From Escherichia coli (GTDB taxonomy: Bacteria; Pseudomonadota; Gammaproteobacteria; Enterobacterales; Enterobacteriaceae), in the NCBI RefSeq assembly GCF_051903065.1, contig NZ_CP178438.1: a stretch of 64,000 nucleotides of DNA. One strand, 5' to 3'. Every line of letters begins with the position of its first letter. Position 1 is the first letter of the stretch. This document shows positions 1-64,000 of this stretch, in pieces. The position numbers and the translations under genes were made by a program. The notes beneath the pieces are model-generated. The model was given only the letters and a program-made list of their open reading frames with translations. It had not been told where the DNA came from and made no database searches.

Positions 1-654
1 CAGGCTGATAAATCCGGAACCGAGATTTTCTTTGGTTTTTAACAGGCTGCGTTTCAGGCGCGCGAAGAAACCTTCTTTGGTTGGTTTTTCCTGCTCCTGA
101 GCGATTTCTTCCACCGGCTGCTCTTCTTCTGCCGGAGGAACCACCATCACCGCCTCTTCTGCCGCTTCGGCTGCCAGCGCCTGTGCTTCCAGCTCTTCGT
201 CGGTGATTTCTTCTTTAGCCGCTTCTTCTTCCGCCGCTTCGACAATCTCTACGGTTTCCGCTTCAGCCTGCCACTCTTCTGGCGAAACCTCTTCGCCGTT
301 GACGTCTTCCGGCAACGGCAGTTCTTCACGCTCGATAGCCACTGGCTCCGGCGTTTCTTCTACGACCGGTTCCGGCTGTGCAACGACTTCCGCTTCAGGC
401 TGCGCTTTTTCACTTTCAACAACCTGTTCAGTGACTTCCACAACGTCGGCAGCAAAAGTTTCCGCCTCGGCTTCAGTATGCGCCTGCGGCTGCTCTTCAA
501 CGGCTTGTTCCGAAGCCTTCGCAGGCTCTTGCGCCTGAACGATTTCTTCTACAACCGGTTGTTCATTCTGAACTTCTGTCTCTTTTTCCGGGGTCTGCTC
601 TTTTTGACCAAAGCCCAGCCAGGAAAAAAAGCCACGTTTTTTTTCTTTCGCCAT
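1..654 (-). CDS. ftsY: Signal recognition particle receptor FtsY, N-terminal part only (C-terminus lies beyond window start)
   Basis: Minus-strand translation from ATG at 652-654 gives MAKEKKRGFFSWLGFGQKEQTPEKETEVQNEQ... followed by a long acidic E/A/Q-rich domain; ORF runs off the window edge. Confidence 0.9.
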   Translation of the reverse strand, partial: MAKEKKRGFFSWLGFGQKEQTPEKETEVQNEQPVVEEIVQAQEPAKASEQAVEEQPQAHTEAEAETFAADVVEVTEQVVESEKAQPEAEVVAQPEPVVEETPEPVAIEREELPLPEDVNGEEVSPEEWQAEAETVEIVEAAEEEAAKEEITDEELEAQALAAEAAEEAVMVVPPAEEEQPVEEIAQEQEKPTKEGFFARLKRSLLKTKENLGSGFISL

Positions 655-803
655 TTGCGACTACACTCCTCGCTGTTGCTTCATGGCACAGCGTTAACGC
701 TATGTACATAGCAGCTAAAAAAATGATGAAATAGTCTATCACTTAACTTAATTCACATCACCGCCTGCAAGTATGTGTTATCTGGCGGATTGAGCAATTT
801 ATC

Positions 804-1400
804 ATGAAAAAACCGAATCATTCCGGCAGCGGCCAAATCCGCATTATTGGCGGGCAGTGGCGAGGCCGTAAACTCCCGGTTCCTGATAGCCCAGGTCTGC
901 GCCCCACCACCGACCGCGTACGCGAAACGTTGTTTAACTGGCTGGCTCCGGTCATTGTTGACGCCCAATGTCTGGATTGCTTCGCCGGAAGCGGCGCGCT
1001 GGGGCTGGAAGCGTTATCACGCTACGCTGCGGGGGCCACGTTGATTGAGATGGATCGTGCAGTTTCTCAGCAGTTAATTAAGAATCTGGCGACACTAAAA
1101 GCAGGCAATGCACGCGTAGTGAACAGCAACGCGATGTCATTCCTGGCGCAAAAAGGCACACCGCATAATATCGTGTTTGTCGATCCACCGTTCCGCCGTG
1201 GCTTGTTAGAAGAGACGATAAATTTACTGGAAGATAACGGCTGGCTGGCTGACGAAGCCCTGATTTATGTCGAAAGCGAAGTCGAAAACGGTCTGCCCAC
1301 TGTTCCGGCAAACTGGTCATTGCATCGGGAAAAAGTGGCGGGTCAGGTGGCTTATCGGCTGTATCAACGCGAAGCACAAGGAGAAAGTGATGCTGATTAA
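804..1400 (+). CDS. rsmD: 16S rRNA m2G966 methyltransferase RsmD
   Basis: 198-aa ORF, small SAM-methyltransferase fold with DPPF motif (VFVDPPFRRG); position next to ftsY. Confidence 0.9.
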   Translation: MKKPNHSGSGQIRIIGGQWRGRKLPVPDSPGLRPTTDRVRETLFNWLAPVIVDAQCLDCFAGSGALGLEALSRYAAGATLIEMDRAVSQQLIKNLATLKAGNARVVNSNAMSFLAQKGTPHNIVFVDPPFRRGLLEETINLLEDNGWLADEALIYVESEVENGLPTVPANWSLHREKVAGQVAYRLYQREAQGESDAD

Positions 1401-1659
1401 TATTGGACGTTTGTTAATGCTCTGCGTTTGGGGATTTTTAATCCTCAACCTGGTGCATCCCTTCCCGCGCCCGCTGAATATTTTCGTTAACGTGGCGCTG
1501 ATTTTTACCGTGCTGATGCATGGTATGCAGCTGGCGCTGTTGAAATCGACCTTGCCGAAAGATGGCCCGCAGATGACCACCGCCGAAAAGGTGCGGATTT
1601 TCCTTTTCGGCGTGTTTGAACTGCTGGTCTGGCAGAAGAAATTTAAAGTTAAAAAATAA
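1390..1659 (+). CDS. yhhL: Small inner-membrane protein YhhL (DUF1145)
   Basis: ATG at 1390 inside longer ORF 1267-1659; hydrophobic 89-aa product MLINIGRLLMLCVWGF...; overlaps rsmD stop by 11 nt. Confidence 0.75.
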   Translation: MLINIGRLLMLCVWGFLILNLVHPFPRPLNIFVNVALIFTVLMHGMQLALLKSTLPKDGPQMTTAEKVRIFLFGVFELLVWQKKFKVKK

Positions 1660-1661
1660 CC

Positions 1662-2021
1662 TTATTGTTCGCCAACAAAGCTGACAAAGCGCGTTCCTTT
1701 ATAGCTCAGCGTACCTTTATCGCCCACTGTCAGGGCGTGGTACTGCTGGGCGTCGAGGCGAAACGTCTGCTCCATTCCTCCGCTTTGCGGTTTGAAGCTT
1801 GCCTCATAGCGCATACTGGTGCCTGCCGGAGTCACTTCCTGCTGGCGCGAACGGCGATCGTTAATCGGTTTTTCCCGCTTGTTGCTCACCACCACCAGCT
1901 TTTGCTGGAGCGGTGCCATATCATTATCAGCTTTTTCCCGTCGCTGTTGCATAAAACGAAACGATGCGGCGACGATGATTAAGCCAATGATAACAATAAA
2001 GAAAAGAGGTGGTTTGCTCAT
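1662..2021 (-). CDS. yhhM: YhhM (DUF2500) membrane-anchored protein
   Basis: 119-aa ORF with N-terminal TM helix; stop lies 2 nt from yhhL stop (convergent). Confidence 0.8.
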   Translation of the reverse strand: MSKPPLFFIVIIGLIIVAASFRFMQQRREKADNDMAPLQQKLVVVSNKREKPINDRRSRQQEVTPAGTSMRYEASFKPQSGGMEQTFRLDAQQYHALTVGDKGTLSYKGTRFVSFVGEQ

Positions 2022-2161
2022 CTTTATCCCTCATCGGAAAATGCGGAATTAAGCATACCCTGCCAGTTATGGTGTTGTCATCCGTCCACCCTCGCCACTA
2101 AACTGGAAGCAAGACCGTAGGCATTCCGCCTACGAAAAAATAACGAATTCAAGGAACTAAG

Positions 2162-2788
2162 ATGCTTTGGTCGTTTATCGCTGTCTGTCTTTCCGCATGG
2201 CTATCTGTGGATGCATCGTATCGTGGGCCAACCTGGCAACGCTGGGTGTTTAAACCGTTAACCCTTCTTCTCCTGTTGTTACTGGCCTGGCAAGCGCCGA
2301 TGTTCGACGCCATTAGCTATCTGGTGCTGGCGGGGCTGTGCGCCTCACTGCTGGGCGATGCGCTAACCCTGTTGCCACGTCAACGTCTGATGTACGCCAT
2401 CGGCGCGTTTTTCCTCTCGCACCTGCTGTACACCATCTATTTCGCCAGTCAGATGACGCTCTCTTTCTTCTGGCCTCTGCCGTTGGTACTGCTGGTTCTG
2501 GGCGCGCTGTTACTGGCGATTATCTGGACGCGGCTGGAAGAGTATCGTTGGCCTATCTGCACGTTTATCGGCATGACGCTGGTGATGGTGTGGCTGGCAG
2601 GTGAACTGTGGTTCTTCCGTCCGACCGCTCCGGCACTCTCTGCGTTTATCGGCGCTTCGTTGCTGTTTATCAGTAACTTTGTCTGGCTGGGTAGCCACTA
2701 TCGCCGACGCTTCCGTGCGGATAACGCCATTGCCGCAGCGTGTTATTTTGCCGGTCACTTCCTCATCGTCCGCTCGCTGTATCTCTGA
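2162..2788 (+). CDS. yhhN: YhhN-family integral membrane protein
   Basis: 208-aa polytopic membrane ORF, synteny upstream of zntA. Confidence 0.85.
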
Positions 2789-2794
2789 TAAAAC

Positions 2795-2826
2795 TTGACT
2801 CTGGAGTCGACTCCAGAGTGTATCCT
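2795..2826 (+). promoter_or_regulatory. MerR-type (ZntR) promoter/operator of zntA
   Basis: -35 TTGACT (2795-2800), perfect 22-bp palindrome ACTCTGGAGTCGACTCCAGAGT (2798-2819), -10-like TATCCT (2821-2826); the 20-bp spacer is characteristic of MerR-family promoters. Confidence 0.7.
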
Positions 2827-2861
2827 TCGGTTAATGAGAAAAAACTTAACCGGAGGATGCC

Positions 2862-5060
2862 ATGTCGACTCCTGACAATCACGGCAAGAAAGCCCCTCAA
2901 TTTGCTGCGTTCAAACCGCTAACCACGGTACAGAACGCCAACGACTGTTGCTGCGACGGCGCATGCTCCAGCACGCCACCTCTTTCTGAAAACGTCTCCG
3001 GCACCCGCTATAGCTGGAAAGTCAGCGGCATGGACTGCGCCGCCTGTGCGCGCAAGGTAGAAAACGCCGTGCGCCAGCTTGCAGGCGTGAATCAGGTGCA
3101 GGTGTTGTTCGCCACCGAAAAACTGGTGGTGGATGCCGACAATGACATCCGTGCCCAGGTTGAATCTGCGGTGCAAAAAGCGGGCTATTCCCTGCGCGAT
3201 GAACAGGCCGCCGAAGAACAACAAGAATCGCGCCTGAAAGAGAATCTGCCGCTGATTACGCTAATCGTGATGATGGCAATCAGCTGGGGTCTGGAGCAGT
3301 TCAATCATCCGTTCGGGCAACTGGCGTTTATCGCGACCACGCTGGTTGGGCTGTACCCGATTGCTCGTCAGGCATTACGGCTGATCAAATCCGGCAGCTA
3401 CTTCGCCATTGAAACCTTAATGAGCGTAGCTGCTATTGGTGCGCTGTTTATTGGCGCAACGGCTGAAGCTGCGATGGTGTTGCTGCTGTTTTTGATTGGT
3501 GAACGACTGGAAGGCTGGGCCGCCAGCCGCGCGCGTCAGGGCGTTAGCGCGTTGATGGCGCTGAAACCAGAAACCGCCACGCGCCTGCGTAACGGTGAGC
3601 GGGAAGAGGTGGCGATTAACAGCCTGCGCCCTGGCGATGTGATTGAAGTTGCGGCGGGCGGGCGTTTGCCTGCCGACGGTAAACTGCTCTCGCCCTTTGC
3701 CAGTTTTGATGAAAGCGCCCTGACCGGCGAATCCATTCCGGTGGAGCGCGCAACGGGCGATAAAGTCCCTGCTGGAGCCACCAGCGTAGACCGTCTGGTA
3801 ACGCTGGAAGTGCTGTCAGAACCGGGTGCCAGCGCCATTGACCGGATTCTGAAACTGATCGAAGAAGCCGAAGAGCGTCGCGCCCCCATTGAGCGGTTTA
3901 TCGACCGTTTCAGCCGTATTTATACGCCAGCAATTATGGCCGTCGCCCTGCTGGTAACGCTGGTACCGCCGCTGCTGTTTGCCGCCAGCTGGCAAGAGTG
4001 GATTTATAAAGGGCTGACGCTGCTGCTGATTGGCTGCCCATGTGCGTTAGTTATCTCCACGCCCGCGGCGATTACCTCCGGGCTGGCAGCAGCGGCACGT
4101 CGTGGGGCGTTAATTAAAGGCGGTGCGGCGCTGGAGCAGCTAGGTCGTGTTACCCAGGTGGCGTTTGATAAAACCGGTACGCTGACCGTCGGTAAACCGC
4201 GCGTTACCGCGATTCATCCGGCAACGGGTATTAGTGAATCTGAACTGCTGACACTGGCGGCGGCGGTCGAGCAAGGCGCGACGCATCCACTGGCGCAGGC
4301 CATCGTGCGCGAAGCACAGGTTGCTGCACTCGCCATTCCCGCCGCCGAATCACAGCGGGCGCTGGTCGGGTCTGGCATTGAAGCGCAGGTTAACGGTGAG
4401 CGCGTATTGATTTGCGCTGCCGGGAAACATCCCGCTGATGCATTTGCTGGTTTAATTAACGAACTGGAAAGCGCCGGGCAAACGGTAGTGCTGGTAGTAC
4501 GTAACGATGACGTGCTTGGTGTCATTGCGTTACAGGATACCCTGCGCGCCGATGCTGCAACTGCCATCAGTGAACTGAACGCGCTGGGCGTCAAAGGGGT
4601 GATCCTCACCGGCGATAATCCACGCGCAGCGGCGGCAATTGCCGGGGAGCTGGGGCTGGAGTTTAAAGCGGGCCTGTTGCCGGAAGATAAAGTCAAAGCG
4701 GTGACCGAGCTGAATCAACATGCGCCGCTGGCGATGGTCGGTGACGGTATTAACGACGCGCCAGCGATGAAAGCTGCCGCCATCGGGATTGCAATGGGCA
4801 GCGGCACAGACGTGGCGCTGGAAACCGCCGACGCAGCATTAACCCATAACCACCTGCGCGGTCTGGTGCAAATGATTGAACTGGCACGCGCCACTCACGC
4901 CAATATCCGCCAGAACATCACTATTGCGCTGGGGCTGAAAGGGATCTTCCTCGTCACCACGCTGTTAGGAATGACCGGACTATGGCTGGCGGTGCTGGCA
5001 GATACGGGTGCGACGGTGCTGGTAACGGCGAATGCGTTAAGGTTGTTGCGCAGGAAATAA
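2862..5060 (+). CDS. zntA: Zn/Cd/Pb-exporting P1B-type ATPase ZntA
   Basis: 732 aa; N-terminal metal-binding GMDCAAC, CPC transmembrane motif (IGCPCALV), DKTGTLT phosphorylation motif, GDGINDAP. Confidence 0.95.
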   Translation: MSTPDNHGKKAPQFAAFKPLTTVQNANDCCCDGACSSTPPLSENVSGTRYSWKVSGMDCAACARKVENAVRQLAGVNQVQVLFATEKLVVDADNDIRAQVESAVQKAGYSLRDEQAAEEQQESRLKENLPLITLIVMMAISWGLEQFNHPFGQLAFIATTLVGLYPIARQALRLIKSGSYFAIETLMSVAAIGALFIGATAEAAMVLLLFLIGERLEGWAASRARQGVSALMALKPETATRLRNGEREEVAINSLRPGDVIEVAAGGRLPADGKLLSPFASFDESALTGESIPVERATGDKVPAGATSVDRLVTLEVLSEPGASAIDRILKLIEEAEERRAPIERFIDRFSRIYTPAIMAVALLVTLVPPLLFAASWQEWIYKGLTLLLIGCPCALVISTPAAITSGLAAAARRGALIKGGAALEQLGRVTQVAFDKTGTLTVGKPRVTAIHPATGISESELLTLAAAVEQGATHPLAQAIVREAQVAALAIPAAESQRALVGSGIEAQVNGERVLICAAGKHPADAFAGLINELESAGQTVVLVVRNDDVLGVIALQDTLRADAATAISELNALGVKGVILTGDNPRAAAAIAGELGLEFKAGLLPEDKVKAVTELNQHAPLAMVGDGINDAPAMKAAAIGIAMGSGTDVALETADAALTHNHLRGLVQMIELARATHANIRQNITIALGLKGIFLVTTLLGMTGLWLAVLADTGATVLVTANALRLLRRK

Positions 5061-5092
5061 AGGTGTTGCCTGATAGCCTCTGGCTATCAGGG

Positions 5093-5401
5093 TTAGTGCT
5101 GGGCCGGGAACGGTGGCATGGTCAGGAAAGTGTAATATAGCGCTAACATCAGAATGACGGAGATAACACAACATGTAGCAACCAGGCGGGACGTGAATGA
5201 TGGCCTTTTGAACATCAACCACAGGGCATAAGCAAGCCCGACGCCGTTAAGTAAAGGTAAAAAAATCATTAGCCAGAGCCAACCACAGGCAAGTACCCCC
5301 AGCCATCCCCCCACGGCGATTAAAACAGGCATCAGCCAATTGGGGGCGAACATCGCGAACAATCCCAGCAATCCCAGGCAAACAGGAATTAAATAATCCA
5401 T
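5093..5401 (-). CDS. Hypothetical small Trp-rich membrane protein (uncertain)
   Basis: 102-aa ORF with 3 predicted TM segments and E. coli-like codon usage in the zntA/tusA convergent spacer; weak Shine-Dalgarno; identity not recognised. Confidence 0.3.
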   Translation of the reverse strand: MDYLIPVCLGLLGLFAMFAPNWLMPVLIAVGGWLGVLACGWLWLMIFLPLLNGVGLAYALWLMFKRPSFTSRLVATCCVISVILMLALYYTFLTMPPFPAQH

Positions 5402-5425
5402 TTGTGTATTCCATTACACTTGCTT

Positions 5426-5530
5426 GCCGGATGCGGCGTGAACGCCTTATCCGTCCTACGTACCGGTTTCAAGCAGCAACATTGAGTGCGATCGGTCCCC
5501 TCGCCCCTCAGGGGAGAGGGTTAGGGTAAC
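5426..5530. repeat. REP/BIME-like extragenic palindromic repeats
   Basis: GCCGGATGCGGCGTGAACGCCTTATCCGTCCTACG matches the REP consensus; followed by a second palindromic unit CCCCTCAGGGGAGAGGG. Confidence 0.6.
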
Positions 5531-5545
5531 AGTCCGTGATCCACC

Positions 5546-5791
5546 TTAACCACCTTTACGAATCAAATAACGATAAGGCAGTCCATCCGTCTCTTTGGCA
5601 ACCAGTTCGTGTTCCATAAAGGTACAAAACCCAGGGATATCGCGGGTCGTCGCCGGATCGTCAGCAATAATCAGCAACGTTTCACCTGGCTGCATATTGC
5701 GCACTGTTTTGCGCACCATCATTACGGGTTCCGGGCAGCGCAGGCCAAGTGCGTCGAGTGTGTGGTCAGGGCTGGAAAAGAGATCGGTCAT
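5546..5791 (-). CDS. tusA: Sulfur carrier protein TusA
   Basis: 81 aa with CPxP motif (LRCPEPV), TusA/SirA fold signature. Confidence 0.9.
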
Positions 5792-6011
5792 TTTCTTCTC
5801 ATCACATAAAAAAACGGCGCTAGTTTACGCCCTGTGAGTCCGTAAGCAAACCAGGTTAACGATTGCGTGAAAATTAACCATTGCATTGTCAACGTAAAGC
5901 AGTATCATGCGGCGGCTCGAAAAAAGGGTAAGCACGTTATTATGTTAAGGTAACAGACGTGTCGTACGTATTGGGTTCCCTCACCCCAATGGTTAATCAA
6001 AAAGGTACAAT

Positions 6012-6677
6012 ATGAACGTTTTCTCGCAAACTCAACGCTATAAGGCGTTGTTCTGGTTATCGTTATTTCATCTGCTGGTGATCACCTCCAGTAACTATCT
6101 GGTTCAGCTTCCCGTCTCCATTTTTGGTTTCCATACCACCTGGGGCGCGTTTAGCTTTCCGTTTATCTTTCTCGCTACCGACCTGACCGTACGTATTTTT
6201 GGCGCACCGCTGGCCCGTCGTATCATCTTTGCGGTGATGATCCCGGCATTGCTGATCTCCTACGTCATCTCGTCGCTATTCTATATGGGTTCCTGGCAGG
6301 GATTCGGCGCACTCGCCCACTTCAACCTGTTTGTCGCCCGTATCGCCACCGCCAGTTTCATGGCCTACGCGCTGGGACAGATCCTCGACGTGCACGTTTT
6401 TAACCGCCTGCGTCAGAGTCGCCGCTGGTGGCTGGCACCGACAGCGTCCACACTGTTCGGTAACGTCAGCGACACGCTGGCCTTTTTCTTCATTGCCTTC
6501 TGGCGTAGCCCGGATGCCTTTATGGCTGAACACTGGATGGAAATCGCGCTGGTCGATTACTGTTTCAAAGTGTTAATCAGTATCGTTTTCTTCCTGCCAA
6601 TGTATGGCGTATTACTCAATATGCTGTTGAAAAGACTGGCAGATAAATCCGAAATCAACGCTTTGCAGGCGAGTTAA
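6012..6677 (+). CDS. yhhQ: Queuosine precursor transporter YhhQ
   Basis: 221-aa polytopic membrane protein, synteny. Confidence 0.9.
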   Translation: MNVFSQTQRYKALFWLSLFHLLVITSSNYLVQLPVSIFGFHTTWGAFSFPFIFLATDLTVRIFGAPLARRIIFAVMIPALLISYVISSLFYMGSWQGFGALAHFNLFVARIATASFMAYALGQILDVHVFNRLRQSRRWWLAPTASTLFGNVSDTLAFFFIAFWRSPDAFMAEHWMEIALVDYCFKVLISIVFFLPMYGVLLNMLLKRLADKSEINALQAS

Positions 6678-6749
6678 AGGTTCGTTATCAGAGTTGTGAT
6701 AAGATGGATGAATGAGCCGTTATGGCCGTTTATCGAAAGGAAGAAGTCA

Positions 6750-7307
6750 ATGCGCAATCTGGTTAAATATGTCGGAATTGGCCTGCTGGTTATGGGGCTT
6801 GCGGCCTGTGATGATAAAGACACTAACGCTACGGCGCAGGGTTCGGTCGCGGAAAGTAACGCTACCGGGAATCCCGTCAACCTGCTTGATGGCAAGTTAA
6901 GTTTCTCGCTGCCAGCGGATATGACCGACCAGAGCGGTAAGCTGGGAACGCAGGCCAATAACATGCATGTCTGGTCCGACGCCACCGGGCAGAAAGCAGT
7001 CATCGTCATCATGGGCGATGATCCGAAAGAAGATCTGGCGGTGCTGGCGAAGCGCCTGGAAGATCAGCAACGTAGCCGCGATCCGCAGCTGCAAGTAGTG
7101 ACCAACAAAGCCATTGAGCTGAAAGGTCACAAAATGCAGCAGTTAGACAGTATTATCTCCGCGAAAGGCCAGACGGCGTACTCTTCCGTTATTCTGGGTA
7201 ACGTGGGTAATCAACTGCTGACCATGCAAATTACTCTGCCAGCTGACGATCAGCAAAAAGCGCAGACCACCGCAGAAAACATCATTAATACGCTGGTTAT
7301 TCAGTAA
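6750..7307 (+). CDS. dcrB: Periplasmic lipoprotein DcrB
   Basis: Internal ATG at 6750 with AAGGAAG Shine-Dalgarno; lipobox LAAC; 185 aa. Confidence 0.85.
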
Positions 7308-7310
7308 GTT

Positions 7311-8528
7311 TTAAGATGATGAGGCGGCCTCAGGGACGTGTTCCGGAGGCCGTTTTTTTAATCGCCACGTCAGTAATAACGCGATTGCGACCAGTCCCGC
7401 CGCCGCCAGATAAATCACCGGGACGCCCGCCCAACTCATCACCAGCCCAGCCAGTGGTCCGGTCACGCCAAGCGATAAATCCATAAATACGGTGTAAGTT
7501 GCCAGCGCCGCCCCCTGATTTTGCTGCGGAACCGCTTTTACCGCCACTACACCCAATGCCGGGAATACCAGCGAAAACCCTGCCCCCGCCAGTAAGACGC
7601 CGATTTTCGCCATCCACGGCATAGTCGCCACGCCAACCAGCAGCAGGCCGATAATCTCAACGCTAAAGCAAATCATCGCTACGTTTAAGCCGCCGATACG
7701 GTTAATGCCGTTAGGGAATAACAAACGCGTACCGACAAACGCACAGCTAAACAGCGTCAGCGCGAAAGCCGCACCGTCCCAACCTTTAGCGTCATAAAAC
7801 AGCGTGATAAAGGTGGCGATGACGCCAAATCCGGCGGAAGCCAGTGCCAGCGCCATACCGTACAGCCAGACGCGCCCAAGCACCGCGCGAAACGGCAGCG
7901 GTTTGCCTTTACTGGCTTTTACCGTCGGACGCGGGAGCGCCAACAAAATGGCCACCAGCGCCACGCCCATAATGATTAACGCTAACGCCTGCAAGCCGCC
8001 CCAGTGATAAAACACGACGCCTAACGGCGCACCCATCGCCATCGCCCCATAAGTGACAATGCCGTTCCACGAAATCACCCGCCCGATATGCAGCGAGCCA
8101 ACCACGCCAACGCCCCACAGGGTCGATCCCGTTCCGGCAAAACTTTGCCCAATCCCAAGGATCACGCGTCCCAGGCAAAGTAATAACAGGCTGATGACGG
8201 GCAGACTGGCGGTTAATCCTGCCGTCAGATATCCCAGACCGCTCAAAAAGCAGCCGCATAAACCGAAGACGACAATCTTTTTGGGGCCCAGCAAATCGGC
8301 GTAACGTCCGGCATGAGGACGGCTCAGCAAGGTGGCAAAATATTGCAGGCTGATAACCAATCCTGCCCAGAAAGCGCTAAAGCCCATCACATCATGGACA
8401 TAGCCCGGTAATACAGCGAGCGGCAACCCGATGGTGAGGTAGCTGGCGAAGTTAAACATGACAATGGAGACAATGCGCAAATTCAGGCGCAATCCGTTTA
8501 GCGCGGGTTCGGCTACGGGTTCGGGCAT
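7311..8528 (-). CDS. yhhS: MFS transporter YhhS
   Basis: 12-TM MFS-like ORF; start taken at MPEPVAEPAL (8526-8528) rather than the longer ORF-track start. Confidence 0.85.
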   Translation of the reverse strand: MPEPVAEPALNGLRLNLRIVSIVMFNFASYLTIGLPLAVLPGYVHDVMGFSAFWAGLVISLQYFATLLSRPHAGRYADLLGPKKIVVFGLCGCFLSGLGYLTAGLTASLPVISLLLLCLGRVILGIGQSFAGTGSTLWGVGVVGSLHIGRVISWNGIVTYGAMAMGAPLGVVFYHWGGLQALALIIMGVALVAILLALPRPTVKASKGKPLPFRAVLGRVWLYGMALALASAGFGVIATFITLFYDAKGWDGAAFALTLFSCAFVGTRLLFPNGINRIGGLNVAMICFSVEIIGLLLVGVATMPWMAKIGVLLAGAGFSLVFPALGVVAVKAVPQQNQGAALATYTVFMDLSLGVTGPLAGLVMSWAGVPVIYLAAAGLVAIALLLTWRLKKRPPEHVPEAASSS

Positions 8529-8659
8529 GAGGATCACCACATTTTTACAACAGTGTTTCATTTTTACCACGTGCTGACGTGAAAATCAGCAGTAAGAATC
8601 AGAATATTGCTGGCGTGACTCCCGCTACACTTAATACAAAAAGTCACAAGGAAGCCCCA

Positions 8660-9709
8660 ATGGAAACCCCTCAACCCGATAAAACGGGCATGCACATTCT
8701 GCTCAAGCTGGCCTCGCTGGTAGTGATCCTCGCGGGCATTCACGCAGCGGCAGATATCATTGTGCAGCTGTTACTGGCGCTGTTTTTTGCCATCGTCCTC
8801 AACCCGCTCGTCACCTGGTTTATTCGTCGGGGAGTACAACGCCCCGTTGCCATTACGATTGTAGTGGTGGTGATGCTGATCGCACTAACCGCGCTGGTCG
8901 GCGTACTGGCGGCATCGTTTAACGAATTTATCTCTATGCTGCCGAAGTTTAATAAGGAGCTGACGCGCAAACTTTTTAAATTGCAGGAGATGTTGCCTTT
9001 TCTTAATTTGCATATGTCGCCGGAGCGAATGCTGCAGCGGATGGACTCGGAAAAAGTGGTTACCTTCACCACAGCGCTAATGACCGGGCTTTCCGGGGCA
9101 ATGGCGAGCGTGCTTTTGCTGGTGATGACCGTAGTTTTTATGCTGTTTGAAGTGCGCCACGTCCCTTACAAAATGCGTTTTGCATTGAATAATCCACAGA
9201 TTCATATCGCCGGACTACACCGCGCACTTAAAGGCGTTTCGCATTATCTGGCGTTAAAGACGCTACTCAGTTTATGGACAGGTGTCATCGTCTGGCTGGG
9301 GCTGGAGCTGATGGGGGTGCAGTTTGCGCTGATGTGGGCAGTACTGGCGTTTTTGCTCAACTACGTGCCCAATATCGGCGCGGTAATTTCCGCCGTACCG
9401 CCAATGATTCAGGTGCTGCTGTTTAATGGTGTTTACGAATGTATTCTGGTCGGCGCATTGTTTTTAGTGGTCCATATGGTCATCGGCAATATTTTAGAAC
9501 CACGGATGATGGGCCATCGCCTGGGGATGTCCACCATGGTGGTATTTCTTTCATTGTTAATTTGGGGATGGCTGCTCGGCCCGGTAGGGATGCTACTTTC
9601 GGTGCCATTAACCAGCGTGTGTAAAATCTGGATGGAAACGACGAAAGGCGGCAGCAAACTGGCGATTTTACTGGGGCCGGGCAGACCGAAAAGTCGGTTA
9701 CCGGGTTAA
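8660..9709 (+). CDS. yhhT: AI-2E family (PerM-like) transporter YhhT
   Basis: Start at METPQPDKTG (8660); polytopic membrane protein. Confidence 0.85.
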   Translation: METPQPDKTGMHILLKLASLVVILAGIHAAADIIVQLLLALFFAIVLNPLVTWFIRRGVQRPVAITIVVVVMLIALTALVGVLAASFNEFISMLPKFNKELTRKLFKLQEMLPFLNLHMSPERMLQRMDSEKVVTFTTALMTGLSGAMASVLLLVMTVVFMLFEVRHVPYKMRFALNNPQIHIAGLHRALKGVSHYLALKTLLSLWTGVIVWLGLELMGVQFALMWAVLAFLLNYVPNIGAVISAVPPMIQVLLFNGVYECILVGALFLVVHMVIGNILEPRMMGHRLGMSTMVVFLSLLIWGWLLGPVGMLLSVPLTSVCKIWMETTKGGSKLAILLGPGRPKSRLPG

Positions 9710-9720
9710 TAGCACCTCCT

Positions 9721-9729
9721 GAGCAGGCA
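9721..9729. repeat. Left copy of 9-bp target-site duplication (GAGCAGGCA) flanking IS1
   Basis: Identical 9-mer immediately precedes the IS1 left end and follows its right end (10498-10506). Confidence 0.85.
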
Positions 9730-9784
9730 GGTGATGCTGCCAACTTACTGATTTAGTGTATGATGGTGTTTTTGAGGTGCTCCA

Positions 9785-10060
9785 GTGGCTTCTGTTTCTA
9801 TCAGCTGTCCCTCCTGTTCAGCTACTGACGGGGTGGTGCGTAACGGCAAAAGCACCGCCGGACATCAGCGCTATCTCTGCTCTCACTGCCGTAAAACATG
9901 GCAACTGCAGTTCACTTACACCGCTTCTCAACCCGGTACGCACCAGAAAATCATTGATATGGCCATGAATGGCGTTGGATGCCGGGCAACAGCCCGCATT
10001 ATGGGCGTTGGCCTCAACACGATTTTACGTCACTTAAAAAACTCAGGCCGCAGTCGGTAA
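9785..10060 (+). CDS. insA: IS1 InsA
   Basis: 91 aa [39 protein letters not shown]... zinc-finger/HTH; GTG start. Confidence 0.9.
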
Positions 10061-10482
10061 CCTCGCGCATACAGCCGGGCAGTGACGTCATCGTCTGCGC
10101 GGAAATGGACGAACAGTGGGGCTATGTCGGGGCTAAATCGCGCCAGCGCTGGCTGTTTTACGCGTATGACAGGCTCCGGAAGACGGTTGTTGCGCACGTA
10201 TTCGGTGAACGCACTATGGCGACGCTGGGGCGTCTTATGAGCCTGCTGTCACCCTTTGACGTGGTGATATGGATGACGGATGGCTGGCCGCTGTATGAAT
10301 CCCGCCTGAAGGGAAAGCTGCACGTAATCAGCAAGCGATATACGCAGCGAATTGAGCGGCATAACCTGAATCTGAGGCAGCACCTGGCACGGCTGGGACG
10401 GAAGTCGCTGTCGTTCTCAAAATCGGTGGAGCTGCATGACAAAGTCATCGGGCATTATCTGAACATAAAACACTATCAATAA
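9979..10482 (+). CDS. insB: IS1 InsB frame (expressed as InsAB' transposase by -1 frameshift)
   Basis: 167-aa ORF overlapping insA 3' end in the -1 frame. Confidence 0.85.
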
Positions 10483-10497
10483 GTTGGAGTCATTACC

Positions 10498-10506
10498 GAG
10501 CAGGCA
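10498..10506. repeat. Right copy of 9-bp target-site duplication (GAGCAGGCA)
   Basis: Direct repeat of 9721-9729. Confidence 0.85.
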
Positions 10507-10865
10507 ATGGCCACCGTTTATCTAACAGTGGCCATTTGATTTGAGGAAATGATGAAACATTATTCAGAAAATTAATTTAAAAAAACCATTCCTTAAGTCA
10601 AATATATATAAACGCCGAATAGCGATTAAATCCTTCTCAAAGAATGCACTGATAACATTGTGTTATTTTTATTGCCTCATTTTTCTCACTCACTTATAGT
10701 TGGTCCCTGCTGGCAGTAATTTAGTCATTTCAGAGATTTTTACTCTGATGTGCACTTACTGACTTATCTCACAAGTAATTTTTTCTCTAAATAAAGAATA
10801 GTGATGCCAGCAATTACAGTTAAAACTTGCTTTACTCGTAAAAACAATACTTTAATGGGGTTCTA

Positions 10866-11255
10866 ATGAGACATTACATGAAATGGTTTGCGGCTATTGC
10901 TGTTGTGGGTGCTTTAGCGGGTTGCGCGCGTACTGCGCCAATTGATCAGGTTCACTCAACCGTCAGCGCTGGTCATACCCAGGAACAAGTGAAAAAAGCG
11001 ATTCTGAAAGCTGGCGTTGAACGCAAATGGATTATGTCCGAAGCCGGACAAGGCATAATTAAAGCACGTCAACAGTCACGCGATCATTCAGCGGAAATAC
11101 GCATTAACTACACGGCATCCAGCTACGATATCAATTATGAAAATAGCCAGAACCTTCAAGCGTCAGGCGGACAAATTCATAAAAACTACAATCGCTGGGT
11201 CCGCAATCTCGACAAAGATATTCAACTGAATTTGTCAGCGGGCGCAGATTTATAA
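10866..11255 (+). CDS. Putative lipoprotein, first gene of the biosynthetic island
   Basis: 129 aa with signal peptide and lipobox (VGALAGC); preceded by a 360-bp AT-rich leader. Confidence 0.6.
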   Translation: MRHYMKWFAAIAVVGALAGCARTAPIDQVHSTVSAGHTQEQVKKAILKAGVERKWIMSEAGQGIIKARQQSRDHSAEIRINYTASSYDINYENSQNLQASGGQIHKNYNRWVRNLDKDIQLNLSAGADL

Positions 11256-11314
11256 TTCCTCCTAAAGTCGGGCCGTTGCGGTCCGATAATAATTTAATTC
11301 CCTCTTAACAGGTT

Positions 11315-12382
11315 GTGCCCAACATGTACGAACAGGATTCTCTTAGCGCACTGGATGCGATTACCGAAGCTCAACGCATTGCCTTTGCCCCTATGCTTTT
11401 TCAAACAGCACTCTGCCTACGTAATGCGGGTGTACTTTCATATCTGGATCGGCAAGGCAAACATGGCGCAACGCTGGCTGATATCACCGAACATAGCCAT
11501 ATCAACGAATATGCTGCCAGCGTTCTGTTAGATATGGGCTTAAGCGGGCGAATTATTACCTGTAAAGAGGGAATTTATTACCTGGCGAAAATCGGTCATT
11601 ACCTCCTGCATGACACTATGACTCGCGTGAATATGGATTTCACCCAGGATGTCTGTTACCAGGGGCTCTTCTTCCTCGCCGATTCACTCAATGAAGGAAA
11701 ACCTTCCGGGTTAAAAGTATTTGGCGACTGGTCGACGATATATCCGGCACTTTCGCAATTACCAGACGCCGCTCGTGAAAGCTGGTTTGCGTTTGATCAT
11801 TACTATTCAGATGGCGCATTTAACGCCGCACTGCCTTATGTATTCGCCAACAACCCCACAACATTGTACGATGTAGGCGGCAATACGGGTAAGTGGGCTT
11901 TGCGTTGCTGCAAATACAATGAAAACATCGCCGTGACGTTATTAGATCTGCCACAACAAATCGTACTAGCGAAAGAAAATATCGCGAATGCAGGTTTTTC
12001 TGATCGCATAGATTTCCATGCGGTGGATATGCTAAGCGATGCCCCATTACCGGGCGAGGCTGATATCTGGTGGATGAGCCAATTTTTAGACTGTTTTTCA
12101 CCCGAACAAATAATTAGCATACTCAGCAAAATTGCCAGCGTAATGAAGCCTGGCGCAAAAGTTTGCATCATGGAGTTGTTCTGGGATGCGCAGCGGTTTG
12201 AAGCAGCATCGTTTAGCCTGAACGCGTCCTCACTTTATTTTACCTGCATGGCAAACGGTAACAGCCGTTTCTATAGTGCAGAGAAATTTTACGACTATCT
12301 GAATAAAGCAGGATTCCAGGTAGCAGAGCGCCACGATAATTTAGGCGTTGGGCATACACTTTTGATATGCCAAAAGAAATAA
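11315..12382 (+). CDS. Class I SAM-dependent methyltransferase (ApeB-like)
   Basis: 355 aa with glycine-rich SAM motif LYDVGGNTGKWAL; alternative ATG start at 11324. Confidence 0.8.
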   Translation: MPNMYEQDSLSALDAITEAQRIAFAPMLFQTALCLRNAGVLSYLDRQGKHGATLADITEHSHINEYAASVLLDMGLSGRIITCKEGIYYLAKIGHYLLHDTMTRVNMDFTQDVCYQGLFFLADSLNEGKPSGLKVFGDWSTIYPALSQLPDAARESWFAFDHYYSDGAFNAALPYVFANNPTTLYDVGGNTGKWALRCCKYNENIAVTLLDLPQQIVLAKENIANAGFSDRIDFHAVDMLSDAPLPGEADIWWMSQFLDCFSPEQIISILSKIASVMKPGAKVCIMELFWDAQRFEAASFSLNASSLYFTCMANGNSRFYSAEKFYDYLNKAGFQVAERHDNLGVGHTLLICQKK

Positions 12383-12422
12383 TCGTCACTTAATAATTTT
12401 GGTTTACCGCGGGCGCGCGTTG

Positions 12423-13145
12423 ATGAAATTTACATTAAATATTACCGACTGGCAGGCACTGGCGCCTGGACTTAGCGAAGCGCAGCAATGGCAAGCATGG
12501 TCGCGCCAGCCGTGGGCGATTGACCCTGCCGCGCCGTTGGCAAAATTAAGTGAACTGCCAATGATGACCGCCCGCCGCCTCAGTTCAGGCAGCAAACTGG
12601 CTGTTGAATGCGGTCTGGCAATGCTACGCCGCCATCAGCCAGACGCCGTTTTGTATACCAGTCGTCATGGCGAACTGGAGCGCAATTACCGCATTGTTCA
12701 TGCACTGGCAACCGAACAGGCGCTTTCTCCGACCGACTTCGCGCTCTCCGTACACAACTCTTCCGTGGGTAACCTGACCATTGCGGCCAAACAGCCGATC
12801 GTTTCGTCATCGCTTTCGGCTGGTCGCGACACTTTCCAGCAAGGTTTGTGTGAAGTGCTTAGCCTGTTACAAGCGGGATACCAGCGCGTGCTGATGGTCG
12901 ATTTTGACGGTTTCCTGCCCGAGTTTTATCACCCACAACTGCCATCAGAAATGCCGACCTGGCCGTACGCCGTCGCGCTGGTGATTGAAGCTGGCGATGA
13001 GTGGCAATGTGAAACGCAGTCAGCCATTGCGGGCAATGAAACAACACTGCCGCAAAGCATGTTGTTTTTACAGCACTATTTACAAAATGTAGACACATTT
13101 TCACTGCCTGGCGAGCGCGTGCAATGGCGCTGGAGCCACAGATGA
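12423..13145 (+). CDS. Ketosynthase N-terminal-domain-like protein, possible chain-length-factor partner (ApeC-like)
   Basis: About 240 aa, thiolase-like N-terminal half only; lacks the HGTAT and GHTLGA catalytic His motifs present in the two full ketosynthases of the island; start taken at ATG 12423. Confidence 0.6.
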   Translation: MKFTLNITDWQALAPGLSEAQQWQAWSRQPWAIDPAAPLAKLSELPMMTARRLSSGSKLAVECGLAMLRRHQPDAVLYTSRHGELERNYRIVHALATEQALSPTDFALSVHNSSVGNLTIAAKQPIVSSSLSAGRDTFQQGLCEVLSLLQAGYQRVLMVDFDGFLPEFYHPQLPSEMPTWPYAVALVIEAGDEWQCETQSAIAGNETTLPQSMLFLQHYLQNVDTFSLPGERVQWRWSHR

Positions 13146-13963
13146 GTAAGCTGATGTCACGTCTGGAGTGGACCTGGCGACTGGTCATGACCGGGTTATG
13201 TTTTGCCCTGTTTGGTCTCGGCGGCCTGCTGCTTTCTGTCGTGTGGTTTAACATATTGTTAGTTTTGGTGTGGGATACTTCCCGCCGCCGTCGTTTGGCG
13301 CGTCGCAGCATTGCCGCCAGTTTTCGCCTGTTTTTAACTGTCGCGAAAGGGCTTGGCGTGCTGGATTATCGTATTGATGGCGCTGAAATTTTACGTCAGG
13401 AACGCGGTTGCCTCGTCGTAGCCAATCATCCCACGCTGATCGATTACGTGCTGCTGGCGTCAGTCATGCCAGAAACTGACTGCCTGGTGAAAAGCGCACT
13501 GTTAAAAAATCCTTTTCTTGGCGGCGTCGTGCGGGCGGCAGATTATTTAATCAACAGCGAAGCTGAAACCCTGTTACCCCGCTGCCAACAGCGACTGGCA
13601 CAGGGTGACACTATCCTGATTTTCCCCGAAGGCACACGAACGAAGCCCGGTGAAAAAATGACGCTGCAGCGCGGGGCGGCGAATATTGCCGTGCGCTGCG
13701 CCAGCGATTTACGCATCGTGACAATCGGCTGTAGCGAGCATCTGCTGGATAAACAAAGTAAATGGTATGACGTTCCACCTGACCGGCCGTTTTTTACGGT
13801 TGCAGTCCATGGTCGGGTTGAAATCAATAAATTTTACGATGCAACTTCACAAGAACCGGCGCTGGCAGCAAGGCAGTTAAACCGGCATCTTTTGCTTCAA
13901 TTACAACAAGGTTGTTTACCTCTCTCAGGAATAAATAATGCAAGCGCTTTATCTGGAAATTAA
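13142..13963 (+). CDS. Lysophospholipid (PlsC-type) acyltransferase (ApeD-like)
   Basis: HX4D motif (NHPTLID) and FPEGTRT motif; N-terminal TM helix; ATG overlaps upstream stop (ATGA). Confidence 0.8.
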   Translation: MSKLMSRLEWTWRLVMTGLCFALFGLGGLLLSVVWFNILLVLVWDTSRRRRLARRSIAASFRLFLTVAKGLGVLDYRIDGAEILRQERGCLVVANHPTLIDYVLLASVMPETDCLVKSALLKNPFLGGVVRAADYLINSEAETLLPRCQQRLAQGDTILIFPEGTRTKPGEKMTLQRGAANIAVRCASDLRIVTIGCSEHLLDKQSKWYDVPPDRPFFTVAVHGRVEINKFYDATSQEPALAARQLNRHLLLQLQQGCLPLSGINNASALSGN

Positions 13964-14195
13964 AAACCTCATCATCAGCACCCTCAATCTGGACGAGTTG
14001 ACGCCTGATGATATCGATACCGACGCGCCGCTGTTTGGCGACGGTTTAGGGCTGGACTCTATCGATGCCCTGGAACTGGGACTGGCAGTAAAAAATGAGT
14101 ACGGCATCGTGCTCTCTGCGGAAAGCGAAGAGATGCGTCAGCACTTTTTCTCCGTCGCCACTCTGGCCTCTTTCATTGCTGCGCAACGTGCCTGA
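13938..14195 (+). CDS. Acyl carrier protein 1
   Basis: 85 aa with phosphopantetheine-attachment motif LGLDSIDALEL. Confidence 0.8.
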   Translation: MQALYLEIKNLIISTLNLDELTPDDIDTDAPLFGDGLGLDSIDALELGLAVKNEYGIVLSAESEEMRQHFFSVATLASFIAAQRA

Positions 14196-14206
14196 GGAAA
14201 GCCATC

Positions 14207-14458
14207 ATGACAGAACAACAAACCGTCTATCAGGAAGTCTCAGCCCTGCTGGTTAAGCTGTTTGAAATCGATCCGCAGGACATCAAACCTGAAGCGCGCC
14301 TGTACGAAGATCTGGAACTGGACAGCATCGACGCCGTTGACATGATTGTGCACCTGCAAAAGAAAACCGGTAAGAAAATCAAGCCGGAAGAGTTTAAAGC
14401 AGTGCGTACAGTCCAGGATGTCGTCGAGGCTGTAGAACGCCTGCTACAAGAAGCCTGA
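14207..14458 (+). CDS. Acyl carrier protein 2
   Basis: 83 aa with LELDSIDAVDM; GAGGAAAG Shine-Dalgarno. Confidence 0.85.
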   Translation: MTEQQTVYQEVSALLVKLFEIDPQDIKPEARLYEDLELDSIDAVDMIVHLQKKTGKKIKPEEFKAVRTVQDVVEAVERLLQEA

Positions 14459-14462
14459 TCTG

Positions 14463-15044
14463 ATGTCGGGCATTCGCTCGCTACCGATGATTAAGCTGCT
14501 GACTGGATTATTGCTGCTCGCCTGGCCGTTTGTGATTTGGTTTGGCTTAGCGCATAACGGCCTGCACTGGCTGTTACCGCTAATGGCGTTGCTGCTTTTG
14601 TTGCGTCTGCGCCAGACCCGTCGCCAGGCGGGGCCTTTACAAGCCGTCACGCAACTCGTCGCTGTCGTGGGCATCGCATTATGTGTCGCCAGCTTTATGT
14701 TGAAAACGCACCAGCTACTGCTGTTTTACCCGGTAGTGGTTAACGCGGTCATGCTGGCGGTTTTTGGCGGTTCGCTGTGGTCGGCAATGCCGATAGTTGA
14801 GCGGCTGGCGCGGTTGCAGGAGCCAGACCTCCCGGAAAAGGGCGTGCGCTATACCCGCCACGTCACGCAAATCTGGTGCGGCTTTTTCATCATTAACGGT
14901 GGAATTGCCCTCTTTACCGCGCTTTATGCCGATATGTCGTTATGGACCGCCTGGAACGGCATGATTGCTTATTTGTTGATGGGGACGTTAATGGCTGGTG
15001 AATGGCTGGTGCGCCGCCAGGTTATGAAAAGAGATCGCGCATGA
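14463..15044 (+). CDS. Integral membrane protein (ApeG-like)
   Basis: 193 aa, several predicted TM helices. Confidence 0.7.
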   Translation: MSGIRSLPMIKLLTGLLLLAWPFVIWFGLAHNGLHWLLPLMALLLLLRLRQTRRQAGPLQAVTQLVAVVGIALCVASFMLKTHQLLLFYPVVVNAVMLAVFGGSLWSAMPIVERLARLQEPDLPEKGVRYTRHVTQIWCGFFIINGGIALFTALYADMSLWTAWNGMIAYLLMGTLMAGEWLVRRQVMKRDRA

Positions 15045-16402
15045 AGCAGACCTTACCGCTTGCACGCTGGCTGACTGCGCCACGCCCTGATGACACACCC
15101 ATTGCGTGGCTGAACGAAAGTACCTGGACGCTGGGCGATTTGCGTCACGATGTCGCGCAACTTATCTGCCGCTTGCAGCAACAGCCGGGTGAACGCTGGG
15201 CGCTGTGCTTTGAGAACAGCTATCTGTTTATCGTTGCCCTGCTCGCCACGCTACACGCCGGAAAAACGCCGGTGCTTCCGGGGCATAACCGTGTTATCCA
15301 GCTTAACGAGCAACGTGAACTTTTTGATGGTGTGCTTAGCGACAGCGAACTTAACTGGCAAGGTTCATTGCTGTTGGTAGCAAGTTCCCCACAAGTCGCG
15401 ACACAATCCTTCACCTTTGCCGCTATAGCGCCAGAGGCTTATATCGAGCTGTTTACCTCCGGTTCCACGGGACAGCCGAAACGGGTGATTAAACCTGTTC
15501 ATTTGCTGGACCGTGAAGCAGAACTGCTGGCTGAACGATTAGGCGCACGTCTGGCGGATTGTCGTGTCATCGGTTCCGTATTGCCGCAGCATTTGTACGG
15601 CCTGACTTTTCGCGTTTTCCTGCCCATGGCGCTGGGATTACCCCTACATGCCGCCATGCTCTGGTATGTCGAACAGTTTGCCGCGTTGAGTCATCAGCAT
15701 CGCTATATCTTCATCAGCAGCCCGGCATTTTTGAAGCGTCTGGATACACAGCTTTCCCCACCGCCCGTTCAGGTGCTTCTCTCTGCTGGCGGTGAGCTAC
15801 CGTGGCAGGATGTACAACACACCGCGAGCTGGCTGCGCGTCTGGCCTGATGAAATCTACGGCAGCACGGAAACCGGCGTCATCGCCTGGCGCTACCGCGA
15901 ACAAGAGCAACGCCGCTGGCTACCCCTCCCAGGTATGCAGTTCCAGGCCGAAGGCGATGCCTTTCGCCTCTTTTCACCGCTGATAGCGGAAGATAACGGC
16001 CTGTTACTCGACGATATCTTACAGTTTAGCGAAGATGGTCAGTTCCATCTGATGGGGCGTCGTGGGCGCATCGTTAAGATTGAAGAAAAACGTATTTCAC
16101 TCCAGGAAGTAGAACAACGTCTACTGGCGCTGGACGGCATTCGCGAGGCGGCGGCAGTTCCCGTTACGCGCGGCGGGCGTCAGAGCATAGGCGTTTTGCT
16201 GGTGCTGGATGACGAAGCTCATCTGCAATGGCAGAACGGCGGCGGGCATAGCCAGGAAATGACCTGGCGGCGTTTACTGCGCCCGACGCTGGAGCCAGTT
16301 GCTATTCCGCGTTACTGGCGCGTTATTGATGAAATGCCAGTAAACAGTATGAACAAGCGTGTCTATGCGCAATTACAGGAGTTATTTCATGAAGCCCCAT
16401 GA
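15041..16402 (+). CDS. AMP-dependent acyl/aryl-CoA or -ACP ligase (adenylation enzyme, ApeH-like)
   Basis: AMP-binding motif FTSGSTGQPKRV; ATG overlaps upstream stop. Confidence 0.85.
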   Translation: MKQTLPLARWLTAPRPDDTPIAWLNESTWTLGDLRHDVAQLICRLQQQPGERWALCFENSYLFIVALLATLHAGKTPVLPGHNRVIQLNEQRELFDGVLSDSELNWQGSLLLVASSPQVATQSFTFAAIAPEAYIELFTSGSTGQPKRVIKPVHLLDREAELLAERLGARLADCRVIGSVLPQHLYGLTFRVFLPMALGLPLHAAMLWYVEQFAALSHQHRYIFISSPAFLKRLDTQLSPPPVQVLLSAGGELPWQDVQHTASWLRVWPDEIYGSTETGVIAWRYREQEQRRWLPLPGMQFQAEGDAFRLFSPLIAEDNGLLLDDILQFSEDGQFHLMGRRGRIVKIEEKRISLQEVEQRLLALDGIREAAAVPVTRGGRQSIGVLLVLDDEAHLQWQNGGGHSQEMTWRRLLRPTLEPVAIPRYWRVIDEMPVNSMNKRVYAQLQELFHEAP

Positions 16403-16742
16403 AATCGAGCGCCATCAGGCACAAACGAATCACCTTGAAATTGTTCTGCATCTCAGGGCGGATCTGTTCTGGTTTCGCGGTCATTTTGCCGTGCAACCAT
16501 TACTCCCAGGAGTTGCGCAAATCGATTGGGCGATGAGCTACGCGCTCAATCTGCTCGCGCCTGGCTGGCGTTTTCACTCCATTCAGAACATAAAATTCCA
16601 GTCTCCGTTGCTGCCGGAAAACCGCGTCACGCTCGCGCTTAACTGGCAGGAAGAACGCCAGATTCTGAGCTTTAGCTATCAGCGTCACGACGGTGACGCC
16701 CGCCACACCGCCAGTAGCGGGAAGATACGCCTATGTCGGTAA
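16389..16742 (+). CDS. Hotdog-fold dehydratase (FabA/FabZ-like)
   Basis: FRGHFAVQPLLPG catalytic-His motif. Confidence 0.75.
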   Translation: MKPHEIERHQAQTNHLEIVLHLRADLFWFRGHFAVQPLLPGVAQIDWAMSYALNLLAPGWRFHSIQNIKFQSPLLPENRVTLALNWQEERQILSFSYQRHDGDARHTASSGKIRLCR

Positions 16743-18409
16743 ACTTTTCTCCCTGCGTGTTGATCCCCTGCTACAACCACGGCGCGATGATGCCGGGCGT
16801 GCTGGCGCGTCTTAAGCCATTTAATCTGCCCTGTATTGTGGTGGACGACGGCAGCGATGCCGCCACGCAACAGCAACTGGACAGTCTGCTTGCCGAACAG
16901 CCTGGCGTGACCTTAATCCGCCTGGCAGAAAACGCAGGCAAAGGCGCGGCAGTGATGCGTGGCTTACAGGCAGCGGCAGACGCAGGGTTCAGCCATGCGG
17001 TGCAGGTGGATGCTGACGGTCAACATGCGATTGAAGATATCCCCAAACTGCTGGCACTCGCTGAACAACACCCTGCGGCGCTGATCTCCGGCCAGCCAAT
17101 TTACGATGACTCCATCCCCCGCTCACGGCTTTACGGGCGCTGGGTCACCCACGTCTGGGTATGGATCGAAACGCTCTCCCTGCAACTGAAAGACAGCATG
17201 TGCGGCTTTCGCGTTTATCCGGTTGCGCCAACGCTGCAACTGGCAAAACACGCCACCATCGGCAAGCGGATGGATTTCGACACTGAAGTGATGGTGCGCC
17301 TCTACTGGCAGGGAAACACCAGCTATTTCGTGCCGACCCGCGTCACCTATCCACTGGACGGGCTTTCGCATTTTGATGCCCTGAAAGATAACGTCCGCAT
17401 CTCGCTCATGCACACGCGTCTGTTTTTCGGCATGTTGCCGCGTATTCCTTCACTACTGATGCGCCGCTCTTCCAGCCACTGGGCGCGGCAGAGTGAAGTG
17501 AAAGGATTATGGGGAATGCGCCTGATGCTGCTGGTCTGGCGTCTGCTGGGAAGAACGGCGTTTAGCGCGCTGCTTTACCCGGTGGTGGGCGTCTACTGGC
17601 TCACTGCTGCTCGTGCGCGCAAAGCGTCGCAAGACTGGCTCGCCCGTGTACGACAGCATCAACCACAGGCGGCAAAACTCAACAGCTATCAGCACTTTCT
17701 ACGTTTCGGTAATGCCATGCTCGACAAAATCGCCAGCTGGCGCGGCGAGCTACAACTGGGGCACGATGTGCTGTTTGCGCCAGGCGCAGAAGCGGCGCTT
17801 GACGTCAGCGATCCGCGCGGCAAATTGCTGCTGGCCTCGCATCTTGGCGATGTGGAAGTGTGCCGGGCGCTGGCAAAAATTCAGGGCTACAAAACCATTA
17901 ACGCGCTGGTGTTTAGCGAAAACGCCCAACGCTTTAAACAGATAATGCAGGAGATGGCTCCTCAGGCAGGTATTAACCTGATGCCGGTAACAGATATCGG
18001 CCCGGAAACCGCCATCCTGCTGAAAGAGAAGCTGGATAACGGCGAATGGGTGGCGATTGTCGGTGACCGCATCGCCGTCACCCCGCAACGCGGCGGCGAC
18101 TGGCGCGTCTGCTGGAGTCCGTTTATGGGCCAGCCTGCGCCCTTCCCACAGGGGCCGTTTATTCTCGCGTCTATTTTGCGCTGCCCGGTGAATCTGATTT
18201 TCGCCCTGCGCCAGCGCGGCAAGCTGCATATTCACTGCGAAACCTTTGCCGACCCGCTGCTGTTGCCGCGTGGCGAACGCCAACAGGCGCTGCAAAACGC
18301 TATCGACCACTACGCCGCGCGTCTGGAACATTACGCGCTCCAGTCGCCCCTCGACTGGTTTAATTTTTTCGATTTCTGGCAACTGCCGGAAATTCAGGAC
18401 AAGGAGTAA
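16733..18409 (+). CDS. Two-domain glycosyltransferase family 2 / LpxL-type lipid acyltransferase fusion (ApeJ-like)
   Basis: N-terminus VVDDGSDAATQ and VDADGQH (GT2 DXD); C-terminal half resembles lauroyl/myristoyl acyltransferases. Confidence 0.8.
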   Translation: MSVNFSPCVLIPCYNHGAMMPGVLARLKPFNLPCIVVDDGSDAATQQQLDSLLAEQPGVTLIRLAENAGKGAAVMRGLQAAADAGFSHAVQVDADGQHAIEDIPKLLALAEQHPAALISGQPIYDDSIPRSRLYGRWVTHVWVWIETLSLQLKDSMCGFRVYPVAPTLQLAKHATIGKRMDFDTEVMVRLYWQGNTSYFVPTRVTYPLDGLSHFDALKDNVRISLMHTRLFFGMLPRIPSLLMRRSSSHWARQSEVKGLWGMRLMLLVWRLLGRTAFSALLYPVVGVYWLTAARARKASQDWLARVRQHQPQAAKLNSYQHFLRFGNAMLDKIASWRGELQLGHDVLFAPGAEAALDVSDPRGKLLLASHLGDVEVCRALAKIQGYKTINALVFSENAQRFKQIMQEMAPQAGINLMPVTDIGPETAILLKEKLDNGEWVAIVGDRIAVTPQRGGDWRVCWSPFMGQPAPFPQGPFILASILRCPVNLIFALRQRGKLHIHCETFADPLLLPRGERQQALQNAIDHYAARLEHYALQSPLDWFNFFDFWQLPEIQDKE

Positions 18410-18412
18410 AGG

Positions 18413-18835
18413 GTGCTTAACGATCCCCGATTTACCGCTGAAGTCGAGCTGACCATTCCCTTTCACGACGTCGATATGATGGGCGTGGCCTGGCACGGTA
18501 ACTATTTTCGCTACTTTGAAGTGGCCCGCGAGGCGCTGCTCAACCAGTTCAATTACGGCTATCGGCAGATGAAAGAGTCCGGTTATTTGTGGCCAGTGGT
18601 CGATGCGCGGGTGAAATATCGCCACGCTCTCACCTTTGAGCAACGCATCCGCGTGCGTGCGCATATCGAAGAGTTCGAAAACCGTCTGCGGATTGGCTAT
18701 CAGATTTTCGATGCCGAAACGGGCAAACGCGCCACCACCGGATACACCATTCAGGTCGCGGTCGACGAGCAAAGCCGCGAACTGTGCTTTGTCAGCCCCG
18801 ATATTCTGTTTGAACGCATGGGAGTCAAACCATGA
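18413..18835 (+). CDS. 4HBT/YbgC-type acyl thioesterase
   Basis: GTG start 7 nt after AAGGAG; HDVDMMGVAWHGNYFRYFE hotdog thioesterase signature. Confidence 0.8.
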   Translation: MLNDPRFTAEVELTIPFHDVDMMGVAWHGNYFRYFEVAREALLNQFNYGYRQMKESGYLWPVVDARVKYRHALTFEQRIRVRAHIEEFENRLRIGYQIFDAETGKRATTGYTIQVAVDEQSRELCFVSPDILFERMGVKP

Positions 18836-19437
18836 AATTTTTACCGCTGCTGGCGCTGCTGATTAGCCCGTTTGTGAGCGCCCTGACCCTGGACGATCTT
18901 CAACAACGTTTTACCGAACAGCCGGTGATCCGCGCCCATTTCGATCAAACCCGGACGATTAAAGATCTGCCGCAGCCGCTGCGATCTCAGGGCCAGATGT
19001 TGATCGCCCGCGACCAGGGGTTATTGTGGGATCAAACCTCACCGTTCCCCATGCAACTATTACTGGACGATAAACGCATGGTGCAGGTGATCAACGGTCA
19101 GCCGCCGCAAATCATCACGGCAGAAAATAACCCGCAGATGTTCCAGTTTAACCACCTGCTGCGCGCGCTGTTCCAGGCCGATCGCAAAGTGCTGGAACAA
19201 AACTTCCGCGTCGAATTTGCCGACAAAGGCGAAGGCCGCTGGACGCTGCGCCTGATGCCGACCACCACGCCACTGGATAAAATTTTCAACACCATCGATC
19301 TCGCCGGGCAAACCTATCTGGAGAGCATTCAGCTTAATGATAAACAGGGCGATCGCACCGATATTGCTCTTACCCAACATCAACTGACACCAGCGCAACT
19401 GACCGATGACGAACGCCAACGTTTTGCCGCCCAGTAA
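18832..19437 (+). CDS. LolA-like outer-membrane lipoprotein carrier protein
   Basis: 201 aa with signal peptide; size and position between thioesterase and MMPL transporter as in APE clusters. Confidence 0.7.
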   Translation: MKFLPLLALLISPFVSALTLDDLQQRFTEQPVIRAHFDQTRTIKDLPQPLRSQGQMLIARDQGLLWDQTSPFPMQLLLDDKRMVQVINGQPPQIITAENNPQMFQFNHLLRALFQADRKVLEQNFRVEFADKGEGRWTLRLMPTTTPLDKIFNTIDLAGQTYLESIQLNDKQGDRTDIALTQHQLTPAQLTDDERQRFAAQ

Positions 19438-21724
19438 ACGCCCCGCGCTGTTATGGGGGCTAGTCTGCCTGGTCATGGCGGCGGCGTTGCTGATCCTGCT
19501 GCCGCAATCACGGCTGAACAGTAGCGTGCTGGCTATGTTACCCAAACAGGCGATGGGCGATATTCCCCCAGCGCTGAATGACGGCTTTATGCAGCGTCTG
19601 GACCGCCAACTGGTGTGGCTGGTCAGCCCCGGTAAAGAGGCTAATCCCAGGGTCGCTCAGGAGTGGCTGACGCAGCTGCAAAAATCCGCTGCGCTTGGCG
19701 ACATTAAAGGGCCAATGGATGCCGCCAGCCAGCAGGCGTGGGGAGCGTTTTTCTGGCAGCACCGCAACGGCCTGATTGACCACGACACCCGCGCCCGCCT
19801 GCAAAACGGCGGCGAAGCGCAGGCGCAGTGGATCCTCTCCCAGCTTTATTCTGCATTCTCCGGGGTAAGCGGCAAGGAGCTGCAAAACGATCCGCTGATG
19901 TTAATGCGCGGCTCGCAGCTGGCGATGGCAAAAAATGGCCAGCGTTTGCGGCTGATGGACGGCTGGCTGGTGACGCAGGATCCCCAGGGCAACTACTGGT
20001 ATCTGCTGCACGGCGAACTGGCGGGATCGTCGTTTGATATGCAGCAAACCCACCAGCTCATCACGACCCTGAATACGCTGGAAAAGGATCTGAAAACGCG
20101 TTACCCACAGGCGCAGTTGCTCTCGCGCGGCACGGTATTTTACAGCGATTACGCCAGTCAACAGGCGAAGCAGGATATCTCAACCCTGGGCGTGGCAACG
20201 CTGCTGGGGGTGATATTGCTGATTGTGGCGGTGTTCCGCTCTTTGCGCCCGTTGCTGCTTTGCGTGATTTCCATCGGCATCGGCGCGCTGGCGGGAACGG
20301 TCGCCACTTTATTGATTTTCGGTGAATTACACCTGATGACGCTGGTGATGAGCATGAGCGTTATCGGCATTTCCGCTGACTACACGCTCTATTATCTCAC
20401 CGAGCGGATGGTTCACGGCAACGACGTTTCGCCGTGGCAAAGCCTGGCGAAAGTACGCAATGCCTTGCTACTGGCGCTGCTCACCACCGTGGCGGCGTAT
20501 CTGATTATGATGCTCGCCCCCTTCCCCGGCATTCGCCAGATGGCGATTTTTGCCGCCGTCGGGTTGAGCGCCTCCTGTCTGACCGTCCTGTTCTGGCATC
20601 CGTGGCTGTGCCGTGGCCTGCCGGTGCGTCCGGTTCCGGCGATGGCGCTGATGCTACGCTGGCTGGCAGCGTGGCGGCGTAATAAAAAACTGTCGCTGGG
20701 TCTGCCCGTCGCGCTGGCGCTGTTTTCGCTGGCGGGGATGTCAATGCTACGCGTCGATGACGATATCTCGCAGTTACAGGCGCTACCGCAGCATATTCTG
20801 GCGCAGGAAAAAGCCATTACCGCCCTGACCAGGCAGAGCGTCGATCAAAAATGGTTTGTGGTTTACGGCGATTCGCCACAGCAAACATTGCGGCGACTGG
20901 AGAAATATACCGCCTCACTTGAGTATGCGAAAAAAGAGGGGCTTATCAGCAACTACCGCACCATTCCGCTGAACTCCCTTGCGCGGCAGGAGGAAGATTT
21001 ACAACTGCTGAAAACGGCGGCCCCGACAGTAACAAAAGCGCTGCAAAATGCCGGGCTGACGGCAGTGAACCCGGATCTCAACGCCATGCCAGTGAACGTT
21101 GATGAATGGCTGGCAAGCCCCGCCAGTGAAGGCTGGCGTCTGCTGTGGCTGACGCTGGAAAACGGCGAAAGCGGCGTACTGGTGCCGGTTGAAGGGGTTA
21201 AAAGTAGCGCGTTGATGCAGGAAATCGCCAGCTATTACCCTTGCGGCATTGCCTGGGTTGATCGCAAAAGCACCTTTGATGAATTGTTCGCACTTTACCG
21301 TTATGTCTTAACCGGCTTGTTGCTGGTGGCGCTGGCGGTGATTGCCTGCGGCGCAGTGGCCCGTCTCGGCTGGCGCAAAGGGCTTATCAGCCTGGTGCCT
21401 TCGGTGCTTTCGCTGGGCTGCGGTCTGGCGGTGCTGGCGATGAGCGGGCAGGCGGTGAATATCTTTTCGCTTCTGGCGCTGGTGCTGGTGCTTGGCATCG
21501 GCATCAATTACACGCTGTTTTTCAGTAATCCGCGCGGCACACCGTTAACTTCGCTACTGGCGATCACACTGGCAATGCTCACCACCTTGCTGACGCTGGG
21601 AATGTTGGTATTCAGCGCCACCCAGGCCATCAGCAGTTTTGGCATTGTGCTGGTGAGCGGTATTTTCACCGCCTTCCTGCTTTCGCCGCTGGCTATGCCC
21701 GATAAAAAGAGAACAAAAAAATGA
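19406..21724 (+). CDS. MMPL/RND-superfamily exporter
   Basis: 772 aa with two clusters of TM helices separated by soluble loops. Confidence 0.8.
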   Translation: MTNANVLPPSKRPALLWGLVCLVMAAALLILLPQSRLNSSVLAMLPKQAMGDIPPALNDGFMQRLDRQLVWLVSPGKEANPRVAQEWLTQLQKSAALGDIKGPMDAASQQAWGAFFWQHRNGLIDHDTRARLQNGGEAQAQWILSQLYSAFSGVSGKELQNDPLMLMRGSQLAMAKNGQRLRLMDGWLVTQDPQGNYWYLLHGELAGSSFDMQQTHQLITTLNTLEKDLKTRYPQAQLLSRGTVFYSDYASQQAKQDISTLGVATLLGVILLIVAVFRSLRPLLLCVISIGIGALAGTVATLLIFGELHLMTLVMSMSVIGISADYTLYYLTERMVHGNDVSPWQSLAKVRNALLLALLTTVAAYLIMMLAPFPGIRQMAIFAAVGLSASCLTVLFWHPWLCRGLPVRPVPAMALMLRWLAAWRRNKKLSLGLPVALALFSLAGMSMLRVDDDISQLQALPQHILAQEKAITALTRQSVDQKWFVVYGDSPQQTLRRLEKYTASLEYAKKEGLISNYRTIPLNSLARQEEDLQLLKTAAPTVTKALQNAGLTAVNPDLNAMPVNVDEWLASPASEGWRLLWLTLENGESGVLVPVEGVKSSALMQEIASYYPCGIAWVDRKSTFDELFALYRYVLTGLLLVALAVIACGAVARLGWRKGLISLVPSVLSLGCGLAVLAMSGQAVNIFSLLALVLVLGIGINYTLFFSNPRGTPLTSLLAITLAMLTTLLTLGMLVFSATQAISSFGIVLVSGIFTAFLLSPLAMPDKKRTKK

Positions 21725-22305
21725 TCAAATCCACATTCTGGCGAGCGTTCGCCCTGACCGCTACGCTTATCCTCACCGGCTGTAGCCACTCGCAACCAGA
21801 ACAGGAAGGCCGCCCGCAGGCGTGGCTGCAACCTGGCACGCGCATCACGCTGCCGGCACCAGGGATTTCACCCGCAGTCAATTCGCAGCAACTGTTGACC
21901 GGCAGCTTCAACGGCAAAACCCAGTCGCTGCTAGTAATGCTTAACGCCGACGACCAGAAAATCACCCTTGCCGGGCTGTCGTCGGTCGGCATTCGCCTGT
22001 TTCTGGTGACCTACGATGCAAAAGGGCTACGCGCCGAGCAATCCATCGTCGTCCCGCAGTTGCCGCCCGCAAGTCAGGTGCTGGCTGACGTAATGCTCAG
22101 CCACTGGCCGATTAGCGCCTGGCAACCGCAACTTCCCGCAGGATGGACACTTCGCGACAACGGTGACAAACGCGAGCTGCGTAACGCCAGCGGCAAACTG
22201 GTCACGGAAATCACCTATCTGAATCGCCAGGGAAAACGCGTGCCAATCAGCATTGAGCAGCATGTCTTTAAATACCACATCACCATTCAATACTTAGGTG
22301 ACTGA
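21721..22305 (+). CDS. Lipoprotein (DUF3261-like)
   Basis: Lipobox LTGCSHS; ATGA overlap with upstream gene. Confidence 0.65.
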   Translation: MIKSTFWRAFALTATLILTGCSHSQPEQEGRPQAWLQPGTRITLPAPGISPAVNSQQLLTGSFNGKTQSLLVMLNADDQKITLAGLSSVGIRLFLVTYDAKGLRAEQSIVVPQLPPASQVLADVMLSHWPISAWQPQLPAGWTLRDNGDKRELRNASGKLVTEITYLNRQGKRVPISIEQHVFKYHITIQYLGD

Positions 22306-22306
22306 T

Positions 22307-23476
22307 ATGATTTATATTTCCGCCGTCGGCATGATCAACGCCCTGGGAAATAACCTTGACGAAATCGCAGCCAACCTGGCTCGCGGTGTCGCCCCCGGAA
22401 TGCGCCCACGCGCAGGCTGGTTGCAGGGGCATCCGCAGGCGGTCCTGGCTGGCGTGGATGGCGAGCTTCCGCTTATCCCGGAAAAATTCGCTGCGCATCG
22501 CTCGCGCAACAATCAGATCCTGCTGGCGGCGCTGGCGCAGCTCCAGCCGCAGGTTGATGACACTATAGCGAAATATGGTCGCGAGCGCATCGCGATTGTA
22601 CTTGGCACCAGCACCTCCGGCCTGCATGAAGGCGACACGCACGTTAACCTGCGCACCCACGGGCAGCCGAGCACCACATGGCATTACGCGCAACAGGAAC
22701 TCGGCGATCCGTCGCGTTTTCTCAGCCACTGGCTGGCGCTCGACGGCCCGGCTTATACCCTTTCAACCGCCTGCTCCTCCAGCGCCAGAGCGATGATCAG
22801 CGGGCGCAGGCTTATCGAGGCGGGGCTGGTCGATGCCGCCATTGTGGGTGGCGCAGACACCCTGAGCCGGATGCCGATTAACGGTTTTCACAGCCTCGAA
22901 TCGCTGTCGCCAACCTTATGTCAGCCGTTCGGTCGTGACCGCGCAGGTATCACCATTGGTGAAGGGGCGGGGCTAATGCTGCTGACCCGCGAACCGCAGC
23001 CCATCGCATTGCTGGGCGTTGGTGAATCGAGCGACGCTTACCATATTTCAGCTCCGCATCCGCAGGGCGAAGGAGCGATCCGCGCTATTAATCAGGCGCT
23101 GACCGATGCGCAGCTTACGCCGGATGACGTCGGCTATATCAACCTGCACGGCACCGCCACACAGCTCAACGACCAGATTGAATCAATGGTGGTTAACGCC
23201 CTGTTTGGCGAACGCGTACCGTGCAGCTCCACCAAACATTTGACCGGACACACGCTGGGCGCAGCGGGCATTACCGAGGCGGCAATTAGTATGTTGATTT
23301 TACAGCGTGATTTACCGCTGCCCGCTCAGGACTTCAGCCTGTCGCCGCGCGATCCCACGCTGCCACCGTGTGGCATTATCGAAAAACCGCAGCCGCTGGC
23401 ACGTCCGGTGATCCTGTCCAATTCCTTCGCCTTTGGCGGCAATAACGCCAGCATTCTGCTCGGGAGGGTTTCGTGA
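22307..23476 (+). CDS. Beta-ketoacyl-ACP synthase (ApeO-like)
   Basis: Cys-His-His triad motifs LSTACSSS, LHGTATQ, GHTLGAAG. Confidence 0.85.
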   Translation: MIYISAVGMINALGNNLDEIAANLARGVAPGMRPRAGWLQGHPQAVLAGVDGELPLIPEKFAAHRSRNNQILLAALAQLQPQVDDTIAKYGRERIAIVLGTSTSGLHEGDTHVNLRTHGQPSTTWHYAQQELGDPSRFLSHWLALDGPAYTLSTACSSSARAMISGRRLIEAGLVDAAIVGGADTLSRMPINGFHSLESLSPTLCQPFGRDRAGITIGEGAGLMLLTREPQPIALLGVGESSDAYHISAPHPQGEGAIRAINQALTDAQLTPDDVGYINLHGTATQLNDQIESMVVNALFGERVPCSSTKHLTGHTLGAAGITEAAISMLILQRDLPLPAQDFSLSPRDPTLPPCGIIEKPQPLARPVILSNSFAFGGNNASILLGRVS

Positions 23477-23937
23477 GCCACTATTTATCCCCCGGTGCTT
23501 ATCTGCCCCACGACGCGCCCATGTTACTGCTGGAAGACGTGGTGAGCGTCAGCGATGACAGCGCGGTGTGCCGCGTGACGGTTTCGCCCAGTGGCGTACT
23601 GGCACCGTTTCTCGACCCGGACGGCAATCTCCCCGGCTGGTTTACCCTTGAACTGATGGCGCAAACCGTCGGCGTCTGGTCTGGCTGGCATCGCCACCAG
23701 CAGGGCAAAAACAGTATTGAGTTAGGGATGATACTGGGCGCGCGTGAATTGCTTTGCACCACTGGCATTCTGCCCGCAGGCCAGACGCTGACCATTACCG
23801 TCAAACTGCTGATGCAAGACGATCGCTTCGGCAGTTTTGAGTGCAGCATCAACGACGGCGAGGCAACGGGCCGCATTAACACCTTCCAGCCGACCGCGGA
23901 AGAACTTACCACCCTGTTTCAACAAGGAGCGTCCTGA
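23473..23937 (+). CDS. Hotdog-fold dehydratase (FabA-like)
   Basis: 154-aa hotdog-sized ORF; GTGA overlap with upstream ketosynthase. Confidence 0.7.
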   Translation: MSHYLSPGAYLPHDAPMLLLEDVVSVSDDSAVCRVTVSPSGVLAPFLDPDGNLPGWFTLELMAQTVGVWSGWHRHQQGKNSIELGMILGARELLCTTGILPAGQTLTITVKLLMQDDRFGSFECSINDGEATGRINTFQPTAEELTTLFQQGAS

Positions 23938-24668
23938 TGAGTCGTTCAGTTCTGGTTACTGGTGCCAGCAAAGGCATTGGTCGCGCCATCGCCTGCCAAC
24001 TGGCGGCAGACGGCTTTAACATTGGCGTTCACTATCACCGTGACGCCACAGGCGCTCAGGAAACGCTGAATGCCATTGTCGCCAATGGGGGTAACGGGCG
24101 TTTGCTCAGTTTCGACGTCGCAAACCGCGAACAGTGTCGGGAAGTGCTGGAGCATGAGATCGCGCAACACGGTGCCTGGTACGGCGTGGTCAGTAACGCC
24201 GGGATCGCCCGCGATGCCGCTTTTCCGGCTTTAAGCGATGACGACTGGGATGCGGTGATCCACACCAACCTCGACAGTTTCTACAACGTCATTCAGCCGT
24301 GCATTATGCCGATGATCGGCGCACGCCAGGGTGGGCGCATCATCACGCTATCCTCGGTTTCCGGCGTAATGGGCAATCGCGGCCAGGTGAATTACAGCGC
24401 TGCCAAAGCCGGAATTATCGGCGCAACAAAAGCGCTGGCTATCGAACTCGCGAAGCGCAAAATCACCGTCAACTGCATCGCGCCGGGGCTTATTGATACC
24501 GGGATGATCGAAATGGAAGAGAGCGCTCTGAAAGAGGCAATGTCGATGATCCCCATGAAACGTATGGGCCAGGCGGAAGAAGTTGCCGGGCTTGCCAGTT
24601 ATTTAATGTCTGATATTGCGGGTTACGTCACCCGCCAAGTTATTTCCATCAACGGAGGGATGTTATGA
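23937..24668 (+). CDS. 3-oxoacyl-ACP reductase (FabG-like SDR)
   Basis: TGASKGIGRAIA Rossmann motif, catalytic YSAAK. Confidence 0.9.
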   Translation: MSRSVLVTGASKGIGRAIACQLAADGFNIGVHYHRDATGAQETLNAIVANGGNGRLLSFDVANREQCREVLEHEIAQHGAWYGVVSNAGIARDAAFPALSDDDWDAVIHTNLDSFYNVIQPCIMPMIGARQGGRIITLSSVSGVMGNRGQVNYSAAKAGIIGATKALAIELAKRKITVNCIAPGLIDTGMIEMEESALKEAMSMIPMKRMGQAEEVAGLASYLMSDIAGYVTRQVISINGGML

Positions 24669-25894
24669 CACGTCGCGTAGTGATTACAGGAATGGGCGGC
24701 GTGACTGCCTTTGGTGAAAACTGGCAGGACGTTTCTGCACGCTTACTGGCGTATGAAAATGCGGTGCGCAAAATGCCGGAGTGGCAGGTCTACGACGGGC
24801 TGCACACCCTGCTTGGCGCGCCTGTTGATGATTTCACGCTACCGGAGCACTACACCCGCAAGCGTATCCGTGCGATGGGCCGCGTGTCGCAAATGTCGAC
24901 CCGTGCCAGCGAGCTGGCGTTAGAGCAGGCAGGGTTGATTGGCGATCCGATATTAACCAGCGGCGAAACGGGCATTGCGTACGGTTCATCGACCGGCAGT
25001 ACCGGCCCGGTAAGCGAGTTCGCCACCATGCTGACGGAAAAGCACACCAATAACATCACTGGCACCACCTATGTGCAGATGATGCCGCACACCACCGCCG
25101 TTAATACTGGCCTCTTTTTCGGCCTGCGCGGGCGGGTGATCCCAACCTCCAGCGCCTGTACTTCCGGCAGCCAGGCAATCGGTTATGCGTGGGAAGCCAT
25201 TCGCCACGGTTATCAAACGGTGATGGTTGCTGGTGGTGCCGAAGAGTTATGTCCTTCAGAAGCAGCGGTATTTGATACGCTTTTCGCCACCAGCCAGCAC
25301 AATGATGCGCCGAAAACCACACCTTCACCGTTCGATGAAAACCGCGACGGGCTGGTGATTGGTGAAGGCGCAGGTACGCTCATTCTCGAAGAACTGGAAC
25401 ACGCCAAAGCGCGCGGCGCGACCATTTACGGTGAAATCGTCGGCTTTGCGACGAACTGCGACGCGGCACATATTACCCAGCCGCAGCGCGAAACCATGCA
25501 GTATTGTATGGAGCAATCGCTGAAAATCGCCGGGTTAAGCGCACAAGATATCGGCTATATTTCAGCGCATGGTACGGCGACCGATCGCGGTGATATGGCA
25601 GAAAGTCTGGCGACAGCAACCATTTACGGTGATAATGTGCCGCTCTCCTCGCTGAAAAGTTATTTTGGTCATACGCTTGGTGCCTGTGGCGCGCTCGAAG
25701 CCTGGATGAGTCTGCAAATGATGCGCGAAGGTTGGTTTGCGCCTACGCTAAACCTGAATAAACCAGACCCGAATTGTGGCGCGCTGGATTACATCATGCA
25801 TGAAGCCCGCAAGGTTGATTGTGAGTTTTTACAGAGTAACAACTTTGCCTTTGGCGGCATTAATACATCCATCATCATTAAACGTTGGCCCTGA
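24665..25894 (+). CDS. Beta-ketoacyl-ACP synthase I/II-like (ApeR-like)
   Basis: SSACTSGS, AHGTATDRGD, GHTLGACGA. Confidence 0.9.
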   Translation: MTRRVVITGMGGVTAFGENWQDVSARLLAYENAVRKMPEWQVYDGLHTLLGAPVDDFTLPEHYTRKRIRAMGRVSQMSTRASELALEQAGLIGDPILTSGETGIAYGSSTGSTGPVSEFATMLTEKHTNNITGTTYVQMMPHTTAVNTGLFFGLRGRVIPTSSACTSGSQAIGYAWEAIRHGYQTVMVAGGAEELCPSEAAVFDTLFATSQHNDAPKTTPSPFDENRDGLVIGEGAGTLILEELEHAKARGATIYGEIVGFATNCDAAHITQPQRETMQYCMEQSLKIAGLSAQDIGYISAHGTATDRGDMAESLATATIYGDNVPLSSLKSYFGHTLGACGALEAWMSLQMMREGWFAPTLNLNKPDPNCGALDYIMHEARKVDCEFLQSNNFAFGGINTSIIIKRWP

Positions 25895-25895
25895 T

Positions 25896-26483
25896 ATGTA
25901 TCGGATAGTTCTGGGGAAAGTTTCGACCTTAAGCGCAGCTCCACTGCCACCGGGTTTACGCGAGCAAGCACCGCAAGGTCCACGACGCGAACGCTGGCTG
26001 GCGGGGCGTGCATTGCTTTCGCACACGCTTTCCCCGCTACCGGAGATCATCTATGGCGAACAAGGCAAACCTGCATTTGCGCCGGAAACGCCGCTATGGT
26101 TCAACTTAAGCCATAGCGGTGACGATATCGCCCTGCTGTTGAGTGATGAAGGCGAAGTCGGCTGCGATATCGAAGTGATTCGCCCGCGCGCCAACTGGCG
26201 CTGGCTGGCGAACGCCGTGTTCAGCCTCGGGGAACACGCTGAAATGGACGCCGTGCATCCTGATCAGCAACTGGAAATGTTCTGGCGCATCTGGACGCGC
26301 AAAGAAGCCATCGTTAAACAGCGTGGCGGCAGCGCCTGGCAAATCGTCAGCGTAGACAGCACCTATCACTCCTCGCTGTCAGTCAGCCATTGTCAGCTAG
26401 AAAATTTAAGCCTTGCGATCTGCACCCCCACCCCCTTTACGCTCACCGCCGACAGTGTGCAATGGATCGATTCAGTTAACTGA
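25896..26483 (+). CDS. acpT: 4'-phosphopantetheinyl transferase AcpT
   Basis: Starts MYRIVLGKVSTL 1 nt after the upstream ketosynthase stop; PPTase motifs. Confidence 0.9.
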   Translation: MYRIVLGKVSTLSAAPLPPGLREQAPQGPRRERWLAGRALLSHTLSPLPEIIYGEQGKPAFAPETPLWFNLSHSGDDIALLLSDEGEVGCDIEVIRPRANWRWLANAVFSLGEHAEMDAVHPDQQLEMFWRIWTRKEAIVKQRGGSAWQIVSVDSTYHSSLSVSHCQLENLSLAICTPTPFTLTADSVQWIDSVN

Positions 26484-26529
26484 TCCCGCCCACCCGACTG
26501 CCCATCTATTGATCCAGAACAGGTAATCA

Positions 26530-26557
26530 GTATGACGAATACTTAAAATCGTCATAC
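26530..26557. promoter_or_regulatory. NikR operator upstream of nikA
   Basis: GTATGA-N16-TCATAC dyad (gtatgacgaatacttaaaatcgtcatac). Confidence 0.75.
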
Positions 26558-26594
26558 TTATTTCCGCCATCTATTTTAATCCATTGGGGTTACC

Positions 26595-28169
26595 ATGCTC
26601 TCCACACTCCGCCGCACTCTATTTGCGCTGCTGGCTTGTGCGTCTTTTATCGTCCATGCCGCTGCACCAGATGAAATCACCACCGCCTGGCCGGTGAATG
26701 TCGGGCCACTAAACCCGCACCTTTACACGCCTAACCAGATGTTCGCCCAGAGCATGGTTTATGAACCGCTGGTGAAATATCAGGCTGATGGTTCGGTGAT
26801 CCCGTGGCTGGCAAAAAGCTGGACTCATTCAGAAGATGGTAAAACCTGGACCTTCACCCTGCGTGATGACGTGAAATTCTCCAACGGCGAACCGTTTGAT
26901 GCAGAGGCAGCGGCAGAAAACTTCCGCGCAGTGCTCGATAACCGTCAACGTCACGCCTGGCTGGAGCTGGCAAACCAGATTGTTGATGTCAAAGCACTCA
27001 GTAAAACAGAGCTGCAAATCACCCTGAAAAGCGCCTACTATCCTTTCCTGCAAGAACTGGCCCTGCCGCGCCCTTTCCGCTTTATCGCCCCCTCGCAGTT
27101 TAAAAACCATGAAACCATGAACGGGATTAAAGCGCCGATTGGCACCGGGCCGTGGGTTTTGCAGGAATCGAAACTGAATCAGTACGATGTCTTCGTCCGT
27201 AACGAAAACTACTGGGGCGAAAAGCCGGCGATTAAGAAGATCACTTTTAACGTCATCCCGGACCCTACTACCCGCGCGGTGGCGTTTGAAACTGGCGATA
27301 TCGACCTGCTGTACGGAAACGAAGGGTTATTACCGCTCGATACCTTCGCCCGCTTTAGCCAGAACCCGGCTTACCATACCCAACTGTCGCAGCCGATCGA
27401 AACCGTGATGCTGGCGCTTAATACCGCCAAAGCCCCCACCAATGAGCTGGCAGTACGTGAAGCTCTTAATTACGCGGTAAACAAAAAATCGCTGATTGAT
27501 AACGCGTTGTATGGCACCCAGCAGGTCGCCGACACCCTGTTTGCCCCTTCTGTGCCCTACGCCAACCTCGGCCTGAAACCGCGCCAGTACGATCCGCAGA
27601 AAGCGAAAGCGTTGCTGGAAAAAGCCGGTTGGACGCTGCCTGCGGGCAAAGACATCCGCGAGAAAAATGGTCAGCCGCTGCGCATTGAACTGTCGTTCAT
27701 CGGCACCGATGCGTTAAGCAAATCGATGGCGGAAATCATTCAGGCTGATATGCGCCAGATTGGCGCAGATGTCTCGCTGATTGGCGAAGAAGAGAGCAGT
27801 ATCTATGCTCGTCAGCGCGACGGTCGTTTTGGCATGATTTTCCACCGCACCTGGGGCGCGCCATACGATCCACACGCCTTCCTCAGTTCAATGCGCGTAC
27901 CGTCACACGCTGACTTCCAGGCACAGCAAGGATTAGCCGACAAACCGCTGATTGATAAAGAGATCGGCGAAGTGCTGGCGACCCATGACGAAACGCAACG
28001 TCAGGCGCTGTATCGCGACATTCTGACCCGTCTGCATGACGAGGCGGTTTATCTGCCTATCAGTTACATCTCAATGATGGTGGTATCAAAACCGGAGCTG
28101 GGTAACATCCCCTACGCGCCGATCGCCACCGAAATTCCGTTCGAACAGATTAAACCGGTGAAACCTTAA
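26595..28169 (+). CDS. nikA: Periplasmic nickel-binding protein NikA
   Basis: 524 aa, signal peptide, SBP family 5; first gene of nikABCDE. Confidence 0.95.
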
Positions 28170-29109
28170 TGTTGCGTTACGTATTACGCCGCTTTCTGCT
28201 GCTGATCCCGATGGTGCTCGCCGCCTCGGTGATCATTTTTCTGATGCTGCGCCTCGGTACCGGCGACCCGGCGCTCGATTATCTGCGTTTATCTAACCTG
28301 CCGCCGACGCCGGAGATGCTGGCCTCTACCCGCACCATGCTCGGACTGGATCAGCCGCTGTACGTCCAGTACGGCACCTGGTTGTGGAAGGCGCTGCATC
28401 TTGACTTTGGTATCTCATTCGCCAGCCAACGCCCGGTACTGGACGATATGCTGAACTTCCTGCCCGCCACGCTGGAACTTGCAGGTGCGGCGCTGGTATT
28501 AATTCTGCTCACTTCTGTGCCGCTCGGTATCTGGGCGGCGCGCCATCGCGATCGTCTGCCGGATTTCGCCATACGTTTCATCGCGTTTCTCGGCGTGTCG
28601 ATGCCTAACTTCTGGCTGGCGTTTTTACTGGTGATGGCGTTTTCGGTGTATCTGCAATGGCTACCCGCGATGGGCTACGGCGGCTGGCAGCACATCATTC
28701 TGCCTGCGGTTTCCATCGCCTTTATGTCGCTGGCGATTAACGCGCGACTGCTGCGCGCCAGTATGCTGGACGTCGCCGGTCAGCGTCACGTCACCTGGGC
28801 GCGGCTACGCGGCCTGAATGACAAACAGACCGAACGCCGCCATATTCTGCGCAATGCCTCGCTGCCGATGATCACCGCCGTGGGGATGCACATCGGCGAA
28901 CTGATTGGCGGGACGATGATTATCGAAAACATCTTTGCCTGGCCGGGCGTCGGGCGCTATGCGGTGTCGGCGATTTTTAACCGTGACTATCCGGTGATCC
29001 AGTGCTTTACGCTGATGATGGTGGTGGTTTTTGTGGTCTGTAATTTGATTGTCGATTTGCTCAACGCCGCGCTGGACCCACGCATTCGTCGTCATGAAGG
29101 AGCGCACGC

Positions 29110-29113
<4 letters not shown>
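28169..29113 (+). CDS. nikB: Nickel ABC permease NikB
   Basis: 314-aa permease, ATGA overlap. Confidence 0.9.
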
Positions 29114-31917
<2,804 letters not shown>

Positions 31918-31949
31918 GTTATTTCTGAAACGAGGAAAGAAAAGATATT

Positions 31950-31982
31950 AACTGAACTTAATTTATAAAATTAAGTTCAGTT
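31950..31982 (-). terminator. Perfect 15-bp-stem hairpin; probable intrinsic terminator for the minus-strand hicAB-like operon
   Basis: AACTGAACTTAATTT-ATA-AAATTAAGTTCAGTT; on the minus strand it is followed by a U-rich tract. Confidence 0.5.
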
Positions 31983-32036
31983 GCATAGATAGATCCTGTA
32001 AAGGCAGATATTCTGCGTAATGTACGCCGCTAAAAT

Positions 32037-32396
32037 TTATAAATGATTCAAACGCTCATTCAGTGTTTCAATAATATAGGTATTAACAGAGACTTGTTGC
32101 TGCGCAGCCGCATTATTAAGGCGTTCACTCAGCGATTCTGGATAGCGTAACGTAAAGGTCTTAATCTTTTCTGTACGCGCATACGGCTCAATACCCGCAG
32201 CTTTACAATCCTCAAGATACTCTCGCAGGGAAAGTTCCCCTTCTTTTTGCAGCCCCTGAATGCTGTCAGAGACAAAATCACAATAACCTGACAAGCCCAG
32301 GAATTTGCCACGAAATGCATTCAGTTCTGGCACGTAAGTGATAACAGCAGGTTGCCCGGCAATCTCCATAGAGTTTGGCGTCTTCAGTTTGATCAT
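32037..32396 (-). CDS. HicB-like antitoxin (RNase-H-like N-domain plus C-terminal ribbon-helix-helix)
   Basis: 119 aa; C-terminal TFTLRYPESLSERLNNAAAQQQVSVNTYIIETLNERL resembles CopG/RHH; 4-nt overlap with upstream partner. Confidence 0.6.
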   Translation of the reverse strand: MIKLKTPNSMEIAGQPAVITYVPELNAFRGKFLGLSGYCDFVSDSIQGLQKEGELSLREYLEDCKAAGIEPYARTEKIKTFTLRYPESLSERLNNAAAQQQVSVNTYIIETLNERLNHL

Positions 32397-43252: not shown

Positions 43253-44455
43253 TCAGGACGACTTCGCTGCAATCAAATCCTGCGCACAAGCCCATGCACT
43301 CGACCACGCCCACTGGAAGTTATAGCCCCCCAGCCAGCCGGTGACGTCCATCACTTCGCCGATGAAGTACAGCCCAGGCACTTTGCGCGCTTCCATCGTC
43401 CGTGAAGAGAGTTCGTTGGTGTCCACGCCGCCGAGCGTCACTTCGGCAGTGCGATAGCCTTCAGTGCCGTTGGGTTGTACGCGCCAGTCGGTCAATGTGC
43501 TAATCAGTGCCTGTTGGTCACGCACGTTGAGCTGTTTTAGCGAAACATCCGGGATTTGCCCGAGTTGCTGTAAGCGTTCAACCAACCGCTTCGGTAGATG
43601 AACCGCCAGTGTGTTTTTCAGGCTCTGATTCGGATGTGCGTTACGCTGCTCATTCAGGAAGGTTTCGAGATCCACATCCGGTAGCAGATTGATGCTGACA
43701 AATTCCCCCGGTTGCCAGTAGCTGGAAATCTGCAACACCGCCGGTCCAGATAAGCCGCGGTGGGTGAAGAGTAAGTTCTCACGGAAAACGGTGCCGTTTT
43801 CAGCGGTAATCACGGAAGGCACCGCCACGCCTGCCAGCACCTGTAACTCTTCGAGCAACGGTTTATGCAGAGTGAATGGCACCAGACCCGCGCGGGTCGG
43901 CAGCACGTTGAGGCCAAATTGTTCGGCAATCTTATAACCAAACGGCGATGCGCCCAGCCCCGGCATTGACAGCCCACCGGTCGCGATGACCAGCTTTTCG
44001 CAACCGACAGTCATGCCGTTCAGTTCAAGCGTGAAGCCTGTATCATCCTTCTCCACGCTCAGCACTTCGCTACGCAATCTGAAGGTCACATTGCCCTTCT
44101 CGCACTCATCCACCAGCATGTCGACAATCTGCTGAGCGGAGTCATCGCAGAAGAGTTGCCCTAACGTTTTCTCGTGCCAGGCGATGCCGTGTTTATTGAC
44201 CAGATCAATGAAATCCCACTGGGTAAAACGCGCGAGTGCAGACTTACAAAAATGCGGATTCTGGCTCAGATAAGCGCCCGGTTCGACATAAAGGTTGGTA
44301 AAGTTGCAGCGCCCACCGCCAGACATAAGGATTTTGCGCCCTGGTTTTTTACCATTATCGATCAGCAGAACCCGGCGTCCTGCCTGACCTGCCAGCGCAG
44401 AACAGAACATACCCGCCGCACCAGCGCCTATAATAATGGCATCAAACCTTTCCAC
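43253..44455 (-). CDS. yhiN: FAD-dependent oxidoreductase YhiN (HI0933 family)
   Basis: N-terminal FAD motif IIGAGAAGMFC. Confidence 0.85.
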   Translation of the reverse strand: MERFDAIIIGAGAAGMFCSALAGQAGRRVLLIDNGKKPGRKILMSGGGRCNFTNLYVEPGAYLSQNPHFCKSALARFTQWDFIDLVNKHGIAWHEKTLGQLFCDDSAQQIVDMLVDECEKGNVTFRLRSEVLSVEKDDTGFTLELNGMTVGCEKLVIATGGLSMPGLGASPFGYKIAEQFGLNVLPTRAGLVPFTLHKPLLEELQVLAGVAVPSVITAENGTVFRENLLFTHRGLSGPAVLQISSYWQPGEFVSINLLPDVDLETFLNEQRNAHPNQSLKNTLAVHLPKRLVERLQQLGQIPDVSLKQLNVRDQQALISTLTDWRVQPNGTEGYRTAEVTLGGVDTNELSSRTMEARKVPGLYFIGEVMDVTGWLGGYNFQWAWSSAWACAQDLIAAKSS

Positions 44456-44686
44456 GTTGCGCTCCTCTTAGAAAAAACGGGCGTGAATTGTAAAGATTCC
44501 TCAGTGGTCGCACCAGCATCAATATTACTAAAAGGAAGTATTTGCCTGAATTATATAAGATAATTATTTTTTGAGTGAAATCCATACAGGAGGCAAATCA
44601 AAAAAAGTCTATATTTCACTTTGCCCGCGCCGCGAAAGTCACTGATAATGCGCCGCGTTCATGTCCTCAAAATGGCGTAACGTCCT

Positions 44687-46186
44687 ATGCTACATTTGTT
44701 TGCTGGCCTGGATTTGCATACCGGGCTGTTATTATTGCTTGCACTGGCTTTTGTGCTGTTCTACGAAGCCATCAATGGTTTCCATGACACAGCCAACGCC
44801 GTGGCAACCGTTATCTATACCCGCGCGATGCGTTCTCAGCTCGCCGTGGTTATGGCAGCGGTGTTCAACTTTTTGGGTGTTTTGCTGGGTGGTCTGAGTG
44901 TTGCCTATGCCATTGTGCATATGCTGCCGACGGATCTGCTGCTTAATATGGGATCGTCTCATGGCCTTGCCATGGTGTTCTCTATGTTGCTGGCGGCGAT
45001 TATCTGGAACCTGGGTACCTGGTACTTTGGTTTACCTGCATCCAGCTCTCATACGCTGATTGGCGCGATCATCGGGATTGGTTTAACCAATGCGTTGATG
45101 ACCGGGACGTCAGTGGTGGATGCACTCAATATCCCGAAAGTATTAAGTATTTTCGGTTCTCTGATCGTTTCCCCTATTGTCGGCCTGGTGTTTGCTGGCG
45201 GTCTGATTTTCTTGCTGCGTCGCTACTGGAGCGGCACCAAGAAACGCGCCCGTATCCACCTGACCCCAGCGGAGCGTGAAAAGAAAGACGGCAAGAAAAA
45301 GCCGCCGTTCTGGACGCGTATTGCGCTGATCCTTTCCGCTATCGGCGTGGCGTTTTCGCACGGCGCGAACGATGGTCAGAAAGGCATTGGTCTGGTTATG
45401 TTGGTATTGATTGGCGTCACACCAGCAGGCTTCGTGGTGAACATGAATGCCACTGGCTACGAAATCACCCGTACCCGTGATGCCATCAACAACGTCGAAG
45501 CTTACTTTGAGCAGCATCCTGCGCTGCTGAAACAAGCTACTGGTGCTGATCAGTTAGTACCGGCTCCGGAAGCTGGCGCAACGCAACCTGCGGAGTTCCA
45601 TTGCCATCCGTCGAATACCATTAACGCGCTCAACCGCCTGAAAGGCATGTTGACTACCGATGTGGAAAGCTACGACAAGCTGTCGCTTGATCAACGTAGC
45701 CAGATGCGCCGCATTATGCTGTGCGTTTCTGACACTATCGACAAAGTGGTGAAGATGCCTGGCGTGAGTGCTGACGATCAGCGCCTGTTGAAGAAACTGA
45801 AGTCCGACATGCTTAGCACCATCGAGTATGCACCGGTGTGGATCATCATGGCGGTCGCGCTGGCGTTAGGTATCGGTACGATGATTGGCTGGCGTCGTGT
45901 GGCAACGACTATCGGTGAGAAAATCGGTAAGAAAGGCATGACCTACGCTCAGGGGATGTCTGCCCAGATGACTGCGGCAGTGTCTATCGGCCTGGCGAGT
46001 TATACCGGGATGCCGGTTTCCACTACTCACGTACTCTCCTCTTCTGTCGCGGGGACGATGGTGGTAGATGGTGGCGGCTTACAGCGTAAAACCGTGACCA
46101 GCATTCTGATGGCCTGGGTGTTTACCCTTCCGGCTGCGGTACTGCTTTCCGGCGGGCTGTACTGGCTCTCCTTGCAGTTCCTGTAA
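44687..46186 (+). CDS. pitA: Low-affinity inorganic phosphate transporter PitA
   Basis: 499 aa PHO4-family membrane protein. Confidence 0.95.
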
Positions 46187-46203
46187 TCGTACGCACCAAA
46201 ATG

Positions 46204-46233
46204 AGCGGGTCAGTTTACTGGCCCGCTTTTTTT
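46204..46233. terminator. Terminator between convergent pitA and uspB
   Basis: GAGCGGG...CCCGCTTTTTTT hairpin plus T-run. Confidence 0.7.
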
Positions 46234-46256
46234 ATGCGTTATTATTGCTGAAGTGC

Positions 46257-46592
46257 TTAATGCCAAATCATCAATGCAATCAGGCTGACCACCACCAGAC
46301 CACACAATGCGCTGGTCAGAATAAACTGCCGACGCACCCGCTCACAGCGGCGAATAAACTCATCATCGTGATGATCGCGATAACGTTGGGCATAGATATA
46401 CCAAACGAGACGCACCTGTTTGTTGGGTTGGCCATGTGAGGTAAAAAAGCCCCCTCCATCAACATATTGATAGAGCAATGGATCGCAGTTACGCAGTACC
46501 ACTAACAACGCGCGTAGTGATGAGAAATAGCGCGCCATGTTAACAATGCAAACGACACATAAAGCCCAAAATAATGCGACGGTGCTTATCAT
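46257..46592 (-). CDS. uspB: Universal stress protein B
   Basis: 111 aa, two TM segments, divergent from uspA. Confidence 0.9.
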
Positions 46593-46982
46593 ACCTCCTC
46601 CCCGGCGACCTGCCCGCGGAGTTCCACCCCGGGGCTACCGCTCCCGATACGCTGCCAATCAGTTAACACCAGGTCCTGGAGAAACCGCTTTTGTGGTGAC
46701 CAACATCCGAGCGGCTCTATAGATAGTGTAGGAGATCAGGTTGTTTTTTTTCCAGAAGGTTAACCACTATCAATATATTCATGTCGAAAATTTGTTTATC
46801 TAACGGGTAAGCAAGGCGGATTGACGGATCATCCGGGTCGCTATAAGGTAAGGATGGTCTTAACACTGAATCTTTACGGCTGGGTTAGCCCCGCGCACGT
46901 AGTTCGCAGGACGCGGGTGACGTAACGGCACAAGAAACGCTAGCTGGCCAGTCATCGACAACTTTATGGAAGGAGTAACACT

Positions 46983-47417
46983 ATGGCTTATAAACACATT
47001 CTCATCGCGGTCGATCTCTCCCCGGAAAGCAAAGTTCTGGTAGAGAAAGCAGTCTCTATGGCTCGCCCATACAATGCGAAAGTTTCTCTGATCCACGTAG
47101 ATGTAAACTACTCTGACCTATATACCGGGCTTATTGATGTGAATCTTGGTGATATGCAGAAACGCATCTCTGAAGAGACACATCATGCGCTGACCGAGCT
47201 TTCCACTAATGCAGGCTACCCAATCACTGAAACCCTGAGCGGCAGCGGCGACCTGGGCCAGGTTCTGGTCGATGCAATCAAGAAATACGATATGGATCTG
47301 GTGGTTTGTGGTCACCACCAGGACTTCTGGAGCAAACTGATGTCTTCCGCACGTCAGCTGATCAACACCGTTCACGTTGATATGCTGATTGTTCCGCTGC
47401 GCGACGAAGAAGAATAA
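46983..47417 (+). CDS. uspA: Universal stress protein A
   Basis: 144 aa starting [33 protein letters not shown]. Confidence 0.95.
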
Positions 47418-47442
47418 TCTTCCCTCCACGACGTGTTCCTGA

Positions 47443-47473
47443 ACGCCCGCATATGCGGGCGTTTTGCTTTTTG
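47443..47473 (+). terminator. Rho-independent terminator of uspA
   Basis: AACGCCCGCATATGCGGGCGTT followed by TTGCTTTTT. Confidence 0.75.
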
Positions 47474-47494
47474 GCGCGCCTTGTTACCTGATTA

Positions 47495-47521
47495 GCGTAA
47501 ACGCCTTATCTGGCCTACGGT
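47495..47521. repeat. REP-like element
   Basis: AACGCCTTATCTGGCCTACG matches the REP consensus. Confidence 0.5.
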
Positions 47522-47733
47522 CTGCGTTCGCAATCAAAATCCCCAGCCAATACAATATTTAACACCATCATATTTTCCATCATTAGTGTGATCAGCTGGT
47601 TATTTTCTGTTGTAATAGTGTATTAATCTATTCACCGCATCAATATTAAGAATCTCTGACAGATGTAAACTTTTTCGCGCGTTATCCCTTACGCGTTCAT
47701 ACTTTTCAGGATGGTATTGGAAGGTTAATAAAT

Positions 47734-49203
47734 ATGAATACAACAACACCCATGGGGATGCTGCAGCAACCTCGCCCATTTTTCATGATCTTTTTTGTCG
47801 AGTTATGGGAGCGATTCGGCTACTACGGCGTGCAGGGCGTACTGGCGGTTTTCTTCGTTAAACAGCTTGGATTCTCGCAAGAGCAGGCTTTTGTCACTTT
47901 TGGTGCTTTTGCTGCGCTGGTCTATGGCCTCATTTCCATTGGCGGCTATGTCGGCGACCACCTGCTGGGGACCAAACGCACCATCGTTCTTGGAGCACTT
48001 GTGCTGGCGATTGGCTACTTCATGACCGGCATGTCGCTACTTAAGCCTGACCTGATTTTCATCGCCCTGGGGACTATCGCTGTCGGTAACGGCCTGTTTA
48101 AAGCTAACCCAGCCAGCTTGCTTTCGAAGTGCTATCCACCGAAAGATCCGCGCCTTGATGGCGCATTCACCCTGTTCTATATGTCGATCAATATCGGCTC
48201 GTTGATAGCGTTATCGCTGGCCCCTGTGATCGCTGATAGATTCGGTTATTCTGTCACCTACAACCTGTGCGGGGCGGGGTTAATTATCGCATTACTGGTT
48301 TACATCGCCTGTCGTGGAATGGTGAAAGACATTGGTTCTGAACCCGACTTCCGGCCAATGAGCTTCAGCAAACTGTTGTACGTGTTACTTGGCAGCGTGG
48401 TGATGATCTTCGTCTGTGCATGGCTGATGCACAACGTAGAAGTCGCCAATCTGGTGCTGATTGTTCTCTCCATCGTCGTCACCATCATCTTCTTTCGTCA
48501 GGCATTCAAGCTGGATAAAACCGGGCGCAATAAAATGTTTGTTGCCTTTGTCCTGATGCTCGAAGCGGTGGTGTTTTACATTCTCTACGCCCAGATGCCA
48601 ACGTCGCTGAACTTCTTTGCCATCAACAACGTGCATCATGAAATTCTCGGCTTTTCCATCAACCCGGTCAGCTTCCAGGCGCTTAACCCGTTCTGGGTGG
48701 TACTCGCCAGCCCAATACTGGCAGGTATCTACACGCATTTGGGTAACAAAGGCAAAGACCTCTCGATGCCGATGAAATTTACTCTCGGCATGTTTATGTG
48801 CTCGCTGGGCTTTTTGACGGCTGCAGCTGCGGGAATGTGGTTTGCGGATGCACAAGGACTGACATCGCCGTGGTTTATCGTGCTGGTTTACTTGTTCCAG
48901 AGCCTGGGTGAACTGTTTATTAGCGCCCTTGGCCTGGCGATGATTGCTGCCCTGGTGCCGCAGCATTTGATGGGCTTTATTCTCGGGATGTGGTTCCTGA
49001 CGCAGGCTGCCGCGTTCTTGCTGGGCGGCTATGTGGCAACATTTACCGCAGTACCAGACAACATTACCGATCCGCTTGAGACGTTGCCTGTCTATACCAA
49101 CGTGTTTGGTAAGATTGGTCTGGTCACACTGGGCGTTGCAGTAGTGATGCTGTTGATGGTGCCGTGGCTGAAACGCATGATTGCGACGCCGGAAAGCCAT
49201 TAA
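47734..49203 (+). CDS. dtpB: Di/tripeptide:proton symporter DtpB (POT family)
   Basis: 489 aa, POT-family membrane protein, synteny. Confidence 0.9.
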
Positions 49204-49215
49204 TTATTCTTGCAG

Positions 49216-49247
49216 AAAGCAGGGTAGCGTTATCGCTACCCTGCTTT
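49216..49247. terminator. Bidirectional terminator between dtpB and rsmJ
   Basis: AAAGCAGGGTAGCG-TTAT-CGCTACCCTGCTTT 14-bp stem. Confidence 0.7.
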
Positions 49248-49251
49248 ACTT

Positions 49252-50004
49252 TTATACTGGCGTTCCGGCATAAATATCAAACCTATGCCCTTTAGTGACT
49301 ACCGCGTTTGGCGTGGCGACATTCGCCAGCGGTGGCGCGTAGTCCGGGCGCTTTACCACCACGCGTTTGGTCGCCAGCAAGCGTGCAGGCTCCAGTAATC
49401 CATCGGCATCAAGATCCGGTCCCACCAGCGACTGAAAGACGCGCATCTCTTTTTTCACCAGCGCGCTTTTCTGCTTATGCGGGAACATCGGGTCGAGATA
49501 GACCACCTGCGGGCGCGGGGTAATATCGGTCAGCGCCGTCAGGCTGGAGGCGTGAATTAACTGCAAACGCTCCTGCAACCAGCCGCCGATTTCCGCATCC
49601 GCATATCCACGCGCCAGGCCGTCGTCGAGTAGCGCGGCAACGACTGGATTACGCTCCAGCATCCGCACGCGGCAGCCGACCGAAGCCAGCACAAAGGCAT
49701 CGCGCCCCAGCCCTGCGGTAGCGTCCACCACATCCGGCAAATAATCGCCTTTAATGCCCACCGCTTTCGCCACCGCCTCACCACGACCACCGCCGAATTT
49801 GCGACGATGCGCCATCGCTCCGCCAACAAAATCAACAAAGATGCCGCCAAGTTTTGGCTCATCACGCTTGCGCAATTCCAGATGTTCCGGCGTTAATACC
49901 AGCGCCATCAGGTTGTCTTCATCATGTTCCAGCCCCCAGCGAGCCGCCAGAACAGATAAGGCACCGTCTCCGGTGCCTGTTTCATCAATTAAGCAGATTT
50001 TCAC
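49252..50004 (-). CDS. rsmJ: 16S rRNA m2G1516 methyltransferase RsmJ
   Basis: Start taken at in-frame GTG ([12 protein letters not shown]...), 250 aa; 8 nt downstream of prlC. Confidence 0.85.
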
Positions 50005-50011
50005 TGAATGA

Positions 50012-52054
50012 TCAGCCCTTAATGCCGTAATGCTCCAGCATCGCATCCAGCTGCGGTTCACGCCCACGGAAGCGTTTGAACAGATCCATCGGCTCTTCTG
50101 AACCGCCACGGCTCAGAATGTTGTCGAGGAACGACTGTCCGGTTTCACGGTTGAAAATGCCCTCTTCCTCAAAGCGCGAGAAGGCATCTGCCGCCAGCAC
50201 GTCGGCCCACAGGTAGCTGTAGTAACCTGCGGCATAACCACCGGCGAAAATATGGCTGAAAGCGTGCGGGAAACGGCCCCAGGATGGAGACGGTACTACG
50301 GCAACCAGTTTCTTGATTTCTGCCAGAGTTTCGAGGATTTTCGCTCCCTGATCCGGGCGGAACTCGGCATGGAGGCGGAAATCGAACAGGCCGAACTCCA
50401 GCTGGCGCAGAATAAACAGCGCCGCCTGGTAGTTCTTCGCCGCCAGCATTTTATCCAGCAACTCTTTCGGCAGCGGTTCGCCGGTTTCGTAGTGACCGGA
50501 GATAAACGCCAGCGCCTCAGGCTCCCAGCACCAGTTTTCCATAAACTGACTCGGCAGTTCGACCGCATCCCACGGCACCCCGCTGATACCAGATACACCG
50601 GCAGTTTCGATGCGGGTCAGCATATGGTGCAGACCATGACCGAACTCGTGGAACAGGGTGATCACTTCGTCATGGGTAAACAGCGCCGGTTTACCATTCA
50701 CCGGGCGGTTGAAGTTACAGGTCAGATACGCGACCGGTTTTTGCAGCGAACCGTCGGCTTTACGCATCTGGCCTACGCAGTCATCCATCCACGCCCCGCC
50801 GCGCTTGTTTTCACGGGCATACAGGTCGAGGTAGAAGCTACCGCGCAGTTCGTTGTTCTCGTCATACAGTTCGAAGAAACGTACATCCGGATGCCAGACA
50901 TCAACATCTTTACGCTCTTTAGCGGTGATGCCGTAAATACGTTTCACCACTTCAAACAGGCCGTTAACCGCTTTGTTTTCCGGGAAGTACGGACGCAGCT
51001 GTTCGTCACTGATGCTGTAAAGGTGCTGTTTTTGTTTTTCGCTGTAGTATGCGATATCCCACGGCTGCAACTCATCGACGCCAAATTCGGCTTTGGCGAA
51101 GGCACGCAGTTGCGCCAGCTCTTTTTCGCCCTGCGGACGCGCGCGTTTTGCCAGATCGGTTAAGAAATCCAGCACCTGCTGCGGGTTTTCTGCCATTTTA
51201 GTAGCAAGGGATTTAAAGGCGTAGTTTTCAAAGCCCAGCAGTTGCGCCAGTTCGTGACGCAGCGCGAGGATCTCTTCCATCACCTTGCTGTTGTCCCACT
51301 TACCGGCGTTCGGACCTTGATCGGAAGCGCGGGTGCTGTAAGCGCGATACATCTCTTCGCGCAGAGCCTGGTTGTCGCAGTAGGTCATTACCGGCAGGTA
51401 GCTTGGGATATCCAGCGTCAGCAGGTAGCCTTCAAGTTCTTTCGCTTCAGCCTGGGCTTTTGCCGCAGCCAGCGCGCTTTCTGGCATCCCCGCCAGTTCC
51501 GCTTCGTCGGTAACGAGTTTGGTCCAGCCCATTGTCGCATCGAGGACGTTGTTGCTGTACTGGTTGCCCAGCTCGGAAAGACGAGTGGCAATCTCACCGT
51601 AGCGTTGTTGTTTCTCTTTTGGCAGACCGATGCCAGAGAGTTCGAAGTCGCGCAGTGCGTTATCAACCGCTTTTTTCTGAGCTGTGTTCAGCGTGGCGTA
51701 ATGATCGCCATCGCGCAGGTCGCGATACGCTTTATACAGCCCCTCATGTTGCCCTACCCAGGTGCTGTATTCCGACAGCAGCGGCAGGGTTTGCTCGTAG
51801 GCTTCACGCAGTTCCGGGCTATTTTTCACCGAGTTCAGGTGGCTGACCGGGGAGAAGATACGCCCCAACACATCGTCCACTTCCGCCAGCGGCTGGCAGA
51901 GATTTTCCCAGGTATACGGTGCCCCTTGCGCTACTACGCGCTCCACATTTTCGCGGCAGTCGTTCAGTGCCTTAGTCACGGCTGGAACGACATGTTCCGG
52001 GAGAATTTTAGAAAACGGAGGCAATTCAAAGGGAGTCAGTAACGGATTCGTCAT
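50012..52054 (-). CDS. prlC: Oligopeptidase A (PrlC/OpdA), M3 family
   Basis: Zinc-binding HEFGH motif ([12 protein letters not shown]); start at [14 protein letters not shown]. Confidence 0.95.
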
Positions 52055-52117
52055 TAGCGCAGTCCTGGTTAAAGAGGTTAAGGAAGCGCTCAACAGGCGC
52101 TTTACATAATGTTTGTA

Positions 52118-52147
52118 GCATGGGGTTAAGTGTAGTGAATTTCAATG
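52118..52147 (-). promoter_or_regulatory. Candidate sigma32 heat-shock promoter of prlC
   Basis: Minus strand reads CATTGAAA - 14 nt - CCCCATGC, close to sigma32 consensus CTTGAAA/CCCCATnT. Confidence 0.5.
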
Positions 52148-52256
52148 AGAAACGTTACGCTTTCGCGGCGGCGGCCTCTTTTCGGTATACTGTCCTGATA
52201 GGCTTTTGTGCACCCCGAATACGGGCCGATTTTTACTTACCGGAACACCTTTACCC

Positions 52257-53099
52257 ATGCTCAGTTATCGCCACAGCTTTCACGCTGGCAACCACGCCGA
52301 CGTCCTTAAACATACCGTTCAGAGCCTGATCATCGAGTCGCTGAAAGAGAAAGATAAACCGTTTCTCTATCTCGACACCCACGCAGGCGCCGGGCGTTAT
52401 CAGTTAGGTAGCGAACATGCCGAGCGTACCGGCGAATATCTCGAAGGTATCGCCCGTATCTGGCAGCAGGACGATTTGCCTGCGGAGCTGGAGCCGTACA
52501 TCAATGTGGTAAAACACTTCAACCGTAGCGGTCAGTTGCGTTACTACCCCGGTTCGCCGTTGATTGCTCGCCAGCTACTGCGCGAGCAGGACAGTCTGCA
52601 ACTGACCGAGCTGCACCCGAGCGATTACCCGTTGCTGCGTTCTGAATTTCAGAAAGACAGCCGTGCGCGCGTCGAAAAATCCGACGGTTTCCAGCAGCTT
52701 AAGGCCAAACTGCCGCCGGTTTCCCGCCGTGGTTTAATCCTTATCGACCCGCCGTATGAAATGAAAACCGACTATCAGGCGGTGGTCAGCGGTATTAACG
52801 AGGGGTATAAACGTTTTGCCACGGGCACTTACGCATTGTGGTATCCGGTGGTGCTGCGTCAGCAAATCAAGCGCATGATCCACGACCTGGAAGCGACCGG
52901 TATTCGCAAAATTCTGCAAATTGAACTGGCGGTATTGCCAGACAGCGATCGCCGTGGCATGACCGCTTCCGGCATGATTGTGATTAACCCGCCGTGGAAG
53001 CTGGAACAGCAGATGAATAATGTGCTGCCGTGGCTGCACAGCAAACTGGTTCCGGCAGGTACTGGTCACGCTACCGTAAGCTGGATCGTGCCGGAGTAA
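52257..53099 (+). CDS. rlmJ: 23S rRNA m6A2030 methyltransferase RlmJ
   Basis: Start MLSYRHSFHAGNHADVLKH, 280 aa. Confidence 0.85.
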   Translation: MLSYRHSFHAGNHADVLKHTVQSLIIESLKEKDKPFLYLDTHAGAGRYQLGSEHAERTGEYLEGIARIWQQDDLPAELEPYINVVKHFNRSGQLRYYPGSPLIARQLLREQDSLQLTELHPSDYPLLRSEFQKDSRARVEKSDGFQQLKAKLPPVSRRGLILIDPPYEMKTDYQAVVSGINEGYKRFATGTYALWYPVVLRQQIKRMIHDLEATGIRKILQIELAVLPDSDRRGMTASGMIVINPPWKLEQQMNNVLPWLHSKLVPAGTGHATVSWIVPE

Positions 53100-53170
53100 T
53101 TGCAGCCATCGCTGGCACCTATTACGTCTCGCGCTACAATCGCGGTAATCAACGATAAGGACACTCTGTC

Positions 53171-54523
53171 ATGACTAAACACTATGATTACATCGCCATC
53201 GGCGGCGGCAGCGGCGGTATCGCCTCCATTAACCGCGCGGCTATGTACGGTCAGAAATGCGCACTGATTGAAGCCAAAGAGCTGGGCGGCACCTGCGTGA
53301 ACGTCGGCTGCGTACCGAAGAAAGTGATGTGGCACGCGGCGCAAATCCGCGAAGCGATCCATATGTACGGCCCGGATTATGGTTTCGATACCACTATCAA
53401 TAAATTCAACTGGGAAACGTTGATCGCCAGCCGTACCGCCTATATCGACCGTATTCATACCTCCTATGAAAACGTGCTCGGTAAAAATAACGTTGATGTG
53501 ATCAAGGGCTTTGCCCGCTTCGTTGATGCCAAAACGCTGGAAGTTAATGGCGAAACCATCACGGCTGATCATATTCTGATCGCTACTGGTGGCCGCCCGA
53601 GCCATCCAGACATTCCGGGCGTGGAATACGGTATTGATTCTGATGGTTTCTTCGCCCTTCCTGCTTTGCCAGAGCGCGTAGCGGTTGTTGGCGCGGGTTA
53701 CATCGCCGTTGAACTGGCGGGCGTGATTAACGGCCTCGGCGCGAAAACGCATCTGTTTGTGCGTAAACATGCGCCGCTGCGCAGCTTCGACCCGATGATC
53801 TCTGAAACGCTGGTTGAAGTGATGAACGCCGAAGGCCCGCAGTTGCACACCAACGCCATCCCGAAAGCGGTAGTGAAAAATGCCGATGGTAGCCTGACGC
53901 TGGAGCTGGAAGATGGTCGCAGTGAAACGGTGGATTGCCTGATTTGGGCGATTGGTCGCGAGCCTGCCAATGACAACATCAACCTCGAAGCCGCTGGCGT
54001 TAAAACCAACGAAAAAGGCTATATCGTCGTCGATAAATATCAAAACACCAACATTGAAGGTATTTACGCGGTGGGCGATAACACGGGTGCAGTAGAACTG
54101 ACACCGGTGGCAGTTGCAGCTGGTCGCCGCCTCTCTGAACGCCTGTTTAATAACAAGCCGGATGAGCATCTGGATTACAGCAACATTCCGACCGTGGTCT
54201 TCAGCCATCCGCCGATTGGTACTGTTGGTTTAACGGAACCGCTGGCGCGCGAGCAGTACGGCGACGATCAGGTGAAAGTGTATAAATCCTCTTTCACCGC
54301 GATGTATACCGCCGTCACCACTCACCGCCAGCCGTGCCGCATGAAGCTGGTGTGCGTTGGGCCAGAAGAGAAGATTGTCGGTATTCACGGCATTGGTTTT
54401 GGTATGGACGAAATGTTGCAGGGCTTCGCGGTGGCGCTGAAGATGGGGGCAACCAAAAAAGACTTCGACAATACCGTCGCCATTCACCCAACGGCGGCAG
54501 AAGAGTTCGTGACCATGCGTTAA
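53171..54523 (+). CDS. gor: Glutathione reductase
   Basis: FAD motif GGGSGG, redox-active disulfide [13 protein letters not shown]. Confidence 0.95.
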
Positions 54524-54529
54524 ATGTTA

Positions 54530-54560
54530 AAGGGCTAAGAGTAGTGTGCTCTTAGCCCTT
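54530..54560. terminator. Bidirectional terminator hairpin between gor and dinQ
   Basis: AAGGGCTAAGAG-TAGTGTG-CTCTTAGCCCTT 12-bp stem. Confidence 0.6.
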
Positions 54561-54576
54561 AATTACGTTTCCGCTA

Positions 54577-54660
54577 TCAGTTCAGAAGCTGAAGCAGAAA
54601 GCGGATCAGTTCCAGCAGCGCAATTAACGCCCCAAGAACGATGATTGCTTTATCAATCAC
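54577..54660 (-). CDS. dinQ: DinQ 27-aa single-TM toxic peptide (type I toxin)
   Basis: Minus-strand GTG with GGAGA Shine-Dalgarno, translating VIDKAIIVLGALIALLELIRFLLQLLN; not in the supplied ORF track (below its size cutoff). Confidence 0.8.
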   Translation of the reverse strand: MIDKAIIVLGALIALLELIRFLLQLLN

Positions 54661-54853
54661 CCGTTTTCTCCATGCGATGGAGTGAGAATGCATCCGCTTA
54701 CTCATCCACTGCCTGTCACGGTGCATGTCTCATTGTTAGATGACGACTATCTCACTCCGGCCAGAGCATCAGTTAACGGCACCACCCGTACTTCTGACCA
54801 GGACTTTGAAAGCGTTTATGCGCATTGCCAGAGTGAAAATGCCTCAGAGCTAA

Positions 54854-54869
54854 CTGGATAATCATACAG
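54854..54869. promoter_or_regulatory. LexA box (SOS operator) of dinQ
   Basis: CTGGATAATCATACAG matches CTG-N10-CAG, about 195 nt upstream of the dinQ start. Confidence 0.7.
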
Positions 54870-54933
54870 TACATGCAGGTTATAAAACCAGCACGTCCTT
54901 GCAATAGTTTCAGTATGGTATTAGCATTGATGC

Positions 54934-55016
54934 GTTAGATGATGGCTATCTCACTCCAGCCAGAGCCACCAACTCAGGGCTGGAAAGTAAAAAACCGACG
55001 CAAAGTCGGTTTTTTT
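54934..55016 (+). ncRNA. agrB: agrB-like antisense sRNA regulating dinQ
   Basis: Candidate -35 TTGCAA (54899-54904) and -10 TAGCAT (54922-54927); RNA contains a 33-nt segment (54934-54966) about 90% identical to 54735-54767 inside the dinQ 5' UTR; ends at terminator ACCGAC...GTCGGTTTTTTT. Confidence 0.55.
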
Positions 55017-55168
55017 ACGTCCTGATTCAGACCTCCTTTCAAATGAATAGCCAACTCAAAATTCACACCTATTACCTTCCTCTGCACATACACATTCGTT
55101 AAACCATATATGTTTTTGACTTATCCGCTTCGAAGAGAGACACTACCTGCAACAATCAGGAGCGCAAT

Positions 55169-55522
55169 ATGTCATTTCTGTTACCCATCCAACTGTTCAA
55201 AATTCTTGCCGATGAAACCCGTCTGGGCATCGTTTTACTGCTTAGCGAACTGGGAGAGTTATGCGTCTGCGATCTCTGCACTGCCCTCGATCAGTCGCAG
55301 CCCAAGATATCCCGCCATCTGGCATTGCTGCGTGAAAGCGGGCTATTGCTGGACCGCAAGCAAGGTAAGTGGGTTCATTACCGCTTATCGCCGCATATTC
55401 CAGCATGGGCGGCGAAAATTATTGATGAAGCCTGGCGATGTGAACAGGAAAGGGTTCAGGTGATTGTCCGCAACCTGGCTCGACAAAATTGTTCCGTAGA
55501 CAGTAAGAACATTTGCAGTTAA
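55169..55522 (+). CDS. arsR: Arsenical resistance operon repressor ArsR
   Basis: 117 aa with ELCVCDLC metal-binding motif; AGGAG Shine-Dalgarno. Confidence 0.9.
   Translation: MSFLLPIQLFKILADETRLGIVLLLSELGELCVCDLCTALDQSQPKISRHLALLRESGLLLDRKQGKWVHYRLSPHIPAWAAKIIDEAWRCEQERVQVIVRNLARQNCSVDSKNICS

Positions 55523-64000: not shown

Follow-up and report, generated by a model that had tools for sequence, protein, structure and literature searches.

Intrinsic terminators are recognized by TransTermHP as a stem of at least 4 bp enclosing a loop of 3–13 nt (as quoted in PMC12207403), and in mapped bacterial intrinsic terminators GC content peaks just ahead of the U-tract and the loop has a median length of 4 (PMC12207403). 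Stem–loops are known to protect 3′ ends in E. coli (PMC6061677). The palindrome analysed here lies at 31950–31982 of a 64-kb stretch of E. coli DNA (64,000 nucleotides; the window), between the convergent genes nikR and hicB. It resembles the intrinsic terminators of E. coli in being a stem–loop past a stop codon with a 3-nt loop and a T-rich tract on the transcribed (minus) strand, and its folding energy as an RNA hairpin (−14.5 kcal/mol on either strand) falls within the −6 to −25 kcal/mol of the window's other terminator-like hairpins. It differs from them in its unusually long (15 bp), AT-rich stem with an A–U base and in an interrupted U-tract that starts with AA.

With the bidirectional terminators of convergent genes the palindrome shares a symmetrical hairpin and an A-rich tract on one side (GAAAGAAAAGATATT), but it is A/T-tract-like on that side only; it would be at best a unidirectional terminator, because the plus-strand tail has no U-tract. 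Like the protective 3′ stem–loops of Rho-terminated or processed mRNAs it is predicted to be a stable 3′-UTR hairpin, which could block 3′–5′ exonucleases on either transcript (PMC6061677). REP/BIME elements are likewise extragenic palindromes between convergent genes. One occupies the equivalent spacer in Citrobacter, and one is inserted into the palindrome itself in the loci of DUF3829 type described below. REP elements, however, are GC-rich, imperfect (~35 bp) and present in hundreds of copies, whereas the palindrome is AT-rich, perfect and single-copy, and its classification as REP/BIME was rejected.

Structure and conservation of the palindrome

A perfect 15-bp inverted repeat with an ATA centre had been described at this position in an earlier sequence-only reading, and this was found to be exact both in the sequence and by repeat search: the 15-nt arms are 100% complementary, lie 3 nt apart and give a perfectly symmetrical element of 33 bases (AACTGAACTTAATTT-ATA-AAATTAAGTTCAGTT). 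The ORF list and Pfam agree in placing it between convergent nikR and hicB-like genes. The term 'nikR/hicB junction' used for the site in that reading holds in the sense that the palindrome lies inside the 119-bp spacer separating both genes, 32 nt past the nikR stop and 54 nt past the hicB stop, but the site is not a breakpoint. The parts of the region are as follows.

31516–31917, plus strand: nikR coding sequence, with a TGA stop in the present allele (ORF list, RefSeq annotation of the identical locus, Pfam RHH_1 and NikR_C)
31918–31949: spacer S1, from the nikR stop to the palindrome, common to window-type and DUF3829-type loci
31950–31964: left arm of the palindrome, AACTGAACTTAATTT
31965–31967: loop, ATA (AGA in DUF3829-type loci)
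31968–31982: right arm of the palindrome, AAATTAAGTTCAGTT
31983–32036: spacer S2, from the palindrome to the hicB stop, of which 31983–32025 is specific to the window locus type
32037–32396, minus strand: hicB antitoxin gene, 119 aa (PF05534)
32393–32668, minus strand: hicA toxin gene, 91 aa (PF07927)
32669–32740, minus strand: hicAB promoter/operator region, with TTGACT at 32729–32724, a 16-nt spacer and TACTAT at 32707–32702

The hicA and hicB genes overlap by 4 nt and are convergent to nikR; yhhJ and rbbA come next. The last 15 nt of S1 (31935–31949, GAAAGAAAAGATATT) read as a T-rich tail, AATATCTTTTCTTTC, on the minus strand.

The palindrome is a real, non-chance feature. It is the longest perfect inverted repeat of the 64-kb window, and in first-order Markov simulations of the window (n = 200) the longest perfect arm was at most 13, compared with 15 in the palindrome. 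As single-stranded DNA it folds with −12.8 kcal/mol (z = −7.4 versus shuffles). The GC content of the stem is 18%, with three G–C pairs among 15, and its base consists of A–U, A–U and C–G pairs. No second close copy of the half-site was found within the 64-kb window.

Other long perfect inverted repeats of the window lie at 49216–49247, 54989–55015, 47442–47463, 54530–54560 and 59979–60007. All five are GC-richer (48–67% GC) than the palindrome, and several are flanked by the A/T tracts typical of canonical, partly bidirectional terminators.

The palindrome was found in ~1,496 of 5,426 complete E. coli genomes, at one chromosomal site per genome; IAI1, O104:H4 and APEC O78 are among the strains that have this spacer. 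No real copy was present in the plasmid and phage collections, in which the two matches to E. coli 'plasmids' were to chromosome-sized records of 4.8–4.9 Mb. Among 100,044 species representatives there were two matches, both at the nikR–hicB locus, and Escherichia was the only genus in which the palindrome was found. A diverged palindrome with compensatory changes was found neither in C. freundii nor beside NikR homologues of 93–94% identity nor in other genera. One of the two species-representative matches is a 3.7-kb contig of a 'Citrobacter sp.' MAG (DXKH01000111.1), which is E. coli-like across nikE–nikR–hicBA, unlike the genuine C. freundii locus, and which matches E. coli RS571 base for base over the 119-bp spacer; for these reasons it is probably a mis-binned E. 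coli contig.

All 33 bases were identical in 1,486 of the 1,496 carriers, with one mismatch in seven and two in three. The 119-bp spacer as a whole showed at least two differences in 171 of 1,497 genomes and an identity of at least 99% in 1,325. Six distinct spacer haplotypes were compared, which differ at nine sites. None of these sites falls in the 33-bp palindrome (hypergeometric p = 0.048), and the palindrome plus the 15-nt minus-strand tail is likewise free of them (p = 0.008, post hoc), all nine being among the remaining 71 positions; seven of the nine lie in S2, and the only two in S1 (31927 and 31933) are outside the tail. This evidence of conservation is suggestive only, because sites and not independent events were counted. 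In the divergent strain E69 the palindrome is perfect and the flanks differ at three sites. Variants in other contexts have the loop AGA in place of ATA or form a G–U pair in the RNA of the minus strand; neither change abolishes the hairpin.

The nikR–yhhJ interval in E. coli

To judge from the comparison of the 5,426 complete genomes, the interval between nikR and yhhJ is a multi-state hotspot in which six or more architectures occur. The palindrome is missing from the majority of E. coli genomes, which have other arrangements here.

Empty state: nikR with a TAA stop, 8 bp, then the yhhJ stop (L001, L018)
Window type: 119-bp spacer with the palindrome, then hicBA (1,488–1,497 genomes)
PTS + hicAB type: island of GntR, PTS, FGGY-kinase, HPr and aldolase genes, then hicBA (L002)
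PTS-island type: island only, apparently without hicAB (a state deduced from two counts, the island left end in 1,638 genomes and hicAB in 2,071)
DUF3829 type: DUF3829 cassette, PTS island, then hicBA (three genomes plus L023–25 and L034)
K-12 type: rhsB element, no hicAB (L003, L014)

In the empty and PTS types nikR ends with TAA; the hicAB-only, DUF3829 and rhsB types have TGA as its stop codon, and these three all start with GAGT(C)TATT. In K-12 a different, imperfect hairpin lies at a similar distance past nikR.

As a second possibility, the earlier reading had proposed that the palindrome marks where a toxin–antitoxin module was inserted, as a site of recombination or protein binding at the module's boundary. 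The junction was aligned across genomes with and without the toxin–antitoxin pair in the set of 5,426, and the palindrome is not at the insertion edge, which refutes this boundary reading on the criterion given with it. In comparison with the empty site, the indel covers 31916–32740; its left edge (31915/31916) lies inside the nikR stop codon (TAA versus TGA), and the palindrome starts 34 bp inside this edge. Relative to the PTS + hicAB type, homology resumes only at 32026; the whole of 31916–32025, palindrome included, is therefore absent there despite the presence of hicAB. Nor can the module be regarded as freshly inserted. In C. freundii the order rbbA–yhhJ–hicA–hicB, convergent with nikR, occupies the same place, with a HicB 84% identical and a GC-rich, REP-like hicB–nikR spacer of 93 bp that is devoid of the palindrome. 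From this shared placement between nikR and yhhJ, hicAB is ancestral at the locus, an old syntenic resident, and it is the empty, rhsB and island-bearing states that are derived.

With hicAB in 2,071 and the palindrome in ~1,496 of the 5,426 genomes, subtraction leaves ~580 E. coli genomes that have hicAB without the palindrome. It was absent beside hicAB in the PTS + hicAB type, at the same locus of C. freundii and in the Serratia prophage copy examined. In L002, the one representative of the PTS + hicAB type that was examined, a canonical terminator follows hicB at once (ATAGCGGC...GCCGCTAT + ATTTTTG; −18.1 kcal/mol, tail score −3.54). Conversely, the DUF3829-type loci carry the palindrome far from hicAB. 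The palindrome is thus separable from hicAB in both directions, and its constant partner is the TGA allele of nikR together with S1 rather than hicB, since it stands far from hicAB in the DUF3829-type loci. That it is an integral part of the hicAB module was rejected, as it does not travel with hicAB everywhere. These comparisons correct the picture of the locus in that hicAB beside nikR is an old resident from which the palindrome can be separated, and for annotation they advise that spacer palindromes between nikR and yhhJ should not be taken for insertion scars.

The DUF3829-type loci (L009/L012, L023–25 and L034) begin with nikR (TGA stop) and S1, after which the left arm is broken off at 9 nt by a 162-bp REP/BIME element. 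A complete variant of the palindrome, AACTGAACTTAATTT-AGA-AAATTAAGCTCAGTT, comes next and is followed by ATTTTAATT; the DUF3829 gene (plus strand) lies 143 bp beyond, and the PTS island and finally hicBA come after it. The T-rich side of this palindrome is the plus strand (ATTTTAATT). Its single stem substitution gives a G–U pair in the minus-strand RNA and an A–C mismatch in the plus-strand RNA, weakening the plus-strand hairpin (−10.9 versus −15.7 kcal/mol); that the change favours pairing on the minus rather than the plus strand is a coin-toss observation. A third variant, in L033, has the right arm of the window and the loop AGA. The window type and the DUF3829-type loci are homologous up to precisely 31982/31983, where the palindrome has its right edge.

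The REP/BIME element within the left arm (3042–3203 of L009; also in L023–25 and L034) carries an IHF-type 'aaattcaatatattg' motif and is flanked by a 9-bp direct duplication, AACTGAACT. Descriptions of REP/BIME elements do not usually include target-site duplications. In L033 a REP/BIME element also lies directly to the left of the palindrome, without the extra AACTG.

A partial duplicate of the nikR 3′ end (4455–4481 of L009, 4051–4076 of L034) was found ~100 bp past the DUF3829 stop; it is 23–26 bp long, ends with CACGGGCATTTGCAGTGCCTGCCG and is followed by the nikR–GntR spacer of the PTS type. This duplicate places the DUF3829 cassette, including S1 and the palindrome, between direct repeats of the nikR end, as if it had inserted itself at nikR and brought along a new 3′ end for the gene. 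The DUF3829 alleles (3375–4352 of L009, 2953–3951 of L034 and 207–1190 of L033) encode proteins 61–63% identical to that of the L009 allele, and despite this divergence the ~145-bp region upstream of the gene, palindrome included, is nearly identical; the pattern suggests diversifying selection or allele replacement. Homologues of the DUF3829 protein are rare, with nine matches at E ≤ 1e-20 in a collection of 5.8 billion proteins.

Two apparent relationships of S2 were discarded. That S2 derives from the region upstream of DUF3829 in inverted form, by inversion at the palindrome, was rejected because 99 of 500 shuffles scored as well, and a 13-nt identity between S2 and the interior of nikR (31615–31627) was taken as chance (E ~0.03–0.13).

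Possible roles of the hairpin

In the best-supported reading, the palindrome would be a weak, atypical intrinsic terminator or a 3′-end protective hairpin for hicAB. We infer termination or protection from modelled folds and tail scores, and consider this reading to be evenly poised. On transcription of hicA–hicB from the minus strand, the RNA would fold into a 15-bp hairpin with a 3-nt loop 54 nt past the hicB stop, followed by AAUAUCUUUUCUUUC. The hairpin would terminate transcription independently of Rho, weakly and in an atypical manner, and would also be a barrier to 3′-exonucleases; it would set the 3′ end of the hicAB mRNA and curb antisense read-through into the convergent nikR. Read-through RNA from nikR would contain the same hairpin but not the U-tract, so that on the plus strand only 3′-end protection would be possible.

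The hairpin was present in both the minimum-energy and the centroid fold of the whole 119-nt spacer RNA of the minus strand (z = −3.5), and a terminator consensus scan gave a call at the palindrome on the minus strand only. Tail scores in the style of TransTermHP were −2.24 for the minus strand and −1.70 for the plus strand, the plus-strand tail in the window being GCATAGATAGATCCT, without a U-tract. The minus-strand tail AAUAUCUUUUCUUUC reaches −3.49 when the two terminal A–U pairs are counted as tail; it begins with AA and is interrupted, and its −2.24 is well short of the −3.5 to −5.5 of clear terminators scored in the same way. Stem length, loop and energy (15 bp, 3 nt, −14.5 kcal/mol) are those of a terminator, as is the position downstream of the last gene of the operon in the direction of transcription, but the stem is not GC-rich, and next to the U-tract its base is A–U. 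That the palindrome most likely terminates the minus-strand operon, as the sequence-only reading had put it, is the best supported of the readings, given the minus-only call, the better minus-strand tail and the invariance of hairpin and tail beside variable flanks, but with an 18% GC stem and an A–U base the terminator would be a weak and atypical one.

Apart from the palindrome, the window locus type has no hairpin with a T-rich tail past hicB. In the 3′ flanks of hicB that were examined elsewhere, a hairpin element comes directly past the stop, namely the canonical terminator of the E. coli PTS + hicAB type, a canonical terminator with a tail score of −4.76 in Serratia and GC-rich, REP-like hairpins in Citrobacter. 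Two further observations count against the transcript reading: in strains with the empty site nikR and yhhJ are only 8 bp apart and need no hairpin between them, and the DUF3829-type loci keep the palindrome though it is not in the path of any minus-strand gene. The published E. coli Term-seq set examined lists neither nikR nor rhsB in its supplements, and K-12 lacks the spacer of the window anyway.

The palindrome might instead have no selected function and be a neutral by-product of rapid spacer turnover, for example an inverted duplication or a quasi-palindrome perfected by intramolecular template switching, which we consider doubtful. Perfect symmetry can be maintained without selection by the template-switch correction of quasi-palindromes, and the apparent conservation would then stem from a young allele in which switching restores symmetry. 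The restriction to Escherichia, with a GC-rich, REP-like sequence in the syntenic spacer of C. freundii, the majority of E. coli genomes with other arrangements at the locus, the sub-standard terminator features, the low diversity over the whole 119-bp allele and the marginal palindrome-only test all agree with a neutral origin. It is opposed by the absence of variable sites from the palindrome and its tail (a post hoc comparison), by the perfect copy in E69 despite its flank differences and by the retention of the hairpin in three sequence contexts, including beside the diverged DUF3829 alleles. A different assignment, that the palindrome is primarily a plus-strand 3′ hairpin of nikR (terminator or protective stem–loop) and belongs to the nikR flank, we regard as unlikely. 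Every palindrome locus does have the TGA-stop nikR allele and S1 on its left, with hicB on the right in the window type and DUF3829 in L009, L023–25 and L034; the latter have ATTTTAATT after the palindrome on the plus strand, and the K-12 hairpin past nikR is in line with such a role. The plus-strand tail in the window, however, has no U-tract, the consensus scan made no plus-strand call, and in the DUF3829 type the 162-bp REP/BIME element separates S1 from a palindrome whose plus-strand RNA is weakened by the A–C mismatch.

A role at the level of DNA, as a protein-binding operator, a cruciform element or a recombination or insertion hotspot joining alternative cassettes, is in our estimate distinctly unlikely. 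The perfect arms and AT-rich centre would favour cruciform extrusion, the interval is variable, the REP/BIME element with its 9-bp duplication sits in the left arm in L009-like loci, and the DUF3829-type flank junction does match the right edge exactly. Against this, the element does not coincide with the junction of inserted and resident DNA at the empty site, the DUF3829 cassette is bounded instead by the duplicated nikR 3′ end, and hicAB occurs without the palindrome. There is one copy per genome and one locus among the species representatives; no second site flanks any cassette, and no recombinase or integrase gene was found between nikR and yhhJ. An Rfam 15 scan of 31400–32900 returned three chance-level matches (E >3), the one over the palindrome scoring 14.8 bits where the family's gathering score is 91. 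The single chromosomal copy, the lack of plasmid and phage copies and the null result with Rfam exclude that the palindrome is a repeated mobile element, belongs to the REP family or is one of a pair of att sites or terminal repeats. In addition, conservation at 30 of 30 stem positions fits a hairpin better than an operator, and the palindrome matches neither the NikR operator nor the HicB-operator-like repeats. The narrower proposal of a structure-prone DNA site (hairpin or cruciform) serving as a preferred rearrangement end-point in the nikR–yhhJ hotspot is given a small probability, because the homology break falls exactly at the right edge and the REP/BIME element in the left arm, and we hold it to be very unlikely.

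As a weak terminator or protective hairpin of hicAB, to return to the preferred reading, the palindrome would be ordinary, a further and rather poor case of a terminator-like hairpin, in a strain-specific spacer. If it does terminate transcription, it would be a naturally occurring terminator whose long stem is AT-rich and whose U-tract is interrupted, and as such mildly useful to terminator models.

Operators, prophage relatives and hicA

The NikR operator has the motif GTATGA-N16-TCATAC. A perfect match lies at 26530–26557 in the nikA promoter, the expected upstream position, and the motif is absent from the palindrome, which was rejected as a NikR operator. Three direct repeats of TGAWGTCATA were found at 32679–32715, in the hicA promoter (three matches versus 0.22 expected), and nowhere else in the window. 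They read TGATGTCATA, TGATGTCATA and TGAAGTCATA, are 13–14 bp apart and overlap and follow the promoter; they are likely to be the operator of the RHH protein HicB. The palindrome does not match these repeats and was also rejected as a HicB operator. The promoter scan called no promoter within the palindrome. The hicA promoter/operator region is recognisably homologous in C. freundii.

HicB homologues of 80–82% identity are carried as cargo by P2-like prophages (L029–L032; Serratia and C. koseri), in which the gpA replication gene precedes hicB and the portal gene follows it, in some cases with further small genes between. These homologues point to a phage route for the spread of the present hicAB lineage. 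In many genomes a version of the hicAB module ~14 bp shorter was found. The hicA gene is annotated as only 231 bp in L004 (1694–1924), no hicA is called in L013 (4881–5212), and some of the population may be undergoing decay of the toxin gene, with hicB and the palindrome left intact.

What the first reader, a model, noticed from the sequence alone, without database searches (positions are those of the whole stretch)
54530..55016. dinQ type I toxin locus with apparently a single agr antisense sRNA copy
The gor-arsR spacer is 645 bp. It holds the DinQ peptide ORF (GTG start with SD), a LexA box about 195 nt upstream, a 33-nt segment inside the dinQ 5' UTR (54735-54767), and one promoter-plus-terminator sRNA unit (54934-55016) with a closely similar 33-nt core that would pair antisense to the dinQ mRNA. 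From memory (not checked) K-12 carries two such units, agrA and agrB, in a longer spacer; only one is visible here. Inference: this strain controls DinQ with a single antisense RNA, which may change the toxin/antitoxin ratio.
Basis: partly seen in the sequence, partly recalled or inferred. Interest (0 to 1): 0.5.

Follow-up and report, generated by a model that had tools for sequence, protein, structure and literature searches.

The report
dinQ toxin locus, one matched antisense RNA
This E. coli strain carries the known DNA-damage-inducible DinQ toxin gene with one antisense RNA gene instead of the two in the K-12 lab strain; this is a common natural allele, and the RNA that is kept is the one that matches this strain's own toxin mRNA.

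Summary
The gor-arsR spacer is 645 bp, against 876 bp in K-12. It holds dinQ, a LexA box, a 33-nt target repeat in the dinQ 5' UTR, and exactly one Agr sRNA gene (Rfam AgrB, 107.7 bits). K-12 has agrA and agrB 231 bp apart, and exactly 231 bp are missing here.

The arrangement is not strain-specific. About 14% of 5,426 complete E. coli genomes, and the E. albertii type strain, have a single agr.

The retained sRNA is not simply agrB. It sits behind the agrA-position promoter, carries the K-12 agrA-type antisense block, and has the agrB-type 3' flank.

The dinQ target has co-varied with it. Four of the six K-12/window differences in the 331-nt mRNA lie at nt 106-113. The predicted duplex has 29 Watson-Crick pairs, 2 G·U pairs and 1 mismatch (-57.6 kcal/mol). 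That is as good as K-12 agrB:dinQ (-58.2) and far better than the inactive K-12 agrA:dinQ pair (-42.7).

In 25 isolate-genome loci that have a dinQ target, the target always matches one agr copy on the same chromosome. In two-copy strains the matching copy is sometimes the first and sometimes the second.

Verdict: a known type I toxin-antitoxin locus in an ordinary natural allele, probably fully controlled by its single cognate antitoxin. The switching of specificity between strains is the modestly new part.

The parts
53171..54523 (+). gor (glutathione reductase) CDS, left boundary of the spacer
   Evidence: ORF list. Annotated gorA in the 100% identical record CP083585.1.
54530..54560 (.). 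Bidirectional terminator hairpin shared by gor and dinQ
   Evidence: 12-nt perfect inverted repeat and a terminator-like hit. The K-12 paper places the dinQ terminator just after the gor stop codon.
54524..54854 (-). dinQ primary transcript, 331 nt. The +1 site at 54854 is inferred from the K-12 mapping.
   Evidence: The numbering reproduces the published elements: seq1 U16-C28, seq2 G94-G106, seq3 U167-U178, SD G184-G187, and a length of about 330 nt. There are only 6 differences from K-12.
54577..54660 (-). dinQ CDS (27 aa plus stop, GTG start)
   Evidence: Translation is identical to K-12 DinQ. PGAP annotates 'damage-inducible type I toxin DinQ' in the identical record.
54668..54671 (-). 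Shine-Dalgarno GGAG (mRNA G184-G187)
   Evidence: Sequence and numbering. It is predicted closed in the +1 form and in the agr-blocked form, and partly open in the +44 form.
54735..54767 (-). Antisense target in the dinQ 5' UTR (repeat R0, mRNA nt 88-120)
   Evidence: 33-nt direct repeat with the agr 5' end. It corresponds to the published AgrB pairing region G88-A119.
54742..54749 (-). Hypervariable specificity block of the target (repeat positions 8-15, GACGACTA)
   Evidence: It holds 4 of the 6 K-12/window differences in the mRNA. Positions 8-15 are the variable run across loci.
54855..54870 (.). LexA box CTGGATAATCATACAG (minus strand CTGTATGATTATCCAG). It abuts the +1 site (54854) and overlaps the inferred dinQ -10 (TATGAT, 54861-54866).
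   Evidence: Sequence, 100% identical to K-12. dinQ is a LexA-regulon gene.
54899..54927 (+). agr promoter (-35 TTGCAA 54899-54904, 17-nt spacer, -10 TAGCAT 54922-54927)
   Evidence: 100% identical to the promoter of K-12 agrA, whose transcription start was mapped experimentally. The generic promoter scan did not flag it because it matches only 8 of 12 consensus positions.
54935..55018 (+). The single Agr antisense sRNA (antitoxin). Nt 1-32 pair with dinQ mRNA nt 119-88. The terminator hairpin is at about 54989-55015.
   Evidence: Rfam RF02891, 107.7 bits. Fold z = -5.0. Duplex of 29 WC, 2 GU and 1 mismatch, -57.6 kcal/mol.
54941..54948 (+). Specificity block of the sRNA (GATGGCTA, the K-12 agrA type)
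54949..54959 (+). Interval where the unit changes from the K-12 agrA state to the K-12 agrB state. This is the site of the 231-bp gap, or crossover, relative to K-12.
   Evidence: Alignment. The unit has the agrA state at positions 15 and below, and the agrB state (C) at position 27 and in the 3' flank.
55169..55522 (+). arsR CDS, right boundary of the spacer

Best explanation
The region is the chromosomal dinQ/agr type I toxin-antitoxin locus in a natural one-antitoxin allele.

How it most likely works:
- DNA damage removes LexA from the box over the dinQ promoter, and a 331-nt mRNA is made. This primary transcript is translationally inert.
- Processing to the +44 form opens the Shine-Dalgarno sequence, so the 27-aa membrane toxin DinQ can be made.
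- The single, constitutively transcribed Agr sRNA (54935-55018) pairs through its first ~32 nt with mRNA nt 88-119.
- That pairing sequesters 'sequence 2', which lets 'sequence 3' close the SD hairpin. As in K-12, the duplex is also a substrate for RNase III.

The sRNA kept here is the cognate one. It sits in the agrA position, behind the agrA promoter, and has an agrA-type 8-nt specificity block. The dinQ target carries the matching block, with two G·U wobbles and the same single A·C mismatch seen in K-12.

The three direct repeats (UTR target, first agr, second agr) recombine. Unequal exchange gives alleles with three repeats (K-12), two (this window) or one (ST131, where both promoters are lost). 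Gene conversion between repeats keeps the target matched to one agr copy.

Shown here: the anatomy, copy number, complementarity and population frequency. Inferred: expression, repression, and whether this single-copy state is ancestral or arose by deletion.
For: - Anatomy and copy number.
- K-12 has two annotated sRNAs, and exactly 231 bp separate the two alleles.
- The promoter region 54768-54948 is 100% identical to K-12 up to and including the agrA 5' end, and the 3' flank is identical to that of agrB.
- Duplex statistics:
  - window agr x window dinQ: 29 WC / 2 GU / 1 mismatch, -57.6 kcal/mol
  - K-12 agrB x K-12 dinQ: -58.2
  - K-12 agrA x K-12 dinQ: -42.7
  - K-12 agrB x window dinQ: -41.7
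- In K-12, AgrB binds and represses while AgrA does not.
- The dinQ mRNA differs from K-12 at only 6 of 331 nt, 4 of them at nt 106-113. DinQ and structural sequences 1, 3 and 4 are identical, and sequence 2 differs only at its last base (nt 106). Predicted SD accessibility behaves alike in both alleles: closed at +1, partly open at +44, closed when nt 88-119 are blocked.
- In 25 isolate-genome loci that have a dinQ target (16 haplotypes), each target has a same-chromosome agr with at most 2 non-pairing positions. This was reached by 0 of 20,000 permutations, and by 12 of 5,040 when one representative per target type is used.
- Single-agr alleles make up about 14% of complete genomes. E. albertii has the same target type with a single agr.
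- The EH08/O111:H8 single-agr allele equals the two-copy 2013C-3252 allele minus 231 bp, with the cognate first-copy block kept.
Against: - Nothing was measured in this strain: no expression, processing or repression data.
- The agr promoter is a weak consensus match (8 of 12), and the generic promoter and terminator scan flagged neither it nor the sRNA terminator.
- RNAduplex energies ignore the intramolecular structure of both RNAs.
- The complete-genome sample used for the matching test is small (25 loci) and phylogenetically non-independent.
- Some metagenome contigs show targets with no matching agr. Short-read collapse of the tandem repeat, or chimeras of mixed strains, could produce exactly that, so they were set aside.
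- The single-agr count is obtained by subtracting two megablast counts, so it is an upper estimate.
Confidence: 0.85

Rival explanations
1. Simple loss of agrA: the strain kept the K-12-type antitoxin agrB and deleted the dispensable paralogue agrA. Regulation would then be exactly as in a K-12 agrA mutant.
For: The 3' flank of the unit and position 27 (C) are in the K-12 agrB state. The K-12 agrA mutant has no UV or growth phenotype.
Against: The unit lies behind the agrA-position promoter, which is 100% identical to K-12 P-agrA, and its antisense block is GATGGCTA (agrA type), not AAGAACTC. K-12 agrB would pair poorly with this strain's dinQ: 5 mismatches and -41.7 kcal/mol, as poor as the inactive K-12 agrA:dinQ pair.
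Confidence: 0.05
2. Assembly artefact: a K-12-like two-copy locus was collapsed across the identical ~58-nt agr core, giving a false single chimeric unit.
For: The unit is chimeric relative to K-12. Several short-read metagenome contigs show suspicious single units next to a K-12-type target, as expected from such a collapse.
Against: - The spacer is 100% identical to a complete-genome record, and 59 records are at least 99% identical.
- Single-agr loci occur in about 768 complete genomes and in E. albertii.
- The dinQ target lies outside any collapsible repeat and carries the matching block. A collapsed K-12 allele would not have it.
Confidence: 0.03
3. A decaying or unbalanced locus: with only the weaker agrA-position promoter driving the antitoxin, DinQ is under-repressed. 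That would be the reader's altered toxin/antitoxin ratio, with more SOS-linked toxicity or persistence. Alternatively the locus is on its way to loss.
For: - The -10 of this promoter (TAGCAT) is further from consensus than that of the second-copy promoter (TAGTAT).
- Other lineages have lost function at this locus: ST131-type alleles lack both promoters, and in GF4-3 an IS/TnpB element replaces dinQ.
- In vitro, a 3-fold excess of AgrB was needed for full repression.
Against: - DinQ, the SD, the LexA box, the structural-switch sequences and the sRNA are all intact.
- In 10 of the two-copy loci examined, the first-position copy is the only cognate one, so this promoter suffices in many lineages, including O157:H7.
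- E. albertii shares the architecture, so it is stable over long times.
Confidence: 0.07

Closest known systems
E. coli K-12 dinQ-agrAB locus (Weel-Sneve 2013, PMC3567139; Kristiansen 2016, PMC5066626; Rfam RF02891)
   Same: - Same chromosomal site (gor-arsR), an identical DinQ peptide and an identical LexA box and promoter region.
- Structural-switch sequences 1, 3 and 4 are identical, and sequence 2 differs only at nt 106.
- The sRNA has the same fold and terminator.
- The antisense target sits at the same place (nt 88-119) and has the same single A·C mismatch.
   Different: - One sRNA gene instead of two, in a spacer 231 bp shorter.
- The antisense block of the sRNA is the K-12 agrA type. 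In K-12 that sRNA neither binds nor represses.
- The dinQ target block differs from K-12 at 4 positions, so that it matches this sRNA and not K-12 agrB.
Plasmid agrB-dqlB loci (IncX3 pOXA-484; PMC12317039) and the dql genes of Enterobacteriaceae (PMC5066626)
   Same: A DinQ-like toxin with a single Agr-type antitoxin and no agrA. In pOXA-484 the toxin-antitoxin function was shown experimentally. A Hafnia paralvei contig found here with two copies of the conserved core (one in a UTR-like context, one before a terminator) suggests a similar dql-type layout.
   Different: Those toxins are only about 41% identical to DinQ, are on plasmids or at other chromosomal sites, and act in plasmid stabilisation. 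The window has the true chromosomal dinQ orthologue.
zorO-orzO / zorP-orzP tandem type I loci of E. coli
   Same: The antitoxin is encoded divergently, does not overlap the toxin gene, and pairs with a long toxin 5' UTR. Copy number varies between strains and antitoxin-only loci exist (mSystems 2024). From my own recollection, not checked here: the paralogous Orz sRNAs discriminate between targets through a few nucleotides (Wen, Won and Fozo 2014).
   Different: In zor/orz each sRNA copy has its own toxin gene. Here two sRNA copies, or one, serve a single toxin gene, and the target switches between them.
Ibs/Sib multicopy type I systems
   Same: Paralogous antisense RNAs whose short variable stretches decide which toxin mRNA each one represses (from my own recollection: Han et al. 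2010, not checked here).
   Different: Sib RNAs are encoded directly opposite their own ibs genes, so complementarity is automatic. In dinQ/agr the complementary segments are separate direct repeats 199 nt apart, and they must be kept matched by conversion or selection.

Membership tests
DinQ/AgrB type I toxin-antitoxin family | Small hydrophobic single-transmembrane toxin ORF (DinQ, 27 aa, GTG start, SD upstream) | tested here: met
   The translation is identical to K-12 DinQ. The identical record is annotated DinQ by PGAP.
DinQ/AgrB type I toxin-antitoxin family | Agr-type sRNA: a match to the Rfam RF02891 covariance model, with two hairpins including a rho-independent terminator | tested here: met
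   107.7 bits against a gathering score of 40, over the full model length 1-84. Fold z = -5.0.
DinQ/AgrB type I toxin-antitoxin family | The sRNA is encoded 5' of and divergent from the toxin gene, does not overlap it, and its 5' end is complementary to the toxin 5' UTR | tested here: met
   The inferred transcription starts are about 80 bp apart (54854 on the minus strand, 54935 on the plus strand). The 33-nt repeat is 91% identical and gives 31 of 32 positions paired, counting G·U.
DinQ/AgrB type I toxin-antitoxin family | SOS control: a LexA operator over the dinQ promoter | tested here: met
   CTGTATGATTATCCAG at 54855-54870, identical to K-12. LexA binding was not assayed.
DinQ/AgrB type I toxin-antitoxin family | A translational switch in the mRNA: sequences 1-4, an inert +1 form and an active +44 form | tested here: met
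   Sequences 1, 3 and 4 are identical to K-12, and sequence 2 differs only at its last base, nt 106. Predicted SD accessibility follows the same pattern as in K-12. This is a prediction only.
DinQ/AgrB type I toxin-antitoxin family | Toxicity of DinQ and its repression by the sRNA | not testable with these tools
   Needs genetics or biochemistry. Demonstrated only for the K-12 allele.
K-12-type dinQ-agrAB architecture (two sRNA genes) | Two tandem agr units 231 bp apart, separated by a 149-nt inter-unit segment | tested here: not met
   There is one unit, and the 231 bp are absent.
Orthologue of K-12 agrB (the functional K-12 antitoxin) | Second-position promoter (TTGCAA-17 nt-TAGTAT) and the antisense block AAGAACTC | tested here: not met
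   The promoter and the block are those of the first (agrA) position. Only nt 27 and the 3' flank are in the agrB state.
Orthologue of K-12 agrA (the non-repressing paralogue) | Poor complementarity to the dinQ on the same chromosome (25 of 31 nt in K-12) | tested here: not met
   Same position and block as agrA, but here the target matches it: 1 mismatch and 2 G·U pairs over 32 nt.

The most novel reading that the evidence does not exclude
The 8-nt block at positions 8-15 of the three direct repeats (dinQ target, first agr, second agr) is a specificity determinant that switches between strains. Gene conversion among the repeats re-pairs the toxin mRNA with one or the other sRNA copy.

- In many lineages, including O157:H7 and several of the other two-copy strains sampled here, the 'agrA'-position copy is the real antitoxin and the 'agrB'-position copy is the non-cognate spare.
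- The window's target type (GACGACTA, paired with a GATGRCTA sRNA block) is shared with E. albertii and E. whittamii and may be the ancestral one.
- K-12 agrA would then be the old antitoxin, left without a target when the K-12 target switched.
- Only deletions that keep the cognate copy, or that remove the toxin promoter as well (ST131), survive.
Probability: 0.55. Interest if true: 0.55.

Novelty: new variant of a known kind. Interest (0 to 1): 0.33.

Why it matters
As stated, the finding matters little. The locus is known, and a single agr is a common allele already hinted at in T1TAdb.

What it adds is a correction to the K-12-centred picture of 'agrB is the antitoxin and agrA is an inactive paralogue'. 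That labelling is allele-specific.

- Annotation pipelines and databases that call the sRNA by position or by similarity to K-12 will mislabel the functional antitoxin in many strains.
- The locus is a compact natural case of a toxin mRNA and a trans-encoded antisense RNA being kept matched through concerted evolution of direct repeats.
- It gives a simple cross-repression experiment that could be run directly.

Tried and rejected
- **Generic promoter and terminator scan.** It found only the gor/dinQ terminator, not the agr promoter or terminator. Identity to the experimentally mapped K-12 agrA promoter, the Rfam match and the fold were used instead.
- **A degraded second toxin gene in the K-12 inter-unit segment.** Local alignment of the 149-nt agrA-agrB segment against the dinQ region scored no better than shuffles (21, against a shuffle mean of 17 and maximum of 27). 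Rejected.
- **Metagenome contigs as a population sample.** 70 loci were retrieved. Several show a K-12-type target next to a single non-matching agr, or odd combinations. Short-read collapse of the tandem repeat or chimeras of mixed strains would give exactly this, so these loci were not used for the matching test or for frequencies.
- **GTDB species scan with the 17-nt core.** Most of the 101 hits were chance matches in unrelated phyla. Only the Escherichia loci were used for the argument. The Hafnia, Citrobacter, Serratia, Pantoea and unnamed Enterobacteriaceae loci were only inspected. E. fergusonii, E. marmotae and E. ruysiae were not recovered with this pattern.
- **Counting target types with short BLAST queries.** Considered and dropped, because partial alignments would confound the identity bands.
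- **Ancestral state or deletion for this strain.** The polarity could not be decided.

Full report
**1. What is in the sequence**

gor ends at 54523 and arsR starts at 55169, so the spacer is 645 bp. On the minus strand lies the 27-codon dinQ ORF (54577-54660, GTG start). Its product, VIDKAIIVLGALIALLELIRFLLQLLN, is identical to K-12 DinQ. A GGAG Shine-Dalgarno sequence sits at 54668-54671.

A 33-nt direct repeat links 54735-54767 in the dinQ 5' UTR with 54934-54966 (91% identity, 199-nt spacing). Its 17-nt core occurs only at these two places in the 64-kb window, against 0.01 expected by chance.

Rfam finds one AgrB-family sRNA in the whole window, at 54935-55018 on the plus strand (107.7 bits against a gathering score of 40). 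There is also a sub-threshold echo (21.4 bits) over the UTR repeat. The sRNA folds into the family's two hairpins, including the terminator (z = -5.0).

**2. Comparison with K-12**

The MG1655 record annotates gor, dinQ, agrA (3648063-3648144), agrB (3648294-3648375) and arsR. Its spacer is 876 bp. The pairwise alignment with the window is almost perfect, apart from one 231-bp gap that equals the agrA-to-agrB spacing.

The alignment also shows that the single unit is a mosaic relative to K-12:
- Everything from the dinQ promoter through the first 15 nt of the sRNA (GTTAGATGATGGCTA) is identical to the agrA side.
- From position 27 onward, and in the 3' flank (ACGTCCTGATTCAGACC), it is in the agrB state.
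- The changeover lies in the 11 nt shared by both copies (54949-54959).

Position 27 = C is common in first-position copies of other strains. The unit is therefore a 'chimera' only with respect to K-12.

**3. The target has changed with the sRNA**

I used the published numbering: AgrB pairs with G88-A119, sequence 1 is U16-C28, sequence 2 is G94-G106, sequence 3 is U167-U178, and the SD is G184-G187. With it, the dinQ +1 site maps to 54854 and the transcript is 331 nt, matching the ~330 nt reported.

K-12 and the window differ at only six positions of this mRNA. Four of them lie at nt 106, 110, 111 and 113, inside the antisense target. One is at nt 133. One is a synonymous change at nt 221.

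| sRNA x dinQ target | Pairing over 32 nt | ΔG (kcal/mol) |
|---|---|---|
| window Agr x window dinQ | 29 WC, 2 G·U, 1 A·C mismatch | -57.6 |
| K-12 AgrB x K-12 dinQ | 31 WC, 1 mismatch | -58.2 |
| K-12 AgrA x K-12 dinQ | 25 WC, 4 G·U, 3 mismatches | -42.7 |
| K-12 AgrB x window dinQ | 27 WC, 5 mismatches | -41.7 |
| K-12 AgrA x window dinQ | 28 WC, 3 G·U, 1 mismatch | -54.9 |

The single mismatch in the window pair is the same A·C mismatch that the K-12 AgrB:dinQ pair has. K-12 AgrA neither binds nor represses K-12 dinQ experimentally.

The single sRNA is therefore predicted to be a fully competent, cognate antitoxin, and it is not functionally equivalent to K-12 agrB. The rest of the regulatory apparatus is intact. 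ViennaRNA predicts the same behaviour in both alleles: the SD is closed in the +1 form, partly open in the +44 form (0.18 against 0.22 unpaired), and closed again when nt 88-119 are blocked to mimic sRNA binding.

**4. How common the arrangement is**

Counts among 5,426 complete E. coli genomes:

| Query | Genomes with a match |
|---|---|
| Any part of the spacer | 5,422 |
| dinQ/agr promoter segment (54768-54933) | 4,610 |
| K-12 agrA-agrB inter-unit segment | 3,842 |

By subtraction, about 768 genomes (about 14%) have a single agr with an intact dinQ promoter. About 812 (about 15%) have lost the promoter region altogether. An evenly spaced sample of the ranking agrees: 27 of 39 chromosomal rows are two-copy, 5 of 39 are single-copy and 6 of 39 are collapsed. 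Fifty-nine records are at least 99% identical to the window's spacer, and one complete genome (ECNB21-M121) is 100% identical.

The collapsed allele, for example in ST131, results from exchange between the UTR repeat and an agr repeat. It removes the LexA box, the dinQ promoter and the agr promoter together. The locus therefore exists as an allelic series of three, two or one repeat. This is the expected outcome of unequal homologous exchange between direct repeats.

**5. Matching in other strains and species**

I read the repeats in 27 loci from isolate genomes, 25 of which have a dinQ target. These were complete E. coli genomes taken across the ranking, plus the E. albertii, E. whittamii and two divergent 'E. 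coli' loci recovered by the scan of one genome per species.

Variation in the first 42 nt of the repeats is concentrated in one run, positions 8-15. Six block types occur in the dinQ target (shown for positions 8-16): GACGACTAT, AAGAACTCT, AATGGCATT, GTGGGCATT, AATGGTATT and GTGGGCAAT. By the full 33-nt target there are seven types, because two targets share the GTGGGCATT block.

In every locus, one agr on the same chromosome pairs with the target with at most 2 non-pairing positions (ΔG -51 to -66). In two-copy loci the other copy usually has 3-6 mismatches (about -40 to -52 kcal/mol), generally in the range of the inactive K-12 AgrA pair. Shuffling targets among the 16 distinct haplotypes never reached the observed fit (0 of 20,000). 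With one representative per target type, 12 of 5,040 permutations did.

The matching copy is the second one in K-12, HL15, 2014C-3338, E-1246, FDAARGOS_1282, Z1002 and Z0117EC0005. It is the first one in 2013C-3252, MSB1_8B, two O157 strains, E69, A3176, 806883-11-2019, TUM9812, 09-00049 and CEC15.

The single-agr allele of EH08-18-36, O111:H8 and GTEN_24 is the 2013C-3252 allele minus 231 bp. It retains the cognate first-copy block and that copy's private T at position 30.

The window's target type, with a single agr, is also found in the E. albertii type strain, in the arsRB-less E. coli SCU-306, and in a divergent E. coli chosen as a species representative. E. whittamii has the same target with two near-cognate copies. 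The window's type is thus old, and possibly ancestral. Whether this strain's single-copy state is ancestral or a later deletion of a non-cognate second copy cannot be decided from these data.

**6. Mechanism**

Steps shown in K-12 and transferable by sequence identity:
- LexA-controlled transcription of dinQ.
- An inert primary transcript and an active +44 form.
- sRNA pairing at nt 88-119, which frees sequence 3 to close the SD hairpin, with RNase III cleavage of the duplex.

Inferred for this allele:
- The agrA-position promoter (TTGCAA-17 nt-TAGCAT) gives enough sRNA.
- The two G·U pairs are tolerated.

The promoter inference is supported indirectly. The same promoter drives the only cognate copy in ten of the two-copy loci examined.

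The DNA segments are direct repeats, and the two genes are transcribed in opposite directions. Any conversion of one repeat by another therefore creates perfect RNA complementarity automatically. That makes gene conversion the most economical explanation for the co-variation. It remains an inference.

**7. What is known already**

The locus, its two K-12 sRNAs and the inactivity of K-12 AgrA are published. T1TAdb states that AgrA is present only 'in some bacterial strains', and it picks the sRNA with the most stable predicted interaction. Plasmid agrB-dqlB loci have a single antitoxin. [quoted passage not shown]

I found no paper describing the copy-number series, the block switching, or the alternation of the cognate position. 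The searchable library excludes most subscription journals, so this is not proof of novelty.

**8. Verdict**

This is an ordinary natural allele of a known system. The modestly new point is that the specificity of dinQ/agr pairing differs between strains, and that the K-12 names agrA and agrB do not track function.

Scores: interest 0.33; novelty, new variant of a known kind.

Noticed in passing
window 63768-63799 (-): Rfam shuA/chuA 5' UTR thermoregulator at 60.1 bits (gathering score 58). The strain therefore carries the chu haem-uptake locus, which from my own knowledge K-12 lacks (not checked here).
   Followed up: no
window 54688-54861 (+): A 58-aa ORF that PGAP annotates as 'hypothetical protein' (WP_001362224.1) in the identical record. 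It runs antisense across the dinQ 5' UTR and reaches into the LexA box, and similar calls appear in other strains. It is probably a spurious gene call.
   Followed up: partly
L003 (E. coli ST131 2017_APHA) 2501-2971; about 812 of 5,426 genomes: Collapsed one-repeat allele. Exchange between the dinQ-UTR repeat and an agr repeat deleted the LexA box, the dinQ promoter and the agr promoter. That leaves a promoterless dinQ ORF fused to a promoterless agr remnant. arsR and arsB are also absent, so arsC follows directly.
   Followed up: partly
L194 (E. coli GF4-3) 1-1550: An InsQ/TnpB-family element occupies the place of dinQ. Only an agr unit (block GATGACTAT) remains upstream of arsR, making this an antitoxin-only allele.
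   Followed up: no
L014 (E. albertii NBRC 107761), about 60 nt downstream of its single agr: A 30-nt copy (25 of 30 identical) of the 3' end of gor, including the stop codon: GCGGCGAAAGAATTCATGACCATGCGTTAA. The dinQ-agr module is thus bracketed by gor-3' sequences, which suggests an old insertion at the end of gor. No ars genes follow there.
   Followed up: partly
46 places on E. coli plasmids (e.g. H40, query 429-463): Plasmids carry a 35-nt stretch 100% identical to the agr core (window 54952-54986). This is consistent with the published plasmid agrB-dqlB toxin-antitoxin loci.
   Followed up: no
L114-L183 (metagenome contigs), e.g. L123, L124, L132, L156, L159: Several contigs combine a K-12-type dinQ target with a single non-matching agr, or have no matching copy at all. 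The likely causes are short-read collapse of the 231-bp tandem or chimeras of mixed strains. If real, these would be dinQ loci without a cognate antitoxin.
   Followed up: partly
window 54724-54734 and the equivalent position in L004-L012: The 11 nt just upstream of the target repeat (mRNA nt 121-131) also differ by target type: TCTCATT, CCCTATT or CCCCATT. In at least two types they can pair with the variable block within the mRNA. This may be a third co-varying partner, an intramolecular hairpin. It was not analysed.
   Followed up: no
L013 (Citrobacter werkmanii) 1749-1960 on the minus strand: Two tandem Agr-like units 115 nt apart, each with its own terminator. No dinQ-type UTR repeat was found with the same pattern.
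   Followed up: no
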